From positions 32,001 through 96,000 of the forward strand of contig JBEKHC010000002.1 of assembly GCA_050012475.1 (NCBI GenBank): a stretch of DNA of 64,000 bases, given 5' to 3'. Both the position numbers and the translations under genes were made by a program. How positions within the stretch are numbered: the first letter of the stretch is position 1; every line of letters begins with the position of its first letter. Source of the stretch: Candidatus Velthaea sp. (GTDB taxonomy: Bacteria; Vulcanimicrobiota; Vulcanimicrobiia; Vulcanimicrobiales; Vulcanimicrobiaceae). This document shows positions 1 through 64,000 of the stretch, one piece after another. The notes beneath the pieces were generated by a model. That model was not told the origin of the DNA. It saw only the letters and a program-made list of their open reading frames with translations, and did no database searches.

Positions 1-887
1 AGGTTGTCTTCCAACTGATCGTTTGCGAAGGGCTCGACGATCATCCAGGTGCCGTCTGTTGCAAGCGCTCGGCGAACGTGAGCGGCAACGCCCACGGGAT
101 CGCCCATGTCGTGAAGGCAATCGAAGGCCGCTACCAAGTCGTAGTCTCTACCCGGGAAGTCTTTGGCACTCGAGACCTCAAAGTCGACCCGGTCGGCAAC
201 TCCTTGGCGTCCGGCAGATTCTCGCGCCGCCTCGATGGATTGGTCGTGGTAGTCAAATCCGAAAAATCGCGAGTTGGGGAAAGCTCTTGCCATCAGCACC
301 GTCGATGCGCCTTTTCCGCAGCCGATGTCGGCCACCCGGGCACCCGTTTCCAGCTTTTGTTGAACCTGGTTTAGCGAAGGTATCCACGAGCTGACAAGGT
401 TCGCAGCGTAGCCTGGACGGAAGAACTTTTCGCAGCCGTGAAAAACGCCGGGATCGTGTTCGTGCCAGCCCATTCCGGCGCCCGTGCGGAATGATTCCGC
501 GATGCGCGGCACGGCAGCTAAAGAACCCACCGCGAGTTCAAAAGCGCCCGGCAGATAAGCTGGGCTGTCTTCATGGGCCAACGCGAAAGCTTGCTCGTTG
601 GTCAGGCTGAATCGTTTCGTCGTCTCATCGTAGGTGATGTAGCCGCCCGCCGCCTGCGAGGCGAGCCATTCACGCAGATAACGCTCGTCCGTTGCGGTCT
701 CCTCGGCTAACTCCGCCGGAGTCATGGGGCCGGCCGCGAGTGCTTTGTAAAGACCGAGTTTCTCGCCGATCACCACCATCCCGGCGTGAACCGAAGCGCC
801 AAGGTCGGTGACGAATTGTCCGATAAAGGCGTTCAGTTTGTCCATGTCCGGAACCGGCATTGGAGCCGGCGCGTGTGCTGTACTCAT
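1..887 (-). CDS. Class I SAM-dependent methyltransferase with N-terminal winged-helix domain (runs off window start)
   Basis: Not in the ORF track because it has no stop in the window. Manual translation from ATG at 887 (RBS GGAG upstream) gives MSTAHAPAPMPVPDMDKLNAFIGQ...RYLREWLASQAAGGY...RVADIGCGKGAS...FDCLHDMGDP, with SAM motif I (DIGCGxG). Confidence 0.9.
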   Translation of the reverse strand, partial: MSTAHAPAPMPVPDMDKLNAFIGQFVTDLGASVHAGMVVIGEKLGLYKALAAGPMTPAELAEETATDERYLREWLASQAAGGYITYDETTKRFSLTNEQAFALAHEDSPAYLPGAFELAVGSLAAVPRIAESFRTGAGMGWHEHDPGVFHGCEKFFRPGYAANLVSSWIPSLNQVQQKLETGARVADIGCGKGASTVLMARAFPNSRFFGFDYHDQSIEAARESAGRQGVADRVDFEVSSAKDFPGRDYDLVAAFDCLHDMGDPVGVAAHVRRALATDGTWMIVEPFANDQLEDN

Positions 888-1020
888 TTGAATGTCTCCC
901 GTTGGTTGGCGATGTGGTCAATCGGGAACCCCGGTGCCGCCGTTGGAACCTCGCGGAAAATGCCGGATCTCGCGTGCTTCACATTTAGCAAGCGCAGGTC
1001 AGCGGCGTAACGAAGCATTG

Positions 1021-1046
1021 CCGAAGAAAGCCCGAAAGAATCCGAA
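1021..1046. promoter_or_regulatory. Three CCGAA direct repeats at 10-11 bp spacing, candidate wHTH operator
   Basis: CCGAA at 1021, 1032 and 1042 in the divergent intergenic region before an OmpR-type wHTH regulator. Confidence 0.35.
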
Positions 1047-1073
1047 AATCTATCTTGTGGGAGCACGGGGCCC

Positions 1074-3644
1074 TTGGAGACGATCGCCTCAACGTACCAC
1101 TTCGGCGAGTTCACGCTCGACGTGACGAGGGGCTGCGTTCTTCGGGCAGGAGCCGAAATCAAGGTCCGCCCCAAGGTTTATGAGACGCTCGCCTACCTGG
1201 TAAGAAACCGCGGCCGCCTGATCAGCAAGCAGGAACTGATGCAAGCAGTCTGGCCGGACAGCTTTGTTACCGACGACTCACTCGTGCAGTGCACCCTCGA
1301 ACTGCGGCGTGCTCTGGACGATCGCGACCAACAGTTACTCCGGACGGTACCGCGCCGAGGATACCTGTTCACCGCTGAGGTCACTCAGGGCGCAGCAAGA
1401 TCCGTCGCCTTACCGGAGGCTGATCTACCCGACTCAAGGGGCCGCAGAAACGGGGCTGCAAGACTTGGCGCACGGCTCGTCGATTTGCCGACCCCTCGCA
1501 CTTCGCTGATCGGCCGCGACAAAGAGGTGGAAAGTGCGGCGGAGCTGTTGCGCAATCAGAACATTCAGCTCCTAAGTCTTACCGGTCCCGGAGGCGCTGG
1601 AAAGACTCGCCTAGCGATTGCCGTAGCCGCGACGATTGCGTCGGAGTTTACCGGCGGAGTAAAATTTGTCGGGCTGGCCTCCATAACGGATCCCGAGCTG
1701 GTGGCAACGGCGCTCGCCAAATCGCTCGACATCCAACAAGTCGCCAACCGCACCGGCCCGCAACTCATCAGTGATTACTTCGAAGGTTCGGGTCCATTTC
1801 TCTTCGTGCTCGATAACTTTGAGCACGTATTAGCCGCTGCAACCCTCGTGGCCGAAACGTTAACGACCTGTCCCAGTCTCAAGGTGCTGGTCACCAGCCG
1901 AGCGTGTCTTCGAATTTATGGCGAGCAAGAATTCCCAGTGGCCCCCTTGCAGCGGGATTCAGCCGTCCAGTTGTTTGTGCAGCGCGCAACGGCAGTCCGG
2001 CCCAACTTCGCGGTGACCGACGAAAATTCGATCGCGATTGGGGAAATCTGCGCACGCCTCGATGGTTTGCCGCTAGGGATCGAGCTGGCGGCAGCCCGAA
2101 CGAAGGTCTTATCGCCGCGCGACATTCTGGAACGGCTGCGAAGCCGTTTGCAACTATTGACCGGCGGCGCGCTCGACTTACCCGAACGCCAACAGACCCT
2201 CCGCGCAACGATCGACTGGAGCCACGGGCTCTTGAACGAGGCCGAGCAGAAACTGTTCCGGCGATTTTCCGTCTTTATCGGCGGCTGCACGCTCGAGGCT
2301 GCTGAAGCTGTGTGCAACACGGCAAGTGATCTGGGAGTCGATTTGTTCGACGGCCTTGCTTCTCTGGTCGATAAGAACCTCGTTCAGCGCGTGGACCGTT
2401 CAAATTCCGAGGCGCGTTTCACAATGTTAGAAACCATTCGTGAGTACGCGCTCGAGCGGCTGGTATCGAGCGGCGAAGAGAGCCGAACGAGACGCGCGCA
2501 TGCCGCTTACTGCCTGGTCCTCGCACAGGAAGGCAATCCTGATTTGAGCCCAGCGGAACGGACCGCGTGGCTGACGCGATGCGATCTGGAGATAGACAAC
2601 TTTCGCTCCGCTCTTGACCACCTAATTCAGGATGGAGACGCTGACTGGAGTTTGCGTCTTTCTATGGCGCTCTTCCGGTTCTGGGACATGCGCGAGCACT
2701 TTACCGAAGGGCGAAGCCGCTTGGAGACCGTGCTGCGCCTGGCGGGCGAGCGTTTTTCAAAAGAACGTGCGAAGCTGGCGCTTTTTCTGGGAGCTCTCAC
2801 CACAGCGCAGGGTGATTTTCCCTCCGCGCAGCGCTTTCTCGAGCAAAGCCTTTCACTTTATGACGAGTTGAGCGATCGATGGGGCGTAGCCGTCTCCTTG
2901 AATGCACTCGCGATATCAGCGCGGGACCTAGGCGACTACTCTTCAGCGCAAGCCAACTTCGAACGCAGCTTAGCCTGTTGGCGTGCGCTATCTGATCGAT
3001 CGGCGCTCGCCCGTTGCCTTCATAACCTCGCGGACGTCACCAAAGTTTGCGGCGATTATTCGCGCGCACAATCGGAACTAACGGAAGCGGCGAGCATTTT
3101 TGAAGAACTCGGCGATCGGAGCGGAGCCGCATGGTCGAAAAATCAGCAAGGGGATCTAGCGCGCGAACAAGGCGACCTCGCTGCCGCTCTCGGCTTTTAT
3201 GGACGTGCGCTTTCGGCATTTCGGGAAATTGGGGATCGCTGGGGCTCCGCCCGGTCTCTCGCCGATTTAGGTCACATCCACTGCGAGCAGAACGAGTACG
3301 AGGCGGCGCACGCCGCCTACAGTGAATCGCTGGAACTCTTCACGGAGTTAGGGCACAGGCGCGGCATCGCACGTGCGTTGGAGGGTTCCGCGTGTTTGGC
3401 TGCGGCTCGAGGCGATGCAGTGCGAGCGCTGAAGCTGGCGGCAGCTGCAGCGCATTTGCGATGGCTGATCGGCGCACCACTCCCGCGCGCAGAGCAGCTA
3501 CGCCTCGCTCAGAATCTATTACGCGCGTGGGAATCGCTAAGCGATGCGGACGGGAAAGAGGCGTGGGCAGCAGGGCGAGCGATGAGCATCGAGAGCGCAA
3601 TTCAACACTCACTGCACGAACCGCAGTCGACTATTACAGGTTGA
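1074..3644 (+). CDS. STAND-type transcriptional regulator: OmpR/PhoB wHTH + P-loop ATPase + TPR repeats
   Basis: N-terminal trans_reg_C motif (LLRTVPRRGYLF), Walker A GPGGAGKT, Walker B FVLDNFEH, GLPLGIELAAAR, C-terminal TPR-like repeats. Confidence 0.9.
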   Translation: METIASTYHFGEFTLDVTRGCVLRAGAEIKVRPKVYETLAYLVRNRGRLISKQELMQAVWPDSFVTDDSLVQCTLELRRALDDRDQQLLRTVPRRGYLFTAEVTQGAARSVALPEADLPDSRGRRNGAARLGARLVDLPTPRTSLIGRDKEVESAAELLRNQNIQLLSLTGPGGAGKTRLAIAVAATIASEFTGGVKFVGLASITDPELVATALAKSLDIQQVANRTGPQLISDYFEGSGPFLFVLDNFEHVLAAATLVAETLTTCPSLKVLVTSRACLRIYGEQEFPVAPLQRDSAVQLFVQRATAVRPNFAVTDENSIAIGEICARLDGLPLGIELAAARTKVLSPRDILERLRSRLQLLTGGALDLPERQQTLRATIDWSHGLLNEAEQKLFRRFSVFIGGCTLEAAEAVCNTASDLGVDLFDGLASLVDKNLVQRVDRSNSEARFTMLETIREYALERLVSSGEESRTRRAHAAYCLVLAQEGNPDLSPAERTAWLTRCDLEIDNFRSALDHLIQDGDADWSLRLSMALFRFWDMREHFTEGRSRLETVLRLAGERFSKERAKLALFLGALTTAQGDFPSAQRFLEQSLSLYDELSDRWGVAVSLNALAISARDLGDYSSAQANFERSLACWRALSDRSALARCLHNLADVTKVCGDYSRAQSELTEAASIFEELGDRSGAAWSKNQQGDLAREQGDLAAALGFYGRALSAFREIGDRWGSARSLADLGHIHCEQNEYEAAHAAYSESLELFTELGHRRGIARALEGSACLAAARGDAVRALKLAAAAAHLRWLIGAPLPRAEQLRLAQNLLRAWESLSDADGKEAWAAGRAMSIESAIQHSLHEPQSTITG

Positions 3645-3903
3645 CGGGATCGAGGAGCCGGCGCACGGCCGACACCCGATCGGCCGGAATGCCGGTCCGG
3701 CGCGCGTGCTCCCGTACGCTATTCTCGTCGGGAGCGAGATACACGCAATAGACTTTATCTTCGGTCACGTAACTGTGCAACCACTGGATTTTCGGGCCCA
3801 TACTCTCCAGTGTCTCGAGAGAGCGCAGAGACAACTCACGGAGCTCTGCGTCCGAGATCGATCCAGCCCCCGGAATCTCACGTTCTATGATGAACTGCGG
3901 CAT
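3634..3903 (-). CDS. DUF4242 (SCO4226-like) protein
   Basis: 89 aa with IQWLHSYVTEDKVYCVYLAPDE..VREHARRTGIPADRVS, the DUF4242 pattern. Confidence 0.85.
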   Translation of the reverse strand: MPQFIIEREIPGAGSISDAELRELSLRSLETLESMGPKIQWLHSYVTEDKVYCVYLAPDENSVREHARRTGIPADRVSAVRRLLDPVNL

Positions 3904-4081
3904 GATTCTGAGAAGTTAACCTCGGCTACGGCAAAAAAATGATTGCTGCGGGGTCGATTTACGACTTGGAAACCGATGTGCGGAGGCGGCAGATGCTTAT
4001 TCCTTTCGTGCAGGCCTTCCTGCCCGTTCCTCCCTTCACCATAGAACAGGCAACCGAGGATAACCGAGTTCGTTCGTTGTG

Positions 4082-4481
4082 TGTGCCTACGCAGCGCATC
4101 GTGCCCTGCGACCGACGTCCTCGGCCGGATATGGCTATCAGCGACTGAAAAGCGAACACGGTCCGCTTCTTTTCCATCAGTCCGGCGGTTGCTGTGACGG
4201 CAGTGCGCCGATGTGTCTTCGGGATAACGACTTCCGGGTCGGTTCACACGATGTGTTGCTGGGCGTCGTCGAGGGCTGTCCCTTTTACATCGGAGGCGCG
4301 CAGTTCAAAACCTGGGAGCATACGCAGCTCATCAGATGTCATCCCCGGTTCGGGCGATAGTTTCTCGATTGAAGTCTCAGGCGGGGCCCGGTTCATCACC
4401 GAGTCGCGCGTCCTCAGTGCTCTTGAACAGGTTGCTCAAGGCTGCCGGGCCGCCACAGACCGGGCCGGCGGCCGCATCTGA
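4082..4481 (+). pseudogene. DUF779-family protein, frameshifted
   Basis: HGPLLFHQSGGCCDGSAPMC...WEHTQLI lies in one frame and DVIPGSGDSFSIEVSGGARFITESRV in another (shift near 4333). The N-terminus also appears shifted near 4137. Confidence 0.75.
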
Positions 4482-4898
4482 GGAGCTTCGCGTGCAGCGA
4501 ACGTAACCTTCGGAGCGGTGGGTCGCCGTCGACATCCCACTGACGACTCACCGCGCTCCGTCTGCCGGCATTTTGGCTTTCGCGTTTCGCGCCCGCAGCG
4601 CAATGCGGTCGGTTAAAGACGGCCGGTCCGTGTTACGGACTCGGTCCAGCTCTGCCCCGCGTCGTTTGCGCGCCTTAACGCCTCGCAACGCGCCTCGTGA
4701 TGAGGTTCCGGAACGGCTATGCCCGGCGCGGTTAGAGCCCGAGGTCAGCCTGGATAGCGAAAGGCGCGTCCTATAGTGGCTATGGGTCGCGCCTGTTTGC
4801 TCAGAGTGTGGTGATTATTAGGTCCGTCCAGAATCGGTCACGTCACCCGTCGTTTTCGAGCACCTGCCGGACTGTATCAGAAAAGCGGACCGCGGCGG

Positions 4899-5207
4899 TT
4901 AGCGCGCTGCTACCGCTACCGGGCTCGAGCTAGAGTCTACCGCGGGCGACAAGACATCGGCGAGCTGGCTGGCAAACGCCTTTTGCTGGTCGAGCACTTG
5001 GGTCGCGAACGACGAATTGAGTTCAACAACCTGCGCGAGCGTCGGAAGGCCTTCGATCGTAGATCCGTTCGGCAGCTTCATCAACGAAGGCAAGCTGGCG
5101 GCAACTTCACGAACTGTTTGGAGCGTGGAGATCTGGACCGCTTCGATCTGTTTGACGTTGTCGAGTGTTTGAGTTTGGATTTTTTCGAGAATTTCGAGAT
5201 AGGTCAT
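4899..5207 (-). CDS. Hypothetical 102-aa helical protein (phasin-like amphipathic composition)
   Basis: Clean ATG-start ORF rich in Q/L/A helices (ELNSSFATQVLDQQKAFASQLA). Confidence 0.6.
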   Translation of the reverse strand: MTYLEILEKIQTQTLDNVKQIEAVQISTLQTVREVAASLPSLMKLPNGSTIEGLPTLAQVVELNSSFATQVLDQQKAFASQLADVLSPAVDSSSSPVAVAAR

Positions 5208-5364
5208 GTGCTAAGTATACCAAGCAGATGCAGTTTGTCAAGCGGCTTTGGTCGAAGGCGCGTCGCAGTGCGTCCAAGTGGGGATAACTCAACATTCGTT
5301 GCGCCCGCTGGGCCTTTCGCGATATGTCTTCCCACGGATGATCTATCGGCAGATCTGACACGCG

Positions 5365-5720
5365 TTGATCGGTGCTGGGAGACGCGTGCGCTTCACTCGC
5401 TGCAGCGACTTGGTGCAACGCCTTCAGGCTGCCCGGCGCGATCTGCGGCTGCCGCAAAGACTTGCCAAGCTCGATCGCTTCGATTTGATCATCCTGGACG
5501 ATCTGTCGTACGTGCGCCGCGATCAGGCCGAAACGGCGGTGCTCTTCGAGCTGATTTCCAAACGCCACGAGCGCAAGAGCATCGCGATTATGCCAATGCG
5601 CCCTTCTCGCAGTGGAGTGATGTCTTCGTCGATCCGGCGCCGACCTTGGCGGCAATCGATCGGCTCGTTCACCATGCGGCGATCCTCGAGATGAATGTGG
5701 AACGCTGTCGCCAGCTAAAA
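5365..5720 (+). pseudogene. istB: IS21-family IstB helper ATPase, 5'-truncated and frameshifted
   Basis: DLVQRLQAARRDL..LAKLDRFDLIILDDLSYVRRDQAETAVLFELISKRHERKSIAI, then after a shift near 5590, ANAPFSQWSDVFVDPAPTLAAIDRLVHHAAILEMN. Walker A and istA are absent. Confidence 0.85.
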
Positions 5721-5765
5721 ACAGGACCACAGGTCTTCGAGTGCGATGGCTCACCCCAGCACGAG

Positions 5766-6110
5766 CTACGTGAGCGGCGAAAGGTGCTTTGGTTCGTAAA
5801 GGCCGAGCTTGTCGCCGCCAGGGAGTTCGAGCGTCGTCACCAAACCCCAGCCGCGGTCGGCGAGCGGTGTCGTTTTGATTCCCTTCTTCTCGAGCTGTTG
5901 TACCGTCGCGGCGATGTCGCCGCAGATCAGCCACAGTTCGTGTTCGGGGTCGTCTTCGGTCTCATGGACGGCGAGTTCGGTCGGCGGTGCGGCGAAGAAG
6001 AGCCGCCCGTTGCCGGCGTCGACGTAGTGCAGGTCGAGCACGTCCTTGAGAAAGTCATACATCTCCTTGGCGTGCTTTGTGTAGAAGATCGCGTGGATAC
6101 CGGTGATCAC
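5766..6110 (-). CDS. VOC/glyoxalase-family protein
   Basis: MITGIHAIFY...FFAAPPTELAVH...HELWLICGDI...DRGWGLVTTLELPGGDKLGLYEP; RBS GAGGA upstream. Confidence 0.85.
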   Translation of the reverse strand: MITGIHAIFYTKHAKEMYDFLKDVLDLHYVDAGNGRLFFAAPPTELAVHETEDDPEHELWLICGDIAATVQQLEKKGIKTTPLADRGWGLVTTLELPGGDKLGLYEPKHLSPLT

Positions 6111-6122
6111 TCTGTTCCTCTT

Positions 6123-6200
6123 CCCTCGAACTACGCGCCTTCGCTGCGCTCCGCTCGGATGACATTACAACGGCGCTTCGCGCGCTCCGCTCGGGATGAC
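6123..6200 (-). repeat. Two tandem REP-like palindromes (GTCATCC(C)GAGCGGAGCG..GCGAAG on the minus strand)
   Basis: CTTCGCTGCGCTCCGCTCGGATGAC (ends 6163) and CTTCGCGCGCTCCGCTCGGGATGAC (ends 6200). Confidence 0.6.
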
Positions 6201-6229
6201 CATAGCGTAATTGAAAAACGCGCGGCGCC

Positions 6230-6454
6230 GCTGTGGACAGCGTGGCTGAGCTCCGCAAGCAGCAGTTAGCAACGAGCAAGGGGCTCATCCCCACCCTGCC
6301 CACAGCACCACTACTGCTGCTGCTTCTTCAAAGAAAGGACGAGGAACGGGACGGGCACTACCGCCTCATCTGAAAACCGCGACCTATACTGCTACCTGCT
6401 TCGCAGCGGCAAAGATAATTGACGCCGAGCGGTCGGGATAATTGTCGCCGAGCA
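6230..6454 (+). mobile_element. IS21-family right end: subterminal hairpin, tandem terminal repeats, CA terminus
   Basis: GATAATTGACGCCGAGC (6414-6430) and GATAATTGTCGCCGAGC-A (6437-6454) at a 23-bp period, ending in CA. A GCTGTGG...CCACAGC stem spans about 6230-6307. It lies downstream of the istB remnant. Confidence 0.65.
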
Positions 6455-6748
6455 CGTTTCGCACCGCCAACGATTCGCCGGTGTCGAGATCGACTACATC
6501 AATCGCGCCAAAGTGGCGGCCAAGATGTTACGTTTCGGGTCGGCGGCGAATCGACCGGGATACTCGTCGCCGACCGCGGCACCTTCGCGCCTTGCGTCCT
6601 AATCCGGCGCGAGTTCCCGACCGTCACCGACGCTTAGCCAATATCGCATTGAAAGCACTGGGAAGTGCAGGCCCCCTCCTAGCCAGGGACGCTCCGATGG
6701 AGCCCTGGACGTCGCCGCGATGCTCTAGCCAGCACGAAATCAGGCATA

Positions 6749-7030
6749 CTAGCCGAGGTAGCGGTGCACGAGCATCTGCCATTCTTCGTCGAGCGAGCAC
6801 GTCGGGAATGGTTCGCCGACGCGGCGGTACCAATAGCGCGCGTTCGCGGCATCGCCTTCTTTGCGATGCAGATACGCGTGCACGCGATTCGTTTCCGCGG
6901 TTTCGGGAGCTTGCGCGCGTTCGTGGGCCGCTTCCCATCGTCCGGCGCGGTCGAGCGCTAACGCCGCCAGTGCCGGCGCGAGACTGCGCGCCCGCTCGAC
7001 GTCGATCGCAAGAAACTCTTCGTACGTCAT
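6749..7030 (-). CDS. Conserved hypothetical protein
   Basis: WEAAHERAQ...VHAYLHRKEGDAANARYWYRR motif of a widespread small uncharacterised family. Confidence 0.8.
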   Translation of the reverse strand: MTYEEFLAIDVERARSLAPALAALALDRAGRWEAAHERAQAPETAETNRVHAYLHRKEGDAANARYWYRRVGEPFPTCSLDEEWQMLVHRYLG

Positions 7031-7237
7031 TACAGCTGTTGTTCTCCGGGGCGGATGTCAAGGTCGAACCGATAGCCGGGTAAGCGTCGCTGCGGCGCGT
7101 TCGGACACGAGCGCCGGTTGGGACGCTTTTCGGACGGCCGATCCGTACCATCGCAAAGGTGAGCTCGTTCCGAGCGATCGGGAGACCACTGCTGCTTCGA
7201 GCATTTCGAAGGACCCCTTTCGAGTGGAGTTTCAATT

Positions 7238-7519
7238 GTGAAGCGAACAACACTGGTATCGCTTGCGGCAACCTTACCCATTGCCGCGCTTGCGATCGGC
7301 AATGCCGTGGCGCAACCTCCGACGGCGGCGGCGACCGCTTTTGGCGCCTCGGTCCCCGCGAAGGTGAGTTATATTCCCCCAGTCATTGGGCCCGTTCGCG
7401 ACTACGTGATCATCATCATCACGACGGCGTGGGGCCGCGTGGTGGGCGATATCCCGTACGCATCGACGGGCATCAAAGCCGCGAGCCCGAGCGACGCGGC
7501 AAAATCCCTGGACGGTTGA
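7238..7519 (+). CDS. Secreted 93-aa putative precursor peptide (SdpC-like role)
   Basis: GTG start with GGAG RBS; Sec-type signal peptide (MKRTTLVSLAA...AVA|Q); hydrophobic core YIPPVIGPVRDYVIIIITTAWGRVVG; located directly upstream of the sdpA/sdpB-like genes. Confidence 0.7.
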   Translation: MKRTTLVSLAATLPIAALAIGNAVAQPPTAAATAFGASVPAKVSYIPPVIGPVRDYVIIIITTAWGRVVGDIPYASTGIKAASPSDAAKSLDG

Positions 7520-7524
7520 GCAGC

Positions 7525-7555
7525 AGGCGTGAAGTCCGCGTACGGCTTCACGCCT
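7525..7555 (+). terminator. Stem-loop after the precursor gene (attenuator or mRNA stabiliser, no U-tract)
   Basis: AGGCGTGAAG (7525-7534) pairs perfectly with CTTCACGCCT (7546-7555). Confidence 0.55.
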
Positions 7556-7618
7556 CGCCGCTGCGCCGGCGCACGTCATGAATGCCTTGATGCCGTCTGA
7601 ACGGCGAGGACTTTTCGC

Positions 7619-8272
7619 ATGGACAACACCGACGTTGCTTCGCCTCGAGAGCGCCTGGCGCTCGCGGCTTTCGCGCTCGTTCTCGCCGCCGTCCTCGCCG
7701 TTCACGCGGGGTTCGAGACCCTCTTCGTTCTGCCGTCGAACCCGATCGGCGAACGGCTGCGGCCGCTGGTACTCGCGTACACGCACCCGTACTTCGAGCA
7801 GTATTGGAACATGTTTGCGCCGGCGCCCATCGCGAGCGACATCATCGTGCTCGCGCGGACGCGAGACGCGGCGGGTGCCCAGAGCGCGTGGGTCAGTCTG
7901 ACCGATCCGCTCATCGACAAGGTGCGCGCAAATCCGCTCTCACGCTACTCGACGCTGAAGAACGTCGCCATGACGCTGGGCCTCGCCGCCCTGGCCGACA
8001 AGACGCTCATCAAGGGGAAACTCACCCGCGCTCAGCTTCGGACGCTCATGGAACCCAAGACGCGGCCGATGTTTTTCGACGGCCTGCTGCGCCTCGCGGT
8101 CTTTCTGCGGGCCGGCGAAGGCACCGACGTCCGCAGCATGCAGATCCAAATCATCGATCACGAGTTTCCGCGCTTTAGCCATCGATTCGAGCGCGACGAC
8201 GTTCGCTTGAACAACCACGCGATGATCCTGCCCTGGGTACCGGTTTCTGGAACGGACGGAAGCACATCATGA
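7619..8272 (+). CDS. SdpA-like / DUF5819 family membrane-anchored protein
   Basis: N-terminal TM helix, then LPSNPI...YTHPYFEQYWNMFAPAP, the SdpA/DUF5819 signature (P.F.Q.W..FAP.P); C-terminal LPW. Confidence 0.8.
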   Translation: MDNTDVASPRERLALAAFALVLAAVLAVHAGFETLFVLPSNPIGERLRPLVLAYTHPYFEQYWNMFAPAPIASDIIVLARTRDAAGAQSAWVSLTDPLIDKVRANPLSRYSTLKNVAMTLGLAALADKTLIKGKLTRAQLRTLMEPKTRPMFFDGLLRLAVFLRAGEGTDVRSMQIQIIDHEFPRFSHRFERDDVRLNNHAMILPWVPVSGTDGSTS

Positions 8273-9300
8273 GACCAGGCGTTATCGCGGCGCAGGTCGT
8301 GCCGCTCGTGGATCGCGTCTTCGCGCGCCTCACGATCCCGCATCGGCAGATCGGTGCCAGCGTGTTCCGGCTCGTGTTGGGCAGCACGATCGCACTGCTC
8401 TATTTGCAAAACCTCGGTTGGCGGCGGTTTCTCTGGGGTCCGCACGGGTTGATCCCGTTCACGCACGCCGCGCAAATCGTCGCGGCATACGGGCCCAATC
8501 TGTACTTGGCGTCGCCGTCAGCGTGGTTCTTCGAGGCCGTGTTCTGGACGGGACTGGTGGCATCGATTGCGTTCGCTTGCGGGCGCTGGATCCCGGTCTC
8601 GACGCTGCTGTGCGCCGTGCTGACCTGGTGCCTCATTTACCGCGATGGTTTTCTAGGTGACGCTGGTTGGAATTTGGCGACCATCCTGCTCGTGTATGCG
8701 CTCGTGCTCGATTGCGGGCGCTATCTCGTCGCCGGAAAGTCCGGCGCTGCGCTGGTGCCGAGCGCCCGGCCGAATTTCCACTCGCGCGCCGCCGCGCTGC
8801 TGCACAACTTCGGCATCACGCTGGCGATCTGGCAAGTGAGCCTGCTCTACGGTACCTCGTGCTTTTACAAGATTACCGGGCACAAGTGGCAAGACGGAAC
8901 GGCGCTCTACTACATTCTGCGCAGCAATCAGTTCAATCTGTCTCCGCTGGGGCCGCATATCTACCACAGTGCCGCGCTGGTGTGCATTGCAACGTATGCG
9001 ACGCTGCTGCTGCAGGCGGCATTCCCATTCTGCATTTGGCAGCGCCCGGCCAAGTACGTCGTCGCCCTGGGGGCGATCGGCTTCCACGTCGGCATCGCCG
9101 TTACGATGGGGCTGCCGTTTTTCTCCCTCGTCATGATTTCGTGCGAAGCGCTCGTCTTTTCGGATGCGGAATATCGCCTGGCGGTCGGCGCGTTGCGCGC
9201 AGTCGGGCAGCGGTGTGACGCCGTTCGCGGTCGACTGTCGTTTGCCGGCGCACGGGCGGCGGCTGCCGCGGCCCTGCCGTCGGTACAGGATGGACGGTGA
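8269..9300 (+). CDS. SdpB-like HTTM-domain membrane protein
   Basis: Multi-TM protein with FRLVLG, DAGWN, QVSLLYGTSCFYKITGHKWQDGTALYY, FHVGIAVTMGLPFFSLVMI; ATGA overlap with the upstream gene. Confidence 0.85.
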   Translation: MRPGVIAAQVVPLVDRVFARLTIPHRQIGASVFRLVLGSTIALLYLQNLGWRRFLWGPHGLIPFTHAAQIVAAYGPNLYLASPSAWFFEAVFWTGLVASIAFACGRWIPVSTLLCAVLTWCLIYRDGFLGDAGWNLATILLVYALVLDCGRYLVAGKSGAALVPSARPNFHSRAAALLHNFGITLAIWQVSLLYGTSCFYKITGHKWQDGTALYYILRSNQFNLSPLGPHIYHSAALVCIATYATLLLQAAFPFCIWQRPAKYVVALGAIGFHVGIAVTMGLPFFSLVMISCEALVFSDAEYRLAVGALRAVGQRCDAVRGRLSFAGARAAAAAALPSVQDGR

Positions 9301-12300
9301 TGCCGGCCGATGCGTTGCGGCGGCGAATAAGCGCGGCGGCTTTGGCGGCCGGGCTGCTGACGATCCTCATCGCGGGCATGACGATCGCGCCGGTGCGCGC
9401 TGAGAGCGGCGCCCAGCTGACCGTTCGCGTGATCGATCAGACATCGAAGCGGGGCCTTGCGCTGGCCCGCGTGATCCTCACGGGGCCCGTGCAGCGGCTC
9501 GGTTTCACCGATGACAACGGGTCGATCGCTTTTACCGATTTGCGCTCGGGCGTGTATCGGCTCGTTGCCGCCGCTGCCGGCTACCAATCCCAGACGTCGA
9601 GCATCACCGTCGCGCCGGATGCCGCTGTTAGCGCGGTCGCCGGACTCGCTGCGGCGGGCGCGCTCAAGACGATCGGCCGAGTCAGCGTACGTGAGAAGCG
9701 AAGCCTCGAAGTCGCCGACTTTGGTTCCGACGGCGCGATTCGGCGCACGCACGACTCGCTCGACGATGCGCTGCGGTTCGACCCGGCAGCGAGCGTCGGA
9801 CCGAACGGCGCGCTCGCGATCGCCGGCCAGCCAACGACCTCGGCCGGCGTGACGCTCGACGGGATACCGCTGGCGCAATCCGGTCTCGACCTGCGGCGGC
9901 TGGGCGCAGACCTCTTTTCTTCGCTGAGCGTGACACCGGGACCGGCAAACGGTGCGATCGCGGGCAACGTCGACTTGCGTCCGTTCGATCCGACGCTGCT
10001 GTTCCGCTCGGCGCTCACCACGCAATACGCAAGCGACGGCAGCAATCGATTCGCGACCGTTCTGAGCGGGACCAGCGGCAACGTCGGATACGCGCTCAGC
10101 GCGGCCCGTTCGCTGACGAGCGGACCACTCGACGGTCAGCGTTTTTTCGATGCCAGCGGCAGCGATTTCGTTCACGCGGATCGGACCTGGTCCGACGGCA
10201 TGCTGGCCAAGCTGCGGCTCGGGCTCACACCGTCTTCGAACCTCATGTTCACCGCGCTGCACACGACGACGCGGGCCACCGAAAGCTGCGCGCTCTTGAA
10301 TGACACGCTGCCATGCACGTACGGACCGGGCGCATCGCAGACCAGCAGCTTGGATGTTGCCGGCCTGACGTTCACGGGAGTCTACGGCAAGCTTTCGCTG
10401 ACGGCGACGCCCTACGTGAATCGCCGGCGCGAAGATCTCGCGTACCCGAACCAGATCGAGGCTGGTCTTGCGGCGCCGCAGAGCGGCTCGGTTGAAGCGT
10501 CGGCGGCCGGTGCCCGCTTTGCCGCCGACTTGGTCGGATCGAATGCCGTCGACTATCATCTCAGCGGGCTCGTCTCGCGATCGTCGCTGGTTTCGCAAGC
10601 CGTCGCGGTCGACTCAAATCTCGATTGGCAAGCCGATCACACCTACGACGATATCGCCGTCGGCGCCAGCGCGAAGCTGCGCCCGGGGCTGACCATCGCA
10701 CCGAATCTGCGCTTCACCCAAACCGACGCGACGCCGCACCTCGGGGCCGATGTCACCGTCCATTGGAAGCCGGCGCGCGACGATGCGGTCAATCTGGCGT
10801 ACGTGCCGCGCGCCTACGGTCTCGCAAATACGATTCCGCAGGCATTTTCTGCTCCGTCGGCGCTCGACTTCGACTGCGCCGACCACACGGCGATCGCACA
10901 CGCGGCGGGCGTATCGGCGGACGAGCCCGCGACGAGCGTGCTGCGCGTCAACTGGACGCACGAGCACCGGGCGACGAAAACGGTCGTTTCGGCCTTTCGC
11001 ACCAAACAAGTCAACGCGGTCGTCCCGACCTTCGTGAACCTCACGGGGCTCGCGACGAACCTCATTCCAGCCGGTTTTCTGGGCGCAGCGAACGCTGCGT
11101 TCACGTCGCCGTTCGCTTGTCCGGGCGCACCGCCGCTCTCCGCGTCCGACATTGCGGTGGCCGAGCCGGCAGTGCTCCCGGCGCAGACCACGCTGGGCGC
11201 TTCGATCGGCGAAGCCTTTCAACTCAATTCGTCGCTCGTCGTGATCCCAAGCTACAGCGCGACATACGCGCGCGCCGATCAAGTCGGCCCGCAATTCGCT
11301 GTGCCGCGGTCGGTGGTGACGGCCGGGCAGCAATTGCCCGGCGTGCCGATGCATCAGTGGTCGCTGCTCGCCGACTACAAGCGTCCCGGAAGCCGCCTGG
11401 AAGCCATTGCGTCGGTGACGCACACCGCGGCCAACAACGCGTATTTTCTCCCCGCCTACACGCTGATCGGAGCCGGCCTGAGCCTGCCGCTCGGCGCGGC
11501 CGATCTCCTGATCAGCGGTACGAATCTCACCAACGCGTTCGGCGGCGCATTTGCTTCGCCGGCGCTGGGTGTGCCGCTGGCCGTCAATCGCGGTGCGCCG
11601 CTGGCGGTGCCGGGATATCCGCTGCCGGGCCGGCGGATTGCGGTGGCCGTCCGTTTCGCCGTTGGAAGTTCCGCGCTGCGCGCCGGCGAGACCATCGCAC
11701 CGCTCACGACGCCGGCGGACGACGGCACGGTTCGGCGCTTCGATCTGTATTCGCTCCCCCAAACGCAGCCCAGCACGCCGGGCGTCGACGTCGACCCGGC
11801 CGCCCCGTCGTGCGTTCCCGAATCGCTTCGCGATGCACGCCGCATTTTGCATGCGATCGGCGCGTATACGGCGCGGCTCGCTGTCGCGGACCGGCGTGCC
11901 GCCGGGCCGTTCCCGCACATCGACGGCGTGACGATGACGCGTCACGATCTCGGCGATAGTTACGAACTGCGCTTCACCATGGACCCCCGCGCCACGCTGG
12001 CAGTGGCGCGCTGCGGCGCATTCACGTACGCCAACCGCGACCAAGCAACGCAAGTGGGATTGGAAGACCGTTTCGATCTCGCAAGTTGGCAACTCGATTT
12101 TCGCTACGCCCGGCAATTCGGATTGTTTCTCGTCGAGCGGCCCGAGAGCGTCGTTGCCCACGCGGTCCGCTCGGCGCTGCCCGCCGCGCCGCCGTCCGAT
12201 CCGTTCGCGACCGTCACCGGGGCGCAATGCCGGCCGGACCAAACGCCGGTCGCACGTGCGCTGCTGACGCGGCTGCGCGCCGGAATCGAGAGCACCCAAG

Positions 12301-12539
12301 CTTCCGACCCGGCTTTCACCATCGCGCGGCACGCGGCCGGCGCCGAGTCCTGGTACTCGGTGGAACTGCACGATCCACTGCTCGTGCAGCCGCTGCTGAA
12401 TTGCGCTGCGGTGGCATCGGCGTCGCGCGACGAACTGCGCCGCCGCGGCATCGACGGTGCAGCCTTGCCCGCCGTCAACTATGCGCAGCGCGTCGGCTGG
12501 TACGTCGTAGCGCATCCTACCGCAGGAGAAGGACAATGA
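9297..12539 (+). CDS. TonB-dependent-receptor-like outer-membrane protein with carboxypeptidase-regulatory-like N-domain and duplicated C-terminal extension
   Basis: Signal peptide; FTDDNGSIAFTDLRSGVYRLVAAAAGY (CarboxypepD_reg-like); LKTIGRV; plug-like VTLDGIPL...AIAGNVDL; amphipathic beta-strands ending PGRRIAVAVRF; GTGA overlap with the upstream gene. Confidence 0.75.
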   Translation: MMPADALRRRISAAALAAGLLTILIAGMTIAPVRAESGAQLTVRVIDQTSKRGLALARVILTGPVQRLGFTDDNGSIAFTDLRSGVYRLVAAAAGYQSQTSSITVAPDAAVSAVAGLAAAGALKTIGRVSVREKRSLEVADFGSDGAIRRTHDSLDDALRFDPAASVGPNGALAIAGQPTTSAGVTLDGIPLAQSGLDLRRLGADLFSSLSVTPGPANGAIAGNVDLRPFDPTLLFRSALTTQYASDGSNRFATVLSGTSGNVGYALSAARSLTSGPLDGQRFFDASGSDFVHADRTWSDGMLAKLRLGLTPSSNLMFTALHTTTRATESCALLNDTLPCTYGPGASQTSSLDVAGLTFTGVYGKLSLTATPYVNRRREDLAYPNQIEAGLAAPQSGSVEASAAGARFAADLVGSNAVDYHLSGLVSRSSLVSQAVAVDSNLDWQADHTYDDIAVGASAKLRPGLTIAPNLRFTQTDATPHLGADVTVHWKPARDDAVNLAYVPRAYGLANTIPQAFSAPSALDFDCADHTAIAHAAGVSADEPATSVLRVNWTHEHRATKTVVSAFRTKQVNAVVPTFVNLTGLATNLIPAGFLGAANAAFTSPFACPGAPPLSASDIAVAEPAVLPAQTTLGASIGEAFQLNSSLVVIPSYSATYARADQVGPQFAVPRSVVTAGQQLPGVPMHQWSLLADYKRPGSRLEAIASVTHTAANNAYFLPAYTLIGAGLSLPLGAADLLISGTNLTNAFGGAFASPALGVPLAVNRGAPLAVPGYPLPGRRIAVAVRFAVGSSALRAGETIAPLTTPADDGTVRRFDLYSLPQTQPSTPGVDVDPAAPSCVPESLRDARRILHAIGAYTARLAVADRRAAGPFPHIDGVTMTRHDLGDSYELRFTMDPRATLAVARCGAFTYANRDQATQVGLEDRFDLASWQLDFRYARQFGLFLVERPESVVAHAVRSALPAAPPSDPFATVTGAQCRPDQTPVARALLTRLRAGIESTQASDPAFTIARHAAGAESWYSVELHDPLLVQPLLNCAAVASASRDELRRRGIDGAALPAVNYAQRVGWYVVAHPTAGEGQ

Positions 12540-12967
12540 CGACCGACGCGTCCGCGGTGCTGATTTTCGATGCCGACTGTGGTTTGTGCGCGCGCTTCGT
12601 TGGCGGTGATCTCGTGCGCGCCGCGCGCATTCGCGCGGCCGGCTATCAGTCGATTGCGCGCGACCCTGCCGTCGTGCGCACGTTGCACGAGCACGGCCTC
12701 GACGTCGAACGCTGCGCCACCGCGATGGTGCTCGTCGCCAACGGCCGGGTGTGGGTCGGCGCGCGTGCGTTCAACGCACTTCTCGCCCGGGCCGGCGGGT
12801 GGCGTGCGTTGGCTGCCAGGCTGCTCGGGTGCCCGCTCCTGTTTCCCTTCGAGCTGTTCGCTTACCGGATCATCGCGGCCAATCGGCGCCGGATTTCAGG
12901 TTGGATCGGCGCACCGGTTTGTCTGCGCTCATGTCACGCACCGTTCGACACCCAAGGAGAGTCATAG
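12536..12967 (+). CDS. DCC-family (DUF393) thiol-disulfide oxidoreductase
   Basis: True start is the ATG at 12536 (ATGA overlap, RBS GGAGAAGGA): MTTDASAVLIFDADCGLCARFV (DxxCxxC)...AYRIIAANRRRIS. Confidence 0.85.
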   Translation: MTTDASAVLIFDADCGLCARFVGGDLVRAARIRAAGYQSIARDPAVVRTLHEHGLDVERCATAMVLVANGRVWVGARAFNALLARAGGWRALAARLLGCPLLFPFELFAYRIIAANRRRISGWIGAPVCLRSCHAPFDTQGES

Positions 12968-12968
12968 C

Positions 12969-13379
12969 ATGTTCGCAATCGCCCTATCCGTTCTACTCGC
13001 CGCGCTCGAGCCGCAGGCCGTCACCCCGCAAACCGGACCAAGCCCGTCCGCGGCGGTGTCGCCGCCGGTCGACGATCCCCAGATTGCCGCGCGGGTGAAA
13101 GCGGAGTTCGTCGCGTGGCAGCAAGGCGCCATCGATCGGTCGTTGTATTCGCCGGCGTTCGGCGACCCCACCGACATGGTCGAGGCGATGAGCGCTCAGC
13201 TCAAGGGGCTCGGCCCGCTGCTTTCCACGACGGCTCGCTCGAGTTTGCGTCGGCAGGGCAGCACCATCTACGTCTACTCGCTGCGGTGCCGGAACGGAAA
13301 CGTCAAGATGCAGCTGGGGCTCGATGCGCGTGGAAAAATATCGGCAATTTCGTTCGAGCCTGAGGCCCCGCCGGCATAG
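12969..13379 (+). CDS. Small secreted protein (DUF3887-like alpha/beta domain)
   Basis: ATG at 12969 with AAGGAG RBS; signal-like N-terminus, Pro/Ser linker, then WQQGAIDRSLYS...LKGLGPL...YVYSLRC...GLDARGKISAISF. Confidence 0.65.
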   Translation: MFAIALSVLLAALEPQAVTPQTGPSPSAAVSPPVDDPQIAARVKAEFVAWQQGAIDRSLYSPAFGDPTDMVEAMSAQLKGLGPLLSTTARSSLRRQGSTIYVYSLRCRNGNVKMQLGLDARGKISAISFEPEAPPA

Positions 13380-13384
13380 CAGCA

Positions 13385-13533
13385 GGGTTCAGCGCTTCGC
13401 GACGAGCCGCGCGTGGCGTTTGCGGCTCCGCCGCGAGCCGCGGTGGCGTTCGGCGCTGCAGGCCGACCGCGCGTGGCGTTTGCGGCTTCGCCGCAAGCCG
13501 CCGCCTTCGCGTTTGGGCTTCGCCCAAGCCCCA
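13385..13533. repeat. Array of about five ~30-bp hairpin units (BIME/REP-like) between convergent genes
   Basis: CCGCGCGTGGCGTTTGCGGCT(C/T)CGCCGC(G/A)AGCCG at 13407-13440 and 13467-13500, plus related GCGTT-stem-CTTCG-stem-AGCC units. Confidence 0.65.
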
Positions 13534-13542
13534 AGTCGCCGT

Positions 13543-15027
13543 TCAGGAACGCCGTTCGGGGCGCGCGTGGCGGAAGCCGTACAAGAAGTAAATCGCCAGG
13601 CCGATGATGAGCCAAACCACGAAACGCCACCAGGTGAATTGACCGAGGCCGACCGTGGAGAGAAAGAGCGAAAGCGCGATGCCGCACAGCGGAAAGAGCG
13701 GAACGAACGGTGAGCGGAACGGGCGCTCGAGTTCCGGCCGGCGGTAGCGGAGAAAAATTACGCCGGCACACACGATGATGAACGCGCTGAAGGTTCCGAT
13801 GTTGACCAGCTCGAGCAATGCGTCGAGCGGGACGATCAAGGTCAGCAGCGCGACGACGATGCCGGTGAGCATCGTCATGCGAACCGGTGTTTTGAAACGC
13901 GGATTGACGGCGGCGACGAACGGCGGGAGCATCCCGTCGCGCGCCATGACGTAGAAGATACGCGTCTGGCCGAGCAGCGAGGTCAAAGCGACGCTCGTCG
14001 TCCCGGTCAACACGCCGATCGTGATGATCCACGTGATGAGCGGATTGTGCAGCGGGGCCAGCGCCGCGACGAGCGCATTGTTTTGATCGACCTTCTGCCA
14101 GGGGACGATGGCGACGAGCACGATCGCTACCGTGCAGTAGATCAGCGTTCCGATGACGAGCGAGCCGAGCACGCCCACCGGGACGTCGCGGCTGGGATTG
14201 CCGCATTCCTCGGCGGTCGTCGTTGCCGCGTCGAAACCGATGTACGTGAAGAACACCAGCGCCGCCGCCGGAACGATGCCGTTCCCGCTCGCGCCGAAAG
14301 CGATCCGGCCCCAACCCAGCGGCGAGAACGGGTGCAGGTAGCTGGGATGAATGAGGCTCAGCCCGGCGATCACGAACACGGCGAGCGCGCCGATCTTGAG
14401 AATGACGAGCGCGTTGTTCGAGGTCGCGGTCTCACGGATGCCCAGCGAGAGTAGAACGGACAGGAGGAGCACGAACGCGCCGCCGATGAGATCGTACTGC
14501 GAATGCGCGAGGTCCCATTGCCCCACCGCCCACCAGGGACCGTGGGACACGAACTGCGCCTGCTGCAGCGCTTTGGGCAGCACGAACCCGAACGAACTCA
14601 ACGCGCTCTGAAGCGAGCCCGAAAACTGCTGCGCGACCGGCGCGGCGCTGATGCCGTATTCGAGGATCAAATCCCAGCCGATGATCCACGCGACGACTTG
14701 TCCGAGTGTCGCATAGGCATACGTATACGCGCTGCCGGCGATCGGGACCATCGAGCCCAGTTCCGCGTAGCACAGTGCGGCGAACATCGAAGCCAGCCCG
14801 GCCAGGAGAAACGAGATGATGATCGCCGGACCCGCTTTCGCCACGCCGGGGCCGATCGTGGTGAAGATTCCGCCGCCGATCATCGTGCCGAGGCCGATTG
14901 CGATCAGGTCGCGGCCGTTCAGCGCCCGGCGCAGCTGCATGCGCTGGCCGTCTTCGCGCAGCTGCTCGATCGACGCGGTTGCAAACAGTCGAGCTGCGAG
15001 ACTTGCCGGACGTGGCGTGATGGCCAT
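13543..15027 (-). CDS. Amino acid permease (APC superfamily, cationic amino acid transporter-like)
   Basis: GLGTMIGGGIF, YAELGSMVPIAGSAYTY, FFTYIGFD, RIFYVMARDGMLP; likely start MAITPRP at 15027. Confidence 0.92.
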   Translation of the reverse strand: MAITPRPASLAARLFATASIEQLREDGQRMQLRRALNGRDLIAIGLGTMIGGGIFTTIGPGVAKAGPAIIISFLLAGLASMFAALCYAELGSMVPIAGSAYTYAYATLGQVVAWIIGWDLILEYGISAAPVAQQFSGSLQSALSSFGFVLPKALQQAQFVSHGPWWAVGQWDLAHSQYDLIGGAFVLLLSVLLSLGIRETATSNNALVILKIGALAVFVIAGLSLIHPSYLHPFSPLGWGRIAFGASGNGIVPAAALVFFTYIGFDAATTTAEECGNPSRDVPVGVLGSLVIGTLIYCTVAIVLVAIVPWQKVDQNNALVAALAPLHNPLITWIITIGVLTGTTSVALTSLLGQTRIFYVMARDGMLPPFVAAVNPRFKTPVRMTMLTGIVVALLTLIVPLDALLELVNIGTFSAFIIVCAGVIFLRYRRPELERPFRSPFVPLFPLCGIALSLFLSTVGLGQFTWWRFVVWLIIGLAIYFLYGFRHARPERRS

Positions 15028-15398
15028 GGATTGGCGATGTTTGCCCGTTCGCGGCGCTGGTCCTAGTGGGCTGCGCTGAAGCCGAGGGCATGGGCGAATG
15101 CTCGCTTCGGCCCGCAATCGTGGCCCGAGCGTCCGGTGCATGCGCGCGGCTGAAGCATGAAACGTGCATCGGAACGGGGTTCATTCGCCAACAACGTTTT
15201 CGTCGCGCGCGGCTTAGCCGCGATCTGCCGTGGCTGCGGTCTTTTGGGAAACGGCGTGCGCCGTTCGGTATTGCCGATGGCGGCGCCGGCCGTTGGTAGC
15301 CGATTGTAGCTTCGGCTACGTTCGCGCGCGGCGAGTTGCCGCCACGGCGTCGGTGTGTTACGGTTACGGCGAATTACACTCTCGTTGAGGAAGGAACT

Positions 15399-16115
15399 AT
15401 GCGCCTTTCACCAACTGCGATCATCGTCGCATTTGCCGCCGTCGTGCTTTCGAGCGGCGTTTCGTCCGCCGCGACGGTGACCATCGACGGCGCGCCCGTA
15501 ACCGGGACGATCCTCCACGAAGGCCACCTGATGGTCCCGTTTCGCGCGCCGATGCAGCAGATCGGTGCGACCGTCGTTTGGACGGATAAAGTTAAAACCG
15601 GCGTGGCGAGCGCGCAGGGACACGAACTCATCCGCACGGCAATCGGCTCGAAGACCGTCGTCATCAAAGGCGCGCCGAAAGTCATCACCGTGGCGCCCGC
15701 ACTCATCGAGCCGCAGCATCTCGAGTACATTCCGGTCGAAATTTTGCCGCAGATCTCGCGCGCGAAACTGACGTTCTCGCCGGACCGCAAATCGGCCGTC
15801 ATCACCAACTTCGATCTCGGTGGCGTGGCAGCGGCAGCAGCAGCTGCAGCCGCCGTTGTCGCTGCGGCCGCACCGGCTCCCACCGCGGCGGCGACAGCAG
15901 CACCGGCTCCCGTCGCCGCGGCTCCCGTCGTTGCGGCACCGGTTGGCGAACCCGTCGTGACGGACGCTTCGGGCTTCCCCAGTGTCGATCCGGACGGCAA
16001 GATCTTGCTGGTCTGGGTCTGGCTGCTGCCGATCAGCGCAGCGGTCGCGGGGTTCGCGTACTTTGCCGTCATCGGACAAGTCGAACGCAAGGGCCGTCGT
16101 AACCGCACCTTCTAA
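15399..16115 (+). CDS. Copper amine oxidase N-terminal (stalk) domain protein with Ala/Pro linker and C-terminal TM anchor
   Basis: RBS GAGGAAGGA; signal peptide; GHLMVPFRAPMQQIGATVVW; poly-Ala/Pro linker; TM helix followed by a basic tail (RKGRRNRTF). Confidence 0.75.
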   Translation: MRLSPTAIIVAFAAVVLSSGVSSAATVTIDGAPVTGTILHEGHLMVPFRAPMQQIGATVVWTDKVKTGVASAQGHELIRTAIGSKTVVIKGAPKVITVAPALIEPQHLEYIPVEILPQISRAKLTFSPDRKSAVITNFDLGGVAAAAAAAAAVVAAAAPAPTAAATAAPAPVAAAPVVAAPVGEPVVTDASGFPSVDPDGKILLVWVWLLPISAAVAGFAYFAVIGQVERKGRRNRTF

Positions 16116-16164
16116 TCGCGGCGCGATCGTTATCCCCGAATTCTTATCCCCAAAAGTGAGAAGT

Positions 16165-16196
16165 GCGGCCTAATTCATCGGGGCCGCTCTTCTTTT
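16165..16196 (+). terminator. Probable intrinsic terminator
   Basis: GCGGCC...GGCCGC stem followed by TCTTCTTTT. Confidence 0.5.
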
Positions 16197-16279
16197 GTGC
16201 TTCGATTGAAGAGGTATTGGCGAACGAGCCGTTCGTAGTAGCCGTCATACATCGTTCGTTCGCTCTCATGAGGTATTTT

Positions 16280-16711
16280 GTGAAACAGTTTTTTGCGACG
16301 CTGCTGTGCGGCGCGCTTTTCCTGTGCGGCCCGGCCGCGACGCTCGCGCAAACCGCTGCGACCGCGGCCGCTCCCGCCGTGACGTCGTGCCCCACCGGTT
16401 CGAAACTCGTCGAAGGTTACACCAAAAAGAACGGCACGGTCGTTGCCGCGCACTGCAAGAAATCGCACGGAAAGAAATCGAGTGCGATGGGCGCAGCAAC
16501 GTCCGGGACGGCTGCGGGTACCACGTCCGCCGGCACCGCTCCCGCAGTTGCGGCACCTGCCGTTGCTGCTCCGGCCGCGTCGGCGGCCGCTCCCGATCCC
16601 GCTGCGACGACCTGTCCCGCCGGCAAAACGTACGTGCACTCGTACACCACGAAAAAAGGCAAGACGGTCGCGGGCTACTGCCGCAAAGCGCATAAGAAGG
16701 CCAGCAGCTGA
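16280..16711 (+). CDS. Secreted basic protein with two Cys-bracketed YTxKxGxxV motifs
   Basis: GTG start after GAGGT; signal peptide; CPTGSKLVEGYTKKNGTVVAAHC and CPAGKTYVHSYTTKKGKTVAGYC separated by an Ala/Thr/Pro linker. Confidence 0.7.
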   Translation: MKQFFATLLCGALFLCGPAATLAQTAATAAAPAVTSCPTGSKLVEGYTKKNGTVVAAHCKKSHGKKSSAMGAATSGTAAGTTSAGTAPAVAAPAVAAPAASAAAPDPAATTCPAGKTYVHSYTTKKGKTVAGYCRKAHKKASS

Positions 16712-17020
16712 CCGACGGATCCGCGACGTGCGCCCGCTCGACGCCGGCTGAGCTCCGCGAGCACGGCGTGACGTGCCCGCGGCCGCTTCGGCCCGGCACG
16801 ACGCCTCGGCCGGCGGGGCTTCGGCCGCTGCCCGGGTCACAGAACACCAGGGGCGCTTCGGAGCCGCAGCGTGTTTCCTCCGCTGCCTTGTCGAAGACGC
16901 CCGCCGCGAGGGAATGGTGTTCCTTTCGCAGGTGAGGGACACGATGAGCAGAGAGCTGCGGGGCGTCTTCGCGCATCCGGGAACACCCGCCGCCTCGCGA
17001 CGACCGTGCCTTCGTGCGTG

Positions 17021-19438
17021 ATGGCGTTCCAACATCCGGCGCTGTCGCCGCGGCAAGCTGAAATCGCGAACCTGGTCGCGGGCGGCAGGTCTAACCGTGA
17101 AATCGCGGTGGCCCTTCACTTGAGCGAACGGACCGTCGAATCGCACATCGCCACGCTGTTCAACAAACTCACCGTCCGCTCGCGCACCGAACTGGTCGCG
17201 GCTGTCTTGCGTTCCGCGGCCGCGCTCTCGCCGGACTGCATAAAGACGAACCTCCCGCTGCAGCTCAACCGCCTTGTCGGCCGCGAGGCCGAGGTCGCGC
17301 ACCTCACGGCCCTGCTCGCCGCCGAACGGCTGGTCACGATTACCGGTGCGGGCGGTGTCGGTAAGACGCGCGTGGCGTTGCAGGTCGGAGCGGCGCTCGT
17401 AAATGCGTATCCGAGTGGGGCATGGTTGGTCGAACTTGCGGCGCTCGGCGAACCGGCGCTGATCGGCACCGAGATCGCGCGCGCGGTGGGCGTCGACATC
17501 TCCGGCACGACCGATCCACTCGAGATGCTGGGTGCGCGATTCGCGCGGCAGACGCTGCTGCTCGTGCTGGACAACTGCGAGCACCTCATCACCGGTGCGG
17601 CGCGGGTCGCCGAAACACTGGCGCGACACTGTCCGAACCTGCGAATTCTTGCGACCAGCCGCGAGCCGCTCAAGATTGCCGGCGAGCACAGCTATCGATT
17701 GCCATCATTGCGCGTCCCGCCGCTCGAAACCGCGCGTGGGCAACCGGCGGCGGCGATCGGCGCGTACGAGGCCGTCGAGCTCTTCGTAGACCGCGCGCGC
17801 GCCGTCGAAGATCACTTCACCGTGACCGACGAGAATGCGCCGGCCGTCGCCCGGATTTGCCGCCGGCTCGACGGCATTCCGCTCGCCATCGAGCTCGCTG
17901 CCGCTCGCATCAACGTCCTCCCGGTGAACGCGTTGGCGGAGCGGCTCGACCAACGTCTTCGCATCTTGACCGGCGGCCTGCGCACGAGCGTGCCGCGCCA
18001 CCAAACGATGCGCGTGCTCATCGATTGGAGTTACAACCTGCTCGCACCGGCCGAGCAGCGCTTGTTCGAGCGGCTCGCAGTTTTTGCCGGCGGCTGCACG
18101 CTTGCCGCTGCCGTGGCTGTCTGCAGCGGCGCGGAAGTCGATGACGATGCGATGTTCACGCTGCTGGGTTCGTTGGTCGATAAATCGCTCGTCAGCGCCG
18201 ATTTGGAAGCCGCCGAACCACGCTACCGGCTCGCCGAGTCCGCGCGTGAATACGCGCGCGAGAAGCTCGCCGAGCGAGGCGAGCTCGGGGCCGCGGTCGC
18301 GCGTCAGCGGCTATACCTGCGCGATCTCTTCGCAGCAGCTCGAACGCGCGCGGAGCGTACCGGGTGGTCGTCGGAGATCGGTTCACTGTTGCGCAATGAG
18401 CTCGACGATGTGCGTGCTGCGCTCGACGAGGCAGCCGGCCGTGACCTGCCCGAGCTAGGCGCCGAGCTGCTGGATGCGATCGATGACGGATGGATTTCGA
18501 TCGGGCTAGAGGGCGAAGGCTGCGCGCGGCTGGAGCGTTTGGCCGTGCTTCTGCCGGACGGCGAACGGCGGCTGACGTCCGCCCTCTGGGCCGCATTCGC
18601 TCGCCTAGCGGCGTTTTTGAAGCCGGTTCGAGCGCTCGAAGCGGCAGCGACGGCGGTGGAAGCTGCGCGCGATGCCGACGATCGCGACCTTCTTGCGCGG
18701 GCCTTGACCACGTACGCGGTCAGTCTTAGCCGCGTCCGCCAGTTTCAGGATGCCGCGGCGGCTCTTGCGGAAGCCGACGCCCTGGCGCCGTCGCTTAACG
18801 TCGCTCTTCGCCTGCGAATCACGGGAAGCAAAGCTCTGTTGTCCTATTTCCTGGGCGATCTGGAGGGTGCCGCCCAAGGCTACGAATTTTTGCGCGACAC
18901 GCATTTCCGGCTCGGGAATGTTGCTGAGGCCGCGTCCATCGCACTTGACCTCGCGGAAAACAAGCATCAACGCGGTCAAACCGAGATCGCGATCGCGCTC
19001 GTCCAGGAGGTGCTTCCGGTGCTGCGCGCCGGCTCCGACCGGCGGACGCTCTTGCTTGCGTTAGCAAACCTCTGCGGCTATTTTGTCGCGCTCGATCGCC
19101 TTGCGGAAGCGCGCGCCGTTGGACGTGAGGTGTTCCAGGACGGTTCGGAGCACGATCGCGATCGAACGACGTTCGTCAACACGATCGAGCACTCGGCTCT
19201 CGTGCTCGCTCTTGACGGCGACGTGCGCCGCGGCGCGCAACTGGCGGGATACACCGACGCCGCCTACGCGCGAGCCGGCTTTCACCGTGAATACACGGAG
19301 TCGACGACGCGAGCCCGTCTCGCAGCACTCTTTCGCGAACGGCTCACGCCCGCCGAATGCGAAGCGCTGCTCGCCGCGGGAGCTGCGCTCTCGATCGAGG
19401 CGGCAATCGCTCTCGCGCTCGCGGATCGTGCCCCATGA
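17021..19438 (+). CDS. LuxR-HTH + STAND ATPase + TPR-like transcriptional regulator
   Basis: LSPRQAEIANLVAGGRSNREIAVALHLSERTVESH (LuxR HTH), Walker A GAGGVGKT, LVLDNCEH, GIPLAIELAAAR. Confidence 0.9.
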   Translation: MAFQHPALSPRQAEIANLVAGGRSNREIAVALHLSERTVESHIATLFNKLTVRSRTELVAAVLRSAAALSPDCIKTNLPLQLNRLVGREAEVAHLTALLAAERLVTITGAGGVGKTRVALQVGAALVNAYPSGAWLVELAALGEPALIGTEIARAVGVDISGTTDPLEMLGARFARQTLLLVLDNCEHLITGAARVAETLARHCPNLRILATSREPLKIAGEHSYRLPSLRVPPLETARGQPAAAIGAYEAVELFVDRARAVEDHFTVTDENAPAVARICRRLDGIPLAIELAAARINVLPVNALAERLDQRLRILTGGLRTSVPRHQTMRVLIDWSYNLLAPAEQRLFERLAVFAGGCTLAAAVAVCSGAEVDDDAMFTLLGSLVDKSLVSADLEAAEPRYRLAESAREYAREKLAERGELGAAVARQRLYLRDLFAAARTRAERTGWSSEIGSLLRNELDDVRAALDEAAGRDLPELGAELLDAIDDGWISIGLEGEGCARLERLAVLLPDGERRLTSALWAAFARLAAFLKPVRALEAAATAVEAARDADDRDLLARALTTYAVSLSRVRQFQDAAAALAEADALAPSLNVALRLRITGSKALLSYFLGDLEGAAQGYEFLRDTHFRLGNVAEAASIALDLAENKHQRGQTEIAIALVQEVLPVLRAGSDRRTLLLALANLCGYFVALDRLAEARAVGREVFQDGSEHDRDRTTFVNTIEHSALVLALDGDVRRGAQLAGYTDAAYARAGFHREYTESTTRARLAALFRERLTPAECEALLAAGAALSIEAAIALALADRAP

Positions 19439-19498
19439 TCGCCATTTCGGTTCAGGGCCGGCTTGCGCCGTGTCACCCGCGCGTTCCAATGTGTCGCT

Positions 19499-19864
19499 CT
19501 ACACTCTGCCCGGTGGGCGCGTCATTGCGTAGGCGTCCCAGCCGAAATCGCGTTGCGGTAACGGGTCGAAGCCTTCCCGCTCGAAACGGACATCGAGATT
19601 GACGCGATACGGGACCGCTCCGGCCGCGGCCAGATCCGCGCCGAAGCCGGGGAAGAGGTCTTCGAGCGCCTGCAAACCGCCAACGAGGATTGCGTGCGTA
19701 TGTTGGTCTTGCGGCGTCCCCGACCGGTGCGCCGCAATGGACGGCAGCACGTCGCGGTGGAGCAGCGTCACGCGCTCGAAGCGAGCGCTGACCGCGCGCG
19801 CGCTCGCAAGGCCGGCGAGTCCGGCGCCGACCACGATCGCGTGTTTGCCGAGCGGCGCGCTCAC
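19499..19864 (-). pseudogene. FAD-dependent oxidoreductase/monooxygenase, C-terminally truncated
   Basis: Rossmann motif HAIVVGAGLAGLASA...HRSGTPQDQHTHAIL. It stops after 121 aa, far shorter than this family usually is. Confidence 0.75.
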
Positions 19865-20239
19865 AGCGTTGCGCTACGTGAGCGGCGCATCGGCGAAGCG
19901 CTGCGTCACCACGTCCTTGCACGGCGCCACGATTATGCCCGTCGAGTCGGTTTGGGAGCTTACGCCGGCGGACCTGGCGGTACCGATTACTTCATCAAAC
20001 GTCGCCATGTCGTCCCTCTTCAGGTGCTTCTTGAGCGGATCGGAAATCGAACGCACCCGAAATGAAACGCGCTTTGGAGGTCGGATACAGCCCGTGCGCG
20101 CGGGATACGCTTGAGGATACCGGTCGCACCCAGACCGATCATCCGGGAAAACCCTGAATAAGCGTCAGCCGACATCGCCGGGCGACGCCCGTATTTTTAG
20201 CCGCCGCGATCGTCCGTCACGAACTCCGCGTTGGAGACG

Positions 20240-20656
20240 CTAATTTGGTTGCTGCGGCGTTGTGCGGCGCGCGAGCAGCGCGTCGAGCGAGAAGCGATCG
20301 GCGCTCAGCGTGGCAAGCAGGGCGGCGTACACGAGTTCGTACACGAGTTGCTCGGCCAGCGCACTGTGCTCGCCGCGTAATGCGGTGCCGAATGTCAGCG
20401 ATGCCATGAGCAGTGCTCCGCCGACGAGCGCGGGCCGCCCGAACAGGCCAACGATGAGCAGCAAGCCGACCAGCGCTTCGGCGAACGGCAGCCCATAGGC
20501 ATACGGGGTCACCAGCGCGGACGGCAAGATGCCGGCGAACTGCTTGATGACCCCGCCGGCAAACCCGTTCAGGTGCGGGAAGCGCTGAACGCCGTGCAGG
20601 CAAATGTTCAGGCCGAGCGTCACCCGCAAGATCGCATGCGCCAGGGCAGCGTTCAC
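20240..20656 (-). CDS. DoxX-family membrane protein
   Basis: ILRVTLGLNICLHG...LPFAEALVGLLLIVGLF...FSLD. Confidence 0.85.
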   Translation of the reverse strand: MNAALAHAILRVTLGLNICLHGVQRFPHLNGFAGGVIKQFAGILPSALVTPYAYGLPFAEALVGLLLIVGLFGRPALVGGALLMASLTFGTALRGEHSALAEQLVYELVYAALLATLSADRFSLDALLARRTTPQQPN

Positions 20657-20691
20657 GCCGTCGTCCGCGTCGCCGAATCGTTTGCGGGCCG

Positions 20692-23600
20692 CTATGGATG
20701 TGCCGCCTCCGCCGGCCGCAGCACGCCGTCAGGTGAAGGCGCGGGCGTTTCGCTGGGCGGGATGCCGTGCGCGCCCACGAAGTGCTCGGGCGCGAGCCAC
20801 ATATACATGATCGGCACGAGCACCAGCGTGAGGATGAGCGAACTGGTGATGCCGCCGATCACGACGACGCCGAGGCTCGAGCGCACGCTGGAGCCCGGTT
20901 CGAGCGCGAGCGCAAGCGGGAAGTTGCCCGCGATGACCGAGACGCTGGTCATGATGATGGGGCGGAAACGGGTGAAGGCGCTCTCCTGAATGGCTTGCAG
21001 TTTGCTTTCACCGCGTTCGCGCAGCGTGTTGGCATAGTCGACGAGCAGGATGCCGTTTTTCGTCACCAGTCCGACGAGCAAGATCGTACCGATGAGCGAG
21101 AACAGGTTGAGCGTCTCACGCGTCAAGGCGAGCGCTCCAAGCGCACCGACCGCCGCGACGGGCACCGAGAACAGGATGATGAACGGCGAACGGTAGCTGT
21201 TGTAGAGCGCAACCATCAGCAAGAACACCAGCACGACCGATAGGATCAGCGACGTGCCCAAACCCAAGAGCGTCTGCCCCATGAGGTCTTGTTGACCCAG
21301 CGGCGCCGGGCGCACGACGATGGTCTGCGGCCACTTCTGCTGCTTCGCAACGGCTTGGATCTTGTTCAAAAACGCGTTTTGCACGTTCGAGAGCGACGAT
21401 CCGGCGGCGACGTTCGCGCTGATATGCACGACCGAGTTGCGGTCGACGCGGATGATGATCGGCGGCGCCGGCTCCCATTTGAACGTCGCGAAATCGCCAA
21501 GGTGCACGATTTGATTGGTGGTGGAGCGGATCGGGATCGCGTTGAATTCGGCGAGGCTGGTTTGATCCTCGATCGGATAGATCACTTGCACTTGTTCGAG
21601 GCCGTCGGTCGTCTCGAACTGGGTCGCGATCGATCCGCCGAACGCCGCGCGCGCGGCGTTCGCAGCCGTGCCGATACTGACGTTGAGCGCTTGGGCCCGC
21701 GCGCGGTCGAAGAGCAGCTCGACCTGCGGCTGCTGCGCCGAGTCCGAGCTCAGGACGCTGCGTGCGCCCGGCGTTTGCTGCATGACCGTATAGGCGGTCT
21801 GCGCGTATTTTGTGGGATCGCCGCCACCGATATCGCTCACCAGTTCGTCGATCGGTTGGGCGTTGCCGCCTTGCGTGCCCGTGGCGGGAACGACGACCGG
21901 AGCGCCGGCCGGAACGGTGCGCTGGGCGATTTTGCGGAACTGCGCAACCCAGTAATCGGTGGAGTCGTGCCGATCGGCGCGCAGCCAAACATGGACTTGG
22001 CCGACATTGCCCTGGCTCACGAACCCGCCGAACGGTGCCGCGTACGCACCGCAGACGGCGATGTCGGCATCGATGTCGGCATTGTTCTTGCGCAGCGCCG
22101 TTTCGAGCCCGTTCATCTTGCTGCAGACCGTGCTCAATGGCGTGCCGATCGGATATTGCACCTGGATGAAGATCTCGCCGCGATCTTGCGGCGGGATGAA
22201 CTCCTCGCCGACGATGCCGGTGGGGATAAGCAAGACGGAGCCGACGAACGTCACCAGACAGATCAAAACGAACGGAATACGGTGCCGCAATCCCCAGGGC
22301 AAGACTTTGTGCGCGTAATGGCTGCGCAGATTGCTGAACCCGCGCTCGAACGCGCGGATGATGCCCCACGGCTGCCAGTTGCTGCGCAGTGCCCAGTTCG
22401 CCGCCAGCGACGGCGTGATCGTGAAGCAGACGAACAGGGAGGTCAGCGTCGAGATGACGACCACGACGCCGAACTCGGCAAGATTGCGGCCGACTTGGCT
22501 TTGAATGAACGCGATGGGCAAAAACACGACGACGTCGACGAGCGTGATGACGATCGCCGCGACGCCGATCTCCGTCCGGCCGGTGATCGCCGCCGCGACC
22601 GGATCCTGGCCCATCTCGAAGTGGCGTTCGATGTTTTCGAGCACCACGGTCGAGTCGTCGACGAGGATACCGATGACGAGCGTCATGCCGAGCAACGAGA
22701 TCGTGTCGAGCGTCAACCCGAGCATCTTCATCGCGAACAGCGCGACGCCCAGCGATGCCGGAATCGCGATGAGCACCACGATGGCGTTGCGCCACGACCC
22801 CAGGAAAAACAACATCACAATGCCGGTCAGCACGATGCCTTCGGAAAGGGTCCGCATCACGCCGTCGAGCTGCATCGCCGTGTATTTCGATTGGACGTTG
22901 ATGACGCCGAAATTGATGTCGGGGAACTGCGCACGGATCTTCGGCAGTTGGGCGAGCACGTTGTTCGATGCGTCGACTTCTGATGCGTCGGAGGCCTTCT
23001 GAATTTGCAGGAACACGCCGTTGAGCCCGTTCACGCCGGCGGCCGTGCGGCGCGGCTCGTAGCTGTCGGCGACGCTCGCAACGTCGGCGATGCGCAGGAC
23101 GGAGGCCGCCGAGGTCCACGGATCGATCGTGCCCGCGTTGCCGCCGACGGCGCCTGCCGTCTGCGCGGTCACCGTGGACGTCAACGGGGAAATCGCCAGA
23201 CCCAGAATCGATTCGGGCGAGATGATGTCGCCCCGGATGTCGACGTTGACTTCGCGATTGGGTTGATAGACGATGCCGCCCGGCGCGCGGACGTTACTCG
23301 CGCCGACGGTGTTGATGACGTCGGTGAGCGTCAGTTTATTGGCGACGAGCCGCTGCGGATCGACGGTGACTTCGTAGGCCGGCGTGACGTTGCCGCCCTC
23401 GGTCACGTTCGAAACACCCGGGACCTGCTCGAAGGCCGGAACGATACGGCCTTGCGCGATGAGCGAAAGTTTGCTGGCGGTCATCTTGGACGACGTCAGC
23501 GAAAGCGTCACGACGACGGCTTCGCTGGGATCGTTCACTTGAACGACGGGCGCCGTCAAATCGGTCGGCAGATTGTGGCTTGCCGCCTGGACCGCTTTTT

Positions 23601-23925
23601 GCACGTTGACGAGGTCGGTATTTTCGTCGGAATTGAGCGTGAAGATGGCCGCGATCGTGGCCTGCCCGTTTTGAATGGTCGAGTTCATCGTTTGCAGATC
23701 GGGGCTTCCGGCGATCTGGTCTTCGATCGGCGCAACGATGCTGTCGCGCATCACGGTCGTGGTCGCGCCGTTGTAGGTCAGCTGCACGCGGATCGTCGGC
23801 TGCGATACGTTCGGGTACTGCTGACGAACCAGCGTCGCCCACGCGATCGATCCGGCGAGCAGGATGAGGGCGAGCAGCACGAAGACCAGCGTCGGGCGCC
23901 GGACAAAAAGCGTCGTCAGCCACAT
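20692..23925 (-). CDS. RND efflux transporter permease (AcrB/AcrD/AcrF family)
   Basis: 1077 aa; GILVDDSTVVLENI, GLVTKNGILLVD, RFRPIIMT. Confidence 0.95.
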   Translation of the reverse strand: MWLTTLFVRRPTLVFVLLALILLAGSIAWATLVRQQYPNVSQPTIRVQLTYNGATTTVMRDSIVAPIEDQIAGSPDLQTMNSTIQNGQATIAAIFTLNSDENTDLVNVQKAVQAASHNLPTDLTAPVVQVNDPSEAVVVTLSLTSSKMTASKLSLIAQGRIVPAFEQVPGVSNVTEGGNVTPAYEVTVDPQRLVANKLTLTDVINTVGASNVRAPGGIVYQPNREVNVDIRGDIISPESILGLAISPLTSTVTAQTAGAVGGNAGTIDPWTSAASVLRIADVASVADSYEPRRTAAGVNGLNGVFLQIQKASDASEVDASNNVLAQLPKIRAQFPDINFGVINVQSKYTAMQLDGVMRTLSEGIVLTGIVMLFFLGSWRNAIVVLIAIPASLGVALFAMKMLGLTLDTISLLGMTLVIGILVDDSTVVLENIERHFEMGQDPVAAAITGRTEIGVAAIVITLVDVVVFLPIAFIQSQVGRNLAEFGVVVVISTLTSLFVCFTITPSLAANWALRSNWQPWGIIRAFERGFSNLRSHYAHKVLPWGLRHRIPFVLICLVTFVGSVLLIPTGIVGEEFIPPQDRGEIFIQVQYPIGTPLSTVCSKMNGLETALRKNNADIDADIAVCGAYAAPFGGFVSQGNVGQVHVWLRADRHDSTDYWVAQFRKIAQRTVPAGAPVVVPATGTQGGNAQPIDELVSDIGGGDPTKYAQTAYTVMQQTPGARSVLSSDSAQQPQVELLFDRARAQALNVSIGTAANAARAAFGGSIATQFETTDGLEQVQVIYPIEDQTSLAEFNAIPIRSTTNQIVHLGDFATFKWEPAPPIIIRVDRNSVVHISANVAAGSSLSNVQNAFLNKIQAVAKQQKWPQTIVVRPAPLGQQDLMGQTLLGLGTSLILSVVLVFLLMVALYNSYRSPFIILFSVPVAAVGALGALALTRETLNLFSLIGTILLVGLVTKNGILLVDYANTLRERGESKLQAIQESAFTRFRPIIMTSVSVIAGNFPLALALEPGSSVRSSLGVVVIGGITSSLILTLVLVPIMYMWLAPEHFVGAHGIPPSETPAPSPDGVLRPAEAAHP

Positions 23926-23937
23926 ACCAGACCGGCC

Positions 23938-27501
<3,564 letters not shown>

Positions 27502-27671
27502 CGCGGCGCTTCAGTCGGGTGCGCGACAATCTTTACGGACGGTTGCGCTGCGGCGGGCACGTTTCTGAACATCCTGACGGCAGGGCGGCGTATCGGGCAG
27601 GACTAATTGGGCGAGACCCCTTTTTGGGGTGAAGACAGAGAAAAAAGCTTACCTACTGTGGAGTGTTTCGC

Positions 27672-28919
27672 ATGCCGACTGAACCGTCGGGCCACTCGCA
27701 GTCGACTTCAGCGGCCGATTCGGCCGCTGAGAGCGATGTAGCACGTCCCTTCAAGGGATTCGCTACGCGAGCGATCCGTATAGGCCAAGATCCGTGTAAA
27801 TCGACCGGATCGACCATCGTCCCCATCTACCAAACCGCGACGTTCACCCAAGAATCCGTGGGCGTCACCAAGGGCTTCGACTACTCGCGCTCGGCCAATC
27901 CAACCCGCCGAGCCTTGGAATCCGCCCTCGCCGATCTCGAAGGCGCCCGCTTCGGAAGCGCGTTCGGATCCGGAATGGCAGCCGTGAACGCTGCAACCGC
28001 ATCGTTCTTGCGCACCGGCGACCACATTCTAGCGACGCGCGACATCTACGGCGGTACCTGGCGCCTCCTGAGCGACGTCCTGCCGCGCTTCGGCATCGAA
28101 ACCAGTTATGTCGACATGGCCGATCTCGACGCCGTTCGGGCAGCGATCAGGCCCAACACCAAGCTGTTCTGGGTTGAGACACCGACGAATCCGCTGCTGA
28201 CGCTCATCGACATCCAGTCGATCTGCACGCTGCGCCGGCCCGGGCAGATCGTCGTCGTCGACAACACGTTCTGCTCGCCGTATTTTCAGCGGCCGCTCGA
28301 ACTCGGCGCTGACGTCGTCATGCACTCGACCACCAAGTACATCAACGGGCACTCCGACGTGGTGGGCGGCGTGGTCATCACCGACAACGCCGATCTCGCC
28401 GCGCAAGTCGCGTTCCATCAGAACGCCGTCGGCGCCGTCCCCGGTCCACAGGACGCCTATCTGACGCTGCGCGGCGCCAAGACGCTCGCGCTGCGCATGC
28501 GCGAACACGAGCGTAACGCCCACGCGGTGGCCGATTGGCTCAGGACGCGCGAGGACATCGCGGAGGTCTACTATCCGGGTCTGGCCGATCACCCGCAGCA
28601 CGAGCTGGCGAAGCGCCAAATGCACGGCTTCGGCGGGGTCGTGTCGTTCCGTGTGCGCGGGGAGGCGACGCGCGCCCACGATCTCGCCAAACGCACGCGC
28701 ATCTTCAACCTCGCGACGTCGCTGGGCGGGGTCGAATCGCTGATCTGCAGCCCGGCCGTCATGACCCACGGGTCGCTCCCGCTCGAGAAGAAAGCCGAAC
28801 TCGGCGTGACGCCGGATCTGCTTCGGCTTTCGGTCGGGATCGAAGACATCGATGACATCATCGCCGACCTTCAGGCCGCCCTGGACGCGACGATCGAACA
28901 GGCGCTCGTCCCGGCCTAA
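27672..28919 (+). CDS. Cystathionine gamma-synthase/gamma-lyase family PLP enzyme
   Basis: YSRSANPT, ETPTNPLL, DNTF, HSTTKYINGHSDV (PLP lysine), SLGGVESL, LRLSVGIE. Confidence 0.93.
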   Translation: MPTEPSGHSQSTSAADSAAESDVARPFKGFATRAIRIGQDPCKSTGSTIVPIYQTATFTQESVGVTKGFDYSRSANPTRRALESALADLEGARFGSAFGSGMAAVNAATASFLRTGDHILATRDIYGGTWRLLSDVLPRFGIETSYVDMADLDAVRAAIRPNTKLFWVETPTNPLLTLIDIQSICTLRRPGQIVVVDNTFCSPYFQRPLELGADVVMHSTTKYINGHSDVVGGVVITDNADLAAQVAFHQNAVGAVPGPQDAYLTLRGAKTLALRMREHERNAHAVADWLRTREDIAEVYYPGLADHPQHELAKRQMHGFGGVVSFRVRGEATRAHDLAKRTRIFNLATSLGGVESLICSPAVMTHGSLPLEKKAELGVTPDLLRLSVGIEDIDDIIADLQAALDATIEQALVPA

Positions 28920-28937
28920 CCAACCGCCGGCTTGACA

Positions 28938-28969
28938 AAGGCTCCCGTCGCGGACGCAACGGGAGCCTT
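28938..28969. terminator. Probable bidirectional terminator hairpin
   Basis: AAGGCTCCCGT / ACGGGAGCCTT 11-bp inverted repeat between convergent genes. Confidence 0.7.
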
Positions 28970-28988
28970 CTTGCGGCCCGAACGCGGT

Positions 28989-29312
28989 CTAGGGCGCGAA
29001 CATTGCCTGGAGCGTGGTCAGAATGTCGCCCATGGTCCGGGCATCCACTTTTCCGATGCGTTTCCCGAGCCGAACGGTATCGACCGTTCGCAGTTGATCG
29101 AGAACGACCGACGACGGCCTTCCGGCGACGGTTGTCGTCACTCGAAAGCGGAGCTGGCGTACCGTGCTCGTGAGCGGGGCTACGATGACTCGGCTGAGCC
29201 GGCTATTCAATTCGTCGGGCGATACGACGATGCACGGACGCGTTTTTTGAATTTCCGATCCAACAGCCGGATCGAGTGCGACCCAGTAGATCTCACTCCG
29301 TTTCGCTACCAA
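28989..29312 (-). CDS. mazF: Type II toxin, PemK/MazF family endoribonuclease
   Basis: IYWVALDPAVGSEIQKTRPCIVVS...VAPLTS...LDQLRTVD. Confidence 0.92.
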   Translation of the reverse strand: MVAKRSEIYWVALDPAVGSEIQKTRPCIVVSPDELNSRLSRVIVAPLTSTVRQLRFRVTTTVAGRPSSVVLDQLRTVDTVRLGKRIGKVDARTMGDILTTLQAMFAP

Positions 29313-29563
29313 ATAAGTTCGCCGCGCGACGAGGCGTCGAGATCGGCCTCGAGCCAGTCGCGTTCCTCCGCGCCATCGACCACCGAAGCGGCGTCGTCGG
29401 CCCAGCCTTCGCGCGGATGGACAGCGATCTTGCGAAGGATGATCGACGACCCGTCGACGGTCATCTCAACCGGAGAGTCGATCGCGAAGCCTGCTTCGTC
29501 CAGGATATTTCGCGGAATGGAGACGCCCTGCGAATTTCCTAGCCGCCGTATCGTCGTCCTCAT
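29306..29563 (-). CDS. mazE: Type II antitoxin, AbrB/MazE family
   Basis: MRTTIRRLGNSQGVSIP swapped-hairpin motif, acidic C-terminus, overlaps the toxin start. Confidence 0.9.
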   Translation of the reverse strand: MRTTIRRLGNSQGVSIPRNILDEAGFAIDSPVEMTVDGSSIILRKIAVHPREGWADDAASVVDGAEERDWLEADLDASSRGELIW

Positions 29564-29579
29564 GTAGTACATTGTAACA
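29563..29579 (-). promoter_or_regulatory. Palindromic operator / -10 region of the TA operon
   Basis: TGTTACAATGTACTACA directly abuts the antitoxin ATG and contains a TACAAT -10-like hexamer, suggesting a leaderless transcript. Confidence 0.55.
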
Positions 29580-29626
29580 CGCATCTGGTCACCCTGCCAA
29601 TCCGCCATGCGGGAGGCCACCGTGCC

Positions 29627-30094
29627 TCAATGCAGCCGGCGAATGATGACTTTCGCGAACGGTTCGACTTCGTCGTATGAGGCCATGTGGCTTTGCGGTA
29701 CGACGCGGACCGCGACGTCGCGGTGGTGCTTGACGACGTACACCGTGCCGTTGTAAAGCGTCACCTCCGCGCCCAAGCCGCCGACGTGTCGGGCGAGACC
29801 GGCGGCGTTCGGATCGTTGTACACGCTGATGCCGGGATAGTCGCTGCCGGGATCGGGGGTGATGACGATGACTTGGCCCTGCGAACTGGAGATGAAGCAC
29901 ATCGCGCCGGTGCCGCCGTGCAGGTCGTAGGGGCGCCGTTCGCGCCCGTCGACGGTCCAGCCCAAGAGGTGCAGCACGTCGTCGTTCGTGACGAAGGCGC
30001 ACGGATTGAGCGGTTTCTCGATCGAAGCGCGCGCTGCCGCCGGATTTCCGGCAAAGGCCAGCGTCACGGCGAGTACCACCCACCCGGTCAGCAT
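29627..30094 (-). CDS. Hypothetical secreted protein
   Basis: Signal peptide MLTGWVVLAVTLAFAG; NPCAFVT...GAMC Cys pair; follows nnr in the same operon. Confidence 0.65.
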   Translation of the reverse strand: MLTGWVVLAVTLAFAGNPAAARASIEKPLNPCAFVTNDDVLHLLGWTVDGRERRPYDLHGGTGAMCFISSSQGQVIVITPDPGSDYPGISVYNDPNAAGLARHVGGLGAEVTLYNGTVYVVKHHRDVAVRVVPQSHMASYDEVEPFAKVIIRRLH

Positions 30095-30102
30095 CTTTGC
30101 CA

Positions 30103-31611
30103 CTAAAAAATCCGCTGGGGGTCGGCCGCGGCCGGCTGCGGACGCGCCGCTTCGCTGAGCGCTTCGGCGACGTCGCCGGCGATGACCCCGACCGGGCGCT
30201 GCGCGCCGGCGATGCTGCCGGCCCGCCCGTGCCAGAACGCCCCGACCCGGGCCGCATCGATCGGTGCCAGCCCTTGGGCGAGCAGCGTCGCGATGATGCC
30301 GGTCAGCACGTCGCCGGTGCCCGCCGTCGCCAAAGCGGGCGTTCCGGTGGGGTTCACGTGAACGGTAATGCGGTCGGCGACGAGGGTAGAGCGGCCTTTG
30401 AGCAGCGTCGTCACCTCGTGCTCGGCGACGAACGCGCGCAGCCGCGGCAACCGGTCGTGGGGTTCGAGCCGGCCGAGACCGGTGAGCCGGGCGAATTCGC
30501 CCGCGTGCGGCGTGATTACCACGCGCTTCCCGTGCAAGATGCTCAGGTGCTTGCCGAGGTGGAACAGGGCGCTGGCGTCGGCGACGATCGGGAGTTCGGT
30601 GCGGGCGATCACGCTGCGCACGATCGTACCGACGGTTTCGCTGAGCCCGAGGCCCGGCCCGATCGCAATCGAGCCGCAATGGTTGAGCAAGTCGCAGATC
30701 TCGCCCGCGCCGCCCAGCGCGTCCCGGTCGTTGAAGGTCACCACGACCTGCTCGATGAGGTGGCTGCGAATCGCCGCCGCGGCGCCGGACGGCGTCGCGA
30801 CCGTCACGTAGCCGGCTCCGCTGCGGGCCGCGCCCCGCGCACACAGGACCGCGGCGCCTGGAAACTGTTCCGAACCGGCCAGGATCAACGGCGCGCCGGC
30901 CCGGCGCTTGTCGGTTTCGCCTTCGCGCCTGGGCAGCAGCCGGCTGAATTCACCCTCGGTGAGCACGTGCGCCGAACCCTCGGGGGCGCCGGCGTCGTCC
31001 GCCGCCATGCCGAGATCATCGCACCAGAGCTGTCCGGTCGAGGAGCGTCCCGGTTCGAGAAAACAGCCCAGCTTCGGCGCGCCCAGAGCGATCGTCGCGA
31101 CGGCGCGTACGCACGTTTCGTCCACCGCGCCCGTCGTTGGATCGAGCCCGGTGGGAACGTCGATGGCCAGAATCGGCGCTCCGGCGCCGTTGATTGCGAC
31201 GACCAGCGCCGCGCTGGTGGGGTCGAGCGGCAGCCGCGCGTTCGCCCCCAAAATCCCATCGAGCAGCAGCCCGGCCCCGGCAAGCGTCGTCGAATCGACG
31301 ATGAGCGGCCGAAAGACGACGCCGGCGGTTCGGGCGCGGTCCCGCGCGTCGACGCGGGCAGCCGAGCCGGCGACGCTTTGATCGCAGTACACGATGCGCG
31401 AGCGCGCACCGTCGAGCGCTGCGAGCGCCGCGAAGACGTCTCCGCCGTTGTTCCCGTTGCCGGCGATGCCCACGATCGGTCCAGGCTGTGCGTAGTGCGG
31501 GATGAGCGCCGCGATGGCATCGCCGGCCCGGCGCATCAGAGTGATCTCGCCGTCGCGCGCGACCGCGGCCGCGTCGATTGCGCGCATTTCCGCGGCGGTC
31601 GGCGCGCGCAT
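30103..31611 (-). CDS. nnr: Bifunctional NAD(P)H-hydrate epimerase/dehydratase
   Basis: GNGNNGGD, AIDVPTG, GPGLG, ADASAL, TPHAGEF, LATAGTGDVLTG. Start MRAPTAAEM at 31611. Confidence 0.93.
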   Translation of the reverse strand: MRAPTAAEMRAIDAAAVARDGEITLMRRAGDAIAALIPHYAQPGPIVGIAGNGNNGGDVFAALAALDGARSRIVYCDQSVAGSAARVDARDRARTAGVVFRPLIVDSTTLAGAGLLLDGILGANARLPLDPTSAALVVAINGAGAPILAIDVPTGLDPTTGAVDETCVRAVATIALGAPKLGCFLEPGRSSTGQLWCDDLGMAADDAGAPEGSAHVLTEGEFSRLLPRREGETDKRRAGAPLILAGSEQFPGAAVLCARGAARSGAGYVTVATPSGAAAAIRSHLIEQVVVTFNDRDALGGAGEICDLLNHCGSIAIGPGLGLSETVGTIVRSVIARTELPIVADASALFHLGKHLSILHGKRVVITPHAGEFARLTGLGRLEPHDRLPRLRAFVAEHEVTTLLKGRSTLVADRITVHVNPTGTPALATAGTGDVLTGIIATLLAQGLAPIDAARVGAFWHGRAGSIAGAQRPVGVIAGDVAEALSEAARPQPAAADPQRIF

Positions 31612-31973
31612 CAGCCTTCGAGCACGACGACGGCAGCGGCCGTCGTCGCGGTGTGGGTGATGGTGAGGTGGATGGCGGTGACGCCGCGCCGCGCGCGCAA
31701 CTCGGCATATTTCCCCAGCAGCACGATGGCCGGTTTGCCGGACGCTTCGTGAGTCACACCGACGGCACGCCAAGGGATGGCGTGACCGAACGCTTTGCGC
31801 GTCGCCTCCTTGGCTGCGAAGAAGCCGGCGAGCCGCTCGGGCCAATTGCGCTTGCGCATGGCGTACGCCATTTCTTCGGCGGTGTAGACTTTGCGCGCGA
31901 ATCGCTCGCGTTGCACGGGGTCGAATGCATAGCGCTCGACCTCGGCTAGGTCGATGCCTAAACCCACGATCAT
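31611..31973 (-). CDS. acpS: Holo-[acyl-carrier-protein] synthase
   Basis: MIVGLGIDLAEVER...LAGFFAAKEATRKA...GKP...HLTITH. Confidence 0.93.
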   Translation of the reverse strand: MIVGLGIDLAEVERYAFDPVQRERFARKVYTAEEMAYAMRKRNWPERLAGFFAAKEATRKAFGHAIPWRAVGVTHEASGKPAIVLLGKYAELRARRGVTAIHLTITHTATTAAAVVVLEG

Positions 31974-32037
31974 TTCGAGCCGTTTCGCGTGTGGCGAGCC
32001 CAGGACCGCCTGTCCATTTTGAGGAAATTGTGCCACC

Positions 32038-32568
32038 GTGAGTGAGCTCAGTATCGTTCCGATCAATACGATCGACACCGGACTTCTCACCCGTCTGGCG
32101 CTGTGTCTTGAAGAGCGCTTTTTATATCGGTGTGTGGTGCGCACGCCGCTGACGGTGCCGAAGACCGTGCTCAACAACGTGCGCAAGCAGTTGTTTTTCG
32201 GGTCGATTGCAGCCAAGCTGTGCGCCGCGTACGAGCCGCACGACGAGTTGCTGCTGGGCGTCACCGACTTCGATCTTTACAAGACGTCGCATCAATTCAT
32301 TTTTGGGAGTTCCAGCCCCGCGCAGCGCTGCGCCGTCGTGTCGATCCATCGTCTGCGGGCGGAATTTTACGGCCAGAAATCCGATGAAAACGCGCTCTTT
32401 CAGCGGCTGCTCAAAGAAAGCGTGCACGAAATCGGCCATGCGCTCGGGCTCAAGCACTGCTATAACGCGCGGTGTGCGATGTACTACTCGAATTCGATCT
32501 TCGACACCGATAACAAATATTCGCAATTTTGCGAGGTTTGCGACAAGCGTAGCCGCGCCAGCCGCTGA
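32038..32568 (+). CDS. Archaemetzincin-family Zn metalloprotease (peptidase M54)
   Basis: KESVHEIGHALGLKHCYNARCAMYYS...FCEVC. Confidence 0.9.
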   Translation: MSELSIVPINTIDTGLLTRLALCLEERFLYRCVVRTPLTVPKTVLNNVRKQLFFGSIAAKLCAAYEPHDELLLGVTDFDLYKTSHQFIFGSSSPAQRCAVVSIHRLRAEFYGQKSDENALFQRLLKESVHEIGHALGLKHCYNARCAMYYSNSIFDTDNKYSQFCEVCDKRSRASR

Positions 32569-32714
32569 GGCGAAGTGTTTGTCCTGCGTTAATCCGTAGC
32601 GCCGCGGCCCGGTCGACACCGTTTCAGCCGCAATCAGCAGCCGATAATTCCGCGTAGGACGGTTACGCGTTGACGGTCGGTGCAGCGCTGGGGGCCGTCC
32701 CGGTGAAGGGTCGC

Positions 32715-35330
32715 ATGTTAAAATATTGGCGTGACAGCAAGCTCGGCGTAAAACTGTCGGCTGGGTTCGCCCTCGTTATGTCCGTGTTCGTCATCGCGAT
32801 GGGCGGTATGGCGTACCTCAACGCCAGAGTCGAAGGCGCGCAAAATCTTCAAGACGCGGTTCTCATTCCCGCGCGGGCGAACATCAAAGACGCCGCCCTG
32901 GCCCTGTATACCGCGCGCGCCGACGGCTGGTTTTTTGTCGCGGACGGCAACCAAACCGAACGTGCCGCTCACCTGATCAAATATCGGGCCGACCTCAAAG
33001 ATCTCACGGCGAAGCTGGACAACGCCACGCGCTACGAAAATAACGCGGCGCAAGTAGCTGCACTTGCCGACTTTCATACGCTGCTGGAAGGCTCCGATGA
33101 TTCGCGCGGCTTTCTCGAACAGAACGAGTCGGCGTTTGCGCTCAAGGCCGCTGGCAAAGATAGTGCCGCGATCGCCGCCTACGGAAACGTCCACGTCGCG
33201 CCCCTCATCAAGGTGGAAGAACGCTATCGCGATGCGACGCTCGGGCGGATCAGCGAGAACGCAAAGCAGATCCAACGGCTCAGATCGCTCGCTGTGACGC
33301 TTGGATGTTCGCTCGCGGGCCTGGCGCTGCTGCTCGGGTTCGCGATTTCGGCGCTGATGTCGCGCAGCATCGCACGCACCATCGGAGCCATAACCGCCGC
33401 CGTCAAAACGATTGTTAACGAAGATATCGGCGCACTGACGCTGATCCTGGGCCGGCTCCGGGCCGGCGATCTCGATGCGCGGTTTGCCTCCAACCGCGTT
33501 GCGCTGCACGTTTCCGGCAACGACGAGATCGGAACGTTGGTCAAGGCGTACAACTCACTCGCTGAGGCCTTGCACGAGATGGCCGGCGAATACGAGGCTG
33601 CGACCAACGTCTTGTCCGGGCTTTTGCAAGCGCAAGCGGAGATGAAACGCGAGCACGACGCCGGCGCCATCGACGCGCACCTTCCGGCCGAGCGGTTCGA
33701 AGGCGCCTATCGCGCGATGGCGCAGGAAATGAACGACCTCGTCGCCAGTCACATCACGGTCAAGATGCACGTCGTCGACGCCGTCACCCGCTACGCCAAC
33801 GGCGATTTTTCGGTCGACATCGAACGGCTGCCGGGTAAGAAGGCAGCGATCACCGCAGCGGTCGACCGGGTCAAGGCGGAACTGCTCCAAGCGCGCGAGT
33901 CGGCCGTCGCGAATGCCCGCATCAAGGCCGCGCTCGATCATGTTTCGACCAATGCGATGATCGCCGATCACACCGATACGATCATCTATCTCAACCGCGC
34001 CGCCGGGCAGCTGATGCAGACCGCCGAGCAGCGGATCCGGCAAGATTTGCCGGACATGCGCGCCGACGCACTTCTCGGCAGCAAGATCGATCAGTTTCAC
34101 CGGTCGCCCGCGCGCCAGCACGACATGCTCGCGAATCTTCAGGGCACGCATTACGTCGAAATCATGCTGGGCGGCATGACGTTCGGTCTGACGGCGAATC
34201 CGGTGCTCGCCGCGGACGGTTCCCGCTTGGGAACCGTGCTCGAATGGCGAGATCGCACCGCTGAAGTTGCTGTCGAGCGCGATACCAACGCCATCGTCGA
34301 GGCCGCCATCGCCGGTGACTTCAGCAAACGGCTGGCCCTCGACGGTCGCGAAGGTTTCTTCCGCATCCTCGCCGAGCGCATCAACGCGTTGATGGAAACC
34401 TCCGACGTCGGCCTGGGCGAAGTCGTGCGTGTCTTGAGCGCACTGGCCGAGAACGATCTCAGCGAGTCGATTCACGGCGATTACCAGGGGACGTTCGGAC
34501 GGCTCAAAGACGACTCCAACCGCACCGTCGAAAGTCTGACCGCGACGATCTCGCAGATCACCCAAGCCGTCGACGCCGTGTCGACTGCCGCGCGCGAAAT
34601 CGCCGTCGGCAACAGCGACCTCTCCCAGCGCACCGAAGAGCAAGCCTCGAGTTTGGAAGAGACCGCTTCGAGCATGGAAGAACTCACCTCGACGGTCAAG
34701 CAGAACGCCGACAACGCCAAGCAAGCCAATCAATTGGCTATCGGCGCCAGCGCCATCGCCGTCAAGGGCGGCGAAGTCGTCGGGCAGGTCGTCAACACGA
34801 TGGCGTCGATCAGCGCCTCGTCCAAGAAGATCGAAGACATCATCAGCGTCATCGACGGGATCGCGTTCCAAACCAACATCCTCGCGCTCAACGCCGCGGT
34901 CGAAGCTGCGCGCGCGGGCGAACAGGGCCGCGGCTTCGCGGTCGTGGCGGGCGAGGTCCGCAGTTTGGCGCAACGCTCCGCGGGCGCGGCCAAAGAGATC
35001 AAGGCGCTCATCGTCGATTCGGTCGAACGGGCCAACGCGGGCAGCGCACTGGCCGACCATGCCGGCAAGACCATGGATGAAATCGTCGCCGCGGTCAAAC
35101 GCGTCACCGACATCATGGCCGAGATTTCGGCGGCTTCGCTCGAACAAGGTGCGGGGATCGGCCAAGTCAATACCGCGATCGCGCAGATGGACCAAGTCAC
35201 CCAACAGAACGCCGCGCTCGTCGAGGAAGTCGCCGCGGCGGCCGGTTCGCTGCAAGATCTCGCGCAGTCGCTGGTCGAGGCGGTGAGCGTGTTCAAGCTC
35301 GCCGAGCGCGCGCCGGCAGCGGCGGGCTAA
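32715..35330 (+). CDS. Methyl-accepting chemotaxis protein with periplasmic sensor, poly-HAMP and PAS domains
   Basis: Two TM helices flank an ~175-aa periplasmic domain; HAMPs; PAS ([22 protein letters not shown]); signalling tip [34 protein letters not shown]. Confidence 0.93.
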
Positions 35331-35404
35331 CTGGTGAATCGCTGCCCGAAACGCGCGCGGGCGGCGAAGGCCGGATCGATCGGGAGGCCCAATGCTCGCT
35401 GTCT

Positions 35405-37501
35405 ATGCGCGGGGCCAACCCGGTCCGAGTCGGGATCGATGTCGGGGGAACGTTTACCGATCTGGTCGCAACGAAGCCCGACGGCACGCTGCTCCGGCTG
35501 AAGATCGCAAGCACGCCGCGTGCTCCCGAACGCGGCGCTCTGGCGGCGCTCGACGAATTGTTCGCCGCCGGCGAGGTTGCCGTCGCCGACGTTGCGCTCG
35601 TTGCGCATGCGAGTACGATCGCGACGAACGCCTTGCTCGGGCAACTCGCGCTCGAGCTTCCGCGCGTGGCGTTCATCACGACCGAAGGTTTTCGCGACGT
35701 CCTCGAGATCGGCCGCCAAAACCGCAGCGCGCTCTACGATTTGATGGTGCGGCGCGCGCCGCCGCTGGCGCGGCGCGACGACCGGCTTACCGTGCGCGAA
35801 CGGCGCGAGTTCGACGGCAGCGTGTCGCTGGCACTCGATGCCGACAGCGTCGAACGCGCGATCGACGCGATCGAAGCGCGCGGGATAACGACGGTCGCCG
35901 TCGGACTGCTGCATTCGTACGTCGACGATGCGCATGAAGCCGCGATCGCCGAGCGGCTTGCTGCGCGGTTGCCGGACGTCATGGTGACGCGCTCGGCAGC
36001 GCTGGTGCGGGAGTTTCGCGAATACGAACGCTTTTCGACGGCGGTCGTCAACGCCGCGTTGCAGCCGGTGGTTGGCGCGTACCTCGATCGGCTCGAACGC
36101 GGTGTTCGCGCGCGCGGCGCCGGCGCACGGGTGTTCGTCATGCAGTCCGACGGCGGGATGGCGTCGGTCGCCGTGGCGGCGCGGCGGCCGGCAAGCCTGA
36201 TCGAAAGCGGTCCCGCCGGCGGCGTCATCGCCGCCGCGCACCTCGGCCGCGCGCTGGGCATCGAACGGATTCTGTCGTTCGACATGGGCGGGACGACGGC
36301 GAAAGCCGGCACGATCGTGGGCGGCGTCCCGGAGATCGCTCACGAATTCGAGGCCGCGGGGGTGTCGCACAGCGGGCGCGCGCAGAAAGGCAGCGGCTAC
36401 CCCGTGCGCTTTCCGTTCGTCGACCTGGCCGAGGTCAGCGCGGGCGGCGGAACGATCGCCTGGCTCGATGCCGCCGGCGTGCTGCGCACCGGACCGCTCT
36501 CGGCCGGAGCCGATCCCGGCCCGGCCTGCTATGGCAAAGGCACACAGCCGACCGTTACCGATGCGAACGTTCTTTTGGGACGGCTCGATGCCCACGCGCT
36601 GCTGGGCGGCACGTTCCCGATCGATGCTCGCTGCGCGCAACGGGCCGTCGGCAGCGTCGCCGCGGTGACTGGCGGCGACGTGATGCAAACCGCGGCCGGC
36701 ATCGTCACGCTCATCGACGCCGAGATGGCCAAGGTGCTGCGCATCGTCTCGGTCGAGCGCGGCTACGATCCGCGCGACTTCACGCTGCTCGCGTTCGGCG
36801 GCGGCGGCCCGCTGCACGCCTGCGCGGTCGCGCGTGAGATCGGCGTGCGCACGATCGTCGTCCCGCCGCTGCCCGGCGTGTTCTCCGCGTACGGTTTGCT
36901 GACGGCCGACGTGCGGGCTGCGTTCAGCCGTTCCGTTGTCATCGACGCGAACGACGCTGCGTGGCCGGTCGTCGAACGGATTCTTGGCGAGCTGCAGGTC
37001 GCGGGCGATGCGCTGCTTGCCGAGCAGAACGTCGAACCATCGATGCGCGTCTTCACGCGCGAACTCGATCTGCGCTACGCCGGGCAATCGTTCGAGCTGA
37101 CGGTGCCCGCTACGGACAACGGTGACGCTGCGGTCGCGGGCTTCCATCGCAGCCACGAGCGGCGCTACGGCTTCGCCGCGCCCGACGATCCGGTCGAGAT
37201 CGTCACAGCGCGCATCATCGCCGCCGGCGCGACCCCCCAACCGGGCGTCGCGCCGCGGCCGGTCACGCATTCGCAAGCGGAACGCGCGAACGCATCCGAG
37301 CCGCGCGACCGGCGTGAGGTGTGGGATGGCCGCCATTTCGTTGTTACCCCGGTGTATGTGCGCGACTCGCTGAGGCCGGGGAACGTCTTCGCGGGACCCG
37401 CGGTCGTCGAACAGTACGATGCGACGACGTACGTCGGGCCGGAGTGGGATGCGCGGGTCGATGCGGGCGACAATCTCGTCTTGACGGAGCGTCCGGCGTG
37501 A
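35405..37501 (+). CDS. Hydantoinase A / 5-oxoprolinase subunit
   Basis: GIDVGGTFTD, SGPAGG, DMGGTT, SAGADPGPACYG, FGGGGPLHA. Confidence 0.92.
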   Translation: MRGANPVRVGIDVGGTFTDLVATKPDGTLLRLKIASTPRAPERGALAALDELFAAGEVAVADVALVAHASTIATNALLGQLALELPRVAFITTEGFRDVLEIGRQNRSALYDLMVRRAPPLARRDDRLTVRERREFDGSVSLALDADSVERAIDAIEARGITTVAVGLLHSYVDDAHEAAIAERLAARLPDVMVTRSAALVREFREYERFSTAVVNAALQPVVGAYLDRLERGVRARGAGARVFVMQSDGGMASVAVAARRPASLIESGPAGGVIAAAHLGRALGIERILSFDMGGTTAKAGTIVGGVPEIAHEFEAAGVSHSGRAQKGSGYPVRFPFVDLAEVSAGGGTIAWLDAAGVLRTGPLSAGADPGPACYGKGTQPTVTDANVLLGRLDAHALLGGTFPIDARCAQRAVGSVAAVTGGDVMQTAAGIVTLIDAEMAKVLRIVSVERGYDPRDFTLLAFGGGGPLHACAVAREIGVRTIVVPPLPGVFSAYGLLTADVRAAFSRSVVIDANDAAWPVVERILGELQVAGDALLAEQNVEPSMRVFTRELDLRYAGQSFELTVPATDNGDAAVAGFHRSHERRYGFAAPDDPVEIVTARIIAAGATPQPGVAPRPVTHSQAERANASEPRDRREVWDGRHFVVTPVYVRDSLRPGNVFAGPAVVEQYDATTYVGPEWDARVDAGDNLVLTERPA

Positions 37502-39105
37502 CCGCGCCGCGCACCGGCGAACTCGATGCGATAACCGCGGCGATCATCGGTTCGGCGCTCACGTATGCGAGCGAAGAGATGGGCTTGGCGATCCGCAACG
37601 CGGCCTATTCGCCCAACATCAAGGAGCGCCTCGACCACTCGTGCGCGCTGTTCGACGCGCACGCGAACTTGATCGCGCAGGCCGAGCACATCCCGGTTCA
37701 TCTGGGTTCGTTGCCCTGGGGTTTGCGCCGCACTCTGGAGTGGCTCGTCGCGCGCGGCGTTGCTTTGGAACCCGGCGAGCAGTGGGTCGTCAACGATCCG
37801 TATCTTGCCGGGACGCATCTCAACGACGTCACGCTGATTCGGCCGATTTTCGCTGGCGGCGTGCTCGTCGCATACGCAGCGAACAAAGCGCATCATGCGG
37901 ACGTCGGCGGGTCCGTACCCGGTTCGATGCCGCCCGATGCGCGCGATTTGTTTGCGGAAGGCTTCATTGCGCCGCCGATTCGGCTGGTGCGCGCCGACCG
38001 CATCGAAGCAAGCACCGTGGCGCTGTTCGAGGCGAATTCCCGCACGCCCGCGGCCCGCGCGGGCGACCTGCGCGCGCAGATCGCGGGCAACGTGATCGGT
38101 GAGCGCCGCGTGCTCGAACTCATCGAACGCTACGGCGCGGACGTGTTTGCGGCGGCAGCGGCGCAAGCACTGCGGACCAGCGAAACGCGGATGCGCGCCG
38201 CGCTGCGCGCGTTGCCCGACGGCGAGGCGGCGGTCTGCGATTTTCTCGAAGACGCCGATGGCGAACCGGCGATCCGCCTGCAGCTGCGGCTGCGCAAGCA
38301 GGGTGACCGCGTGCGGCTCGACTACGCTGGCACGGCGGCGCAGCGTGACATGCCGCTCAACGCAGTGTACGGCGTGACGCTGTCGGGCGTGTACTACGTG
38401 TTGCGCGCGCTGACCGACCCCACGATTCCGATGAACGAAGGCATCTTCGCCCCGATCGAAGTCGAGGTGCCGGAAGGCACGCTGCTCAATCCGCGGCGGC
38501 CCGCGCCGGTGTCCGGCGGCAATGTCGAAACGTCGATGCGCAACGCCGACTTGGTGTTGTCGGCCTTTGCGCAGATCGCACCCGGGCGCGTGCCCGCCCA
38601 GAGCGGCGGATCGATGAACAACGTGATGATCGGCGGCGTCGATGCCGACGGCCGCGCCTGGTCGTTCTATGAAACGATCGGCTGCGGTATGGGCGCGCGG
38701 CCGGCCGCCGACGGCATCGACGGCATCCACGCGCACATGACCAACACGCTCAACACCCCGATCGAAGCGATCGAGCGTGAATTCCCGCTGCGGGTCGTGC
38801 GCTATGAATTCGCGTCCGGAACGGGCGGAGCCGGACGCTTTCGCGGTGGGTGCGGATTGATTCGCGATCTGCAATTGACGCGCGGCACGGCGACGGTATC
38901 GTTGCTCGCCGAACGCCATCGGCTGGCGCCCAAAGGCGAAGCAGGCGGCGAGGACGGCCGCACCGGTTCGCATCGTTTGCACACCGCAGGCGGCGCGAAG
39001 GAGTTGCCGGCGAAGACGACGCTGCGGATCCAGCCCGGAGACGTCATCGAAGTGCAAACCGCCGGCGGCGGCGGATACGGGGCACCGAGCGGGCGAGGGG
39101 TTTAA
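37498..39105 (+). CDS. Hydantoinase B / 5-oxoprolinase subunit
   Basis: AYSPNIKERLDHSCA, HIPVHLGS, NDPYLAGTHLND, HMTNTLNTPIE; GTGA overlap with subunit A. Confidence 0.92.
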   Translation: MTAPRTGELDAITAAIIGSALTYASEEMGLAIRNAAYSPNIKERLDHSCALFDAHANLIAQAEHIPVHLGSLPWGLRRTLEWLVARGVALEPGEQWVVNDPYLAGTHLNDVTLIRPIFAGGVLVAYAANKAHHADVGGSVPGSMPPDARDLFAEGFIAPPIRLVRADRIEASTVALFEANSRTPAARAGDLRAQIAGNVIGERRVLELIERYGADVFAAAAAQALRTSETRMRAALRALPDGEAAVCDFLEDADGEPAIRLQLRLRKQGDRVRLDYAGTAAQRDMPLNAVYGVTLSGVYYVLRALTDPTIPMNEGIFAPIEVEVPEGTLLNPRRPAPVSGGNVETSMRNADLVLSAFAQIAPGRVPAQSGGSMNNVMIGGVDADGRAWSFYETIGCGMGARPAADGIDGIHAHMTNTLNTPIEAIEREFPLRVVRYEFASGTGGAGRFRGGCGLIRDLQLTRGTATVSLLAERHRLAPKGEAGGEDGRTGSHRLHTAGGAKELPAKTTLRIQPGDVIEVQTAGGGGYGAPSGRGV

Positions 39106-39203
39106 ACGACCGGCGGCTAGGCCGTTTGGCGCACGCACGGAAGCGCTGCAACCACAGAAAGCGCTTAGGGGCCCGTGCCGTTTGGTGCGCGAAGGGCAGG
39201 CAG

Positions 39204-40214
39204 ATGGAGCTTACGGCTGTCGCACCCCGTCGGACGCCGCTGCTGCGCACGACATTGCGTATTGCGGGACTCGGAACGTACGTTCCCGAGCATCGGATCA
39301 CGAACGAAGAGCTTTCCGTGATGGTCGATACCGATGACGAATGGATTCGCCGCCGGACCGGCATCCGCGAACGGCGCAAAGCGCGTGCCGACGAATTCAC
39401 CAGCGATATGTGCTTGAGCGCCGTCGGCGCGCTCGTTGCCGGGGGCGCGAGCTTAGCCGCCGTCGATTACATCATCGCAGCAACGATCACGCCGGATTAT
39501 CAATTTCCCAGCGTGTCCGCGATCGTGCAGCACCGCCTGGGATTGCGCAATACCGGTGCGATCGATATCTCGGCGGCGTGCGCCGGGTTTGTGTACGCGC
39601 TGGACCTTGCCGACGCGCTCATCTCGACCGGTCGGGCGCGCAACGTGCTCGTCGTTGCCGGCGAGACGCTCACGAAAATTACCGACTACCGCGACCGGTC
39701 GATGTGCATTCTGTTCGGCGATGGCGCCGGTGCGGCGCTCGTGACGCCCGACGACGGCAACGGCAGCGCGATTCTCGCGCGGCGGGTCAATAGCGACGGT
39801 GCCGCCGGAAAGCACTTATTCATGACCGCGCTCAAGAAAGAGATCGCCGGCATCGTCGAGCCCGAGCACCTCATGCGCCAGAATGGTCGGGCCGTCTACG
39901 AGTGGGTCGTCACCAACGTCACCGCGGGGATCAATGAACTGCTGGCGGCCGCGCAACTGGCGCCGGACGAAATCGATTGGTTCATTCCGCACAGCGCGAA
40001 CATGCGGATGATCGAGGCGGTTCGCGAACGCTGCGGCATTCCGGTGGAGCGCACGCTCACGAGCATGCAGTGGTTCGGCAACACGTCGACGGCATCGATC
40101 CCCTTGGCGCTCGCACCGGCTGTCGCCGACGGACGGATCAAGCGCGGCGATCGCGTCTTGCTCTACGGTTTCGGCGGCGGGCTGGTCGAAGCGGGACTAT
40201 TGCTGCGCTGGTAG
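39204..40214 (+). CDS. fabH: 3-oxoacyl-ACP synthase III
   Basis: WIRRRTGIRERR, AACAGF (catalytic Cys), LFGDGAGA, PHSAN, GNTSTAS. Confidence 0.93.
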   Translation: MELTAVAPRRTPLLRTTLRIAGLGTYVPEHRITNEELSVMVDTDDEWIRRRTGIRERRKARADEFTSDMCLSAVGALVAGGASLAAVDYIIAATITPDYQFPSVSAIVQHRLGLRNTGAIDISAACAGFVYALDLADALISTGRARNVLVVAGETLTKITDYRDRSMCILFGDGAGAALVTPDDGNGSAILARRVNSDGAAGKHLFMTALKKEIAGIVEPEHLMRQNGRAVYEWVVTNVTAGINELLAAAQLAPDEIDWFIPHSANMRMIEAVRERCGIPVERTLTSMQWFGNTSTASIPLALAPAVADGRIKRGDRVLLYGFGGGLVEAGLLLRW

Positions 40215-41030
40215 CGTGCGCGCGGGATCGCGCGCGCGGCCGGTGACGCGCACGTCGGCCATGTCGATCGCATGCTCACCGTCCGCGTCGCGAACGATGA
40301 GCGCGCCATACGGGCCGATGCGCTGGGCGACCCCTTCGCGCTCGATACCGTCGGCGTCGTTGCGATAGCGGTAGATGGTTCCTGGCAATTGGGCGCGGCG
40401 CTCCCAACGCGCGGCGACCGCGGCGGGATCGCGCAAGGCGTCGAACGAGCGATCGAACTCGCGCAGGATCGTGGCGAGCAGCGCTTCGCGCTGCGGCGGG
40501 GGGGTCAGTTCGCCGAGGAAGATCGGCGGCGGTTCGACCGCGGCCAAGTCGGGATCGTGGGGCGGGCGCGTAACGTTGAGGCCGGCACCGCAGCCGACCC
40601 AGGCGTCGTTCCCGGCGATGCGTGCCACCGAGAGGATGCCGCCGATTTTTTGTCCGCGCACGTGCAGGTCGTTCGGCCAGACGAGTTCGAGGGCCAGGCC
40701 GCAGCACTGCTCGACTCCGTCGGCGATGCCCAGCGCGATCCAAAACGGCACCGCCCAGAGCGCGGACGCATCGATCGGCTCGGGCAAAATCGCGGTGAAG
40801 AGCAGCGCCGAGCCGGACGGTGCGATCCAGCGCCGGCCCTTGCGTCCGACGCCGGCAGTCTGATGGTCGGTGACGATCGTGGTTCCCAGGGCACTCGCTA
40901 TGCCGAGCAGCGCATGCGCGTCGGCGTTCGTGCTGCCGGTTTGAGCCGCGTAGCGAACGTCGGCAAAGCGCGTGTGCGCCAGCAGCGCGCGGACGTGCGC
41001 CGTGTCGAAAGGTGCGCTCTGATTCGGCAC
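40197..41030 (-). CDS. birA: Biotin--[acetyl-CoA-carboxylase] ligase (no N-terminal HTH)
   Basis: TGSTN, QTAGVGRKGRRW, WPND, KIGGIL, GLNV. Confidence 0.9.
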   Translation of the reverse strand: MPNQSAPFDTAHVRALLAHTRFADVRYAAQTGSTNADAHALLGIASALGTTIVTDHQTAGVGRKGRRWIAPSGSALLFTAILPEPIDASALWAVPFWIALGIADGVEQCCGLALELVWPNDLHVRGQKIGGILSVARIAGNDAWVGCGAGLNVTRPPHDPDLAAVEPPPIFLGELTPPPQREALLATILREFDRSFDALRDPAAVAARWERRAQLPGTIYRYRNDADGIEREGVAQRIGPYGALIVRDADGEHAIDMADVRVTGRARDPARTLPAQQ

Positions 41031-41046
41031 GTATCACCTCCCCGCT

Positions 41047-42922
<1,876 letters not shown>

Positions 42923-42926
<4 letters not shown>

Positions 42927-43075
42927 GATCTCGCGGAGCGTGCCGGAAAAGTTCCGGCGCGCTCCGGCGAGCGGCTTGGCCGGTGTGCCGCACCTCCGGT
43001 CGAGCGACTCGAATCGCCTGTTCGAACAGACCGGTAGCGCTTGACCAACGAGGTTCAGCGTTGCGCGAGTTCCTT
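42923..43075 (-). ncRNA. Candidate structured RNA, 6S-like
   Basis: On the minus strand CGCTGAACCTCG pairs with CGAGATCAGCG, with inner stem CCGGTC/GACCGG, a GGCAC-containing bubble and a side hairpin. Strand and identity are uncertain. Confidence 0.3.
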
Positions 43076-43087
43076 TTGCTACGTGTG

Positions 43088-44695
43088 CTACGTGCCCGGC
43101 GCGCCCGTGGCGGTCGGAGCGAGCGTCGCCGCAAGCTGTGCGCCGTTGGGACTGCCCAACCCCGAACAGGCGTCCCAGCCCGGGCCCGCGCTGTACGCGC
43201 CGTTGTTGCCGACGGTTATGTCGTTGAACGAGCCGCTGGCTTGTGCGTAGAGCTGAGTGTTGTAGAATCCCAGCTTCACCCCGGATTGCTGGTTGAGCAG
43301 GGCGGTGAGCGCGGCCCATAACGGAGCGACCGCGCTCGTCCCGCCCACAACGCCGCTCTGGCCGTCGACGAGGGTGGTGTAGCCGGTCTGCGGATCGGCG
43401 TCGCCGGCCACGTCCGGAACGCCACGGCCGACGTTCGCGCCGGCGTTCACCGACGGCGGTACGCCGGCGTTTTGTTGCCATGCCGGCAGCGCGAACGATG
43501 CGCTGATGCCGCCGCCGGTCGCGCCGCCGCTCGAACCGTCGTTCCACACCGATTCGCTGGTAATGCTGGTGCCGCTGAGAGCCAGCGACGTTCCCCCGCA
43601 TGCCAGCACGTGCGGGCTCGACGCTGGAAAGTCGACGTGCGCGAGGCCGTCGGTGACGCCGTCGGACGAACCGTTGTCGCCGGCTGCGACGCAGACCGTG
43701 ATCCCCAGCGTTGCCGCATCGGCAAACGCCGCATCGAAGTTCGTCAGCGCTTGGGCCGTCCAGGTTGACTCGGGGCCACCCCAGCTGATCGAAATGATCG
43801 TCGGTTCGTTGGTCGTGTCGTGTATCGCGGTGGTGATCGCGTCGAGAAATCCTTGATCGGTGTTCGGTCCGAAATAGACGACGAACTTGGCGCCGCTCGC
43901 GATCGAGCCGGCGACTTCGATATCGAGTGCGACCTCGGCGTCGGCGCTGTTGGGATCGCCGGTCGGGGCATTCGTCGCGCTGTCGACCGAAACGCTCGTC
44001 ACGGATGGGAGCGACCGCCCAAGGTTGGCGAAGTACGTGCTCAAATCGGAGCTGTTATAGCCGCCGCCCAGTTCGATGAGGGCGATGGTTTGACCAGTTC
44101 CGTCGACGCCGGCCGGAAACGCGTAGGCAGCGGCGATTTGCAGCGGCGTGAACGACGTTGCGGCGGCCGCGGCGGGCCGCACGGTCGCGCGCCGAAAGTG
44201 GGCGCGCGCTTGCGGACGTTCGTCCAGTCCGAACACGCCGCTGATGACCGGTCCCAGCGACGCCGGGACGCTCATCGTGCCGGTCCGCCCGCGAAACGTT
44301 TGGCCGTCGATTGTATACAATTGGAGTTTCACGCCGAAGGCCGCGTTGAGCGCGGCGATCGTCCCCTCGAGGACGACCGCGCGGCGTGCCAGATCGGCCT
44401 CGAGCACGAGCAGTCCCGAGTCAAGCGCAAACCGCTCGACCGCGATGACGTCGGTCGGGTCGGCGCCGTGATGCTCGGCGAATTCGTCGCGCGTGAGGTA
44501 GCGGCGCGCCGCAGGTGCTGCCTTGGCCAGCTTCGCGGCGGTCGCCGACGACGGACTGCGCGGGCGAATCATGATCGTGACCGATGTCCGGTCGCTCGGA
44601 TTGGGAACGCCGGCCGGTTGCGCGTTGGGCGGCGCATTACGGAGGCTTCCGCGAATCTCGGCCCGTCCGGCGGGGGAACTTGGCGGCGTATTCAT
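43088..44695 (-). CDS. Sedolisin/kumamolisin-like serine peptidase (S53) with pro-domain
   Basis: Pro-kumamolisin-like N-domain; EVALD, AAGDNG, GGTSAVAP catalytic motifs; GWDACSGLGSP. Confidence 0.93.
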   Translation of the reverse strand: MNTPPSSPAGRAEIRGSLRNAPPNAQPAGVPNPSDRTSVTIMIRPRSPSSATAAKLAKAAPAARRYLTRDEFAEHHGADPTDVIAVERFALDSGLLVLEADLARRAVVLEGTIAALNAAFGVKLQLYTIDGQTFRGRTGTMSVPASLGPVISGVFGLDERPQARAHFRRATVRPAAAAATSFTPLQIAAAYAFPAGVDGTGQTIALIELGGGYNSSDLSTYFANLGRSLPSVTSVSVDSATNAPTGDPNSADAEVALDIEVAGSIASGAKFVVYFGPNTDQGFLDAITTAIHDTTNEPTIISISWGGPESTWTAQALTNFDAAFADAATLGITVCVAAGDNGSSDGVTDGLAHVDFPASSPHVLACGGTSLALSGTSITSESVWNDGSSGGATGGGISASFALPAWQQNAGVPPSVNAGANVGRGVPDVAGDADPQTGYTTLVDGQSGVVGGTSAVAPLWAALTALLNQQSGVKLGFYNTQLYAQASGSFNDITVGNNGAYSAGPGWDACSGLGSPNGAQLAATLAPTATGAPGT

Positions 44696-44753
44696 CGCTT
44701 GCGGTGTACGCGTTCGCGCGCGCTATCAACTGCAAACGAACCCCTCGCTTGGG

Positions 44754-47702
44754 CTAACGTGACGTCGCTTGCTGTGCGCTGATGAGCAGCGCGGCGAGTT
44801 CACCGCGGCAGGTTCCGCAACCGGTGCCGGCCAGCGTCAGCCGCCCGATCTCGGCAATGTCGTGCGCGCCCGCGGCGATCGCATTCTGAATAGTGCTGCG
44901 CGGGACTTCGTTGCAGACGCACACCCGCTCGTCGCCCGGCGCTGCCGGCGCTGCCGCGGCTCCGATCGCTTCGATGCCGAAGACGAACGCGGCGAGCGAA
45001 CCCGCGATCGGCGTCCCGGCTTCGAACGCGCGCGCGAACGCCGCCGCCGCTTTCGCATCGCCGACGACTTGCGCACCCACCAAAATGCCGTTACGGGCGA
45101 CGGCGCGGCGGTAGCGGCCGCTTGCGTCGAGCGCCGTGATCACTTCGTCGCCCGGTTGGGGATCGCGCTCGCCCAGCGCCACCACGTTCACGCCCGCGAC
45201 CTTGAGCTTCGTTCCGACGCGCGAGCCCGCGTACACGACGCGCCGGCGCGTGAGCCGCTCGGCGAGAATCGTGCATTGTTCCCACAGCGGTTCGACCAGA
45301 CCGTAGGTGACGCCGCGGTGTTGCGCGCATTCGCCGATTGCGAAGACCGCCGGATCGCTGGTCTGCAGGCCGTCGTCGACAACGATCCGGCGTTCGACGG
45401 CAAGGCCCGATTCGCGCGCGACATCGACGTTGGGAACGATGCCGCAGCACACGATGATCACGTCGCCCGCAATCCGCTCGCCGCCCGAGAGTTCGATTCC
45501 GCGCTCGTCGCCGTCGGCATAGGCGCCGGCGGACGGTTCGAGTTGCTGCTCCATGAGCGTCGGCGACAGATGGACGACGGTCGTTGCGACACCCAACGCT
45601 TTGAGACCGCTGGCGGCTTCGAGTCCGAGCAGACCGCCCCCAAGCACGATGGCGCAGCGCGCGTCCCGCGCTGCCGATCGAATGCGTTCGCAGTCATCGA
45701 GCGTTCGAAACGTGTAGACGTGCGGTGTCGCCAGTCCCGCGAGCGGGGGCACGAAGGGCCGGCTTCCAGTCGCGATCACGAGCGCATCGTAGGCGTGGAT
45801 CGAGCCGTCGGCGCACGTCACGATCTTCGCGCCGCGATCGATCTGTGCTGCGCGCATTCCGGTGCGAAGCTGCACGCCGCGCTCGGCGTACCACTCGGGT
45901 GCGTGCGTCACGATGTCGCGGGCTTCGCGAAACCCGCCCAGCACACCGGACAACATGATGCGGTTGTAGCCCCCGTGCATCTCGTCGCCGAGCACGGTGA
46001 CCGCGAACGACTCGTTCGCGCGCGCGCTGAGTTCCTCGACGAACCGCGCGCCGGGCATGCCGTTCCCGATGACGACGAGCCGGCCGGTCCGAACCGCCGG
46101 CAGCGCGACGTGCCTGCCGTCGAGCATTTGCGTGACGGTCGGGAAGAAGGCGTCGGTTCCCAGCCGTGCGACCGTTTGCGAAAAGCGCTCGCCGGCGAGC
46201 GCGAAATCTTCGTAGGCCGCCAGCAGCGCACGGATGATCGGAACGACGAGCGTGCGTGGAATCTTCTTCGGATAAGTTGCGCCCAGCCGGCGTTCGCGCG
46301 CATTTCCGCCCAGGTACAGGACGTACGCTTCGACGCGTTCGCCCTGGTATTCGGTCATTGCGCCGGCCAGGCCGATGTCGGCGACTTGATGTTTGGCGCA
46401 CGAATGCGGGCAACCGCTGACGTGGATGCGAAAATCGCCATAGCGCGGATCGGTCGCCAAATCGTCGAAGGCGCGGACAACTTCTTCGCCCAGCGTCATC
46501 GAGTGGGCAACGGCGAGCGGACAATATTCCAAGCCCACGCACGAAACGACGTCGGCGATGCTGCCGCGGCCGCGCGTTCGGACACCGAGCGCGACGAGCG
46601 CTTCACTTGCTTGCGCGACGTCTGCGCCGCGAACGCCTTGAATCTCGGCGTTCTGATCGGGCGTGAGATGCACGATCCCGTCGCCGAACCGTTCCGCTAC
46701 CGCAGCGAGCGCGCGCGCGGAGGCGGCGGCGATTTCGCCCATTGGAATGAGCGCCGGCAGCGTGAAGCGGCCGGGCTGCTTTTGGGGGATGACGTCGCCG
46801 GCGCGCGGGGGCGGCGCCGGCTCTTCCGCCGCAATCGGGGACGCGCTGAAAACCACTGCCGCGTGCGTCGCAGCTCGTTTCGCGCTTTCGAATTCTTCGT
46901 CGAAGAACTCGACGACGCGCGCGTGCCCGAGCTTGTCGACGAGCAGTTTGATCTTGGCTTTGGCGCGGTTGCTGCGGTCGGCGTATTTCTCGCCCAGCGC
47001 GACGATCGCGTCGAATGCCGGCAGCAGATCGCTTTGCGCCAATCCGGTGCGCAGCCGAACGGCCAGCCGCGGCGTCGCGCCCAGGCCGCCCGCACCCCAA
47101 ACCGTAAAGGTCGGCTCGCCGCCGGCGGGACCGGGCGTGGCGACGAAGCCGATGTCGCTCGTTGCGACATGGTCGTCGCAGTGCGGCGAGCACGCGATGG
47201 CCACATTGATCTTGCGCGAGATGTTCGTCGCGTCGCTGATCTCGACGATGCGCTCGTGCAGCAGCGCAACGAACGGCTCGAGCGGCAGCGCTTCGCCGGC
47301 ATACGTCCCGGCGTGCGGGCAGGCGATCACGTTGCGGATCGTGTCGCCGCAGGTGCCTTTCGTGGTCAGCCCGGCCTCGCGCAAGCGGGTCCACACTTCG
47401 GGTACGTCTTCGATTCGAACGTGGTGGAGTTCGAGCCCGCCGCGCGTCGTGACGTGAACGCTGCCGTGACCGAAGGCGTCGGCGAGATCGGCGACACAGC
47501 GGATCTGCGCCGGCGCGGCCTTGCCGCCGGGGACGCGGATGCGCAGCATGAACACGCCGACTTGGCGCTGCGCGCACACGCCCTGCGTCTTGAGCCGATA
47601 ACGATCCTCTTCAGAAATCCCCTCGAATCCGCTGCGTGCCAGCAGATCGACGTCGACGGCGATCCCCGCTGCTTTGACGTCTTCGATCCGAATGGTGGCC
47701 AT
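44754..47702 (-). CDS. Nitrite reductase fusion: NirA-type siroheme domain + FAD/NAD(P)H oxidoreductase + BFD-like [2Fe-2S]
   Basis: FMLRIRVPGG, CGDTIRN, CVGLEYC...SGCPHSC (siroheme-4Fe4S); LVVIGNGM, ATGSRPF, GGGLLGLEAA, AIGECAQH; VCVCNEV...AGTGCGTC. Confidence 0.85.
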   Translation of the reverse strand: MATIRIEDVKAAGIAVDVDLLARSGFEGISEEDRYRLKTQGVCAQRQVGVFMLRIRVPGGKAAPAQIRCVADLADAFGHGSVHVTTRGGLELHHVRIEDVPEVWTRLREAGLTTKGTCGDTIRNVIACPHAGTYAGEALPLEPFVALLHERIVEISDATNISRKINVAIACSPHCDDHVATSDIGFVATPGPAGGEPTFTVWGAGGLGATPRLAVRLRTGLAQSDLLPAFDAIVALGEKYADRSNRAKAKIKLLVDKLGHARVVEFFDEEFESAKRAATHAAVVFSASPIAAEEPAPPPRAGDVIPQKQPGRFTLPALIPMGEIAAASARALAAVAERFGDGIVHLTPDQNAEIQGVRGADVAQASEALVALGVRTRGRGSIADVVSCVGLEYCPLAVAHSMTLGEEVVRAFDDLATDPRYGDFRIHVSGCPHSCAKHQVADIGLAGAMTEYQGERVEAYVLYLGGNARERRLGATYPKKIPRTLVVPIIRALLAAYEDFALAGERFSQTVARLGTDAFFPTVTQMLDGRHVALPAVRTGRLVVIGNGMPGARFVEELSARANESFAVTVLGDEMHGGYNRIMLSGVLGGFREARDIVTHAPEWYAERGVQLRTGMRAAQIDRGAKIVTCADGSIHAYDALVIATGSRPFVPPLAGLATPHVYTFRTLDDCERIRSAARDARCAIVLGGGLLGLEAASGLKALGVATTVVHLSPTLMEQQLEPSAGAYADGDERGIELSGGERIAGDVIIVCCGIVPNVDVARESGLAVERRIVVDDGLQTSDPAVFAIGECAQHRGVTYGLVEPLWEQCTILAERLTRRRVVYAGSRVGTKLKVAGVNVVALGERDPQPGDEVITALDASGRYRRAVARNGILVGAQVVGDAKAAAAFARAFEAGTPIAGSLAAFVFGIEAIGAAAAPAAPGDERVCVCNEVPRSTIQNAIAAGAHDIAEIGRLTLAGTGCGTCRGELAALLISAQQATSR

Positions 47703-47709
47703 CGCGCCT

Positions 47710-48181
47710 CTAGCCCTCTTCGATCGCGAACGTGAACGTCGCCGGCCGGCCGATCAGGAAGGTTCCCGACCAGACGCGCCCGCGCAGCGTGATGAGAACC
47801 GCACCGAGCAGCGCGAGCGCGGCGAACGTGATGAACCCGCTGGCGAACGTGCCCGAGGCTGCGCGCGAGATGCCCAGGAGATTGGACAGATAGAAACCGC
47901 CGATGCCGCCGGCCGCACCGACAATGCCGGTAATGATGCCGATCTCCTTGCCGAAGCGCTGCGGAACGATTTGGAAGACGGCGCCGTTGCCGGCGCCCAA
48001 ACAGCCGACGGCAGCAAAAACGAGGATCTGACCAATCGCCAGCGGCGGTGCGAGCGCAATTCCGAACGCCAGCGCCGCAAAAGCGATGAACACGACGCGC
48101 AGGACTGGCACGCCGCCGACGCGGTCCGCGATCAATCCGCCGATCGGCCGCAGCATGCTGCCGACTAGCGACGCGCTTCAC
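47710..48181 (-). pseudogene. NarK/NRT2 nitrate transporter with a large internal deletion
   Basis: Only the C-terminal ~150 aa remain (LRPIGGLIADRVGG, GAGNGAVFQIVPQRF, GIVGAAGGIGGF). An RBS+GTG at 48181 is out of frame with this remnant. Confidence 0.8.
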
Positions 48182-48283
48182 GCAGAATACTCCAATTTCC
48201 AGTTTCCGGTGGTGAGCGTCAGTATCTGCGAAACGGATTGCGTTCGCTATGGACCAATCGCGGAACATTCGGCACCGGCCTTA

Positions 48284-49461
48284 TCAACTTGGAGCAACGG
48301 CTTCGATGCGGACGGCGCACCTTTTGAACGGCGGCATCTTCGAGTGCGGATCGAGCGAGCCGCCGACGACGGCATTGATGGATTCGTATTCGCCCCAATG
48401 AAACGGCGCGAAAATAAGTTCCGGCCGGATCGTTTCCGTGACCCGCGCGCGCACTGCTACCGATGCGCGGCGCGAAGAGATGCGCATCATATCGCCGTCG
48501 CTGATGCCGGCCTGCGCCGCGAGCGCCGGATGAATTTCCGCGTACGGCTCGCCGACCGCAGCCACGAGCCGCGCGACGCGGCGGGTCTGGGTACCGGAAT
48601 TGTAATGCTCGCGCACGCGGCCGGTCGTCAGCGTCCAGGGGTACCGTTCGTCGGGGCTCTCGCCGGCAATCTCGGTGTTGACGTCGATGAATGCGGCGCG
48701 GCCGTCCGCGGTGGGAAACGCGTGCGTGAAGAGTGCCGGCGTGCCGGGATGATCGACCGCCGGCACGGGCCAGACGAGTCGTTCGCCGTTGCGCAGCCTG
48801 GCGTAAGTAACGCCGCTGTAGTCAGCGCGTCCGCCGGCGCTGGCCCGCCGAAGTTCGTCGAAAACCGCTTCGGGTTCTTCGCTCGGCAGCAGCGCCGGTG
48901 CGCCCAAGCGCCGCGCGAGTTCGCGCAAAATAAACAGATCGCTGCGCGGACCCGGCGGTGCATCGAGGTAGCGTTCGCGCAGCAGGACGCGTTGCGAGCG
49001 GATTTCCGCCCGCGACGAGCAGCGTCTCGGCCTCGCCGATCCATCCCAGCGGGAACGGCAGTCCGCGATCGATCCCCAGCGAGCGGTTCGCAGCCGCCGC
49101 GGCCGACGACATGCAAAAGCGGCCGTTATAGTCGAAGTTTGATGTACCGAGCGCGAGGCGGGCGAATTTTCCCAGCGCATACGTCTTTTCATTCGTGAGC
49201 GAGCCGCTGCCGAAGGTTGCCGGCGGCGGCCGCGTCGAGCGCTTCGTCCCAGCTCACGGCCACGAGGTTGCCATCGCGTCGAACGAGGGGTGTCAGCTGG
49301 CGCTCCGGGTGGGCGAGCGTCTCGGCGGCGCTGTACCCTTTCATGCACAATTCGCCGGCATTGACGTCAAAGGTGCCGTCCCCGACCGCCGCGTACGCCC
49401 CGTTGCGCGGTTCGATCGTCATCGCGCACTGCAGGGCGCAATAGGGGCAGTGGGTTCGCAT
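48284..49461 (-). pseudogene. Assimilatory nitrate reductase (NasA/NarB type), deleted and frameshifted
   Basis: Three out-of-frame pieces: RTHCPYCALQC..LCMKG; GSGSLTNEKTYALGKFAR..DYNGRFCMSS; and C-terminal LTTGRVREHYNSGTQTRR..PFHW..DPHSKMPPFK. Total about 1.2 kb. Confidence 0.85.
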
Positions 49462-49560
49462 CCGGTGACAGACGGCGCCGAGCCGTCCCGTTCCGCTGGC
49501 CGTTTGGCAAAGCCCGTGGCAGGGCCGGTGCTCCGCGGCGGGCAAATTCACGAAGCTTGC

Positions 49561-49632
49561 GGGCCTGTAGCTCAGCGGTAGAGCAGCCGGCTCATAACTG
49601 GTAGCGCGCTGGTTCGAATCCAGCCGGGCCCA
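49561..49632 (+). tRNA. tRNA with CAT anticodon, probably tRNA-Ile2 (lysidine)
   Basis: Cloverleaf: acceptor GGGCCTG/CGGGCCC, D arm GCTC/GAGC, anticodon loop CTCATAA, T loop TTCGAAT. The paired G1-C72 excludes initiator tRNA. CCA is not encoded. Confidence 0.9.
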
Positions 49633-49698
49633 CAGCTAGTCTTGGGGGGACGAGCACGCTGCTACTCTCCCGCCGGTCCCGCGGTCTACACGTTGCTT

Positions 49699-49773
49699 GG
49701 CGCCATAGTCTATCGGTTAGGACGCTGCCCTTTCAAGGCGGAGAGACGGGTTCGATTCCCGTTGGCGCTACCA
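49699..49773 (+). tRNA. tRNA-Glu(TTC)
   Basis: Acceptor GGCGCCA/TGGCGCT, anticodon loop CTTTCAA, T arm ACGGG-TTCGATT-CCCGT, encoded CCA. Confidence 0.95.
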
Positions 49774-50265
49774 ACAATATGCGCTCTTCTCAGCGCAAGC
49801 CTGCGAGCATCTCCCTGTCCCGATCGCCGTCAACCGATCGACCGCCGCCGGTCAGCAAAGCGAGCCTGCGGGACCTTGAATGAAGGGCTTCGGGAAGACG
49901 CACGCCTACGGCGGCACGTCGCACACCGCCGGAGCAAAGCACGTGCCGCATCGCCGACAATGAAATTGCCGCCGAGCGCGAACGCCCAATCGGCTTGACA
50001 AAAACCGGCACCTGAGCGTAGTGCTCGTCGACCCGTCCTCCGTGTCGATGGATGTGATGAATGCGATTCGCGCGTTCGATGAGGCGACGACCTGCCGCGC
50101 GTTAGCGCGATCACGCACGAAGGGCGAGAAGCGCACGGGTGCAAGCAAGTTTGGCTGTCGAAGGAGCAGGTTGGTCCGCCTTGAACGAGTGCGGCAAATT
50201 TCATCGGTGGCCGCCTGGGCTGACTTCTGTTTCGCGTTTGCTCTGTCGACAATCGGAGGTCAACT

Positions 50266-51894
50266 TTGCCTCGCTATCGCACCGCGCTGTATCGCACGTG
50301 TTGTGCTCCACTGTTCGTCTTGCTGGTCGCGTGCATCTTCGTACACCTGACCGGCGGCCGCGCGCAAGCGGCGTCCGCCTTCGGCGCACGACCGGCTTGG
50401 GTCATCGCCTGGAAAGCGTGTCCGCCCGGATCGGTCGCCGCACTTGCGGGCTTCAACTGCTTATCGATCGACGTGCCGTTGGATTATCGCTATCCGAACG
50501 GCCCCAGCATCAAACTAGCGGTCGTGAACCATCCGGCAACAGACCGCGCGCACCGCATCGGGACGCTGTTCGTCAATCCCGGCGGCCCGGGCGGCGCGGG
50601 CACGGTGGACATCCCCGGCTGGATCGGCTACTTTCCGCCGGCCCTCGTGCAACGATTCGATATCGCGAGCTGGGATCCGCGTGGCATCGGTTCGAGCACG
50701 GCGGTGCAGTGTTTTCCCAATGCGAACGCGGAGGCACGGTTCCTCGGCGACAACGCAGATTTTCCGCCGACCGAGGCCGATCAAGCGTCGTACATCGAAA
50801 CCTGGCTCGGGTTTGGAAGGCACTGTTTCGCGTTCAGCGGCTCGTTGCTCGAGCATACGTCGACGGCCGATACGGCGCGCGATCTCGAAACGCTGCGCCG
50901 GCGCATCGGCGAAGGCAAGATCAACTATCTGGGCTTGTCGTACGGCACGTATCTCGGTGCAACCTACGTGAATCTGTTTCCCGACAACTTGCGCGCCGTC
51001 GTGCTCGACGGAAACGTGGCGCCCAGCGCATGGACGGCGACTGGACCGGGCGGGAATTCCCAGAGTTTGTCGGCCCGCATCGGCACCGACGTGCTGACCG
51101 CGCGCGTGTTCAACGACTTTCTGAACCTGTGCGGGCAAACCGATGTGGCGCACTGTGCGTTTTCGGCCGGCTCACCCGCTGCCACCCGGGCCCGGTGGGA
51201 AGCTTTGGCGGCGCGTTTGCGTCAAGGCCCGATCTTTTTGTCCGGCACGAAGAAGATCGCGTACGCCACACTGATCGATCAGATCCAGTCGGCGGCGCTC
51301 ATCGTCGTGCAGCCGCATGTCAATCCGCTCTCGCCGGAGCAGGGGAGCACCGGTTGGCCGGGGATTGCGGCGGCATTCGAATCGCTGTGGCAGGCGCGCA
51401 ACAATCCGCCCGTTCCGTTGCCGACTCCGCCGCCGTCATCGAAGACGACGCCGCCGTACGGAGGCGCGGAATCGTTTTACACCGTTGCTTGCGGCGATGC
51501 CCCGGTGCCGCCGACCGCAGCGTTTCCGCGGCTCTCCGCCAAGGCCGAGCAGCGGGCGGGTCCGTTCGGTTTGGCCGCAGTGTGGTTGGACGAGCCCTGC
51601 TCTTCGTGGCCGATTCACACCCAAAACGGTTATGCGGGACCGTTCAACCACTGGACATCGACGCCGATCCTCGTGATCGGAAACTACGGTGACCCGTCCA
51701 CGCCGTATGCCGACGCCGTCGCGATGTCGCGGGAATTGGCGCGCGCGCGGCTGCTGTCCGTCGACGGTTACGGACACACGGTCTTCCTCAATCCAAGTTC
51801 GTGCGCAAATGCTGCGATGACCGCCTATTACATCTCCGGAACGCTGCCCGCGCCAGGCACGGTGTGTCGAGAAGACCGGCGCCCGTTCCAATAG
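50266..51894 (+). CDS. Secreted alpha/beta hydrolase (TAP-like tripeptidyl aminopeptidase)
   Basis: VPLDY, LFVNPGGPGG, WDPRGIG, GLSYG nucleophile, DPSTPY, GYGHT. Confidence 0.9.
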   Translation: MPRYRTALYRTCCAPLFVLLVACIFVHLTGGRAQAASAFGARPAWVIAWKACPPGSVAALAGFNCLSIDVPLDYRYPNGPSIKLAVVNHPATDRAHRIGTLFVNPGGPGGAGTVDIPGWIGYFPPALVQRFDIASWDPRGIGSSTAVQCFPNANAEARFLGDNADFPPTEADQASYIETWLGFGRHCFAFSGSLLEHTSTADTARDLETLRRRIGEGKINYLGLSYGTYLGATYVNLFPDNLRAVVLDGNVAPSAWTATGPGGNSQSLSARIGTDVLTARVFNDFLNLCGQTDVAHCAFSAGSPAATRARWEALAARLRQGPIFLSGTKKIAYATLIDQIQSAALIVVQPHVNPLSPEQGSTGWPGIAAAFESLWQARNNPPVPLPTPPPSSKTTPPYGGAESFYTVACGDAPVPPTAAFPRLSAKAEQRAGPFGLAAVWLDEPCSSWPIHTQNGYAGPFNHWTSTPILVIGNYGDPSTPYADAVAMSRELARARLLSVDGYGHTVFLNPSSCANAAMTAYYISGTLPAPGTVCREDRRPFQ

Positions 51895-52560
51895 CTAACG
51901 GAACGCCTGGAAGAAGCCGCGCTGCTTTTGCAGCGGGTGTTGTTTGAACGCGATGTTCTTGAAGCCGAACTCCGTGAGCATGGCGCGGACGCAGGCGACG
52001 TTCGGTCCCCACCAATTGCTCGGATCGCCGTTGAGCGTGGCGCCGGGGTAGAACCGCATCACGGGGCGTCGGTCGTTGCGCGCGTCGAGGTGCGTTTCCA
52101 ACACTAATCGTTCGGTCACCACCGAGGCGATGCGCTCGAGCGCATCGAGCGGATCCTTGAGATGATAGAGCACGCCGAGGAACAAGACGACGTCGAACTG
52201 ACCTGCGGTTTCCGGCGTGAGGTCATGGACGTTAAAAATCTTATCTTCGATAACGAAGCCGACCGCTTCACGGGCAAAATTGAACGAGGCATAGCCGCGG
52301 CCTCGCCATCCGTCCCAATCCATCGCCAGGACGCGGCTTGCACCCCGCCGCTTTGCCTCAAAACTGAAATACCCGTCGGAAGCCCCGATGTCGAGTACGG
52401 ACTTTCCCTTCACCGGATAGCGGAACACGAGCTCGGCTTCGCGCGCAAGCATCTTCGGAGTCTTTTTTCCAGGCGTGACCAGTCCACCGTCGAATTTTAT
52501 CGAGTGCCACCAGTGCAAAGCCTCAACCTGGGCTCGCGTTATCGCTCGGCCGTCGATCAA
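51895..52560 (-). CDS. Class I SAM-dependent methyltransferase (DUF1698/CmoB-like)
   Basis: WWHSI, VLDIGASDGYFSF, FDVVLFLGVLYHLKDP, NWWGPN. Confidence 0.88.
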   Translation of the reverse strand: MIDGRAITRAQVEALHWWHSIKFDGGLVTPGKKTPKMLAREAELVFRYPVKGKSVLDIGASDGYFSFEAKRRGASRVLAMDWDGWRGRGYASFNFAREAVGFVIEDKIFNVHDLTPETAGQFDVVLFLGVLYHLKDPLDALERIASVVTERLVLETHLDARNDRRPVMRFYPGATLNGDPSNWWGPNVACVRAMLTEFGFKNIAFKQHPLQKQRGFFQAFR

Positions 52561-52631
52561 GTCGCACCTCCTTTCGCGCAGCGCGTCGCTGCCCCGGGCT
52601 CTTCGCGGCGGGCAACATCGAATTCCTTACC

Positions 52632-54518
52632 ATGATGCAATCACGTTCAGCGTTGCTCCGTCGAAAGACGGTCTTTGCCTCGCCGCCGAAGATCCCGTTC
52701 GGATGCTGGACCATTGCCGCAATCGTTCTAGCGACGACCGCTGCGCACGCGACCCCATCATACGACCGGAGCCTGACCCAGCGTGTCACGACGGCGCATG
52801 CGACCCAGAGTCGCATCCAGGGTCAAATCGACCCCGGCAATCCAGGCGTGCAGCGGTTCTTGGGCATTCCGTTCGCCGCACCGCCGGTGGGCGCGCTTCG
52901 CTGGCATGCGCCGGCCGAACCGGCAGCGTGGCCGGGTGTCCGAAGGGCCGTGCAATTCGGCAGCGAGTGCACCCAGCTTTCGGGTCTGTTCGATCCGAGC
53001 GCGAATCCGGCCGCGTTCGGAACGATGAGCGGAAGCGAAGACTGCCTGTATCTCAACGTCTTTCGGCCCGACACCAGCGCGGCAAACTTACCGGTGTTCT
53101 ATTGGATCTACGGCGGCTCGAATCTCGCGGGCGGCGCGAACGATGCGATGTATAACGGCGCGAAGTTTGCGGCAGCGAACGACGTCATCGTCGTTACGGT
53201 CAACTACCGTTTAGGGATGCTTGGATTTCTCTACGAGTCCGCACTGCACGCGAAAACGAACACCGCCGAAGACAACTCCGGCAACTTTGCGACGCTCGAC
53301 CTCGTCCGCGGCTTGAATTGGGTGAACGAGAACATCGCAACCTTCGGCGGCGCCAAAGACAACGTCACGATCGCCGGTCAATCCGCCGGCTGCATCGACA
53401 CGTGGGGGCTCATCCAAACGCCGCTGGCGGCGCGCAAATTCCAGAAAGCCGTTTGTCTCTCGGGCATCCCGAACTCGTATCCGACCGTCGAAGGCGAGGG
53501 GTTCGCCCACCAGATGGAAGACGGATTGCTCCAGGACCAAAACCCCGCAATGAGCTTTGCGGAGGCGGACAAAAAACGCCAATCGCTCAGCCCAGCGGCC
53601 ATCGCGTTGCTGCTGCAGCACGCCTCAGCGGCCGAAATCATCAAGAATACGCCGCAGCCGGTGAATGCCGGTCACTTCACCGACGGCACGGTCATCCCGG
53701 CGATTCTCGGCGTTCCGGGGATCCTCGCTTGCAACTACAATAAAGTGCCGATGATCATCGGCAGCGTCGATACGGAAGGTTCGCTCTTCGTGGGTCTCGG
53801 CGGCGGCTGGCGCGTCAGCGCGGCAACCCTGTGGAGCATGATGAACGGCGGCGTCCCGGCGCCGAGTGATGCAGCGATCATCGCGCCGGCGTGGCGGCAA
53901 AATGCCGGCCAGCCATTTTCGTCCAGCGGCTATGCCAAGACGTCGCGCGTCCTTTCCGATCAAGTCATCTTCTTGACGGATCAAGTCAACCGCTATCTGC
54001 AAGCTCAGCTTGCCTGCGCTCCGGCCCCCATCTACCGCTATCAGTTCCAGTGGAAAAACGAGCCCCAGCCGTGGCAAGCCATCTACGGCAGCGAACACGC
54101 TCTTGACGTGCCATTTGTGTTCGGCAACTTTACCAAACCGTCGTTCCTCGGCTACGCCTACACGCCGGCAAATCGAACCGATCGCGAAGATCTATCGAAG
54201 CTGATGAACAGCTACCTCGCGAATTTTCTGTGGAACGGCAATCCGAATGATGACCGCAGTAATCCGCATCCGTATTCCGCGGCCCCCAAGTGGAACGCGT
54301 GGACCGATCTGCCGGGCCTCAAAAAGCGCCTGATGTTGAACGCCACGCTGGGCAAAGCCGACGCGGGCGCGGCTTCGCACATGTCGAACGACGAGGAGCT
54401 CGCGGCAACGACGGACATCCTTACGCTGCCTCGCGTCGGCTACGTCTTTGCCCAATCGTTCCTGAAGTCGTTCGTGCCGCAGGGATGGCTTACGAAACTC
54501 GGGCTGAGCATTCCGTGA
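52632..54518 (+). CDS. Secreted type-B carboxylesterase
   Basis: FLGIPFAAPPVGALRW, SEDCLYLNV, NYRLG, GQSAG nucleophile, HALDVPFVFG. Confidence 0.92.
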   Translation: MMQSRSALLRRKTVFASPPKIPFGCWTIAAIVLATTAAHATPSYDRSLTQRVTTAHATQSRIQGQIDPGNPGVQRFLGIPFAAPPVGALRWHAPAEPAAWPGVRRAVQFGSECTQLSGLFDPSANPAAFGTMSGSEDCLYLNVFRPDTSAANLPVFYWIYGGSNLAGGANDAMYNGAKFAAANDVIVVTVNYRLGMLGFLYESALHAKTNTAEDNSGNFATLDLVRGLNWVNENIATFGGAKDNVTIAGQSAGCIDTWGLIQTPLAARKFQKAVCLSGIPNSYPTVEGEGFAHQMEDGLLQDQNPAMSFAEADKKRQSLSPAAIALLLQHASAAEIIKNTPQPVNAGHFTDGTVIPAILGVPGILACNYNKVPMIIGSVDTEGSLFVGLGGGWRVSAATLWSMMNGGVPAPSDAAIIAPAWRQNAGQPFSSSGYAKTSRVLSDQVIFLTDQVNRYLQAQLACAPAPIYRYQFQWKNEPQPWQAIYGSEHALDVPFVFGNFTKPSFLGYAYTPANRTDREDLSKLMNSYLANFLWNGNPNDDRSNPHPYSAAPKWNAWTDLPGLKKRLMLNATLGKADAGAASHMSNDEELAATTDILTLPRVGYVFAQSFLKSFVPQGWLTKLGLSIP

Positions 54519-54618
54519 TGGCGGACATAGGGTAACGCGCCGCAGCCGGGGAGTCTCCGGCGCCATTTGCGGCGAAACGGCAAATGATGGTGGTTGCAGC
54601 GATTGAGGGCGAGTACCG

Positions 54619-55347
54619 ATGAGCGCGAGCAAGAAGCAGATTATCGCGGATCTCATCGATCAGGCGCGCCATTTCTACTTCTGCGATCCGTCGAACAACC
54701 GCGACGAGCGTACGGCCGTGACCTCGGGTTATCGCTACCTGATCGTTCAATTCAAGCGACTGGCGGGCCCCGTGCTGCCCGAGAAATCGGCGTCGCGGCT
54801 CAACGCGATCGAGGTCGAGATTGATAACCTCGCGTCGGCGCTCGACGCGCGCGCCAAACTCGATGCGCTTCTTCCCGACATCGAAGCCTCGCTCGAGAAT
54901 CTCGACAGTGCGGGCATACCGGTCACGACGAACCGCTGGATCGTCGAACCGGCGATCGTCAGCCGTCTGGCGACGACGAAGTCGGCTCACGTCAACGTTG
55001 CGTCGCTGGTTCGGATGTGCACGGAGATCAACTCGTCCTACGCTAACCGGAACCTCCTCGCGACCGTCTTGCTGATGCGAGCGGTGCTCACCCACATCCC
55101 CGCGTTGTTCGGCTATGGTTCCTTCGCCGAAGTGCTGGCCAACGTCGGCAACGGTTTGGATGAGAGTTTCGCGCACCTTGAAACCGGGTTGCAGCGATTG
55201 GCTGAACTTCACACCGACCGCCGGGTCGGATCGTCGGCCGTCTATCCTTCGGTCGTGCAGGTCGATCCCTTGAAACCGCACTTCGCCTCGATCATGCAGC
55301 AGGTGGAGACGCGCATTCGAAACGATACGGCGAGCGCTGCGACGTAG
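54619..55347 (+). CDS. Hypothetical protein with a C-terminal HEPN-like helical domain
   Basis: LVRMCTEINSSY..LLMRAVLTHIPALFG..F.EV..HLE..LQRLAELH resembles HEPN/Abi C-terminal domains. Confidence 0.55.
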   Translation: MSASKKQIIADLIDQARHFYFCDPSNNRDERTAVTSGYRYLIVQFKRLAGPVLPEKSASRLNAIEVEIDNLASALDARAKLDALLPDIEASLENLDSAGIPVTTNRWIVEPAIVSRLATTKSAHVNVASLVRMCTEINSSYANRNLLATVLLMRAVLTHIPALFGYGSFAEVLANVGNGLDESFAHLETGLQRLAELHTDRRVGSSAVYPSVVQVDPLKPHFASIMQQVETRIRNDTASAAT

Positions 55348-55568
55348 GCAGGATCGAGGTCGCACCGTTGCGGTACGCCCCGGAGCTCGATCCGTACAGA
55401 CTGCGTAAACCGGTACACCGCGCCGTTGCCGGTGTCTAAGGCCGGCGTAAACGCGCTCATTTCTCTGGGCAGGCCTGTCGAAACTCATAGCATGCTAGTC
55501 AAACCTCTGAGCGAGGCGGGCGCCTTCGAGCGCGCGAACCGGCCCCAACGCACCCGCAAGAACTAGTC

Positions 55569-58500
55569 ATGACCGGATGCGGCGTCGCTCAATCCGCGGA
55601 TTCGGCGGCTGCCCGGCATCCGCGCGTCATCGGCTGGGTTTCCACGGCAGCGCTGGCGCTGGGCGGCAGCAACCAAAGCCTGTTTCTGATCGGCGCGTTG
55701 TTCGCCGGTCAAGGTGCCATCCCGGGTCAAGGGAGCGCCGCAGTCCCACTGCTCATCGTTGGGCTGTTGCTGAGTTGGGCGGCGGCCCCCGGCTGGACCG
55801 AACTGGCGTTGCTGTCCCCGAATCGGGTCGGCGGAATCGCAGCGGTCTGTTCCGACGCGTTTCGCCCCTACAGTCTCGTTCTTTCTGCGTTGACCGGCAG
55901 TTGCTATTGGTGGGGCTGGGTCCCCACGTGCGGGCTCACGGCGATTCTGTCCGCGTCGGCAATCCAACAGTGGTTTTTGCCGTCGCTCCCGGTCAATGCG
56001 ATCGCGATTGCGCTCATCCTGATGTTCGTTGCCGTCAATTTGTCGGGTTTGCGATCGGTTGCGGCGCTCGCAATTCCGATCTGCAGCGTGTCGTCGCTGC
56101 TCGCGTTCCTGTCCGCGCTCGTGCCGGTGCTGACCGGTCACGTGGATTGGCATCGAGCAACGACGTTTGCGCTGACGACACCGTTTGCGGGCTGGTTCGG
56201 CAGCGTGACCTCGCTCATGGCCGGGCTTTATCTGATCGGCTTTGCCGCGCCCGCATTCGAGGCGGCCACCTGTCACGTCGGCGAGACGATCGATCCGGTG
56301 CGCAACGTGCCGCGCGCCGTGCTCGCCAGCGCCGCTTGCGCCGGGCTGTATTTCATTGTTTTGCCGGTCATTTGGCTGGGAGCCGTGGGCTCGGGTCCGC
56401 TCGGAGGCGATCTTGCCGTCGAACTCGGGCCGACGTTCGCGCCTTGGTTCGGCGCCGCGGCCAAAGCCTTGGCGATCGGCTTCATGACGTTCAATATGCT
56501 GCCCGGAACGCTGCAGCCGCTTGCCGGCGCGTCCCGAACGCTCGCGCAGCTCTCCGAAGACGGGATCTTCCCGCGCTTCTTGGCACGGCGGTCCAAGCGC
56601 GACGTTCCCTGGATCGCGACGCTGGTGACCGCCGCCGGAGCAATTTCCTTTTTGCTCATCGGCGACCCGATCTGGCTCATCGCCGGCGCGAATTTCGCCT
56701 ATCTGATCGCCATTTGCTTGCCGAGCGTCGCCGTGTGGCTGCTGCGCCGCGACGCTCCGCACCTCGAACGTCCCTACCGCGCACCGCGGGGCACGATCGG
56801 CCTCGGTCTCGCCGCCGCCGGAGCGTGGACGGTGTCGGCGGTCTTGGGATTCGAGCAGTTCGGTTTGCCGACCGTCCTCATCGGTTTGGTCATGGCCTAT
56901 TCGGGCGGAGCGCTCTTCTTGTGGCGCAAGCTCGAAGACCGCCGGCGCGGCAATCTTCGGGGCATCCCGCGTTCGCTGCACGTCACGCTGACGGGGATGA
57001 TGGTGACCGTGCTCTCGCTCGACGGCGGCGGATACTTTATCGCAATCAACGCAATTGCCAAGAGCGATCCGCGCGTCATCGCCGGGCTGCAAGACATCTT
57101 CGTCATCGTCGCCCTGCTGACCATCGGCGCCGGTCTGGCGCTGCCGAATATGATCGCCGATGCGGCGACGCGCGAGCTGGGGATCTCGAATGCGACCCTG
57201 CGCCGCGGCGCAGCCGCGCTTCACACCGAGATCTCCGAACGAAAGCTCGCTGAGGCGCGGCTGTTGTACGCCGCATCGCACGACGAGCTGACCGGCCTCG
57301 CAAACCGCGCCCATTTCATGGAGCGCTTCAACCAGCTCATTGCCCGGGTCCAACGCACTCCGGGCCATTTCAGCGCGGTCTTGTTCCTCGACCTGGATCG
57401 GTTCAAGCGGATCAACGACAGTCTTGGACACATGGCCGGAGATCAGCTGCTCATCGCGGTCGCACGGCGCCTCGAGTGCTGCCTGCGGGCGTGCGACGTG
57501 CTGGCGCGCATGGGCGGCGACGAGTTCACCATTCTCTTGGAAGAAGTCGACGGAGAAAGCGGCGCGGCGGCGGTAGCGGAGCGCATCCTCGCGGATTTGA
57601 ATCTTCCGTTCCAAATCTTGGGCCGCGAAGTCTACGCCTCGGCGAGCATCGGCATCGCACTCACCCAAACCGGCTACGATTCCCCCGAAGACATCTTGCG
57701 CGACGCCGACATCGCCATGTATCGGGCCAAGGATTTGGGCAAACAGGGGTACGCGCTCTTTGCACCCGAGCTGCTGACCCAGGCCGTCACGCTGCTGCAG
57801 CTGGAGAACGACCTCAAGGGCGCGCTCGAGCGGCGCGAATTCGTGCTCTACTATCAGCCGATCGTATCACTCCACGACGGTGAGCTGCGCGGATTTGAGG
57901 CGCTGATCCGCTGGCAGCATCCGCAGCGCGGTCTCATCAATCCCGATGAATTCATTCCGTCGGCGGAAGAAAGCGGAGCGATCTTAGCGATCGGCGCTTG
58001 GGTTATCGAAGACGCTTGCCGTCAGGCCGCGTGTTGGCGCGCCCAATTCGACGAGCCCGAGCCTTTCGCGATCAGCGTGAACCTGTCGGCAAAGCAATTC
58101 TCCAACGGTGCCGAGCTGCTCGCGCAGATCGAGCGCAACTTGAACGCGTTCGATCTGGACCCGCGCTTCTTGCACGTCGAAATCACCGAAAGCGCGATCA
58201 TGCGCAATCCCGACCTTGCGACGGTCACGCTGTTGGAACTGCGCCGTTTGGGCATCGAAGTCCACCTCGACGATTTCGGCACGGGCTACTCGTCGCTGGG
58301 CTATCTGCAACGCTTTCCGGTCGACACGCTCAAAATCGACCGCTCGTTCATCAGCAGTCCGTCGCTGTCCAGCGTGCGCAATCCCGAGATCGTGCAGACG
58401 ATAACGTCGCTGGCTGGCAGCCTCGGCCTCACCACAACGGCCGAGGGTATCGAAACCGCCGCTCAACTCGAGCATCTCCGTGCGCTGGGCTGCACCCACG

Positions 58501-58598
58501 GGCAGGGCTATTTGTTCTCGCGGCCGCTCAGCACCGCCCATGCGACCGCGTACATCGCGGATGCCGCCGGCGTGAACCGCCTGCAACCCAGCGTTTAG
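55569..58598 (+). CDS. APC-family permease fused to GGDEF-EAL (diguanylate cyclase/phosphodiesterase)
   Basis: Multi-TM APC-like N-half (AFEAATCHVGETIDPVRNVP, LERPYRAP); HDELTGLANR, DLDRFKRINDSLGH, MGGDEF; FEALIRW, DDFGTGYSSL, LKIDRSF, EGIET. Confidence 0.9.
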   Translation: MTGCGVAQSADSAAARHPRVIGWVSTAALALGGSNQSLFLIGALFAGQGAIPGQGSAAVPLLIVGLLLSWAAAPGWTELALLSPNRVGGIAAVCSDAFRPYSLVLSALTGSCYWWGWVPTCGLTAILSASAIQQWFLPSLPVNAIAIALILMFVAVNLSGLRSVAALAIPICSVSSLLAFLSALVPVLTGHVDWHRATTFALTTPFAGWFGSVTSLMAGLYLIGFAAPAFEAATCHVGETIDPVRNVPRAVLASAACAGLYFIVLPVIWLGAVGSGPLGGDLAVELGPTFAPWFGAAAKALAIGFMTFNMLPGTLQPLAGASRTLAQLSEDGIFPRFLARRSKRDVPWIATLVTAAGAISFLLIGDPIWLIAGANFAYLIAICLPSVAVWLLRRDAPHLERPYRAPRGTIGLGLAAAGAWTVSAVLGFEQFGLPTVLIGLVMAYSGGALFLWRKLEDRRRGNLRGIPRSLHVTLTGMMVTVLSLDGGGYFIAINAIAKSDPRVIAGLQDIFVIVALLTIGAGLALPNMIADAATRELGISNATLRRGAAALHTEISERKLAEARLLYAASHDELTGLANRAHFMERFNQLIARVQRTPGHFSAVLFLDLDRFKRINDSLGHMAGDQLLIAVARRLECCLRACDVLARMGGDEFTILLEEVDGESGAAAVAERILADLNLPFQILGREVYASASIGIALTQTGYDSPEDILRDADIAMYRAKDLGKQGYALFAPELLTQAVTLLQLENDLKGALERREFVLYYQPIVSLHDGELRGFEALIRWQHPQRGLINPDEFIPSAEESGAILAIGAWVIEDACRQAACWRAQFDEPEPFAISVNLSAKQFSNGAELLAQIERNLNAFDLDPRFLHVEITESAIMRNPDLATVTLLELRRLGIEVHLDDFGTGYSSLGYLQRFPVDTLKIDRSFISSPSLSSVRNPEIVQTITSLAGSLGLTTTAEGIETAAQLEHLRALGCTHGQGYLFSRPLSTAHATAYIADAAGVNRLQPSV

Positions 58599-58801
58599 CA
58601 GACGGCGCCGAGCTTCGGCGCCCGCCGATGCGCGCAAGCCGTTTGATCCGAGTAACTCGCGTTCGCGGTCACGCTCGTCGCCCGAATACAGGCGAGATCG
58701 ACGAGCATGACGATGATGAGAAGTGCGACGACGATGGCGGTTTGGACGTAGCGTTCCCGGTAGCGGCTGATTTGCAGCTGCACGAAAAGCGGGGCCTTCA
58801 T
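58595..58801 (-). CDS. Small single-TM hypothetical protein (68 aa)
   Basis: GGAG RBS before the ATG at 58801; hydrophobic TAIVVALLIIVMLVDLAC; co-oriented with the DUF11 gene. Confidence 0.45.
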   Translation of the reverse strand: MKAPLFVQLQISRYRERYVQTAIVVALLIIVMLVDLACIRATSVTANASYSDQTACAHRRAPKLGAVC

Positions 58802-58887
58802 GGTTGGTCTCCGTGATGCGTTTGGGCCGTCCTGCCTGCTGCGCCGCCGGTTGTCGATTGCGGCGGCGCAGCAGGTGGATCCGGCGC

Positions 58888-61785
58888 TTAGCTGGCTCGC
58901 CGCACCAGCGCTGGCTGGGGCACTTGACTGGAGTCGGCCGGCAGAACCTTGGGCGCAGCAACCGCACCCAAGATCGAGAACGGCAGGCTGGGCTCGGCGA
59001 CGGGGAGCGCCGCTGTCGAGAGCACGCGCAGCGGCTTGGCGCTGACGAACACTTCCGGAGCGTCGTCCCATTTCACCGAAACGATGGACTGGATTACGTT
59101 GGAGGGCGACAGCGGCGTGTTGACGATGGCGCGCCAACGCACGACTGCCTCGACGCCTGCCGCGACGTCCGCCAAGGTCAGTCCTTCGGAACTGAAGAGC
59201 AGCGACGTTCCCGCGTGATCTTGCAGCGCGATGCCGTTGACGGTGGTGCTTCCGTGCGCATACACGGCGTCGGTGAGAGACGTGACGCGCGCGTTGAGCC
59301 GGTGCGCCGTGCCGTTGCCGCTATTGCGCATCGAGAGCGTGTAGATGATCTCCCCGCCGGCGTCGATGCTGGCAAGCGGTACGGTCGAAAGTGTCGTCTC
59401 CTCGAACGACGGTTCGGCATGCGTATCGAGGTCGATCGCCGTTAGGTTGACCGGCATGAGGTTGGTCGCGCTCAACCGCGCTCCGATGTGAAGGCGATCG
59501 CCCATGCTGCCGATCAGGCGCAGGCAAACTTCGACCTCGCGCGTTTCCCCAGCTGGAATGTCACCGAAATTGACCGCTTCTCCGTCGGCGGCTTCACCTT
59601 TGACGAGTTCGAGCTTCAGCTCGGGCGGCAGCAGCAGCGTCACGCGAACCGCGCGTCCGCGGTCGGTTCCTTCGTTTTTGAGCACCAGCCGCGCTCGGAC
59701 GAGGCCGCGATACCGCAGCGGTTCGTCGCTGTCGACCACGATATTCGAGGTAGCGATGGAAAATGCGGGTGCCGAATCGACGACGTTGATCACGGGCCCG
59801 AGTTCGACGCGCGTCGTTTGCGCCGTCAAGAGGGCCGCGCTCAAGCGCAGTTCGGTTTGATCTTCGATCACGGCGGCAACCCGACCGTCGATCCGGAACG
59901 AACGTGACATCCCCGGCTTGATCGTGCCGAGTTGGACCGCGCCCTCGCTCAAGAGTTCGAGTTCGTTGTCGCGTTCGCGAAACCGCAGGTGTTCGATTCC
60001 GCCGGCAGCGGTGAACTCCAGCTGCACCTGGGTCGCGCTGTCGGTTCCGGTGTTATGCAGGGTGAGCTTGTATGAGAGAACACTCGAGGGCAGGACGCGT
60101 TGGGGCGTCTCCCGCTCGAGCTTGTTGAAGCTCAACGGGAAGCGCGCGGCGGAACGGGCGGTTACGGTGCGCTCGAATTCCCGCTTGCCGTTCGACCACG
60201 CGATGGTTGAAACCACGCGCAATTCGCGGCCATCGGTGATCGGCGACTTCACGTTGGCAGTTAGCGCGAGCCGAACGGTTTCACCGGGTGCGAGATCGGC
60301 GAGCCGGACCGCGCCCGACGCGATGTCGTGATCGACCGTCGATACGCCGTCGATGGTCAGTGAGCCGGGGATGTACGACAATCCGTCCGGCAGCGAGATC
60401 GCGAAGGAGAAGTCGCGCGCAACCGCAGTCCCGACGTTCTTGGCGCAGCCCGTGATTCGGATGTGATCCCCCGGTTTCACCTCGTCGGCGGATTCGAGCC
60501 GAACGGTGGTTTCGGCGTCATCGAAGGCCGCGGCGGACGAGATCGCGAGCGCAGCCGCCGGCAGCGCGAACTGACCGACTTCCTGCGAGCACACGGAGCC
60601 GTCCGCTGAGATGATGGTTCCGTCTTCGAGCGGCGAGTCGATGCGCACCCGGTATCCCATATCGACCGTTTCGCCGGGCTCGAGCGTCTCGGCGACCACG
60701 ATGCGTCGCGCGGAACCAAAGGTCTGACCTTGCGTCTGCGGCGTGAACAGCCGCCCCCCGACGGTCGCGCTTTGGGGGACGAACGTCGTGTGTTCGGGCA
60801 CGGGCAGCAGCGCCACGACTTCGTGCGCGGTGCTCTGTCCAGAGTTGTGAAGGCGGGCGTTGATGCGAAGCTCGGCGCCCGGGACCGCGTCTTTGACCGC
60901 GGTGAGCGAGAGCGACGTCTGCGTATTTTCAAGCTGCGGAAAGCTGCGGACGGTCAAGCGCACGATGTTGGTCCCGATTACCGGCACCTTGGGCGACGCG
61001 ACCGCTGCTTGAATCGTCACTTGGCTGCCGTCTTCGATCACGTCGGCAACGCGATAGGCAAGGCCGAGCCGCCGTTCGCCGCCGGCGGGAATATCACCGA
61101 TCTCGGCTCCCAGCTGTTGCGCGAACGGCGTCTGGCCGTCACGATCTTCGAGCGGGACGCCGTCGATCCGGGCGCTGCCGGGCACGTATGCAAGCTCGAC
61201 GGGCAGTCCGAACCGAACGCGAAAGCCGGTGGCCGCAGCCCCGCCCAGGTTGCGAAAGGTGAACGCGGCGTGCACGACCATGCCCGGCTCGATCGTCCGA
61301 TTCGGGGACACTTCCAGCGTTCGCAGGCCCTCGGGCAGATGGATTTTTTCGAGGGGAAGCGACACGGGAATGAGCGCGTTCGCCTGCAGTTCTTTCACGT
61401 ACGATGTCCTTTCAAAAGCGGTCGTATTCGAGCGGGCTGACCAGACCTCGTGGAATGTGGGGAGCGTTTCGACAGGCGCCGCCGGCGGGAGCTCCTGCCT
61501 TTGCGCATCGATGGTATCATTCGGTACAACGAGTTCGGTATGTCGATCGATCTCACGCATTCGTGGCGAAAGTCTTGCATTCGTTTGCGTGACGGGCGTC
61601 GCAGGAGGCGTCACGTCCTTGAGCCCCAGTTCGATCTCTGCGGGATTGAGGGCCGGGCGCTTTTGAGTTTCTGCGAAAACGAGCGTGCTTGACGGATGGA
61701 TGGTGAACCAATACACCGAGATAACGAAAATGCCGAGAATGATCGCGTAAAAGATAAGGAGCACCGTCAGCTCGGGCAAGCTCAT
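58888..61785 (-). CDS. Membrane-anchored DUF11 (conserved repeat, Ig-like) protein
   Basis: N-terminal TM; repeated PG....(Y/F)...(R/H)N.G...A..V...LP..L.Y.PGS..I.G modules, about six copies. Confidence 0.8.
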   Translation of the reverse strand: MSLPELTVLLIFYAIILGIFVISVYWFTIHPSSTLVFAETQKRPALNPAEIELGLKDVTPPATPVTQTNARLSPRMREIDRHTELVVPNDTIDAQRQELPPAAPVETLPTFHEVWSARSNTTAFERTSYVKELQANALIPVSLPLEKIHLPEGLRTLEVSPNRTIEPGMVVHAAFTFRNLGGAAATGFRVRFGLPVELAYVPGSARIDGVPLEDRDGQTPFAQQLGAEIGDIPAGGERRLGLAYRVADVIEDGSQVTIQAAVASPKVPVIGTNIVRLTVRSFPQLENTQTSLSLTAVKDAVPGAELRINARLHNSGQSTAHEVVALLPVPEHTTFVPQSATVGGRLFTPQTQGQTFGSARRIVVAETLEPGETVDMGYRVRIDSPLEDGTIISADGSVCSQEVGQFALPAAALAISSAAAFDDAETTVRLESADEVKPGDHIRITGCAKNVGTAVARDFSFAISLPDGLSYIPGSLTIDGVSTVDHDIASGAVRLADLAPGETVRLALTANVKSPITDGRELRVVSTIAWSNGKREFERTVTARSAARFPLSFNKLERETPQRVLPSSVLSYKLTLHNTGTDSATQVQLEFTAAGGIEHLRFRERDNELELLSEGAVQLGTIKPGMSRSFRIDGRVAAVIEDQTELRLSAALLTAQTTRVELGPVINVVDSAPAFSIATSNIVVDSDEPLRYRGLVRARLVLKNEGTDRGRAVRVTLLLPPELKLELVKGEAADGEAVNFGDIPAGETREVEVCLRLIGSMGDRLHIGARLSATNLMPVNLTAIDLDTHAEPSFEETTLSTVPLASIDAGGEIIYTLSMRNSGNGTAHRLNARVTSLTDAVYAHGSTTVNGIALQDHAGTSLLFSSEGLTLADVAAGVEAVVRWRAIVNTPLSPSNVIQSIVSVKWDDAPEVFVSAKPLRVLSTAALPVAEPSLPFSILGAVAAPKVLPADSSQVPQPALVRRAS

Positions 61786-61978
61786 GAGCGTGAGCCTAAC
61801 ATACCGAAGGTTCGCCGGTCATAGGCGAGCGACAGTGTTTGCATGGGACGTGCGGGCTTGTACATCGGGCATTTCGAACGTCCGGCAGCGAGCCGCCCGG
61901 GGCGTGGTCCGCGTCCAGGCAAGCTTCCGGCGCTCGCCCTTGAATGCCCAGGCACGCACTTGCGGCTGGGGGATGAGT

Positions 61979-63439
61979 ATGACCGTACAAGGCTCCATAG
62001 GCGCGATCCGCCACGCGCATCTGGTTTTGCGGCCGGACGCTTCGCGCGTGCTGTTTCGGCCGTTTCGTCTCGATGCGTTGCGCGAACTCAAAGTCGTGGC
62101 CCGCGTCGTGGCTCTCTCGGAACCGGCCGTGCAAGCCCGGTTGGCCGAGGTTCTCTCGGATTTCGACGAACGCCGCAGCAAAGCGCGCGCGTTCTTTCTC
62201 GAGCAGTTCGAGGCAGTGCAGTCGCGCCTATTGACCGACGAACCGCTTAGCGAAGAACGGCGGCTGCTGATCGGCTCTTATTTCACCCAGGAGTACTCGC
62301 TCGAATCGGCCGCGCTCTTCAATCCTTCGCTCGTGCCGCACTGGGACCAATCCGGATTGGCACCCGATTCGCTGCGCTTCATCGTCAGCTTGCGCGCGAT
62401 CGGGGAAGGACATTTGTCCTCGATCACATTTCGCAGCGGAACCGTCAACGCGCACGGACTCATCGAAGTCGAACCGCCGGTGCGATTCGTCACGGCGCCC
62501 ACGATCATTCCCACGGCGGCGTACGACAAAGTGCTCTTCGCGCGCAAATTACAAGAGATCGGCTCCTATACCGATCTGAGCGGAGTGATCCTCGACACGC
62601 TCGGCGACCCGTTCTCGTTCGATGATCTCCAGTCGGCGGTCGATGCTGCTTCGCGCCGGTTGGGTCAAAACTCCGACAACTATCCCGAATTGCGCGCCAT
62701 CTTGCTGCTCGCGCGCTCGAACTACTCGATCGGCTTTTCGCCCGACCAGGCGCTTTCGGCGCGCGTGATCTTTCCGCAAGGTCCGACCGAGATCGCCGGC
62801 ATCGAAGATGCGCGCTTCGTTCACTTCCATGAAGAAGACGGCAAGACGGCGTACTACGCCACGTACAGCGCGTACGACGGGCGGGTGGTGATACCCCAGC
62901 TTTTGGAAACCGAGGATTTCCTGAGCTTCCGCATGAGCACGCTCAACGGCCCAGGGATCGCGAACAAAGGCATCGCGCTCTTTCCGCGAAAAATCGGCGG
63001 ACAGTACGTGATGCTGGGGCGGCAAGACAACGAGAATATTTACCTCATGTTTTCCGACGCGCTGCATTTCTGGTACAAATCGCAGCTGTTGCTCCGCCCC
63101 ACCTATCCGTGGGAATTCGTCCAGATGGGCAACTGCGGTTCACCGATCGAAACCGACGCCGGTTGGCTGGTCCTCAGTCACGGTGTCGGACCCTCGCGAA
63201 AATATTCGATCGGTGCATTTCTGCTCGACCGGGACGATCCGACCAAGGTGCTGGGCCGACTGCGGGAACCGTTGCTGACCCCCAACCAAGGCGAACGCGT
63301 GGGCTACGTCCCCAACGTCCTGTACAGCTGCGGCGCGATCGTGCACAACGGCATCCTGGTGCTGCCGTACGCGATGTCGGACTACGCCAGTACCTTCGCG
63401 ACCCTGCGCGTCAGCGATCTGCTCGACGCGCTGACTTGA
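61979..63439 (+). CDS. Glycoside hydrolase family 130 (mannoside phosphorylase-like)
   Basis: [56 protein letters not shown]. Confidence 0.88.
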
Positions 63440-63519
63440 CCCCAAACCCGGCCAGCTTCCTTGCTTTCTCCGTTGAACGCGGACAGTTGAGGCCGCAGCG
63501 CGAACACGTCGCTCCAGCG

Positions 63520-64000
63520 ATGCAAACAAACGAACGATCGACCTCGACCTCGACGACGTCCCAACTGCCCGAGGCGCAAACGCAGCGCCGAATCGTGCTT
63601 GCGAATCCGCGCGGCTTTTGCGCCGGCGTCGAGCGTGCGATCGACACGGTCGACGAGTTGCTGGATATTTACGGCGCACCGATTTACGTGCGCAAGGAGA
63701 TCGTCCACAACCGCGACGTCGTCGACGGGTTTCGGGCCAAAGGCGTGGTGTTCGTCGAGGAAGTCGCAGAGGCGCCGGACGGTTCCGTGCTGGTGTTCAG
63801 CGCGCACGGGATCTCGCCCGAGGTGCGGCGCGAGGCCCGCGAGCGGCGGCTCACCGTCGTCGATGCCACCTGCCCGCTCGTTACGAAGGTGCATCTCGAA
63901 GCGCTGCGGTACGCCGCCGACGGGTGCTTCTTACTGCTGGTCGGACACGCCAATCACGACGAGATCGTCGGCACGCTCGGGCACGTTCCCGGCGGCATCG
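63520..64000 (+). CDS. ispH: 4-hydroxy-3-methylbut-2-enyl diphosphate reductase (runs off window end)
   Basis: Manual translation: [17 protein letters not shown]...EIVHN...FSAHG...[11 protein letters not shown]...[10 protein letters not shown]. Confidence 0.95.

Follow-up and report, generated by a model that had tools for sequence, protein, structure and literature searches.

A putative RiPP-type maturation operon with a DUF5819-HTTM pair and a TonB-type barrel in Candidatus Velthaea

What would a bacterium make with an operon that joins a secreted precursor peptide and a two-subunit membrane enzyme to a TonB-type barrel? We asked this of a 64,000-nucleotide stretch of DNA (the window) from Candidatus Velthaea sp., a soil bacterium with an assembly completeness of 94%, in which six co-oriented ORFs occupy 7238-13379 on the + strand:

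7224..7231, + strand: ribosome-binding site GGAG, 5' of the precursor (GGAG/GGGG at equal start distance in 6/6 aligned loci)
7238..7519, + strand: gene 1, precursor ORF, 93 aa
7526..7557, + strand: hairpin directly 3' of the precursor stop (z -3.2)
7619..8272, + strand: gene 2, DUF5819 ORF, 217 aa (PF19136, 72 bits)
8269..9300, + strand: gene 3, HTTM enzyme ORF, 343 aa (GGCX-fold model)
9297..12539, + strand: gene 4, TonB-type barrel ORF, 1080 aa (the stored protein begins one codon later, at 9300)
12536..12967, + strand: gene 5, DCC1-like ORF, 143 aa (PF04134, 46.8 bits)
12969..13379, + strand: gene 6, small secreted protein ORF, 136 aa (no Pfam or NCBIfam match)

An initial annotation had proposed that this is a RiPP-like operon in which an HTTM-based pair matures a secreted precursor, and the gene set, the folds and the precursor architecture support that proposal; the six genes and their junctions (ATGA at 8269, GTGA at 9297, ATGA at 12536, and a 1-bp gap before 12969) are all present as it described them. 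We read the locus as a RiPP-type maturation operon of a DUF5819-HTTM family, sister to LinL/LinG and SdpAB, in which a menaquinol-using base would epimerise and/or dehydrate a Val/Ile/Thr-rich core, a reading on which we are evenly divided. The same gene order was found in two metagenome contigs (protein identity 86-97%), and contig C116 of the same genome carries a second copy of the operon lacking the barrel; with this recurrence, the operon is more than a chance arrangement.

The 99 bp between the precursor and gene 2 contain the hairpin, and the hairpins that follow the precursor in related loci reach z -3.8 to -4.5 in 3/4 cases and -1.9 in the fourth, with differing stem sequences. The hairpin probably stabilises the transcript or ends it in part, which would favour precursor mRNA over enzyme mRNA. 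No sigma-70 promoter or clear terminator was found at the operon, and Rfam gave no match across 4000-16000. Two RNA runs of one study contain 5-6% of the words, and low-depth contigs from RNA runs (identity at least 99%) fall on 7179-7421, 7491-7770, 9484-9709 and 9711-9883 only; because DNA carry-over is possible in these runs, we do not count the matches as evidence of expression.

The precursor and a putative two-subunit membrane enzyme

The precursor begins with a Sec-type signal (residues ~1-25, ending AVA), continues through a spacer to a Val/Ile/Thr-rich core (~residues 55-63), and closes with a C-terminal follower that ends in LD plus one residue. It contains neither Glu nor Cys, which rules out Glu carboxylation of the operon's own precursor and, as the DCC protein also lacks an export signal, a DCC-made disulfide in the peptide. 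Homologues at 40-47% identity occur in C116, G017, G441 and L010, and no Pfam or NCBIfam model matches the precursor. The SdpC-family model TIGR04032, which does match its B. subtilis control, matched neither gene 1, nor 13 related precursors, nor anything else in the 94% complete genome. Across several phyla, 36/57 related loci are flanked by such precursors, likewise matching no Pfam or NCBIfam model, and the other 21/57 had none under the filter applied. The [FL]D tail, a motif defined on the same loci in which it was counted, marks 44/101 signal-like ORFs adjoining the pair versus 9/670 farther away. Leader and follower are kept around hypervariable cores: one locus (G384) holds seven tandem precursors with leader and follower in common and differing cores, and a Bacillus plasmid holds three in tandem. 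The PxxxTP motif at which linaridin leaders are cleaved reads PxxxGP here and PxxxTP in a variant 89% identical to it, and five further aligned precursors lack it.

The DUF5819 profile check called for by the initial annotation came out clearly for gene 2 (cut-off 27 bits), which has one N-terminal membrane helix and the motif F-x-Q-x-W-x-x-F-A-P. The SdpA models TIGR04034 and PF17418 did not match it (a true SdpA scores 122 bits against PF17418), and 48/48 aligned homologues are DUF5819, 4/48 with a weak TIGR04034 match (best E 0.021). The DUF5819 profile gave 31.2 bits (E 7e-11) to a LinL-like protein, where 300 shuffles reached a maximum of 3.0 bits, and 12.9 bits to Bacillus SdpA. Judged by these profile scores, the small subunit is nearer linaridin LinL than SdpA, the LinL/LinH side of the comparison being one uncharacterised cluster assigned by architecture. 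Our profile search of DUF5819 found no solved relative by sequence, and its match to the GGCX clamp is taken from a 2026 preprint (10.64898/2026.08.19.745780).

Gene 3 itself has no Pfam HTTM match; the HTTM label nevertheless holds at the level of structure, since the model (pLDDT 90) has the GGCX transmembrane fold and 14/14 Foldseek matches at E<=0.001 are GGCX, which the HTTM profile also reaches (E 5.7e-14). Against the SdpB model TIGR04033 gene 3 scores 42.3 bits, below the cut-off of 178.4, yet all 49/49 aligned gene 3 rows match that model (best E 3.3e-26), which makes the family homologous to SdpB. The HTTM profile gives 85 bits to Bacillus SdpB and 48.7 bits (E 2e-16) to the LinH-like protein. 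The initial SdpA/SdpB labels thus fail for SdpABC proper, whose models stay below their cut-offs; the pair belongs to a sister DUF5819-HTTM family. The quinone-site residues K201, W207, F272, H273 and F285 correspond to GGCX K218, W223, F286, H287 and F299 (residue roles from PMC12647623); K201, W207 and H273 are kept in 49/49 rows and F285 in 48/49, and the K, W, H and F are kept in the LinH-like protein. On the other hand, the Glu-binding N159/H160 of GGCX, placed by a single profile alignment, become A132/G133 here (A/G/S and an invariant Gly, the pair being lost in 49/49 rows), and D263, K217 and N290 are replaced by Q249, Y200 and I276, so the quinone chemistry itself may be altered. Taken as sequence relationships, this evidence places SdpAB, LinG/LinL and DUF5819-HTTM in one putative split-GGCX family; for DUF5819 plus HTTM the same preprint already gives a split-GGCX model. 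The host has genes for futalosine menaquinone synthesis, VKOR, TonB and ExbB. A complex prediction with the mature precursor and both subunits scored 0.00, with its controls unfolded, and counts neither way.

Core and accessory genes

The core of precursor, DUF5819 and HTTM is widespread. The six genes are not conserved as one set: the barrel, the DCC protein and the last gene are accessories that can be exchanged. In other genomes the pair is likewise accompanied by a precursor, a DCC protein or a barrel, and the co-conservation that the initial annotation looked for is thus found gene by gene, whereas the six-gene order recurs only in the two ~91% identical contigs (from a metagenome scan that used a single protein as query and returned 4 loci). 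Among 24 phylum loci, a TIGR03975-type radical SAM gene occurs in 4, beta-lactamase-family peptidases in 5 and Yip1-like genes in 8. A Yip1 protein protects against SDP. JmjC and 2OG-Fe(II) enzymes are neighbours at the G211 locus, and the operon in the window encodes no peptidase. A second DUF5819-HTTM clade, with 38/38 Streptomyces loci lacking such a precursor, indicates that the pair can serve other substrates, and at one plasmid locus an ice-binding protein stands upstream instead of a precursor.

Gene 5 passes the PF04134 cut-off (27.8 bits) and carries D12xxC15xxC18, which confirms the DCC label with its DxxCxxC motif; having neither signal nor membrane helix, it is probably cytoplasmic. 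The initial annotation had presented a DCC protein beside a diderm SdpAB-type pair as a novelty, a claim that does not survive: DCC is fused to the HTTM C-terminus in P0007 and L007, is fused to or adjoins HTTM in Bacillota also, and is an already noted, common partner of HTTM. In G044 a beta-lactamase-family peptidase comes after HTTM, and its C-terminal domain is homologous to the gene 6 protein (26% over 100 aa, pairwise E 2e-6). Gene 6 falls with unnamed Atlas clusters at 0.91-0.92 (DUF3887, at 0.84, is a lead only) and is a candidate periplasmic peptide-binding or self-protection protein.

The TonB-dependent receptor label was borne out. Gene 4 comprises a signal, CarboxypepD_reg, a plug, a barrel to ~residue 790 and two tandem Cys-bearing domains; in Pfam, CarboxypepD_reg is over and Plug under the cut-off. 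The barrel is supported by a 45% identical homologue and by the model (mean pLDDT 62), for which Foldseek returned PfeA and Cir at E 1e-17, and the P0124 homologue passes the Plug and barrel cut-offs. The C-terminal tandem domains had no Atlas match, and the structure search hardly probed them. Gene 4 is a divergent extra copy of a family present in 238/401 phylum genomes. Of the phylum loci whose flanks reach at least 6 kb, 2/18 have the barrel and 16/18 lack it, the genome's second copy among the latter; the barrel's own subclade occurs in 2/348 family genomes, both with the operon; it is an accessory, not core. In a barrel tree built by a quick method and with long branches, the window copy groups with P0123 and P0124 (100) and not with that of G211, a weak hint that the two barrels may have been recruited separately. 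A 907-aa match beside a Kofleriaceae locus was not counted; by eye it looks like repeats of the N-terminal domain with no barrel.

Proposed maturation and its rivals

Starting from what we observed (gene set, folds, residue conservation, precursor architecture and co-occurrence), we infer the following steps. The precursor would be made in excess and routed through Sec, and its C-terminal [FL]D follower would dock on an outward-facing DUF5819-HTTM complex acting as a split vitamin-K carboxylase. There, Lys201 and O2 would turn menaquinol into a strong base that takes backbone alpha-protons from the Val/Ile/Thr-rich core; the outcome would be D-residues and/or dehydrobutyrine, which linaridins also contain, and not carboxylated Glu. 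The cytoplasmic DCC protein may supply electrons to, or regulate, the quinone site, peptidases would trim leader and follower, and a recruited TonB-type barrel would pass the mature peptide through the outer membrane, outward or inward, with the last gene product binding peptide in the periplasm.

It could instead be that the pair only cleaves, folds or releases an unmodified hydrophobic antibacterial peptide in the manner of SDP, with the barrel exporting or displaying it. We regard this as unlikely: SdpC processing does require SdpAB, the precursors bear Sec signals as in SdpC and unlike those of linaridins, the HTTM profile ranks SdpB above LinH (85 versus 49 bits), and the Yip1-like genes would fit, but an invariant quinone-activating Lys/Trp/His suits plain proteolysis poorly, separate peptidases often adjoin the pair, the small subunit lies nearer LinL, and SDP, at 42 residues, is far longer than the core. 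We judge it decidedly unlikely that the pair is a true carboxylase, using menaquinol to carboxylate Asp (MloH-like) or Glu of the peptide or of another exported protein. The preprint (10.64898/2026.08.19.745780) proposes carboxylation for DUF5819-HTTM, gene 3 retains the GGCX fold together with the CO2-stacking Phe (F285 = F299), and several related cores (e.g. G355, G211) contain acidic residues; against this, the Glu-binding pair is lost throughout, F285 is kept in SdpB and the LinH-like protein too, and, besides the lack of Glu, the two closest relatives have N or S where this precursor has the Asp preceding its core. That the small ORF encodes a periplasmic protein with a structural or regulatory role rather than a RiPP precursor, and that the pair serves envelope redox in general, we consider very improbable; the precursor-free Streptomyces clade and the ice-binding protein would agree with it, but conserved leaders and followers around hypervariable cores, tandem precursors, a hairpin after the precursor stop and RiPP tailoring enzymes nearby would not.

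For the barrel, export of the peptide, as the initial annotation supposed, and its uptake or sensing are two tentative readings to which we give equal weight, and unrelated cargo, whether cofactor import (e.g. cobalamin for the B12 radical SAM enzyme of sister clusters) or a mere passenger gene, is a somewhat more doubtful third. The barrel comes after radical SAM and DUF5825 genes in G441, its family is near-core in the class and usually sits behind a two-component system, BtuB shares the top place among its structural matches with others (Z 15.1, rmsd 4.0, 279 aligned), and most loci lack it, all of which suits unrelated cargo. Yet in the window, where radical SAM genes are absent, the barrel is translationally coupled, G211 likewise has a barrel without radical SAM, and barrel and HTTM divergence are congruent across three loci.

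Relation to known systems and implications

The RiPP-type reading has its closest counterpart in linaridins, where LinG (the HTTM part of LinH/CypH) and LinL form a homologous two-subunit membrane enzyme that has the HTTM K, W, H and F and the small-subunit FSQ..W.FFAP in common with the operon, and where cores are likewise rich in Thr/Val/Ile. Linaridin clusters are nearly all actinobacterial, and reviews describe LinL (grmL, sinL) as a proposed peptide epimerase and LinE/G/L as dehydration genes. The operon differs in lacking the LinE hydrolase (its six genes gave no match to any hydrolase family), the LinM methyltransferase and the LinT ABC exporter, in the Sec signal and C-terminal follower of its precursor, and in its extra barrel, DCC protein and last gene. 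With SdpABC/YitPOM of Bacillus subtilis, in which SdpA and SdpB are needed for SdpC processing and SDP has been described only as a processed 42-residue fragment, it shares an HTTM homologous to SdpB, a Sec-exported precursor with a hydrophobic core and a related W-x-x-F motif in the small partner; however, it falls under the SdpB cut-off, has no SdpA or SdpC family match, encodes a precursor of 93 rather than ~200 aa in the order precursor-A-B, and lacks SdpI/SdpR genes. Human GGCX and Streptomyces MloH have the transmembrane fold and quinone-site residues in common with gene 3, which belongs to an enzyme split over two genes with the Glu-binding residues, D263, K217 and N290 replaced. The Melghirimyces DUF5819 and HTTM-DCC1 proteins (bioRxiv 10.64898/2026.08.19.745780) are of the same families and under the same split-GGCX model, DCC included; in the portion available, that preprint names no substrate or precursor and leaves linaridins and the barrel unmentioned. 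A Myxococcus xanthus Oar-type TBDT, which secretes a protein (PMC6434023), likewise combines CarboxypepD_reg, plug and barrel, a likeness in domain layout that comes with a precedent for TBDT-based secretion; the operon's barrel family carries two extra C-terminal domains.

The split-GGCX placement bears on how SdpAB acts on SdpC and on how linaridin D-residues and dehydrobutyrine form. With natural substrates that are short and clearly laid out as leader, core and follower, the chemistry becomes directly testable with three genes, and since epimerisation leaves mass unchanged, products of this kind would have escaped notice. In the barrel-linked subfamily one could test peptide passage via a TonB-type transporter, for which secretion has very few precedents. 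More speculatively, and with low confidence, the locus may belong to an as yet unrecognised, cross-phylum RiPP class of Sec-exported precursors with C-terminal [FL]D follower recognition. A menaquinol-driven split GGCX would epimerise these on the outside of the inner membrane, sister clusters would add B12 C-methylation, and the products would be short D-residue-rich beta-branched peptides, secreted in this lineage by a TonB-type barrel that is dedicated to them and works with a periplasmic capture domain. Were that so, linaridin enzymes would use vitamin-K chemistry and SDP may carry mass-silent D-residues.

The operon and its changing neighbours

We re-read the sequence and confirmed the six ORFs of the initial annotation, together with their junctions; the six-gene operon (7238-13379, + strand) is real, and lies in an assembly that is 94% complete and whose genes have their closest named relatives under Vulcanimicrobiota/Eremiobacterota labels. 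In family scans gene 2 matched DUF5819 (72 bits) and gene 5 was DCC1-like; gene 3 fell below the SdpB cut-off (42 vs. 178 bits) and gave no Pfam HTTM match; gene 4 had a CarboxypepD_reg match and a weak Plug match, and genes 1 (the precursor) and 6 (a small secreted protein) matched no family in Pfam/NCBIfam. The six-gene order recurred in two metagenome contigs (86-97% protein identity, one contig ending inside the precursor), both of one lineage. A second copy in the same genome, on contig C116, carries the precursor, DUF5819, HTTM, DCC and last gene at 40-64% identity, with the barrel absent. DUF5819 was present in 13 of 401 phylum genomes vs. 0 of 14 control genomes, and, at E≤1e-30, at least 18 of the 348 family genomes gave a match to the HTTM profile; the 18 include G234, an unpublished genome counted here alone.

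Genes up to 7 kb away from HTTM in 24 phylum stretches (downstream flank at least 6 kb in 18 of the 24, both barrel cases belonging to those 18)
Yip1-like: 8/24
DCC: 6/24, plus one fusion seen separately
Beta-lactamase-family peptidase: 5/24
B12 radical SAM: 4/24
Last-gene homologue: 3/24
Barrel of the window's family: 2/24

DUF5819 and HTTM form the invariant unit, usually with a precursor, and the other genes are a changing accessory set.

The flanks of the two copies hold further features:
Window 5365-5694 and 5766-7030, left of the operon: IS21 istB fragment and small genes
Window 13403-13524: a 30-bp unit repeated imperfectly four times in tandem, in the space from the last gene to a convergent permease
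L005:9834-14221 (contig C116, - strand), directly upstream of the second copy: squalene-cyclase-like protein, two unknown proteins and an M50 metalloprotease

A 91% identical contig (L008) aligns with the window from 7085 on only; its upstream gene differs (uvrA-like), and the amino-acid permease right of the operon is common to both. Short matches akin to the repeats turn up in contigs of no relation, so the repeats are probably a REP-like element. The L005 genes are another possible RiPP or modification cluster, the metalloprotease having a weak likeness to the daptide HExxH protease (83 bits vs. a cut-off of 300).

The DUF5819-HTTM pair and vitamin K-dependent carboxylase

In a structure search with the HTTM model (pLDDT 90), the vitamin K-dependent carboxylase GGCX was the sole match at E≤0.001 (14 rows, TM 0.55-0.58), and the HTTM profile matched human GGCX at E 5.7e-14. 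By hand reading of one profile/GGCX alignment (49 rows counted), GGCX K218, W223 and H287 correspond to window K201, W207 and H273 (each 49/49), F299 to F285 (48/49) and F286 to F272 (34/49), while N159/H160, D263, K217 and N290 are replaced by A132/G133, Q249, Y200 and I276. In GGCX, K218 and W223 are reported to serve vitamin K deprotonation, F286 the quinone floor, F299 CO2 and N159/H160 the Glu carboxylate (PMC12647623); HTTM accordingly keeps the base-generating half of the site but lacks the half that holds Glu. The host genome encodes futalosine menaquinone synthesis and VKOR. Eight membrane helices counted in the model would place K201 outside and the C-terminus inside, a topology that would fit the signal-less DCC protein, which in relatives is fused there.

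In an existing preprint, DUF5819 and an HTTM-DCC protein are modelled together as a split GGCX and compared with MloH, an enzyme that carboxylates the alpha-carbon of Asp (bioRxiv 10.64898/2026.08.19.745780). The DUF5819 profile also scored a linaridin LinL-like protein at 31.2 bits (shuffles ≤3.0) and Bacillus SdpA at 12.9 bits (shuffles ≤2.3), and the HTTM profile scored SdpB higher than LinH (85 vs. 49 bits); the LinL and LinH proteins came from one plasmid cluster, linaridin by architecture. Type A linaridins are reported to contain D-residues, with LinL the proposed epimerase (PMC10373908, PMC9811515), LinE/G/L have been tied to dehydration (10.1101/2020.07.09.196543, PMC9927463), and SdpC processing is reported to require SdpAB (PMC6818787). 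We suggest that removal of an alpha-proton would be the step common to carboxylation (MloH), epimerisation and dehydration. Among peptidases of the beta-lactamase family some favour D-residues, and enzymes of the TIGR03975 type add methyl groups to Val/Ile of polytheonamide-like peptides.

The operon barrel

The barrel model (mean pLDDT 62) matched TonB-dependent transporters in a structure search, and a pair of domains resembling each other (26%) forms the end of the protein. The C-termini of such transporters face the periplasm, and import is the rule for TonB-type barrels. The family is near-core (238/401 phylum genomes, a tally including eight unpublished genomes counted there alone), and of 16 copies inspected, 12 sit, by our own reading, either at a response-regulator/kinase locus or immediately behind one. 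The window's genome has its ordinary copy on C50; the operon barrel is 27-30% identical to ordinary family copies, and its subclade occurs in 2 of 348 family genomes, our own and G441, of another genus. In G441, one contig with a precursor, DUF5819 and HTTM also has the beginning of a radical SAM gene; a second has the remainder of a gene of that type together with DUF5825 and the barrel. These are strain or paralogue copies, since their 537 common bases are 95% identical, and the operon-barrel link there is an inferred one. The HTTM protein P0013 and the barrel protein P0124, for both of which the longest contig is 40,573 bases, are congruently related to those of G441 (66% and 64% identity; G441 vs. 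the window, 49% and 43%). In G211, a precursor, the pair, JmjC, DCC and a 2OG-Fe(II) enzyme are followed 3 kb on by a separate divergent barrel of the family. Because of these associations, set against the majority of copies that lack it, the barrel is repeatedly tied to the operon yet dispensable for most copies; none of its family was found in 43 further GTDB loci, other diderms included. Cobalamin uptake fits the G441 layout; Oar is a reported precedent for secretion through such a barrel (PMC6434023).

Two other loci carry relatives of this family:
C22:34474-39796 (window's genome): cluster reading by eye like nitroreductase, CPBP protease and ABC permease, ended by a shorter barrel relative (771 aa); a second case of the family beside RiPP-like genes
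L153:4352-9475 (G087): second divergent barrel copy behind a stretch of lower GC in which lies a small Cys-rich ORF that looks secreted (4352-4660); DUF5819-HTTM pair absent from view

Precursors and their follower

The precursor, preceded by a conserved ribosome-binding site, opens with a signal whose last residues are AVA; a spacer, a stretch rich in Val/Ile/Thr and a tail of LD plus one residue follow, and neither Glu nor Cys occurs. The layout is that of a RiPP precursor with its recognition sequence, the follower, behind the core. A hairpin lies 3' of the precursor (z -3.2); among four related loci, three have z values of -3.8 to -4.5 and one of -1.9. An ORF with a signal and the ending [FL]D(x0-4) adjoins the pair in 12 of the 22 phylum loci, and outside the phylum in 24 of 35 loci (Bacillota, Actinomycetota, Myxococcota, Armatimonadota, Acidobacteriota and a proteobacterial MAG), and the tail marks 44/101 near vs. 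9/670 distant ORFs; the motif was defined on the very loci counted, kin among them are not independent, and the filter passed over at least three precursors seen otherwise (L005, L200, L203). No tail-bearing precursor stood beside the pair in 38 loci of a Streptomyces clade, and Pfam/NCBIfam matched none of 13 precursors tested.

Other arrangements were seen:
L076, L079-L117 (Streptomyces): large DUF5819-HTTM clade with an extra HTTM insert, adjacent tail-bearing precursor absent
L165:3195-7204 (Streptomyces plasmid): ice-binding family protein, not a short precursor, then DUF5819, HTTM and DUF393
L205, L206 (G398, G450): more distant HTTM genes, possibly a further subfamily, that follow a small secreted protein and a partner other than DUF5819, which bears an FF(A/S)P motif

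The precursors, the follower and the barrel-linked form were undescribed in the literature searched (few subscription journals, main texts, queries other than the phylum name), where DUF5819 itself came up in one paper; custom linaridin profiles or cluster tables in supplements could already include some of these loci. The operon is of a kind already known and chemically unexplained, and the window's form differs from the known ones. Precursors also occur in tandem, three on a Bacillus plasmid and seven in G384 (L026:9529-11859), where leader and follower are shared, the cores are unrelated, and the array is flanked by two DUF5819-HTTM pairs, after which come two peptidases and DCC. Of the natural libraries, this seven-precursor array is the one best suited to tests of the enzyme.
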